This document shows, one piece after another, positions 1 through 23,502 of a stretch of DNA of 23,502 nt; position 1 is the first letter of the stretch, and every line of letters begins with the position of its first letter. The translations under genes were made by a program, and so were the position numbers. The stretch covers positions 1 through 23,502 of the forward strand of contig JANNWY010000319.1 in assembly GCA_031409335.1 (NCBI GenBank), given 5' to 3'. The notes under the pieces are model-generated. The model was not told the DNA's origin. It did not search any database and was given only the letters and a program-made list of their open reading frames with translations. The DNA is from Chthoniobacteraceae bacterium (GTDB taxonomy: Bacteria > Verrucomicrobiota > Verrucomicrobiia > Chthoniobacterales > Chthoniobacteraceae).

Positions 1-67
1 TCGATCCGGGTCCGCGACCGAATAATAATGGGCCGAATGCTTGAAAAAACGGAGTGATGTTAGGCAT
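1..67 (-). CDS. Probable N-terminus of the IS4-family transposase (runs off the window)
   Basis: ATG at 67, 73 nt inside the terminal repeat, opens MPNITPFFQAFGPLLFGRGPGS... to the window edge. Too short to confirm the family. Confidence 0.45.
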   Translation of the reverse strand, partial: MPNITPFFQAFGPLLFGRGPGS

Positions 68-140
68 ACTTACTTACCATTAACCACCCAGCGACATTAG
101 CAGCTTTTTATCCGAAATTGCCCTTAACTTAATGCCATTC
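1..140 (-). mobile_element. Left end of an IS4-family insertion sequence (partial)
   Basis: Minus strand 140->123 reads GAATGGCATTAAGTTAAG, 13/18 identical to the E. coli IS4 terminal repeat as I recall it (TAATGCCGATCAGTTAAG). GC content drops abruptly and HsdS similarity stops here (KAPDL|NGIKLR). Confidence 0.7.
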
Positions 141-538
141 AGGTCTGGTGCCTTTATGCGGGCAAGCAGAAGGCTGACAAGATCCGCACCGAGCAGTTTG
201 AAGACGGCGTAGTCTGGGCTGACCAAGCCGGGCTTGCTTCCTACTCCGAACATGCCGCTCCATGCCTGCATCCGGTTCATCACGATTTCGCCCGGCGCGT
301 AGAGCTTGTAACCGGCGAGCGTGCGTGCGCTGTGAATCTTGTCGGTCATGTCGCTGCGAGCAATTAGACCACGATTGCGCGTCAGGGAGAGCAACAGACC
401 AGAACCATCCAGCGAGCGGGCGTCCTTCTCGCGTAGAATGGTCTTTAGTCGCGGAGTCCGCCAATGCGCCGGAACGCATCCGAGCCAAGGAAGCCCCGAC
501 TCCTTGTATTCCGCATACGGCTTGAGTCCCTCGATCAT
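80..538 (-). pseudogene. hsdS: Type I restriction-modification specificity subunit, N-terminal part, truncated by IS at 140
   Basis: Typical HsdS start MIEGLKPYAEYKESGLPWLGCVPAHW and TRD-like YKL..PGEIVMNRMQAWSG..G...GLVSPDYAVF. AAGGAG RBS precedes ATG 538. Only about 132 codons precede the IS; the frame reads through IS sequence to a stop at 80. Confidence 0.85.
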
Positions 539-633
539 GCCGTGGCTCCTTTCGGTTTCGGCGGCCAAGGGCAAACGCTTAAACAAGAGCCACCTTTTTT
601 TTCAAGGCATCCGGTGTTCCAGCCGGCGTGTTC

Positions 634-719
634 CGGCTTTGCGTTTAAGTTGGCAATCCATTTATTTTCAACGTGTTGAGAGTTTCGAGCGAGGTTCATC
701 GGTTTAGCTTTTAAGTTGG
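634..719. repeat. Imperfect 20-bp direct repeat pair flanking a short palindrome, possible operator
   Basis: cggctttgcgtttaagttgg (634-653) vs cggtttagcttttaagttgg (700-719), 17/20 identical; tcaac-gt-gttga palindrome at 668-679 between them. Confidence 0.55.
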
Positions 720-721
720 GA

Positions 722-2131
722 TCAGGCCCAAGAGGGGAGATAGCACCGATAGCGCGGCGCAGATTGCGCCGGGTTGGCAATTTTGATTGTTCCTGCATCC
801 AAGGTGGCGGAAATGGTCTGCGAAACAGTGGTCATTTTTTCTTCAGTCAGCTTGAAGCGCTCGCGGAGGCTTTGGTTGGTCATTTTCCGGTTCAGCACAT
901 AACAGAGGCAGCAGTGCTGGTAACAGGCGCGGATGCGGTCGGTGCGTTCCATTTGCTCGAAGGGGCGTGGATGCAGCAGCAGGACCGAGAAGCGCTTGAA
1001 CCCCGTGCGGAAATCCGGGGCGGGCAATTGGGCGAGTTCGATGGCCTGGATGACCTTGTCCACGCCACTGCCCTTCTCCTCAGAAATCGCGAAGCGGCGC
1101 ATGAGGTCGGCCAGGCGTTCGTTGCGCGACTGGTAGCCATCAATGAACCGGTCGGAAGGAACCAGGGGTTCACCGGGATTAGAGATTTCCACACGGTCAG
1201 GATAAATCTCGATCATCACCGACATGCCGGTGAGCGAGAAGTCCTGGTGGATGAGGGCATTGGCGACGAGTTCGCGGATGACGATTTCGGGCACGAGTTT
1301 CATCTCCTTGCGCAGGGCGTCCTCGATGATTTCGTTCTGCGGGAGCTGGCCCATGATGAAGCGGATCAGGTCCTGAAAGCCGGTGGCGTAGCCTTTGATC
1401 GCCAGTTGATCCAGCCGGGTATCAAGCTTGGACGTGCCTTGGTAAACGATGGTGCGGGCGGCCTTGCGGGAAAGGTCGGGGAACTCAGAAAGCCGCTTTG
1501 CCAGCAGCAAGGCACTGAGGCGACGGATGGCATAGCTGCCGTCAATCAAGTCCACGAGGCGTTCTTGCTGGAGTCGGTCCAGGACACCGAGCTGATGGGT
1601 GGGGTAAGGTAATTTGAGCAGTTCAAAGAAGGTCTGTGTATCGAGAAGTTCCACGACTTGCTGGGCATCGAGCCCTTGTCGGGAATGCTCCTCCAGCCAG
1701 TCGGGTTGGCCTTCGGCGAAAATGCGACGGAGCTGGTCCTCGCTCATGGGCACCAATTCCTCGCCTGAGCGCATGAGGTAGGTGCCGTCGAGATGGTAGG
1801 CGGTGCCGCGTGGTCGGCCAGGGATGTGACAAACCACGACGCGCCCCGCCGGATGTGCGACGGCCTCCACATCCACCCGAAAGCCGAGCGTCGCGAAAAG
1901 TTTCTCGGCCATGCCCACCGGATCGTTCACAGCGGCTGAACCGACAACCGGGCGCGGAGGCTGATCGGCGATACCGAATAATAGATGGCCGCCACCTTCA
2001 TTGGCCAAGGCCACGCAGTATTTGCAGAGTTTGCCAAAATCGAACTGCGTCTTCGCCTCCTTAAACTCCAAGCGCTGGTGTTCCGAGGAAGATTGGCGCC
2101 AGAGGTCGATTTGCTCCGCGGTCGTGCTCAT
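722..2131 (-). CDS. Schlafen/AlbA_2 domain protein with HATPase_c_4 (RecG C-terminal-like) region and probable C-terminal HTH
   Basis: N-terminal SEHQRLEFKEAK...VALANEGGGHLLFGIAD (AlbA_2); central IRELVANALIHQDF...IEIYPDRVEISNPG...SRNERLADLMRR...EEKGSG (HATPase_c_4). ATGA overlap with the hsdM stop. Confidence 0.85.
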   Translation of the reverse strand: MSTTAEQIDLWRQSSSEHQRLEFKEAKTQFDFGKLCKYCVALANEGGGHLLFGIADQPPRPVVGSAAVNDPVGMAEKLFATLGFRVDVEAVAHPAGRVVVCHIPGRPRGTAYHLDGTYLMRSGEELVPMSEDQLRRIFAEGQPDWLEEHSRQGLDAQQVVELLDTQTFFELLKLPYPTHQLGVLDRLQQERLVDLIDGSYAIRRLSALLLAKRLSEFPDLSRKAARTIVYQGTSKLDTRLDQLAIKGYATGFQDLIRFIMGQLPQNEIIEDALRKEMKLVPEIVIRELVANALIHQDFSLTGMSVMIEIYPDRVEISNPGEPLVPSDRFIDGYQSRNERLADLMRRFAISEEKGSGVDKVIQAIELAQLPAPDFRTGFKRFSVLLLHPRPFEQMERTDRIRACYQHCCLCYVLNRKMTNQSLRERFKLTEEKMTTVSQTISATLDAGTIKIANPAQSAPRYRCYLPSWA

Positions 2132-4521
2132 GGCTTGGCTCCCTTCGTGATTTCGTGGAGCAGGCCTTCGGTCTCCTGCTCCAGCGCGAGGATGTCGGCG
2201 CTGATCTGGGCGAGGGTGCGGAGCTGGGGCGGCTGGTAGAAGTGGCGGGTGAAACTGACTTCGTAGCCGATCCTGGTGTCGGCCTCGACGAGCCAGGCGT
2301 CGGGCGTGTAGGGCAGAACTTCGCGGCGGATGAAGGCTTCGATGCCGCCCTCCTCCAGCAGCGGGATTTGCTCGAAGTCGCGGAGTTCGCTGTCGGGCTC
2401 GTATTCGACGACGACATCATGGTTGCCCCTCACCCCGGCCCTCTCCCCATCCGATGGGGCGAGGGAGAAGAAGCCGTGCAATGGGTCGGCCTTCATCTTG
2501 CCGGGCTTGTGGATTTTCTTGATGACGCGGGGCGCATCCTCGACGCGCCAACTGACGGCGTTGACGATGAGCTTGAGTTCGGAGGCGCTTGGCTTGCCCT
2601 GTCCTGAGCTGGTCGAAGGGAGATCGAGTTTCTTGAGCGCGGCCTCCACGTCTTTCAAGAAGACGTTGTGGTCCTCGAAAAGCTCATCACCGAGGGCCTT
2701 GCGGAGCTGGTTCGCGACATCGAGGAGCATGGCATCCCGCCGCCAGGTGGCTTCGCTGAGGAGCTTCTTTTTCTTTTTGTCGGAGAGGCTCTTCTTCGGC
2801 GTGTCGGTTTCGCCTTCCTCGTCCTCGTCGCCTTCGCTGTCAGCCTTGCCCCAGTCGTTGACGAGATGCTCCAGTTGCGGGCGGACGGAGGCGGGATCGG
2901 TGAAGAGGGCGTCGCCGAGTTCGGCGTGGAGGGCGGCGCGGATGTCCTCATCGCCGGAGGCGTAGCGCAGGGGATCGATGCGCGGGCGGGTGAGTTGGCT
3001 GTGGAGGCGGAGCGGGCGCTCGACCTTCACCTTCCAGTAACCGAATGCCTTGTTCGGAAAGATTTTCGACTGAGGCGTTTCCTCAAAGGCGAGGAAGGTG
3101 TCGCAGATGCGCTGGATGTCCTCGGCGGCGAGTTCGCAGTTCTTCTTGCCCATGTTCTTGCGCAGGGGCCGGAACCATTGGGTGGCGTCGATGAGCTGGA
3201 CTTTGCCCTGGCGCGGCGCGGCCTTGCGGTTGGTGAGCACCCAGACGTAGGTGGCGATGCCGGTGTTGTAGAACATGTTCAGCGGGAGGGCGACGATGGC
3301 CTCCAGCCAGTCGTTCTCGATGACCCAGCGGCGGATGTTGCTCTCGCCCTGCCCGGCGTCGCCGGTGAAAAGCGAGGAGCCGTTGTGCACCTCGGCGATG
3401 CGGCTGCCGAGCGGGGTGTCGTGCTTCATCTTGCTGAGCATGTTGGCCAGAAAGAGCATCTGGCCGTCGCTGCTGCGGGTGATGAGGGAGTATTCAGGAT
3501 CGCCCGCGTGCTCGATGAGGAAGCGCGGGTCTTTGACGTCCTTCTTTCCACCTTCGCCGCTCATTCGCTCCAGGTCGCTCTTCCAGCTTTTGCCGTAGGG
3601 CGGATTGGCGAGCATGAAGTCGAAGGTGCGGGAGCGGAACTGGTCGTTCGACAGGGTGGAGAAGGCGGGGCCGCCGACGATGTTGTCCGCCGCGTCGCCG
3701 TCGCCTTTGAGCAGGAGGTCGGCTTTGCAGATGGCGTAGGTCTCGGCATTGATCTCCTGCCCGTAAAGGTGGGTGGCGACCTGCTTGCCGTGGTCTTTCG
3801 CGATCTTCTGGAGCGTTTCCTCCGCGACGGTCAACATGCCGCCGGTGCCGCAGGCGCAGTCGTAGAGCAGGTAGGTGCCGGACTCGATCTTGTCGGCCAC
3901 GGGCAGGAACATGAGGCTGGCCATGAGCTTGACGGCATCACGCGGCGTCCAGTGCTGACCAGCTTCCTCGTTGTTGTCCTCATTGAACATGCGCACGAGG
4001 TCCTCGAAGACGGTGCCCATGGAGTGATTGTCGAGGCCGGGCAACTCGCCGACGGGTCGGGGGCTGAGGTTGATGTCCTTGTCGAGGAACTTCTCGATGA
4101 GCTGGCCGAGGCCGTCGGACTCGGAGAGCCGGGGGATTTGATTGCGAAACTCGAAGTTCTTGAGGATGTCCTGCACGTTCGGGGAGAAGCCGTCGAGGTA
4201 GGCCATGAAGTCGTCCTTCAGCGTCTGCTGCGTCTTGCGCGACTTCAGGTCACGCAGGAGGAAGGGGGAGGTGTTGTAAAAGGCCTGCCCTGAGGCGGCG
4301 CGAAGGGCGTCGTCCTGATTGATGATGCCGCCCTTGTCGAGCGCGGCCTTCATTTCGAGCACAGCATCCTTCGTGGGCTCCAGCACGGCATCCAGGCGAC
4401 GCAGGACGGTCATTGGCAGGATCACATCCCGGTATTTGCCGCGCACGAAGACGTCGCGGAGGGTATCGTCGGCGATGCCCCAGATGAAGTTGGTGATCCA
4501 GTTGAGTTGTGCTTGGTCCAT
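2128..4521 (-). CDS. hsdM: Type I restriction-modification methyltransferase (M subunit), 797 aa
   Basis: NFIWGIADDTLRD..RGKYRDVILPMTVLRRLD N-terminus, GQHWTPRD, motif I YDCACGTGGML, YGQEIN, catalytic NPPY, LPLNMFYNTGIATY, C-terminal IGYEVSFTRHFY. Confidence 0.95.
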   Translation of the reverse strand: MDQAQLNWITNFIWGIADDTLRDVFVRGKYRDVILPMTVLRRLDAVLEPTKDAVLEMKAALDKGGIINQDDALRAASGQAFYNTSPFLLRDLKSRKTQQTLKDDFMAYLDGFSPNVQDILKNFEFRNQIPRLSESDGLGQLIEKFLDKDINLSPRPVGELPGLDNHSMGTVFEDLVRMFNEDNNEEAGQHWTPRDAVKLMASLMFLPVADKIESGTYLLYDCACGTGGMLTVAEETLQKIAKDHGKQVATHLYGQEINAETYAICKADLLLKGDGDAADNIVGGPAFSTLSNDQFRSRTFDFMLANPPYGKSWKSDLERMSGEGGKKDVKDPRFLIEHAGDPEYSLITRSSDGQMLFLANMLSKMKHDTPLGSRIAEVHNGSSLFTGDAGQGESNIRRWVIENDWLEAIVALPLNMFYNTGIATYVWVLTNRKAAPRQGKVQLIDATQWFRPLRKNMGKKNCELAAEDIQRICDTFLAFEETPQSKIFPNKAFGYWKVKVERPLRLHSQLTRPRIDPLRYASGDEDIRAALHAELGDALFTDPASVRPQLEHLVNDWGKADSEGDEDEEGETDTPKKSLSDKKKKKLLSEATWRRDAMLLDVANQLRKALGDELFEDHNVFLKDVEAALKKLDLPSTSSGQGKPSASELKLIVNAVSWRVEDAPRVIKKIHKPGKMKADPLHGFFSLAPSDGERAGVRGNHDVVVEYEPDSELRDFEQIPLLEEGGIEAFIRREVLPYTPDAWLVEADTRIGYEVSFTRHFYQPPQLRTLAQISADILALEQETEGLLHEITKGAKP
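2426..2467. repeat. About 42-bp palindromic REP-like element in frame inside hsdM (encodes SLAPSDGERAGVRG)
   Basis: cccctcaccccggccctctccccatccgatggggcgagggag, with hairpin ccctctccccat-ccg-atggggcgaggg (1 mismatch). Resembles a widespread intergenic palindromic repeat type. Confidence 0.7.
2597..2620. repeat. 24-bp REP-like element in frame inside hsdM (encodes PSTSSGQG)
   Basis: ccctgtcctgagctggtcgaaggg with CCCT/AGGG inverted ends; splits KKLDL|KPSASELK. Resembles the common cctgagc..gtcgaagg repeat. Confidence 0.65.
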
Positions 4522-4601
4522 AAAAAGGGATTTCGGTTTAGGCGGCTAAGAGGAGCGGAGTGGTGCTGATGTCGGCGAGCTTGCTGCCGTGGGATTCGAC
4601 G

Positions 4602-4632
4602 AATTGCCAATCTGTCGCTTCGCTCCGTAATT
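4602..4632 (-). repeat. Mini-insertion of about 24-27 bp flanked by AATT direct repeats (encodes LRSEATDWQ)
   Basis: Minus strand g-aatt-acggagcgaagcgacagattggc-aatt; shares cggagcgaagcg with the insert at 5423-5459. Confidence 0.65.
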
Positions 4633-4672
4633 CCGACTGCACGAACATGCCGCCGGAGCCGCAGGCGGGGTC

Positions 4673-4762
4673 AGGGGGAATGTTGAATAACGAATTTCGA
4701 ATGACGAATGGGCGCGAGGTTTTCACTTCGACACTCGCACTTCGGACTTCGCACTTTGCCAC
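4673..4762. repeat. 90-bp insertion made of two heptamer tandem arrays, replacing the conserved FYTP segment of HsdM
   Basis: gaatgtt/gaataac/gaatttc/gaatgac/gaat (4678-4709) and cacttcg/acactcg/cacttcg/gacttcg/cactttg (4724-4758). Confidence 0.8.
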
Positions 4763-4807
4763 GCCGCCGTTCTTGCCCTCGGCGCTGGCGAAGCGGGTGA
4801 GGAAATA

Positions 4808-4915
4808 TTGATGAGCGCCGCCGTGCTCACCCTGGCTCGCCCATTTCCCAGCCTCCACTATTCCCCTCCGCCTCCTCGGCGGGCTGCCTGCGGCAGTCTT
4901 TGTCGCTCCGCTCCA
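4808..4915 (-). repeat. 63-bp hairpin element carrying a nested 45-bp insert (4834-4878)
   Basis: After removing 4834-4878, the first 47 nt match 5273-5319 at 39/47. Inserted at the HsdM VY(E)|YFL site. Confidence 0.8.
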
Positions 4916-5026
4916 ATCATAAACGCGGCCAAGCAGATCGACGGAGCGGTGGGTCTTCTCGCCCTCGCTGGCGGCGGTGAGTTCGATGGTAGCGATGACG
5001 TCGATGAGTTCGCCGAGGCGCTGGTT

Positions 5027-5095
5027 ATCCTTCGCTGCGCTCAGGCTCTGCGGTGTGGCTGCGCGTGGGGAGAGGGCGCTGCCGCGCCGGGCAGT
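5027..5095 (-). repeat. 69-bp composite REP-like insertion (encodes TARRGSALSPRAATPQSLSAAKD)
   Basis: Hairpin ctgcc-cggcgc-ggcag, a ccctctcccca piece shared with the 2426-2467 element, and cctgagcgcagcgaaggat. Splits RPGLD|(K)QRLGELID. Confidence 0.7.
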
Positions 5096-5272
5096 GTCGA
5101 GGCCGGGGCGGGTGTAGTCCTTGGGGAGGACGCCTTTGAGGCGCGGGTTGTCGCGCTCAATGGCGACCATGTCGTCGTCCACGGTCTTGCCGATGGTGGG
5201 AAGTCTGGCCGACCCCAGGAGGTGAGACCAGCGGGCATCGGCGGGCACCCAGAAGACGTTCTCGGCTTTGTA

Positions 5273-5401
5273 TTGATTCGCGCCTCCGCGCTCACCCTTC
5301 GGGCTGCCTTTGGCAGGCTGTTTGCCGTGCGCTGCCGCGCCCGCCCTTGCGGGCTGCACTTCGTGCAGGCTATCTCGTTCCACTCGGTTCGCTCCGCTCG
5401 G
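5273..5401 (-). repeat. 63-bp hairpin element with a related 66-bp copy nested inside it (5324-5389)
   Basis: Outer copy ttgattcgcgcctccgcgctcacccttcgggctgcctttggcaggctgttt...cgctccgctcgg; inner copy ..gcgctgccgcgcccgcccttgcgggctgcacttcgtgcaggctatctcgttccactcgg has the same two-hairpin layout. Confidence 0.8.
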
Positions 5402-5422
5402 CTCCGCCGCGTCCATGTTGTT

Positions 5423-5459
5423 GCTCCGGTTGCCTTCGGCTGTCTCCGCTTCGCTCCGG
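5423..5459 (-). repeat. 30-bp mini-insertion bounded by a 7-bp direct repeat (gctccgg)
   Basis: gctccgg at 5423-5429 and 5453-5459. Minus strand contains gcGAAgc and gccGAAggc hairpins; lies in HsdM LWLTAD|..NNMDAAE. Confidence 0.7.
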
Positions 5460-5538
5460 CTGTCGGCGGTGAGCCAGAGCTTGGCCTCGAAGCCGATGGT
5501 GGAGGTGGAGGTGGCGGAGGCGGTGGATGCTTTTCGGC

Positions 5539-6096
5539 TCATGGCTTCTTCGACTTGGACTGTTTGGATTGTCGCAGCTTCTTTACCTCGGTATCAAGCA
5601 GGCCGAGCAGGTCCACTTCCTCTTGCGCTTCCAGTGCTTTCCGTCGGCGGGCGGCGAAGCGTTCATATTCCGCCTCCGCCAACTGGTGCGCCTCCTCGCC
5701 GCTCACTTTTCCAGCATCAGGCAAAATCTCCCGTTCGTTCAGATTTAGGAAATCATGGAGCTGCGTCACTCAGTTCTGGAGGAAGATTTGTTTTTTACGC
5801 CGCGCATGATCCTCCGCGAAATCCAGGAACATCACGACGAGCCGGTTCAGTTCCTCAATCTTGTCCTCGCGCAGGTAGTTCTTCGCCACCGTCACAGCGC
5901 CTTTGCGCACCACTCCGCTGCGCCAGGCCATCAGGCCCATGTTCGGCTGGGCGGAGTCCGCCCGCTCGGCGATCAACTCCGCCGCCGTCCTCCCCGTGGC
6001 AGCGAAGTGCAGTTTGTTCTGGATGGTCTGGAAAAACACCCGCGTCTCCCGCTCCGTGGCTTCGTAATCCGCTGCCGGCGCGAGAATCTCCCGCAC
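5539..6096 (-). pseudogene. rhuM: RhuM-family protein, C-terminal half, 5'-truncated with an internal TGA at 5770-5772
   Basis: VREI.A.AADY...FFQTIQNKLHFAATGRTAAELIAERAD...PNMGL..W...VAKNYL...IEELNRLVVMFLDFAE...QN*VTQLHDFL.LNEREIL..AGKVS. The frame continues past the TGA (likely a former TGG/Trp); the stop overlaps the ATG of the hsdM remnant. Confidence 0.85.
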
Positions 6097-6495
6097 CGGA
6101 GTGAAATCGCCGGAGATCGTCGAATCGAGATAGAAGACTCCGCGCATCGCGAGTTCGTGCGCACTCTCGATGGCCGCGTCCGGCTCACCCGTCGTTGTGT
6201 CCAAAATGATCTGCCCGGCCCGCAAATGCGCGGCACCTTCCGCCAGCACCGCGCGCACTTCGCGATGGCTCGGCAAACTCAGCAGCACCACATCGCAAGT
6301 GCCGAGCACCGCATTGGCATCCCCCGCCACCTCGCCGCCCAACGCGGCGAACGCTGCAACACCCTGCGCATCCGTATCAAAGCCGCGCACCGCAAATCCA
6401 CCGTCCCGCAACCGACTCGCGAGTGCGCTGCCCATGAGCCCGAGACCGATGATGCCATTTGCAGACGGAGTGCTTGGTTGGGTGGAGTTCATCAT
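6097..6495 (-). pseudogene. NAD(P)-binding domain of a 3-hydroxyisobutyrate/6-phosphogluconate dehydrogenase-family protein, fused in frame to the rhuM remnant
   Basis: GIIGLGLMGSALA Rossmann motif, CDVVLLSLP, IILDTTTG, YLDSTISG. Similarity ends near 6109, where RhuM sequence takes over. Confidence 0.8.
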
Positions 6496-6559
6496 GAATA
6501 GTTCGCGCACGATGGACAGCGGGTGCGCGCCGCTACATGGCAGAACTACCCGCCGCCGA

Positions 6560-6907
6560 TCACGCGCGGCATCCTTCCCGAAACTGGCTCGGACTCATGC
6601 CCGTCGCGCGACGGAAGAAATGGCTGAAGTAGAACTCGCTGGAGAAGTTCAACCGCTCGGCAACCTGTTTGATCGAGAGCCTCCGGTCCCCGAGAAGCTG
6701 CCATACGTGGTCCAGTCGTGTCCGCTGGAGAAACGCATGCAGCGTCTGCCGCTGCGTCGCACGGAACTGCTCCCGCAACCGCGAGTAACTCACACCCGCC
6801 AGCGCCGCGAGTTCGCGCGCCTTCAACTCCGCCTCGATCGCGGCAGGAGAAAGTGAGGAGGCAAAGTGAAGCGCGATGAGAAAACAGAGCAGACGAGGTG
6901 AAGCCAT
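6560..6907 (-). pseudogene. AraC-family HTH domain only, preceded by an unrelated signal-peptide-like N-terminus
   Basis: ELAALAGVSYSRLREQFR...RL...QLL.D.RLSIKQVAERLNFSSEFYFSHFFRRATGMSPSQFR. No effector domain; N-terminus is MASPRLLCFLIALHFASSLSPAA. Confidence 0.75.
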
Positions 6908-7013
6908 GCCGCTGATGGCGCGGCGCGGCGGGACTTGGTTACAGCCTTTTGATGCGACGCGGTTGTCTTCTGCGGATTCTTGCGGCGTTCGACTTGCTCA
7001 CGCTCGGGCTGGA

Positions 7014-7323
7014 AGGGTGGAGGCGATGAAGGCCCGCCTGTTTGCCCGGCTTCGCGGGCATTTCCAGCGGCGCGACCGGCTGCGGCTGGTCATCGGCTAT
7101 CGGCGGAAGTATCTGGAATCGCTCGTGCGGCAGGGCGAAGAAGAATCCTGGAGGATTGCGCAGGAATACCGGCAGGCGAACGCGCATTGTGATCGAGAAA
7201 ATACGGAGACGGCGGCGGCACGGGCGGAGAAGCAGGAAGTTTCTGCCGAGGAAGCCGCTTCACCTCGACCGCTTCGCGTACGAGCCCGAGAAGCAGGAGA
7301 CTCATCACAAGCTGACCGCGGCG
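7014..7323 (+). pseudogene. Frameshifted internal fragment of a coiled-coil protein with a J-domain-like (HPD) segment
   Basis: Helical charged RVEAMKARLFARLRGHFQRRDRLRLVIGYRRKYLESLVRQGEEE...SAEE, then in another frame LHLDRFAYEPEKQETHHKLTAA (HLD at 7261-7269, HPD-like). No clear start or end. Confidence 0.4.
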
Positions 7324-7361
7324 AGTGGCGAGGGGGCCGAAAATCCGGAATTCGCCGGACT

Positions 7362-7421
7362 TGTGGTTACTTCTGTTGTTCCCTTTCGCCTCTCGCGTCG
7401 CAAACCCCTGATAATCAGGGG
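7362..7421. other. Putative att-site accessory sequences next to the tRNA 3' end
   Basis: Perfect inverted repeat cccctgat-a-atcagggg (7405-7421) 2 nt from the tRNA end. Tandem tgtggttac/tgttgttcc (7362-7370, 7374-7382) resemble integrase arm-type sites. Confidence 0.45.
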
Positions 7422-7423
7422 AG

Positions 7424-7508
7424 CGGATGGGGGGGGATTCGAACCCCCGTTACCTTTCGGTAAACACGCTTTCCAGGCGTGCGCGATCGACCGCTCTGCC
7501 ACCCATCC
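7424..7508 (-). tRNA. tRNA-Ser (anticodon GGA), CCA not encoded
   Basis: GGATGGG/CCCATCC acceptor stem with G discriminator, D arm TGGCAGAGCGGTCGATCGCG, anticodon arm CACGC-CTGGAAA-GCGTG, long variable arm TTACC-GAAA-GGTAA, T arm GGGGG-TTCGAAT-CCCCC. Confidence 0.97.
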
Positions 7509-7790
7509 TATTATGCTGCAAGTCCCGCCGGAACGGGAGCGGCACTACAATGGCAATTCCCCGATGGCGCAAGCGCGATATGCGGATGCCATATTTCGTG
7601 AGTTCACGGGGTGGGAAGGGGAGCGGAATCGCCGGGGTCTGGAAACGCGGTTACGGATACTTTTGGAACTCTGCGATTGATCTCCGAGGCCATGAAAAAG
7701 GCCGCTCATGTTTGCACAAACACACGCTAACAATCCTCGCGCTGCTGTGATTGAGTGAACGCGAGCCGCATGACGCGGCTCTTTTTTTCA

Positions 7791-8780
7791 ATGACCTCCG
7801 AACTCGAAGACCTCCAGGAACAAATCGCCGCGATGCACCCGTTCATCGATGGCATCGAAGCGGAAATTTCCCGCGCCATCGTGGGCCAGCGCTACCTCGT
7901 GGAGCGTCTGCTCATCGGGCTGCTTGCGAACGGACACGTGCTGCTCGAAGGCGTCCCTGGCCTGGCGAAAACGGCGACGATCAGCGCGCTGGCGCAGTGC
8001 ATTCACACCAAGTTTGCGCGCATCCAATTCACCCCCGATCTGCTGCCGAGCGATCTTGTCGGCAACTTGATTTACAATCCGCGCGAAGGCACTTACTCGA
8101 CAAAGAAGGGGCCGATATTCGCGAACCTGATCCTTGCAGATGAAATCAATCGCGCGCCCGCAAAAGTGCAGAGCGCGCTGCTCGAAGCGATGCAGGAGCG
8201 GCAGGTGACGATCGGCGACGAAACCTTTCCGCTGCCGGTGCCGTTCCTCGTGCTCGCGACACAAAATCCGATCGATCAGGAAGGCACGTATTCACTGCCC
8301 GAGGCGCAGGTCGATCGGTTCATGCTGAAGGTCGTGGTCGGTTATCCGAGCGAGGACGAGGAGAAGCTGATCATGCAACTCATGGCACGCACGGCGACGC
8401 GCGAGCCTTTGCGGGCGGTGATTCAGCCGGAGACGATTTTGGAAATGCGCGCGCTGGTCGATCAAGTCCACGTCGATGAGCAGATCGAGGATTACATCGT
8501 GCGCCTCGTTTTCGCGACGCGCGAGCCGGCGCGTTTTGTGCCGAAAATGGCGGGCATGATTCGCTTCGGCGCGTCGCCGCGCGGGTCGATCAATCTCGCG
8601 CTCGCGGCAAAGGCGCACGCCTTTCTGCAAGGGCGCGCCCACGTCACGCCGCAGGATGTGAAAAGCATCGCGCTCGACGTGCTGCGCCATCGCGTCATCA
8701 CGACGTTCGAGGCGGAGGCGGATGAGGTGACGACGGAAAAAATCGTCGCGCACATTTTGGATAAGGTGCCGGTGCCGTAG
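7791..8780 (+). CDS. moxR: MoxR-family AAA+ ATPase
   Basis: GHVLLEGVPGLAKT (Walker A), RIQFTPDLLPSD, LADEINRAPAKVQSALLEAMQERQVT, ATQNPIDQEGTYSLPEAQVDRF, GASPR. Start taken at ATG 7791. Confidence 0.95.
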   Translation: MTSELEDLQEQIAAMHPFIDGIEAEISRAIVGQRYLVERLLIGLLANGHVLLEGVPGLAKTATISALAQCIHTKFARIQFTPDLLPSDLVGNLIYNPREGTYSTKKGPIFANLILADEINRAPAKVQSALLEAMQERQVTIGDETFPLPVPFLVLATQNPIDQEGTYSLPEAQVDRFMLKVVVGYPSEDEEKLIMQLMARTATREPLRAVIQPETILEMRALVDQVHVDEQIEDYIVRLVFATREPARFVPKMAGMIRFGASPRGSINLALAAKAHAFLQGRAHVTPQDVKSIALDVLRHRVITTFEAEADEVTTEKIVAHILDKVPVP

Positions 8781-8795
8781 GCTGCAAAGCGCCGC

Positions 8796-9677
8796 ATGAT
8801 TCCGAAGGAGTGGCTGAAGAAGATTCGCCAGATCGAGCTGCGCACGGTGCGGCTCGTGGAGAATTTGATGGCCGGCCAATACCACTCGGTTTTCAAGGGG
8901 CGCGGGATGGATTTCGACGAGGTGCGCGAGTATCAGCCAGGGGATGAGGTGCGGCGGATCGACTGGAATGTGACGGCGCGGACGGGCATCACGCACATCA
9001 AGAAATACATCGAGGAGCGCGAGATGACGGTGATGATTTTGGTGGATGCGAGCGCTTCTTCGGCGACCGGTTCGGTGCGCCAGAGCAAACGTGAAATGGC
9101 CGCGGAATTGGCCGCGGTGCTGGCTTTTAGCGCGATCCGCAACAATGACAAAGTCGGCGCGCTGCTCTTCACCGATGGCGCGGAGAAATACATCCGACCG
9201 GGAAAAGGGCGGATGCATGTGCTGCGGCTGATCAGCGATGTGCTGTCGTACGAACCGGCGCGGCGCGGCACGAATATCGAGCGGGCGCTTCAGCACATTC
9301 ATCGCGCGCATTCGCGGCGGGCGGTGATTTTTGTGCTCTCGGATTTCATGGATGATGGCTATGAGCGCGCGCTGAAAATCACGAGTCGGAAACATGATGT
9401 GATCGCGGTGCCGATCGTGGATGGGAGCGAACTCGCGCTGCCGGATCTTGGATGGATTGCGTTCGAGGATTCGGAATCGGGCGAGGTGCTGGAGGTGAAC
9501 ACTTCGGACCCGAAGGCCCAGGAATCCTTCGCGACGGTCGCCACGCATCGCGTCGCGCGGCTTCGGCAGACATTTCGCAAGACCGGGCTGGATACGATCG
9601 AGGTGCAAACCGACCTGCCGTATCTCAAGGCGCTGATGCAGTTTTTCGACAACCGCAACCGGAGGCTGCATCCGTGA
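8796..9677 (+). CDS. DUF58 domain protein (MoxR-associated)
   Basis: GQYHSVFKGRGMDFDEVREYQPGDEVRRIDWNVTAR, EEREMTV.ILVDAS.S, NNDKVG, VLSDF. Confidence 0.93.
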   Translation: MIPKEWLKKIRQIELRTVRLVENLMAGQYHSVFKGRGMDFDEVREYQPGDEVRRIDWNVTARTGITHIKKYIEEREMTVMILVDASASSATGSVRQSKREMAAELAAVLAFSAIRNNDKVGALLFTDGAEKYIRPGKGRMHVLRLISDVLSYEPARRGTNIERALQHIHRAHSRRAVIFVLSDFMDDGYERALKITSRKHDVIAVPIVDGSELALPDLGWIAFEDSESGEVLEVNTSDPKAQESFATVATHRVARLRQTFRKTGLDTIEVQTDLPYLKALMQFFDNRNRRLHP

Positions 9678-9697
9678 TGGGCCTTTTTCCGTGACGC

Positions 9698-10210
9698 ATG
9701 AATCCGCCGACTGAACTCATCGACGATCTGCGACTGCTCGAAGCGCCGGAGCCATTCCATCTGCCGTACTGGCCCGTCTTCGTGAGCCTCGTCGCGATCG
9801 TGCTCATCGGGTGGATCATCCGAGCGCGGCGCGCGAACAACGCTGCGCAGTCCGGCGCGGACGCGCTGCGGGAGGCGCACGCGAATGCGCTCGCGGAACT
9901 GGAGCGGCTCTTCGCGCTGATCGACTCCGAGCAGTCGCGGCCATACGCGATCGAGAGTTCCGCGATCATCCGGCGGTATATCGAAGTGCGTTTCGATCTC
10001 GCCGCACCCAAACGTTCGACCGAGGAGTTTCTCACCGAGGCGCAGCACTCGCCAAAGCTCGCGCCCGAATACCAAACGCTGCTCGCCGACTTTCTCCAGT
10101 GCTGCGACTTGCTGAAATTCGCGCGCACTTTTGCCGACCGGAATGAACTCGTGCGACTGCACGATTCCGCGATCCATTTCGTGAAAGAAGCCGCGCCAGA
10201 ACGAGGATGA
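9698..10210 (+). CDS. Small single-TM membrane protein of the MoxR/Bat operon (DUF4381-like)
   Basis: N-terminal TM segment WPVFVSLVAIVLIGWII, then S.IIRRYIE.RF...A...STEEFL...FL..CDL.KFA. ATGA overlap with the next gene. Confidence 0.75.
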   Translation: MNPPTELIDDLRLLEAPEPFHLPYWPVFVSLVAIVLIGWIIRARRANNAAQSGADALREAHANALAELERLFALIDSEQSRPYAIESSAIIRRYIEVRFDLAAPKRSTEEFLTEAQHSPKLAPEYQTLLADFLQCCDLLKFARTFADRNELVRLHDSAIHFVKEAAPERG

Positions 10211-11178
10211 ACGACTGGATTTACCAGCTCGACACCTTCCGCTTTGCCTCGCCGTGGTGGCTGCTCGCACTCCTGCTCATCCCGCTCGCGATGTGGCTGG
10301 TCGGTCGCGTCGGGAATGTTTCGGCGGTGCAATATTCTTCCGGCGCGCTGCTCCACGCGGCGGCGCGGAAGTCGCGGTTTTCGCCCGGTCGTTATCGTCC
10401 GCTGCTGCGCCATCTCGCGCTGAGTTCTCTCATCATCGCGCTCGCGCGTCCGCAGGTGGACAAAGGACTCATGGATCGCGAAGCGCTCGGGATCAACATC
10501 ATGTTCGTCCTCGATTTTTCGAGCACGATGAAGACGAAAGACTTCCTGCTGGAAGGCAAACGCGTGAGCCGTGTCGATGCGATGAAGCGGATGGTGAGCG
10601 AGTTCATCAAGGCGCGTGAATCGGACCGCATCGGCGCGGTGTATTTCGACATCGGCGCGCATCTCATCTCGCCGCTCACGCTCGATCACGAGTGGCTGCT
10701 CGCGCAGGTCGCGGACGCGGAGGCGAATCGCGGCACGGCTCCGGGCTCGGGAATGCTGATCGCGGCGGAGGCGCTGCTGCCGGCGAAGGATCAGACGAAA
10801 GTCATCATCACCGTGACGGATGCGGATCAGGTGAATGAAGGCGCGGAGCCGTTGGAAGTTGCGAAGGTGCTCGCGCCGCTCGGGATCAAAAATCACATCA
10901 TCCAGATCGTGGACTACACGCAGATGCAGCAATCCACGGCGAGCGGGCAGATGCTGGCGGAAGTCGCGCGGACGACGGGCGGACAGTTTTTCAAAGTGTC
11001 CGACTACGCTGCGCTGAAGACGGTTTACCGGCAGATCGACACGCTGGAAAAGTCGGCCTTCAAGGAGAACAAACAGCGGAGCTGGCGCGAGATGATGGCG
11101 TGGTTCGCGTTCCCCGGCGGAGCGCTGCTGCTGCTGGAGCTGGTGTTCGGGCAAACTGTGTGGAGGCGGCTGCCGTGA
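10207..11178 (+). CDS. batA: BatA-like VWA-domain membrane protein
   Basis: FASPWWLLALLLIP N-terminus, IALARPQ, MIDAS-like VLDFSSTM, DRIG.V.F, SPLTLDH, TGGQFF, YRQIDTLEKS, C-terminal TM ending WRRLP. Confidence 0.85.
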   Translation: MNDWIYQLDTFRFASPWWLLALLLIPLAMWLVGRVGNVSAVQYSSGALLHAAARKSRFSPGRYRPLLRHLALSSLIIALARPQVDKGLMDREALGINIMFVLDFSSTMKTKDFLLEGKRVSRVDAMKRMVSEFIKARESDRIGAVYFDIGAHLISPLTLDHEWLLAQVADAEANRGTAPGSGMLIAAEALLPAKDQTKVIITVTDADQVNEGAEPLEVAKVLAPLGIKNHIIQIVDYTQMQQSTASGQMLAEVARTTGGQFFKVSDYAALKTVYRQIDTLEKSAFKENKQRSWREMMAWFAFPGGALLLLELVFGQTVWRRLP

Positions 11179-12194
11179 AGTTTGCATTTCCTCTCATCGC
11201 GTGGGCGATCCTCCTCGTCGCGCCGCTTAGTGTCGCGCTGTATTGGTGGGCGTCGAAACGTTCGCGCAAGCGGCTTGCGGGCGTGATTGCGCCCCGGCTG
11301 GTGGATCAGCTTTTGCGCTCGGTGGATTTTCGGAAGCGCAAATTGAAGGCCGCGGTTTTCACGCTCGGCGTCTGCGCCTTACTATTCGCGATTGCACGAC
11401 CGCAGTTCGGATTTGAGCCAGCGGAGGTGGAGCGTTCGTCGGTCGATTTCATCATCGCGCTCGATCTTTCCCGCTCAATGAACGCGGAGGACATGGACGG
11501 AAAAACGCGGCTCGCGGCGGCGAAGGAAGCGATCGTGGAATTGCTCGATCGGCTCGGCGCGGATCGCGTCGGGCTGGTCGGGTTTGCGGGTGAGGCGTTT
11601 CTCGCGGCGCCGGTCACGCAGGATCACGCGGCGGTGCGGCGGAATCTGGAGGCGCTGGATACGAATGCCGTCGCGAAGCCGGGCAGCGACATGGCGAAGG
11701 CGATCGCGCTGGCGCAGAAAACTTTTGAGAACGGGAAGTATGAGAGCAAGGCGCTGATCGTGATCACGGACGGCGAGGAATTGCAGGGCGATGCTGTCGT
11801 CGCGGCGCGTGAAGCTGCCATGAAAGGAATGAACGTGTATGCGATCGGCGTTGGCACGGCGTCGGGCGCGCGCGTGCCGGTGAAAACGGGAAGCGCGCTC
11901 AATTTCGCGCGGAATGAATTTGGCAACGAAGTCGTGTCACGGCTGAACGAGCGTGTGCTGAGGCAGGTCGCGGCGAGCGGGCGCGGGATTTACGAAGCGC
12001 TCGGGAAAGACGGCGAAGGGCTGAAGACGATTCGCAAGAAGGGGCTCGATCCGCTGAAGAAGAGCAAGATGACGCGCGCCTCGAAAGATCCGCGCGAGCT
12101 TTTCCAATGGCCGCTCGCCCTCGCGGTCGTGCTGCTTTTGAGCGAGATGCTCGTGAACGAGCGCCGCAGAGCGCGCAAGGCGGATGCTTACTGA
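11175..12194 (+). CDS. batB: BatB-like VWA-domain membrane protein
   Basis: GTG start overlapping the batA stop; AIARPQFG, ALDLSRSMNAED, DRVGLVGFAGEAF..AP.T.D, ITDGE, IGVGT..G, VVSRLNE..L, FQWPLALA. Confidence 0.85.
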   Translation: MKFAFPLIAWAILLVAPLSVALYWWASKRSRKRLAGVIAPRLVDQLLRSVDFRKRKLKAAVFTLGVCALLFAIARPQFGFEPAEVERSSVDFIIALDLSRSMNAEDMDGKTRLAAAKEAIVELLDRLGADRVGLVGFAGEAFLAAPVTQDHAAVRRNLEALDTNAVAKPGSDMAKAIALAQKTFENGKYESKALIVITDGEELQGDAVVAAREAAMKGMNVYAIGVGTASGARVPVKTGSALNFARNEFGNEVVSRLNERVLRQVAASGRGIYEALGKDGEGLKTIRKKGLDPLKKSKMTRASKDPRELFQWPLALAVVLLLSEMLVNERRRARKADAY

Positions 12195-13021
12195 AAGCTG
12201 ATCTTCACCGGATTCGTCGTCTCGACTTTCATTCCGGGGATTGTTTTCAGGAATGCTTTCGCTTCCGCCGAGTTCGGATCCTTGATCTTCGTCATCGCCT
12301 TCATCTTGGTGGGATCGGCGAGGATTTTGTTGAAGTCCACGTCGAGCATCGTGACGCGCGAACCTTCGACGTTCGCCGCATTCGTCTTCGCGATTTTGCC
12401 GACGACTTCCACCGACAGCGTCATGCGCATGTCTTTGAACATCTGCTGCATCATCGGCAGCATCGCTTCGTTCATCGCGTCCTGCGTGGCGTCCGCCGCG
12501 GCTTCCTCCTTGGACTTGGCGTCCACGGCTTTCATTGCCGGAGTGGTCACGGTGAGTTCGCTGGTCTTGCCTTTGGTGAGAGCGAATGTCACCGGCTCGC
12601 TTTCGCCCTTGGCGTTTAGCTTCATCGCGCCGCCGCCGCCAATATCCGGCGGATTCGTGCTCAACTTGAGCTTGTTGACGTCCGTGAATGCGTAGATCGC
12701 CGTGTAGCCCTCGCGATCCTTGTCGGTGATCTTTTTCGCGGAGACGAAGGTGACGCCCTCGCCCATTTTCTTCGCCTCCTCTTTCAGCTTCGCCTCGTCG
12801 AGCAATTCAAATCCTTTCGCCTTGTCCCCCGCGCCGCCGGCCGCATCCCCAAAGCCGGACGCCATCGCCTTCATCTGCGTGATCATCGCCGAGCCCATCG
12901 TGATGGTCTCGGTGATCGTGCCCGAGCCGTCCAGCTTCACCTGCACGTTTTTGTCGATTTGAAAACAGCCCGAGAAAGACAGGGCGGTGATGAGCGCGAG
13001 GGCAAGGGGACGAAGTTTCAT
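12188..13021 (-). CDS. Putative lipoprotein (LppM/DUF3153-like N-terminus)
   Basis: MKLRPLALALITALSFSG|C lipobox followed by FQIDKNVQVKLDGSGTITET. Convergent 7-bp overlap with batB. Confidence 0.75.
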   Translation of the reverse strand: MKLRPLALALITALSFSGCFQIDKNVQVKLDGSGTITETITMGSAMITQMKAMASGFGDAAGGAGDKAKGFELLDEAKLKEEAKKMGEGVTFVSAKKITDKDREGYTAIYAFTDVNKLKLSTNPPDIGGGGAMKLNAKGESEPVTFALTKGKTSELTVTTPAMKAVDAKSKEEAAADATQDAMNEAMLPMMQQMFKDMRMTLSVEVVGKIAKTNAANVEGSRVTMLDVDFNKILADPTKMKAMTKIKDPNSAEAKAFLKTIPGMKVETTNPVKISFQ

Positions 13022-13086
13022 GGCCGGGAAGGTGGCCAAGACTTTGGCGCGCGTGAAGGACAAAGATTCCGAACGCTGCCGCCAGG

Positions 13087-14463
13087 TTATTCGTTGTAGG
13101 CGCTTTCGCCGTGCTCGCTCACATCGAGGCCGCTGTGCTCGGCTTCGGCATCAACGCGCAGGCCGATGGTGGCATTGATGAGTTTCAACAGAATGAACGT
13201 GACGAGCATCGAGAAGATCGCGGTGAAGGCGACGGCGATGGCCTGATTCAGGAACTGCGCGGAGCCGCCGGCCAGCGAGATCACCTCGCCGCCTTTTTTG
13301 AACGTGCTCGCGATCGCCGGATTCACTTCGGCGTTTGCGAGGAAGCCGAGTAGCAGCATCCCGATGACGCTGCCCGCGCAGTGGACGCCGAAGACATCCA
13401 GCGAGTCGTCGTAACCGCACGCGGCCTTTAGTTTGGTAACACAAAGGTAGCAGCCGACCCCGCCGCAGAGACCGATGATCAACGCGCCGCCCACGCTCAC
13501 GAAGCCCGATGCGGGCGTGATCGTCGCCAGGCCCGCGACCATCCCCGATGCCGCGCCGAGGACGCTGGGTTTGCCGCGACCGAGCCATTCCATGCTCGCC
13601 CAAGCGAGACCGCCCGCCGCGCCCGCGAAATGCGTCGCCGCGAATGCGCTCGTCGCAAGCGTGCCGGCATTCAGCGCAGAGCCAGCATTGAAGCCGAACC
13701 AGCCAACCCACAGCAGGCCAGCGCCGATCAGCGAGAGCACGACACTGTGCGGGAGCATGGGCTCGCGGGGAAAACCCTTGCGCGGCCCGAGCACGAGCGC
13801 GCACACCAGCGCCGCCGCCCCGGAGCTGATGTGGACGACGGTGCCGCCGGCAAAATCGAGCACGGGAATGCTGCCGCCGAGCGCCCAATTGAACCACCCG
13901 CCTTTCCCCCAAACCATGTGGGCGAGCGGGAAATAAACGATCGTGACCCAGCCGAGGACGAGCGCGAGGAAGGCGCTGAATTTCATCCGCTCCGCGAATG
14001 CGCCGGTGATGAGCGCGGGCGTGATGATCGCGAACATCATCTGGTAAAGCATGAAAGTCTGGTGCGGGATCGTCGCGGCGTAGTCGGCATTCGGCGCGCC
14101 GCCGACGCCTTTGAGCAGCGCGTATTGCGTGAACGATCCGAAGAACGCATTGCCCTCGCCGAAGCTGACGCTGTAGCCGTAGAAGAACCACAGGATCGAG
14201 ACGAACGACATCAGGAACATCGACTGCATCATGGTCGCGAGGACGTTCTTGCTGCGGACGAGGCCGCCGTAAAAAAGCGCGAGTCCGGGGCCGGTCATCA
14301 TCAGGACGAGCGCGGTGCTCGCGAGCATCCAGGCGTTGTCGCCAGTGTCGATTTTCGGGGCGGCAGCCGCCGCTTCTTGCGCGAAAGCGGCGGGCGCGGA
14401 GGCGAGCAGACAGCAGGGGAAAAGCGCAGGAATGCCCCAGTTGCGGGGAGGATGGAATTTCAT
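13087..14463 (-). CDS. amtB: Ammonium transporter
   Basis: DTGDNAWML.STALVLMMTGPGLALFYGGLVRSKN, FAIITPALITGAFAER, HMVWG, DFAGGTVVHISSG, WFGFNAGS, DDSLDVFGVH, GLDVSEHGESAY. N-terminal signal peptide. Confidence 0.97.
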   Translation of the reverse strand: MKFHPPRNWGIPALFPCCLLASAPAAFAQEAAAAAPKIDTGDNAWMLASTALVLMMTGPGLALFYGGLVRSKNVLATMMQSMFLMSFVSILWFFYGYSVSFGEGNAFFGSFTQYALLKGVGGAPNADYAATIPHQTFMLYQMMFAIITPALITGAFAERMKFSAFLALVLGWVTIVYFPLAHMVWGKGGWFNWALGGSIPVLDFAGGTVVHISSGAAALVCALVLGPRKGFPREPMLPHSVVLSLIGAGLLWVGWFGFNAGSALNAGTLATSAFAATHFAGAAGGLAWASMEWLGRGKPSVLGAASGMVAGLATITPASGFVSVGGALIIGLCGGVGCYLCVTKLKAACGYDDSLDVFGVHCAGSVIGMLLLGFLANAEVNPAIASTFKKGGEVISLAGGSAQFLNQAIAVAFTAIFSMLVTFILLKLINATIGLRVDAEAEHSGLDVSEHGESAYNE

Positions 14464-14656
14464 AAGCGGAAGGGAGTGGCGCTTCGGCCGGGGGCGGCGA
14501 AGCGGCCAAAGGCAAACGGACTGCGCCGCGGATGGAAAGCGGAATCGCCACTTTCAATCGCACTCCTGGGCAAGCGGAAATGATGCGGGCGAGGTTGCTG
14601 CGGATGGGGCTTGCCGACGTATCGGCTGTCACGGATAAGCTGCGCGGTTTCCAATC

Positions 14657-15967
14657 ATGAGTTCGTTTCAGCAGACCCTCGCAAAAAGCGCCAGCATCAG
14701 CGGTTCCTCGCTTCACACGGGGGAACAGGTGACGCTGACGGTGCGGCCTGCGCCGCCGGGTCACGGCCGGAAATTCAAGCGCAACGACCTGACGGACGGG
14801 CCGACGATCGACGCGGACATCGCGCATGTGAAGACGGTGGAGCGGGCGACGACGATCGTGGATGGCGCGGTGAAAGTGCATACGGCCGAGCATGTGCTGT
14901 CGGCGCTCGCGGGCATGGGTGTGGATAATGCGCTGATCGAGATGGATGCGAGCGAGCCGCCGATCGGCGATGGAAGCGCGCAGCCGTATGTGGAATTGAT
15001 CAAGAAGGCGGGCGTGGTGGAGCAGGGAATTCCGCGGCGGGTTTATGCGGTGACGGAGCCGATTCATCTGGAAACGAAAAGCGGCTCGCTGATGACAGTC
15101 GTGCCGGATTCGGGCTTTCGCATTTCGTGTGTGCAAGTCGGGCCGGGCGGGAGTTTCACGCAATATCTCTCGGTCGAAATCACGCCGGAAAACTACGAGA
15201 AGCTGATCGCTCCGGCGCGGACGTTCGTTTTTTATGAGGACGTGAAACCGCTGATGGACAAGGGGCTGATCCGCGGCGGGAGTTTGGAGAATGCGGTGGT
15301 CGTGCGCGGCGATTCCGTGCTCAGCAAGGAGCCGCTGCGCTTCAAGGATGAATTCGTGCGGCACAAGATTCTGGACATCGTCGGCGATCTCGCGCTGTTC
15401 GATCGCGCGATCCGCGGGCATGTGATCGCGGTGAAGCCGGGGCACGGGCCGAACACGGAACTGGCGACCGCGATTTCCAAACAATGCGCGAAGGTGATGG
15501 CGCTGGTGCCGCCGAGCATGACGCCAAAAGGCGGCGAGGTGATGGATGTGAACGATGTGATGAAGCTGCTCCCGCACCGGTTCCCCTTTCTGATGGTGGA
15601 TCGCATCGTGGTGATCGACGGCGATACGAAATGCACGGGGATGAAATCGGTGACGATGAACGAGCATTATTTCCAAGGCCACTTTCCGGGGCATCCGGTG
15701 ATGCCGGGCGTGCTGCAACTGGAGGCGATGGCGCAGGTCGGCAGCGTGCTGCTGCTGCGCAAGCCGGGATACGCGGGCAAGATTGGCTATTTCATGAGCG
15801 CGGATTCCGTGAAATTTCGCAAGCCTGTGGTGCCGGGCGATACGCTTTTCATTGAGGTGGAGATGACGCAAAACAAGCGCGCGCTGGCGAAGGTGAAAGG
15901 GCGCTGCATCGTCAACAATGAGGTCGTCTCCGAGGCGGAAATGCTCTTCGGAGTCGTGGACGCGTGA
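14657..15967 (+). CDS. lpxC-fabZ: Bifunctional UDP-3-O-acyl-GlcNAc deacetylase / 3-hydroxyacyl-ACP dehydratase
   Basis: LpxC: QQTL..G..LHTG, HTAEHVLSAL.G.GVDN, EPPIGDGSA, IAPARTF, GGSLENA, DEFVRHKILD. FabZ: LPHRFPFLMVDRI, FQGHFPGHPVMPGVLQLEAMAQ, KFRKPVVPGD. Confidence 0.96.
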   Translation: MSSFQQTLAKSASISGSSLHTGEQVTLTVRPAPPGHGRKFKRNDLTDGPTIDADIAHVKTVERATTIVDGAVKVHTAEHVLSALAGMGVDNALIEMDASEPPIGDGSAQPYVELIKKAGVVEQGIPRRVYAVTEPIHLETKSGSLMTVVPDSGFRISCVQVGPGGSFTQYLSVEITPENYEKLIAPARTFVFYEDVKPLMDKGLIRGGSLENAVVVRGDSVLSKEPLRFKDEFVRHKILDIVGDLALFDRAIRGHVIAVKPGHGPNTELATAISKQCAKVMALVPPSMTPKGGEVMDVNDVMKLLPHRFPFLMVDRIVVIDGDTKCTGMKSVTMNEHYFQGHFPGHPVMPGVLQLEAMAQVGSVLLLRKPGYAGKIGYFMSADSVKFRKPVVPGDTLFIEVEMTQNKRALAKVKGRCIVNNEVVSEAEMLFGVVDA

Positions 15968-16743
15968 GCGGGACGACGATCCATCCGACGGCGGTGATCG
16001 ATCCCGGCGCGCGGATCGGCGAAGGGTGCGGGGTCGGGCCGTATTGCGTGATCGGGCCGGATGTGGAACTCGGCGACGGTTGTCGTTTGCAACATCACGT
16101 GAGCCTTTGCGGGCCGTCGCGTTTTGGAAAAGCGAACGTCTTTTTTCCGTTCTCCACGCTCGGGCAGCAGACGCAGGATTTGAAGTACGCGAGCGAACCG
16201 ACGCATCTCGTCGTCGGCGATGGGAACACGTTTCGTGAATTCGTGACGGTGCATCGCGGCACCGCGCCGGGATCGAGCACGCGCATCGGCAATCGCGGAT
16301 ATTTTCTCGCCTACGTCCACGTCGCGCATGATTGCACGGTCGGAGATGAAGTGATCTTTTCAAACAACGGCACGCTCGCCGGGCACGTGGATGTGGGCGA
16401 TTTCGCGATCCTCGGCGGACTCACGGCGGTGCATCAGTATTGCCGCATCGGCGCGCATGCGATGACGGGCGGTTGCTCGAAGATCGTGCAGGATGTGCCG
16501 CCGTACATGCTGGCGGATGGCAATCCGGCGAAGGTGCGCAGTTACAACAAAGTCGGGATGGAGCGGCGCGGATTCGATGAGCAAACGATGCGCGCGGTGC
16601 GCGAGGCATACCGCATCATTTACCGGCTTTCCTATAACCTCCCGCAGGCGATCGAAGCCATCCGCGCGGACCTGCCCGAGCTGCCCGAGATCGAGCAAAT
16701 CCTGGCGTTCGTTTCGAGCAGTCCACGCGGGATCATCCGGTAA
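15964..16743 (+). CDS. lpxA: Acyl-ACP--UDP-N-acetylglucosamine O-acyltransferase
   Basis: IHPTAVIDPGA hexapeptide repeats, QDLKY, REFVTVHRGT, HVAHDC, LAGHV, VHQYCRIG, DVPPY. Confidence 0.96.
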   Translation: MSGTTIHPTAVIDPGARIGEGCGVGPYCVIGPDVELGDGCRLQHHVSLCGPSRFGKANVFFPFSTLGQQTQDLKYASEPTHLVVGDGNTFREFVTVHRGTAPGSSTRIGNRGYFLAYVHVAHDCTVGDEVIFSNNGTLAGHVDVGDFAILGGLTAVHQYCRIGAHAMTGGCSKIVQDVPPYMLADGNPAKVRSYNKVGMERRGFDEQTMRAVREAYRIIYRLSYNLPQAIEAIRADLPELPEIEQILAFVSSSPRGIIR

Positions 16744-16748
16744 CAGCG

Positions 16749-17354
16749 ATGCCCGCGCGAATGACCGTGCTGCCGGATGAACGACTGGTCGCGCTGCGGC
16801 CCGCGCTGCTGGGGGCGCTGAATGATGCGGCGCTCGAAGTGAGCGGAGCGGCGTTCGGTTCGTTCCTCGACGAGTCGATGCGGAGTCTGTTGACGGAGGG
16901 ATTTCAACGGCTCGGCGCGCACGAAGGAACGGTGTGGCTGCTCGATGAATCGAAGACCGCGCTGGTTCCGCAGTTCAATTCCGGGCCGCACGCGGAGCGC
17001 CTCGTGGGCCAGTTCCGCCAGCGTCTCGGCGCGGGAATGATCAGCATGGTCGCGGCGACGGAGCAGCCGATCTGCGAGAACGAAGTGTGCCGAAACGAAC
17101 GGCAGGATCGCACGCTCGATCATGAATTGGGTTTGAAAACGTGGGCGATGCTCGCGGTGCCTTTTTCGTATTTCAGCGAATTGCGCGGGGTCATTTCCTG
17201 CGTGCAGCTTTTGCCCGCCGATGCCGCGGTTCCGCCGCCAGCGGGTTTTTCCGCGGCGCATCTCCATGAGTTGCAGCACATCGCCGGTCTGCTTTCGCGG
17301 CTCATAGAATACCGCCTGCTTGCCCAGAGTCTTGGCCTGGACGCTTTCGGATGA
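16749..17354 (+). CDS. Stand-alone GAF-domain-like protein
   Basis: GAHEGTVWLLDE...LV...G...G.ISMVAATEQPICENEV...D..LG.KT.AMLAVPF...ELRGVISCV...F....L..L..IAGLLS pattern of GAF domains; no output domain. Confidence 0.7.
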   Translation: MPARMTVLPDERLVALRPALLGALNDAALEVSGAAFGSFLDESMRSLLTEGFQRLGAHEGTVWLLDESKTALVPQFNSGPHAERLVGQFRQRLGAGMISMVAATEQPICENEVCRNERQDRTLDHELGLKTWAMLAVPFSYFSELRGVISCVQLLPADAAVPPPAGFSAAHLHELQHIAGLLSRLIEYRLLAQSLGLDAFG

Positions 17355-18133
17355 CGCGCTGGATTTCCCCCCAGGAAGCGGAACATGCGATCGGGAATGG
17401 ACGGGGCAATGGAGTGCGGATTGCCATTCTCGATTCCGGCGTGGAGGCGGATCACCCGGCGCTCGGCGGGCTGGTGCTCGCGGATGATGTCGCGATCGTG
17501 GAGGAGCGTCTGCGGCTGAAAGAAGCGCCGGGCGGTGTCGATCGATTCGGCCACGGGACTGCGATTGCGAGCATCCTGCGGCGGGTCGCGCCGGAGGCGG
17601 AGCTGGGAAGTTTCCGGGTCTTTGGCGAATCGCTCGCGACGCGCACGGCGACGATCGCGGAAGGCGCGCGGCTCGCGATGGAGCGCGGCTACCACATTCT
17701 GAATTGCAGCTTTGGCTGCGCGATTGCCGAGCATGTGCTGCATCACAAACGCTGGGTGGATGAGGCGTATCTCCGCGGCGTTCACATCGTCGCCGCGTGC
17801 AACAATCACGACTTCGCGCGCCCGGAATGGCCCGGATTTTTTTCCTCCGTGATCACCGTGAACATGGCGCGGACCGGCGACGACGGAGACCTTTTCCACA
17901 AGCCAGGCACGCTCGTGGAATTTGCAGCGCGCGGGATCGACGTGGAGGTGGCGTGGTGCGGCGGGCTGACGAAAAAGGTGACGGGCAGCAGCTTCGCCGC
18001 GCCGCGTGTCGCCGGGATGCTGGCGTGCCTGCTCTCGGAAAAACCCGGGCTCACGCCATTGCAGGCGAAGACTCTTTTCCAGCGTATCGCGCGTCCGTGG
18101 CTGCCGGAATACGCGGCGGCAAACGTGCGGTAG
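17351..18133 (+). CDS. Minimal S8 (subtilisin-like) serine peptidase without signal or pro-peptide
   Basis: Triad motifs VRIAILDSGV (Asp), GHGTAIAS (His) and TGSSFAAPRVAG (Ser); ILNCSFG; VAACNN. ATGA overlap with the GAF gene. Confidence 0.88.
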   Translation: MTRWISPQEAEHAIGNGRGNGVRIAILDSGVEADHPALGGLVLADDVAIVEERLRLKEAPGGVDRFGHGTAIASILRRVAPEAELGSFRVFGESLATRTATIAEGARLAMERGYHILNCSFGCAIAEHVLHHKRWVDEAYLRGVHIVAACNNHDFARPEWPGFFSSVITVNMARTGDDGDLFHKPGTLVEFAARGIDVEVAWCGGLTKKVTGSSFAAPRVAGMLACLLSEKPGLTPLQAKTLFQRIARPWLPEYAAANVR

Positions 18134-18151
18134 CTGCGCTATGCTCCACGC

Positions 18152-18847
18152 ATGATCGTTCTCCGAAAATCCGCCGCACGCGGCCACGCCGAACACGGCT
18201 GGCTCCGCTCGCATCACACCTTCAGCTTCGCCGATTACCACGATCCGGAGTGGATGGGATTCCGCAGCCTGCGCGTCATCAACGACGACGTCGTGGCGCC
18301 GCGCATGGGCTTTGGCAAACATCCGCACCGCGACATGGAGATCATCACTTACATCCTCAGCGGATCGCTGGCGCACGAGGATTCGATGGGAAATGGGCGC
18401 ACGATTTCGACCGGCGAATTCCAATACATGGCGGCGGGAACCGGTGTGCAGCACAGCGAGCAAAATCCTTCCGGCACCGAGGCCGTGCATCTTCTGCAAA
18501 TCTGGATCGTGCCTGATGAAAAAGGCGTGAAGCCGCGCTACGCGGAGAAATCCATGAAGGACGCGGCGACCGGCGCGCTGCATTTGATCGCAAGTAAAGC
18601 GGGCCGCGACGAGGTGATCGCGATTCATCAGGACGCCAGTCTTTTCCTCGGAAAGCTGGAAGCCGAACAGAGCGTGACGCACCCGCTCGCGCCGGGTCGC
18701 CATGCGTGGCTGCACGTCGCCGAGGGAGACGTGACGCTGAACGGCGAGTCGCTACGCGGCGGCGATGCGGCGGCGATCAGCGGCGAATCGGCGCTCGAAA
18801 TCCGCGGCAAGGGGGCAGCGCAAGTGCTGCTGTTCGATCTCGCCTGA
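18152..18847 (+). CDS. Pirin-family protein (YhhW-like)
   Basis: RGHAEHGWLRSHHTFSFADY, LRVINDD, FGKHPHRDMEIITY, HEDSMGN, MAAGTGVQHSE.N, LLQIWI, VLLFDL. Confidence 0.95.
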   Translation: MIVLRKSAARGHAEHGWLRSHHTFSFADYHDPEWMGFRSLRVINDDVVAPRMGFGKHPHRDMEIITYILSGSLAHEDSMGNGRTISTGEFQYMAAGTGVQHSEQNPSGTEAVHLLQIWIVPDEKGVKPRYAEKSMKDAATGALHLIASKAGRDEVIAIHQDASLFLGKLEAEQSVTHPLAPGRHAWLHVAEGDVTLNGESLRGGDAAAISGESALEIRGKGAAQVLLFDLA

Positions 18848-18849
18848 CC

Positions 18850-19098
18850 GTGAAGCTGGCGCAAAACCAAGTCTATCGGAAGGGCGGCGACTTCATCCGC
18901 ATCGTCGAACTCGATCGCCGCGAGGTGCAGTACAAGAGCGTCGCGAATCTGCTCACGCGCGAAGGCAGCCATCATCGCGTCAGCAAGAAGGAATTTTGCC
19001 GCCTGCTGAAAGGCGCGACGCTGCTCACTCAGGATGAAGTCCGCGCGATATGGCTCACCAGTCCGTTTGGCGAAGAGTCCCGTCCCGATCCGGGATGA
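18850..19098 (+). CDS. Small hypothetical protein (82 aa)
   Basis: GTG 2 nt after the pirin stop; protein-like KLAQNQVYRKGGDFIRIVELDRREVQYK...VSKKEFCRLLKGATLL with GC-rich third codon positions. Confidence 0.7.
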   Translation: MKLAQNQVYRKGGDFIRIVELDRREVQYKSVANLLTREGSHHRVSKKEFCRLLKGATLLTQDEVRAIWLTSPFGEESRPDPG

Positions 19099-19181
19099 GT
19101 GACAGCCACCCGCCTATGACGCGCGGGAGGCTTTGCAAATGTTGCGGGCGTGTTTAGGGTGCGCGTCCAAAAAAATTGAAC

Positions 19182-20375
19182 ATGCCTATTCCGAGCATCA
19201 TCGACCCGAGCCGCCTCGAGCGGATTGAATTCAGCAACGACGAAGTCGCGCGCTACTCGCGCCATCTCATCATGCCGGAGGTCACGCTCGAAGGGCAGAA
19301 GCGGCTGAAGGCGTCGAGCGTGCTGTGCATCGGCACGGGCGGGCTCGGGTCGCCGATCGCGCTGTATCTCGCCGCGGCAGGCGTTGGGCGCATCGGGATG
19401 GTCGATGGCGATGTCGTCGATTTCTCGAATCTCCAGCGGCAGATTCTTCACGGCACGAAAGACGTGGGCCGCAAGAAACTCAACTCCGCGCGCGACCGCA
19501 TCCGTGACGTGAACCCGAACGTGCAGGTCGATCTTTACGACACGTATTTCACGTCGGCGAATGCGCGCGAGATCGCCGAACCGTACGATCTCATCATCGA
19601 CGGCACCGATAACTTCCCGACGCGCTACTGCTCGAACGACGTGTCCGTATTCCTGAAAAAGCCGAACATCTACGGATCGATCTTTCGCTTCGACGGACAA
19701 TGCACCGTCTTCGCGCCAAACCTCGGCGGACCGTGCTACCGCTGCATGTTTCCCGAGCCGCCGCCGCCGGGAATGGTGCCGAGTTGCGCGGAAGGCGGAG
19801 TGCTCGGCGTGCTGCCGGGGATCATCGGCGTGATGCAGGCGATCGAGGCGGTGAAGCTGATCATCGGCATCGGCGAGCCGCTGATCGGGCGCATGATCGC
19901 GTTCGATGCGCTGAAGATGAAGTTCCGCGAATTCCGGCTGCGCAAGGATCCGAAGTGCCCGGTGTGTTCGGAGAATCCGACGATCACCGAGCTGATCGAC
20001 TACGAACAATTCTGCGGCATCCCCGAGGCGAAAAAAGCCGAGGAGGCCGAGGCGCATGTGCCGCATATCAGCGTGCAGGATTTGAAGGCGAAGCTGGATC
20101 GCGGCGACAAATTCGTGCTGCTCGATGTGCGCGAGCCGTTCGAGTGGGACATCTGCCGCATCCCCGGCGCGCGCTTGATTCCGCTCGGGCAGTTGCCGGC
20201 GCGTTTGAGCGAGCTGGATAGCGCGGATGAAATCGTGCTCCAGTGCAAAAGCGGGATGCGCTCGGCCAAGGCGCTGCATCTTTTACAGGAAGCGGGCTTT
20301 GGGAAGCTGGCGAATGTCGAGGGCGGCATCCTGGCGTGGGCGGAGCATGTGGATCCGAGTGTGCCGAGGTATTAA
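19182..20375 (+). CDS. moeB: MoeB/ThiF-family adenylyltransferase with C-terminal rhodanese domain (MoeZ-type)
   Basis: RYSRHLIMPEV..EGQKRLK, GTGGLGSP, DGDVVDFSNLQRQ, DGTDNFPTRY, PCYRC, PSCAEGGVLGVLPG, CPVC; rhodanese LLDVREPFEW..CKSGMRS..GGILAW. Confidence 0.95.
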   Translation: MPIPSIIDPSRLERIEFSNDEVARYSRHLIMPEVTLEGQKRLKASSVLCIGTGGLGSPIALYLAAAGVGRIGMVDGDVVDFSNLQRQILHGTKDVGRKKLNSARDRIRDVNPNVQVDLYDTYFTSANAREIAEPYDLIIDGTDNFPTRYCSNDVSVFLKKPNIYGSIFRFDGQCTVFAPNLGGPCYRCMFPEPPPPGMVPSCAEGGVLGVLPGIIGVMQAIEAVKLIIGIGEPLIGRMIAFDALKMKFREFRLRKDPKCPVCSENPTITELIDYEQFCGIPEAKKAEEAEAHVPHISVQDLKAKLDRGDKFVLLDVREPFEWDICRIPGARLIPLGQLPARLSELDSADEIVLQCKSGMRSAKALHLLQEAGFGKLANVEGGILAWAEHVDPSVPRY

Positions 20376-20389
20376 GTCGCGCCGCTCAC

Positions 20390-20584
20390 ATGCTGTCCGC
20401 GGATTTGATTTCGCTGCTTCGTTGTCCGGAAACTTTGCAGCCGTTGCGTGCGGCGACGGCGGAGGAACTCGCGCGCGCACAACTCGCGGAGGGACTGGTT
20501 CGCGCGGATGGGATGGTCGTCTATCCGGTTCGCGAGGGGATTCCGATGCTGCTCGTGGATGAAGCGGTGCGGTTGAATGGGTAG
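20390..20584 (+). CDS. Trm112/YcaR-like small protein
   Basis: MLSADLISLLRCPETLQPL...YPVREGIPMLLVDEA. Confidence 0.8.
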   Translation: MLSADLISLLRCPETLQPLRAATAEELARAQLAEGLVRADGMVVYPVREGIPMLLVDEAVRLNG

Positions 20585-20643
20585 TTCCGACTTTAGTCGG
20601 CTCAGCGCGGGATGACGGTTCTCGCGACAAAAGTCGTGACTAC
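20581..20643. repeat. Inverted pair of GTAG-type REP sequences (REPIN-like); may also act as terminator
   Basis: gtagttccgactttagtcg (20581-20599) vs the reverse complement of cgacaaaagtcgtgactac (20625-20643), 16/19 identical. Each has a GTAG tetranucleotide plus a cgac..gtcg hairpin. Confidence 0.7.
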
Positions 20644-20942
20644 GCCGCCGCGCACGTGACCTGGCTCTACTCGGAGGATTGCCCGCTCACGACCCGCGCA
20701 GTGTTTGATCTATCCGACGGTCGCGCGACTTACTGATACCACTTGCCTACTCAGAAAGGATCAAGGCTCCAATAAGACGTGGATCGAGGGTTTGTTGCCG
20801 CGGTCTCGCGCGGCGCTTTCACTAACACCTCGCAGATCGGGCTCTGGAAAAAGATGCCACGGCCTCACCGCGCCATCTGTATCAGGTGGGCGGTTGCGTT
20901 TGTTCATGCAGAGTTTACAAGAGCAGACAAGTTCCCCCGCAG

Positions 20943-23373
20943 ATGAAATACTTTCGGACGCTTTTCAGATTCGTCTTTCTTTTCGCACTCGCAGCTCCGC
21001 TGCATGCGGATTTGGTCATTTCAGAATTCGTGGCGTCGAATGATTCGGCGCTCTTCGAAGGATTGGGCGAGGCGGAGGATTGGGTCGAGATTCACAACCC
21101 CACGGCAGCGGCGGTGAATCTTGAGGGTTGGAAATTGCGCGACTCGACGACGACTTGGACCTTCCCCGCGACGACGCTCCCGTTGGGCGGGGTTTATGGT
21201 GGTGATTGCTTCGGGGAGACTACAGCAGCCTTACACGGACCCGGCGGGCTATCTGCACACGAGCTTCAAGCTGGATGCAGCCGGGGAGGCGCTGGCGCTG
21301 CTGCGTCCCGACAACTCGGTCGCACATGAGTTCCCCCCGCCCTTGCCAGTGCAAAAGACAGATGTCGGTTACGGACTCACGCAGACGGTGACGTCGCTGA
21401 CGAACTTCGATACGGCGGCAAAAGTGTTTGTGCCGTCGGGGGCGGTGGATCCGCTTTGGCGCAGCTCGGTGGCGTTTTCCACCAGCGGCTGGACGAATGG
21501 AAAAGCGGCGGCGGGATTTGGTTCGCTGGCGTTCCCCGGAGCGAGCGGGACGGTCGCGTATCGCGTGCCCACGGGGACTGTGGGGAATCAGAGTTACGGC
21601 GGGACGCTGGGGCTGGCTTTTGTGGTGAATGAGAGCGTGCTCGTGTCGGAATTGGGTTGTTTCGACAGCGGCGGAAATGGGCTCGGCAGCAACATCACGG
21701 TGCAGCTTTACGCTCGGAATACGAACGGCACGCCAACGAACTTCGCCGACGACACAGCGGGTGCGGTGCTCACTTCCGCGACGTTTACCACGGCAGCGCC
21801 GGGCACGCTCTTGGAGGGGAATCGGTATAAGCGGCTCGCTGTGCCCCTCACGCTTGCGCCAGGCTCTTACACGATCGTGGCTTACGGCTACAGCGCTTCG
21901 GAGATGAACGGAAATTTCACCACGGCATGGGAAACGGACAGCGGCGGCGGAAAGCTCTCATTTGTTGGCAGCGGACGTTACGGCAGCGCGGGCGTGTTCC
22001 CAGCGAGCATTGATGCCGGGCCGGTGAATCGTTACGCAGCGGGCACGTTCAAATTCTCCGGACCGAATGATCCGGTTGTCCGCACAAATCTGCAAACTTC
22101 GATGCAGAGCGTGAATGCGTCGGCGCTGATGCGCGTGACTTTTGCCGTCGCGAACCCAGCCGCTTACGACACGCTTTTACTCGATTTGCCTTACAACGAC
22201 GGTTGCACGGTCTGGCTCAACGGCACCGAAGTCGTCAAGCGAAATTCGCCCTCGACGCTGCTGCACGATTCCACCGCCACTGCGACCGCGACGCAGCGCA
22301 AGGCGGTGCCGCTTTCCACTTCACTGCTCGTGAGCGGGACGAATCTGCTCGCCATTCACGGGCTGAACTCGTCTGCCAGTTCGCCGGATTTTTTCATGGG
22401 TGCGCAGCTCCGCGCGGTGGACACCAATGCCGCGACGGTCCGCTATTTTCCGGTGCCGACGCCTGGCGGGCCAAACGGAACATCCACGGTGGTTGGCTAC
22501 GTCGCCGACACGGCGTTCAGCCATGACCGCGGGTTTTACGATGTCGCGTTTTCACTGATCATCACGAGCGCGACGCCCGGCGCGACGATTCGCTACACGC
22601 TCAATGGCTCTGCTCCGAACGAGACGACGGGCACAATTTACACGGCACCGATTTCCATCACGACGACGAGAGTCGTCCGTGCGATCGCGTATCTCGGCAC
22701 CTTGCAATCGACGAACGTGGATACGCAGACTTACCTCTTTGCAAACGACGTCGCCGTGCAGCCGGGCACCGCGCCGCCGGGCTATCCGAGCGGGACGTGG
22801 ACGGACTATAGCAACAACGTCAGCGTGGCAGCGGACTACGGGATGGTGAGCACGGCGAGCGCGAACTACGCAGCCGCAGCGGGCAATGCGACTTTTTCCA
22901 CGGCCCAGGCGCGGGCGGCGCTTGCAGACTCCCTCAAGGCACTGCCCGTCATTTCCATCGTGCTACCGACCGCGGACCTCTTCGACGCTACGAACGGCAT
23001 CTACCTTCACCCCGGCGGACGCGGCGATGCTTGGGAAAGGGCGTGCTCGGTCGAGATGATCACTGCTGCTGGCACCGATCAGTTTCAGATCAATGGCGGC
23101 ATCCACATCATGGGTTTCACATCGCGAAATCTGAACGTCACGCCGAAGCTGAATATGATGCTGGTCTTTGGTTCGCAATACGGCCCGAACTGGCTTCGGA
23201 AGGACTTCTTCGGCTCGGATGGATCGACGCGGTTTAAGCGCATCGCACTGCGCAGCAATACCCGCGACTCATGGCTCGCGCCGCTCTATGGCGAGGCCAC
23301 GTATCTCGTCGATGGCTTTGCGAAAGAATCGCAACTCGACAGCGGGCATCCCGCCACGCGGGGGTGTGATTAA
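20943..23373 (+). pseudogene. Secreted lamin-tail-domain / Fn3-associated (CHB_HEX_C-like) / CotH-kinase-type protein, frameshifted and IS-truncated
   Basis: Signal peptide MKYFRTLFRFVFLFALAAPLHA and LTD LVISEFVASN..EDWVEIHNP..VNLEGWKLRD. A +1 shift near the G run at 21189-21192 rejoins FMVVIASG..LHTSFKL. Later FSHDRGFY..ATIRYTLNGS.P and LPVISI..WERACSVE. Ends abruptly at GHPATR|G where IS sequence begins. Confidence 0.8.
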
Positions 23374-23502
23374 AAGTGGAATGAGAAGTTAAGCGGCGAG
23401 GTCGGCTTCCCAAAAATCATCCCAGAGGAAGTTTGAGCGCAGGACGCGGAGTTGCGCGAGAGCGTCGGCGCTTTCGGGATTCCATGCGCTGCCGGTTTGT
23501 TT
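23361..23502 (-). mobile_element. Right end of an ISKra4/ISLre2-like insertion sequence with transposase C-terminus (partial)
   Basis: Minus-strand frame 23502->23389 reads KQTGSAWNPESADALAQLRVLRSNFLWDDFWEADLAA*, matching the K..G..W....A..L..LR....N..W..FW end of these transposases. The element ends about 28 nt later in a GGGGTGTGA terminus. Confidence 0.7.

Follow-up and report, generated by a model that had tools for sequence, protein, structure and literature searches.

An open frame across six miniature insertions in a probable remnant of a horizontally mobile hsdM allele from a Chthoniobacteraceae bacterium

Analysis of a 23,502-nucleotide stretch of DNA from a Chthoniobacteraceae bacterium (hereafter, the window) centered on a 334-codon open reading frame (4538..5542, minus strand) in which seven blocks of HsdM alternate with six foreign segments. 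This ORF is probably the non-functional remnant of an hsdM allele that moves horizontally, and five of the six segments were likely already present when the allele was acquired. The seven blocks and the six frame-preserving segments had been recognized in the original prediction. They were recovered, at closely similar coordinates, by DNA alignment with an insert-free homologue (L025:3448-5121; 87.9% identity, 643 aligned bases), which was used to set the segment boundaries.

Read along the minus strand, to which all coordinates in this paragraph refer, HsdM block 1 runs from the start codon to ...LWLTAD (5463..5542). Segment i1, or "F" (5423..5461), places 39 nt where the homologue has 9 (KLR), a net gain of 30, and is an A-like fragment (element families are described below) with a GAGCGAAGCGG core. 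Block 2 (NNMDAAE, 5403..5422) leads into the 129-nt segment i2 (5274..5402), a 63-bp A element in which a 66-bp A element is nested (5322..5387, counted by hand); i2 joins DAAE straight to YKAEN, so that 42 host codons are absent. Block 3 (YKAENVFW...RPGLD, 5096..5273) is separated from block 4 (NQRLGELID...LLGRVY, 4917..5026) by i3, a 69-bp B element (5027..5095) whose predicted coordinates proved exact. Segment i4 (108 nt, 4809..4916) consists of a 63-bp A element, located at RVY(E)Y, and, nested in it, a 45-bp repeat, N45, specific to the window copy (4835..4879, counted by hand). After block 5 (YFLTRFASAEGKNGG, 4763..4808) comes i5, or "C" (4673..4762), 90 nt with inverted heptamer-repeat arms that stand in place of 72 host nt (QFYTP...GRIY; net +18). 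Block 6 (DPACGSGGMFVQSE, 4631..4672), the 24-nt A-like fragment i6 with its GAGCGAAGCGA core (4607..4630) and block 7 (QFVESHGSKLADIS, 4565..4606) complete the series. A non-HsdM tail with a TAA stop (4538..4564) marks the point of 3′ truncation, YGQE and all beyond it being absent. Both nested inserts, of 66 and 45 bp, are thus as predicted. The claim that the segments are multiples of three holds for the net changes but not for the lengths first given to the first and last segments (37 and 31 nt).

The host parts lost are 42 codons (YKHVV...DPDE), 24 codons (QFYTP...GRIY) and all that follows DIS, including NPPF; the loss of FYTP, of everything from YGQE and of NPP had been correctly anticipated. 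The FYTP region and the N-terminal YKHVVLGLIFLKY helix are deleted or replaced in the remnant (24 and 42 codons, respectively), and neither an NPPF/NPPY motif nor a complete N6_Mtase domain is found there, everything after ...KLADIS being gone. Pfam matches to HsdM_N (9.4e-5) and N6_Mtase (2.1e-3) both fall under their gathering scores, the latter reaching 17.8 bits against a cut-off of 20.4 and covering only profile positions 7-82 of 311. Judged from its sequence, the remnant is a dead methyltransferase, in agreement with the earlier view that, lacking NPP and the FYTP region, it could not be active.

In other Verrucomicrobia MAGs, hsdM genes have five of the six segments at the same positions. 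One such locus, L001, carries the same 129-bp composite as i2 at its DPDE/Y site (reference position 232), a 69-bp B element at position 411 and a 63-bp A element at position 520; subsets of these elements are shared by L002, L004, L005, L006, L007, L020 and L030. Segment i1 is found, identical in site, in P0005, P0025 and P0042. The B element of i3 sits at the same site in L001, L002, L005, L020 and L030, and in at least 18 proteins among the matches listed. At the i4 site, L001, L002, L004, L006 and L007 have an A element without the nested 45-bp repeat. The i5 replacement is common to L003, P0004, P0005, P0006, P0008, P0012, P0018 and P0030, and a longer element is present at the i6 site in P0017 and P0022. 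Chance does not explain the pattern, since independent assemblies have these segments at the same sites. As originally proposed, the segments are real insertions of miniature hairpin elements.

The elements are not of six different kinds, as had been thought. One superfamily, A, accounts for i1, i4, i6 and the two copies, one nested in the other, that make up i2; i3 is B (69 bp) and i5 is C (90 bp). A further family, suggested by the peptide SRAERD..., turned out to be A read in another frame. The A element is 63 bp long and folds into four covarying hairpins, with invariant GAGCGGAGCGA and CCCGMAGGG. Its four helices comprise 16 pairs, and 90.5% of the cells are paired, compared with 32-42% when the partners are slid. 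Both sides are changed in 150 cells versus 48.7 in shuffles (none of 500 shuffles reaches 150); 11 pairs show such changes, and G-U pairs are nearly absent. The ends, NNN-GAGCGG... and ...YCA, are not inverted repeats. Insertion occurs at SA^A, filled and empty sites sharing at most 1-3 ambiguous bases.

Matches to the A pattern number 19 on 15 contigs in genome G001, nine in G353 and six in the window's own genome (G000). In other genomes, dispersed copies lie in frame in sulfatase, aminotransferase and IS110 transposase genes; a 63-bp copy is contained in one continuous Sulfatase match (L087) and another copy in one continuous Aminotran_5 match (L178). Frame-breaking copies, of 68 bp and 64-65 bp, are found in IS, RT and AbiEii genes, and copies whose length is not a multiple of three coincide with interrupted Pfam domains. 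The six G000 copies, 68 bp long, are a subfamily apart, their first hairpin being different, and reside in IS genes or intergenic DNA. Empty paralogous sites for these copies were not found in G000, where IS copies collapse at contig ends, so that the 68-bp length and the frame breaks are read from the flanking transposase reading frames. The proposed intrinsic bias towards multiples of three is upheld only in that 63 bp is the modal A length: 20 of 47 copies in one count, and 26 of 50 among dispersed copies (leaving 24), are not multiples of three, and the 68-bp copies break IS genes. Divisibility by three is not intrinsic to A. The size class that is a multiple of three can live inside genes and the 68-bp class cannot.

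All five genomes tested have matches to the Y1 transposase (PF01797). Only in G001:C130 and G000:C53 are an A copy and a Y1 gene separated by about 1 kb or less, no Y1 gene is flanked on both sides, and in the complete G353 genome the nearest such pair is about 12 kb apart; with two proximities only, we make no claim of an association. Rfam 15 gave a single chance-level match (E 0.85) for window positions 4300-5800. A literature search with the A motif returned, among the matches listed and as judged by their titles, no paper on bacterial repeats. We found no description of this 63-bp four-hairpin family with invariant motifs, which is low in copy number and widespread in soil and freshwater metagenomes.

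The distribution of B is different. Every real copy seen is in an hsdM gene or remnant within this hsdM lineage, where B occupies at least seven sites, at five of them apparently substituting for one codon; viral contigs gave no match to the B pattern. A 4-bp target duplication was considered for B and discarded, as it fails at the DSD/W site. The idea that the elements target restriction-modification genes does not hold for A, with none of 80 metagenome loci having an adjoining HsdM, but might for B, which was seen in hsdM only. The inverted heptamer arms of C are read from its sequence. N45 has seven other 44-45-bp copies in G000 (the strict pattern gives eight matches including the window copy), and Rfam found no match in six N45 loci. 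In G000 none of the six segments was found again at full length, and there was no other copy of B, C, i1 or i6. Of the remnant's elements, only the nested N45 is native to the window's genome.

The backbone itself appears to travel. At the DNA level its host blocks share 88-95% identity with insert-free hsdM genes from several phyla, in loci titled Betaproteobacteria, Chthoniobacter, Kapaibacterium, Gemmatimonadota and others. Relatives that are still long, each spanning at least reference positions 1-522, retain NPPF together with insertions: there are three B elements plus an "E" element of 81 bp in P0121 (644 aa), five elements in P0122 (603 aa) and two in P0123 (591 aa). Such full-length genes would seem to tolerate the elements. 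A predicted structure of P0122 from a 34-row alignment (mean pLDDT 33.8, pTM 0.24) was unusable for placing the inserts in loops. Across hsdM loci, 25 of 27 recognized insertions are multiples of three, and both exceptions are in the decayed locus L020.

These observations are consistent with the following history. Insertions would have been filtered for length in multiples of three and for an open frame while the gene was functional. The YKHVV...DPDE stretch may then have been lost through recombination or slippage between two A copies in the same frame, and FYTP through a similar event between C copies; deletions between repeats of this kind would keep the frame automatically. Truncation at the 3′ end would have followed, the native 45-bp repeat probably inserting after the gene's arrival here, and the frame that remains would be incidental. 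Recombination between same-frame element copies would best explain both internal deletions. For A this origin is suggested by L001 (P0002), in which A copies are found at DAAE/Y (position 106) and DPDE/Y (position 232); sharing orientation and frame, they border precisely the stretch missing from the window. Mobilization by a single-strand (HUH/Y1-type) transposase might fit the DNA-type hairpins.

Several points sit less comfortably with this history. The placing of insertion before inactivation is deduced and undated. The enzyme-killing C replacement is found also in L003, whose host blocks are only about 82-84% identical to those of the window, as compared with up to about 94% for insert-free genes; this lower identity despite the shared C implies either that the alleles are mosaic or that the dead form is long-lived. 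To be set beside the second alternative is the finding that the frame is open across the C event in at least eight database ORFs. For the A-A event, homology upstream of the nested insert amounts to only about 15 nt. The confinement of B to hsdM is unexpected for an ordinary dispersed selfish repeat. Finally, L113, an hsdM paralogue with 44% identity, has A elements at the same two sites (VY/EY and GG/QFYTP), which simple descent does not explain. These last two features are the basis for a different reading, in which the hsdM lineage hosts gene-family-restricted, coding-compatible selfish elements that pass from allele to allele through homology to conserved motif DNA rather than by ordinary transposition, with A re-homing to motif-coding sites and in-frame recombination generating a stream of deletion variants. 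If this were true, a defence gene would be continually supplied with such variants through recombination of its elements. We regard it as possible, though doubtful.

In the remnant of a mobile allele, the open frame would be left over from the past; it could instead be maintained by selection on translation, either to avoid Rho-type polarity on the next gene or for the sake of a truncated protein with a new role. The context lends this some appeal. An intact hsdM of another subfamily (797 aa, 2128..4521, minus strand) starts 16 nt downstream, its ATG (4521) confirming the gap originally noted; the remnant's own start codon shares bases with the preceding ORF's stop (ATGA); between 6510 and 722 the genes make up a closely packed array on one strand; and 334 codons have stayed open across six insertions and two internal deletions. 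Against this, the same DNA carries an equally long antisense ORF (333 aa, 4808..5809, plus strand), and this internal control shows how readily the GC-rich stretch gives rise to long open frames. Translation of the array is not continuous, since upstream lies a RhuM pseudogene made of two contiguous same-frame ORFs (5539..6510, minus strand; its front part fused to a NAD_binding_2 fragment) with an in-frame stop at 5770-5772, about 230 nt from the remnant. The window copy has 14 private codons for novel residues, five of them away from junctions, versus one private codon of synonymous type, and each of 14 comparators has 0-1 of the former; this excess of changes at otherwise invariant positions shows relaxed constraint, and both Pfam scores are sub-threshold. 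Sister remnants, moreover, are frameshifted (L020, with elements of 62 and 59 bp; L003, out of frame). The segments are stop-free in 4-6 of six frames at 48-74% GC, and the open frame needs no selection. Hence selected translation, including the avoidance of polarity put forward originally, is quite improbable.

Nor does the locus behave as the sink for mobile DNA that had been envisaged. That the elements inserted in situ would agree with N45, window-specific with relatives in G000, and with the presence in G000 of its own A subfamily, but the latter is the 68-bp type of IS and intergenic DNA, the other five segments stand at identical sites in the hsdM of other genomes, and G000 has no further copy of B, C, i1 or i6. 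The absence of further genomic copies, which the original prediction had held to count against itself, is what we see for most segments; an active sink is very unlikely. A further possibility is an assembly chimera of several co-occurring hsdM variants. In the best-holding public runs the hsdM blocks have summed depths in the hundreds while the flanks have about 10, joints lacking the insert occur at i3 and i4 in public runs, and the listed public contigs are short, none spanning the whole region. Yet exact unitigs at a flank-like depth of 9-12 (in a best holder that may be the source sample and so not independent) cover 4300-4660 (the 3′ junction and i6), 4794-4908 (the portion of i4 that holds N45) and 5473-5800, and independent MAGs have the same composite inserts, making a chimera highly unlikely. 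Lastly, the elements might be removed from RNA or DNA or be otherwise functional there, whether as mini-introns, as switches that can be excised, or as modules of HsdM variation. Invariant motifs beside covarying hairpins, the two sites filled also in the 44%-identical paralogue and the restriction of B to hsdM would suit such a role. It is rendered extremely unlikely by the near absence of G-U pairs, which argues against selection on an RNA fold, by the absence of an Rfam match, by the interrupted domains around copies not divisible by three, and by the strong enrichment in genes of copies that are, given that splicing would make length irrelevant.

If the ORF is the remnant of a mobile hsdM allele, its interest is partly one of annotation: when a frame stays open through six insertions, selection on the ORF need not be the reason. 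The frame can be a relic of an earlier filter, which admitted stop-poor elements with lengths in multiples of three to a working gene, and of subsequent frame-neutral recombination between repeats. More broadly, a widely transferred hsdM allele gathers elements at at least 20 sites, and the elements would then mediate internal deletions.

Among known systems, the closest parallel is with the Rickettsia palindromic elements (RPEs), short palindromic repeats that insert in frame in coding genes, which stay open and tolerate the added peptide. They comprise several families, one gene can be hit repeatedly, and they are AT-rich elements of 100-150 bp in an obligate intracellular alphaproteobacterium. 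The likeness drawn in the original prediction is apt: elements of the window's type form hairpins and lie in frame within otherwise intact genes (P0121-P0123, L087, L178). Copies are dispersed within a genome in the case of A (G001, G353, G000); those of B were seen only in hsdM genes or remnants. By description, the two groups stand apart, the elements here being 63-90 bp, GC-rich, found in free-living Verrucomicrobia-type genomes and apparently without a shared motif. RPEs are mentioned as background by Di Nocera et al. 2013 (PMC3733652), who also report GTAG/CGTC-tagged REPs inside genes of Opitutus terrae, adding 7-30 residues, and an N-6 DNA methylase, Oter_3011, in which a REP dimer spans residues 444-496. 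The position of that dimer, as given there, is matched by a hypervariable loop at residues 444-452 of P0044. The motif of A and the peptides SGAR, SRAER, GERGG and SEAK are absent from the supplementary files of PMC3733652 as searched. Such REPs are defined as 20-40-bp palindromes with the tag at one end; A always strings four hairpins together, being neither a lone palindrome nor a dimer, and neither tetranucleotide occurs in the invariant or near-invariant columns of 45 A copies.

REPIN/RAYT and IS200/IS605-derived elements have hairpins of the DNA type, lack long terminal inverted repeats and duplicate their target little or not at all. The A elements resemble them in their hairpins, in lacking long terminal inverted repeats and in the presence of Y1 genes in the genomes, but no REPtron-like arrangement (repeats flanking a RAYT gene) was found in the five genomes. 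The small dispersed repeats of cyanobacteria that Elhai et al. are said to have described in 2008 are reportedly very small, mobile, able to nest in one another and located inside genes; they are set apart, by description, in phylum and sequence. MITEs are non-autonomous mini-elements that can extend proteins and are defined by terminal inverted repeats of about 15-30 bp and a target-site duplication. A has no such repeats, and only C, with its inverted heptamer arms, looks MITE-like. In-frame insertion by bacterial MITEs is reported for those of Coxiella (PMC5896051). Intragenic palindromic repeats are thus already known, as RPEs and REPs, and the mini-elements of hsdM are a little-described form of known selfish DNA.

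Boundaries of the inserts in the hsdM remnant, ORF 4538..5542(-), were set by DNA alignment to an insert-free hsdM homologue (L025:3448-5121; 87.9% identity, 643 aligned bases). The source is a 7.94 Mb draft genome (G000; 62% GC), the window being one whole 23.5-kb contig, C319. By this alignment the ORF contains seven host blocks with six foreign segments between them, as the original prediction had it and at near-identical coordinates: on the minus strand, i1 (5423-5461; 39 nt in place of 9), i2 (5274-5402; 129 nt), i3 (5027-5095; 69 nt), i4 (4809-4916; 108 nt), i5 (4673-4762; 90 nt in place of 72) and i6 (4607-4630; 24 nt). At all six the net length change is a multiple of three. The ORF encodes 334 aa with weak Pfam matches to HsdM_N and N6_Mtase, both under gathering scores. 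Absent are 42 host codons (YKHVV...DPDE), another 24 (QFYTP...GRIY) and all host sequence beyond ...KLADIS; with these losses the enzyme cannot work, in line with the inactivity proposed earlier. The ORF is a real, well-explained pseudogene. The public runs that match best consist of short contigs only, and the top run may come from the source sample itself. Their exact pieces span 4300-4660, 4794-4908 and 5473-5800 at flank-like depth (9-12), none among the pieces listed spanning the whole stretch. Alongside these pieces there are insert-free joints at i3 and i4 that come from other organisms.

The six segments had been taken for six different elements; they fall instead into few families. 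The same 63-bp element, A, makes up i2 and i4, with a second A (66 bp, 5322-5387) nested inside i2 and a 45-bp repeat, N45, nested inside i4 (4835-4879). An A-like core, GAGCGAAGCG, is found in i1 and i6, both short fragments, and the i6 site holds longer elements in the ORFs P0017 and P0022. Two further elements are B (69 bp), which forms i3, and C (90 bp), which forms i5 and has inverted arrays of heptamers. A further candidate family (YSRAERDR...) was rejected, being A in a different reading frame.

Each insert was searched against its own genome, as had been proposed, and no second full-length copy of any of i1-i6 was found; motif scans of the same genome (six-frame translation and DNA) agreed in finding no other full copies. 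The same segments occupy the same sites in related hsdM ORFs and loci of other assemblies (titles: Verrucomicrobia, Chthoniobacteraceae, Prosthecobacter and similar). L001 carries the identical 129-bp composite together with B (69 bp) and A (63 bp), subsets of the segments are present in each of L002, L004-L007, L020 and L030, and C has replaced host sequence likewise in L003 and seven other database ORFs. Most inserts in the remnant were likely inherited with the gene. The host blocks match insert-free genes at 88-95% DNA identity, and the loci of those genes bear titles such as Betaproteobacteria, Kapaibacterium and Gemmatimonadota; the hsdM backbone is therefore a widely transferred allele. 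The only window-specific insert is N45, of which the source genome holds seven other 44-45-bp copies. This G-rich family, without an Rfam match, lies outside the window at C86:587, C108, C119:328, C160:1221, C180:7773, C224:22963 and C258:1808, some copies being next to tandemly repeated heptamers or to small hairpins of other kinds.

An intrinsic bias of the elements toward lengths divisible by three, one of the explanations originally offered, fits the hsdM loci but not A at large. Recognised insertions in related hsdM loci measure 63, 66, 69, 81 or 129 bp in 25 of 27 cases, and the two exceptions both lie in the visibly decayed, frameshifted sister remnant L020; some full-length NPPF-bearing ORFs carry two to five elements (P0121, 644 aa; P0122, 603 aa; P0123, 591 aa). 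Among dispersed A, 27 of the 47 distinct copies in the collected loci are multiples of three (63 bp in 22) and 20 are not (68 bp in eight), and in an unbiased metagenome pattern scan the length was a multiple of three in 24 of 50 measurable matches, a set that probably includes chance ones (L139, a release-factor gene, is one instance). Continuous Sulfatase (L087) and Aminotran_5 (L178) matches span in-frame 63-bp A copies and an IS110 transposase (L082) holds another; RT, AbiEii, ISL3 and DDE domains are interrupted where 64-68-bp copies sit, and in G000 an IS3 and an IS1634-like transposase are split between frames by the genome's own 68-bp A subfamily. Insertions were, we infer, filtered for frame while hsdM was still functional. 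Internal deletions would then be frame-neutral by construction: same-frame A copies at DAAE|Y and DPDE|Y in L001 flank exactly the stretch missing from the window, and C-linked deletions of other extents occur in other alleles (P0006, P0008). In another hsdM remnant, L249 (G500:C53:5676-9005), N-terminus-like MSRKAAAKTNAS is joined directly via B to ...LAIRGIEADIGKEHA, apparently a second case in which a repeat marks the junction of a large internal deletion.

The alternative, that translation through the remnant is still selected, was not borne out. An antisense ORF of 333 aa covers the same DNA, and the foreign segments are free of stops in four to six of the six frames. Directly upstream, a RhuM fragment contains an in-frame stop that separates two contiguous ORFs of one frame, with profile matches at 97-204 and 208-250. 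Private novel-residue codons number 14 in the window copy (five not near junctions), where one private codon is of synonymous type, and 0-1 in each of 14 comparators. The open frame by itself is not evidence of selection. In the RhuM pseudogene (window 5539-6510, minus strand) an N-terminal NAD_binding_2 fragment and the middle part (97-204) form an in-frame fusion, the stop (5770-5772) precedes the tail (208-250), and the stop of the tail overlaps the ATG of the remnant.

Targeting of restriction-modification genes, also proposed, failed for A but may hold for B. A does not target such genes: HsdM lies beside A in none of 80 metagenome loci, only SA^A is common to its insertion sites, and 14 of 19 matches in genome G001 are on contigs other than that of hsdM, this single gene being nevertheless heavily loaded (4 of 19). 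At least one A match occurs in 10 of 401 sampled genomes of the phylum. The real B copies seen (in G001, G002, G003 (two), G005, G500 and G447) are all in hsdM genes or remnants, that of G447 being uncertain because its flank is only "VLA"; G500 has two, the one examined being flanked by hsdM sequence. Of the 151 genomes of the class scanned, 149, with G000 among them, lacked any match to the B pattern, as did viral contigs. The 24-residue peptide of B takes the place of a single host codon (K, K, W, G, C) at residues 138, 210, 302, 336 and 370 of the reference HsdM, P0044, and a 23-residue form is inserted in P0031 with nothing lost; no target-duplication model fits. An hsdM paralogue with 43.6% protein identity to the main lineage, L113 (G004:C2:1426599-1429754), bears A elements (1498-1563 and 1612-1677) at the homologous VY|EY and GG|(Q/E)FYTP sites; these match the site-specific variants found in L007, also from G004, but with compensatory stem changes. 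The apparent confinement of B to hsdM and these shared sites feed a bolder reading, in which elements would spread between hsdM alleles by homology to conserved motif DNA; as a whole we regard it as unlikely.

In an alignment of 45 distinct copies, A begins with three variable bases and invariant GAGCGGAGCGA, followed by two variable hairpins with invariant CCCG(A/C)AGGG between them, and ends in (G/T)CA. Its four helices are 90.5% paired, versus 32-42% with partners slid, and both sides of the stems change in 150 cells versus 48.7 in shuffles (0 of 500 as high). The near-absence of G-U pairs points to DNA-type hairpins rather than an RNA fold; Rfam gave no match for the remnant region. The 68-bp subfamily of G000 (first hairpin CCAAAGG-GCGGAG-CCTTTG; C15:31667, C253:21831, C21:29180, C53:2090, C253:21271, C316:1112) sits in IS3 orfB, an IS1634-like transposase, a 5' leader and intergenic DNA, and recurs in metagenome contigs L165, L174, L182, L185, L195 and L196. 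The complete 3.09 Mb genome G353 has nine A-type copies (L101-L109; 67-70 bp, seven of 68 bp), which look intergenic since they sit in short open frames, several of them inside arrays of tandem heptamers (CACGAAG, GAATGAC). In L085 (G001:C49:1-1801), A (260-322) either directly precedes a C-5 cytosine DNA methylase ORF (Pfam DNA_methylase, residues 108-368) or occupies its 5' end.

Insertions of at least 7 aa relative to P0044 were seen in 82 of 119 listed HsdM proteins. Many short inserts resembling repeats but unrelated to one another, among them GHPLPLGEGRGEG, SLNSQPSTLNS and VRPDPASVRPEP arrays, lie in two hypervariable loops of different proteins (at about residues 395-397 and 444-452 of P0044). 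The intact 797-aa hsdM has two short in-frame repeat-like segments on the minus strand, FFSLAPSDGERAGVRGNHD (window 2416-2472), with an internal inverted repeat (27-nt self-match, opposite strand), and LPSTSSGQGKPSASEL (2575-2622); neither recurs elsewhere in G000 as a full copy.

In-frame palindromic repeats are known in genes, for instance the Rickettsia RPEs. Di Nocera et al. 2013 (PMC3733652) refer to these in their background and, for Opitutus terrae, list intragenic GTAG/CGTC REPs; among the proteins concerned is an N-6 DNA methylase whose residues 444-496 are a REP dimer, in the same hypervariable loop as HsdM inserts here. The A motif and peptides were absent from the supplementary files of that paper, as searched, and the matches listed in a literal A-motif literature search were all unrelated by title. 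GTAG/CGTC REPs are tagged, whereas A is without either tag; the elements of the remnant add new members to a kind already known.
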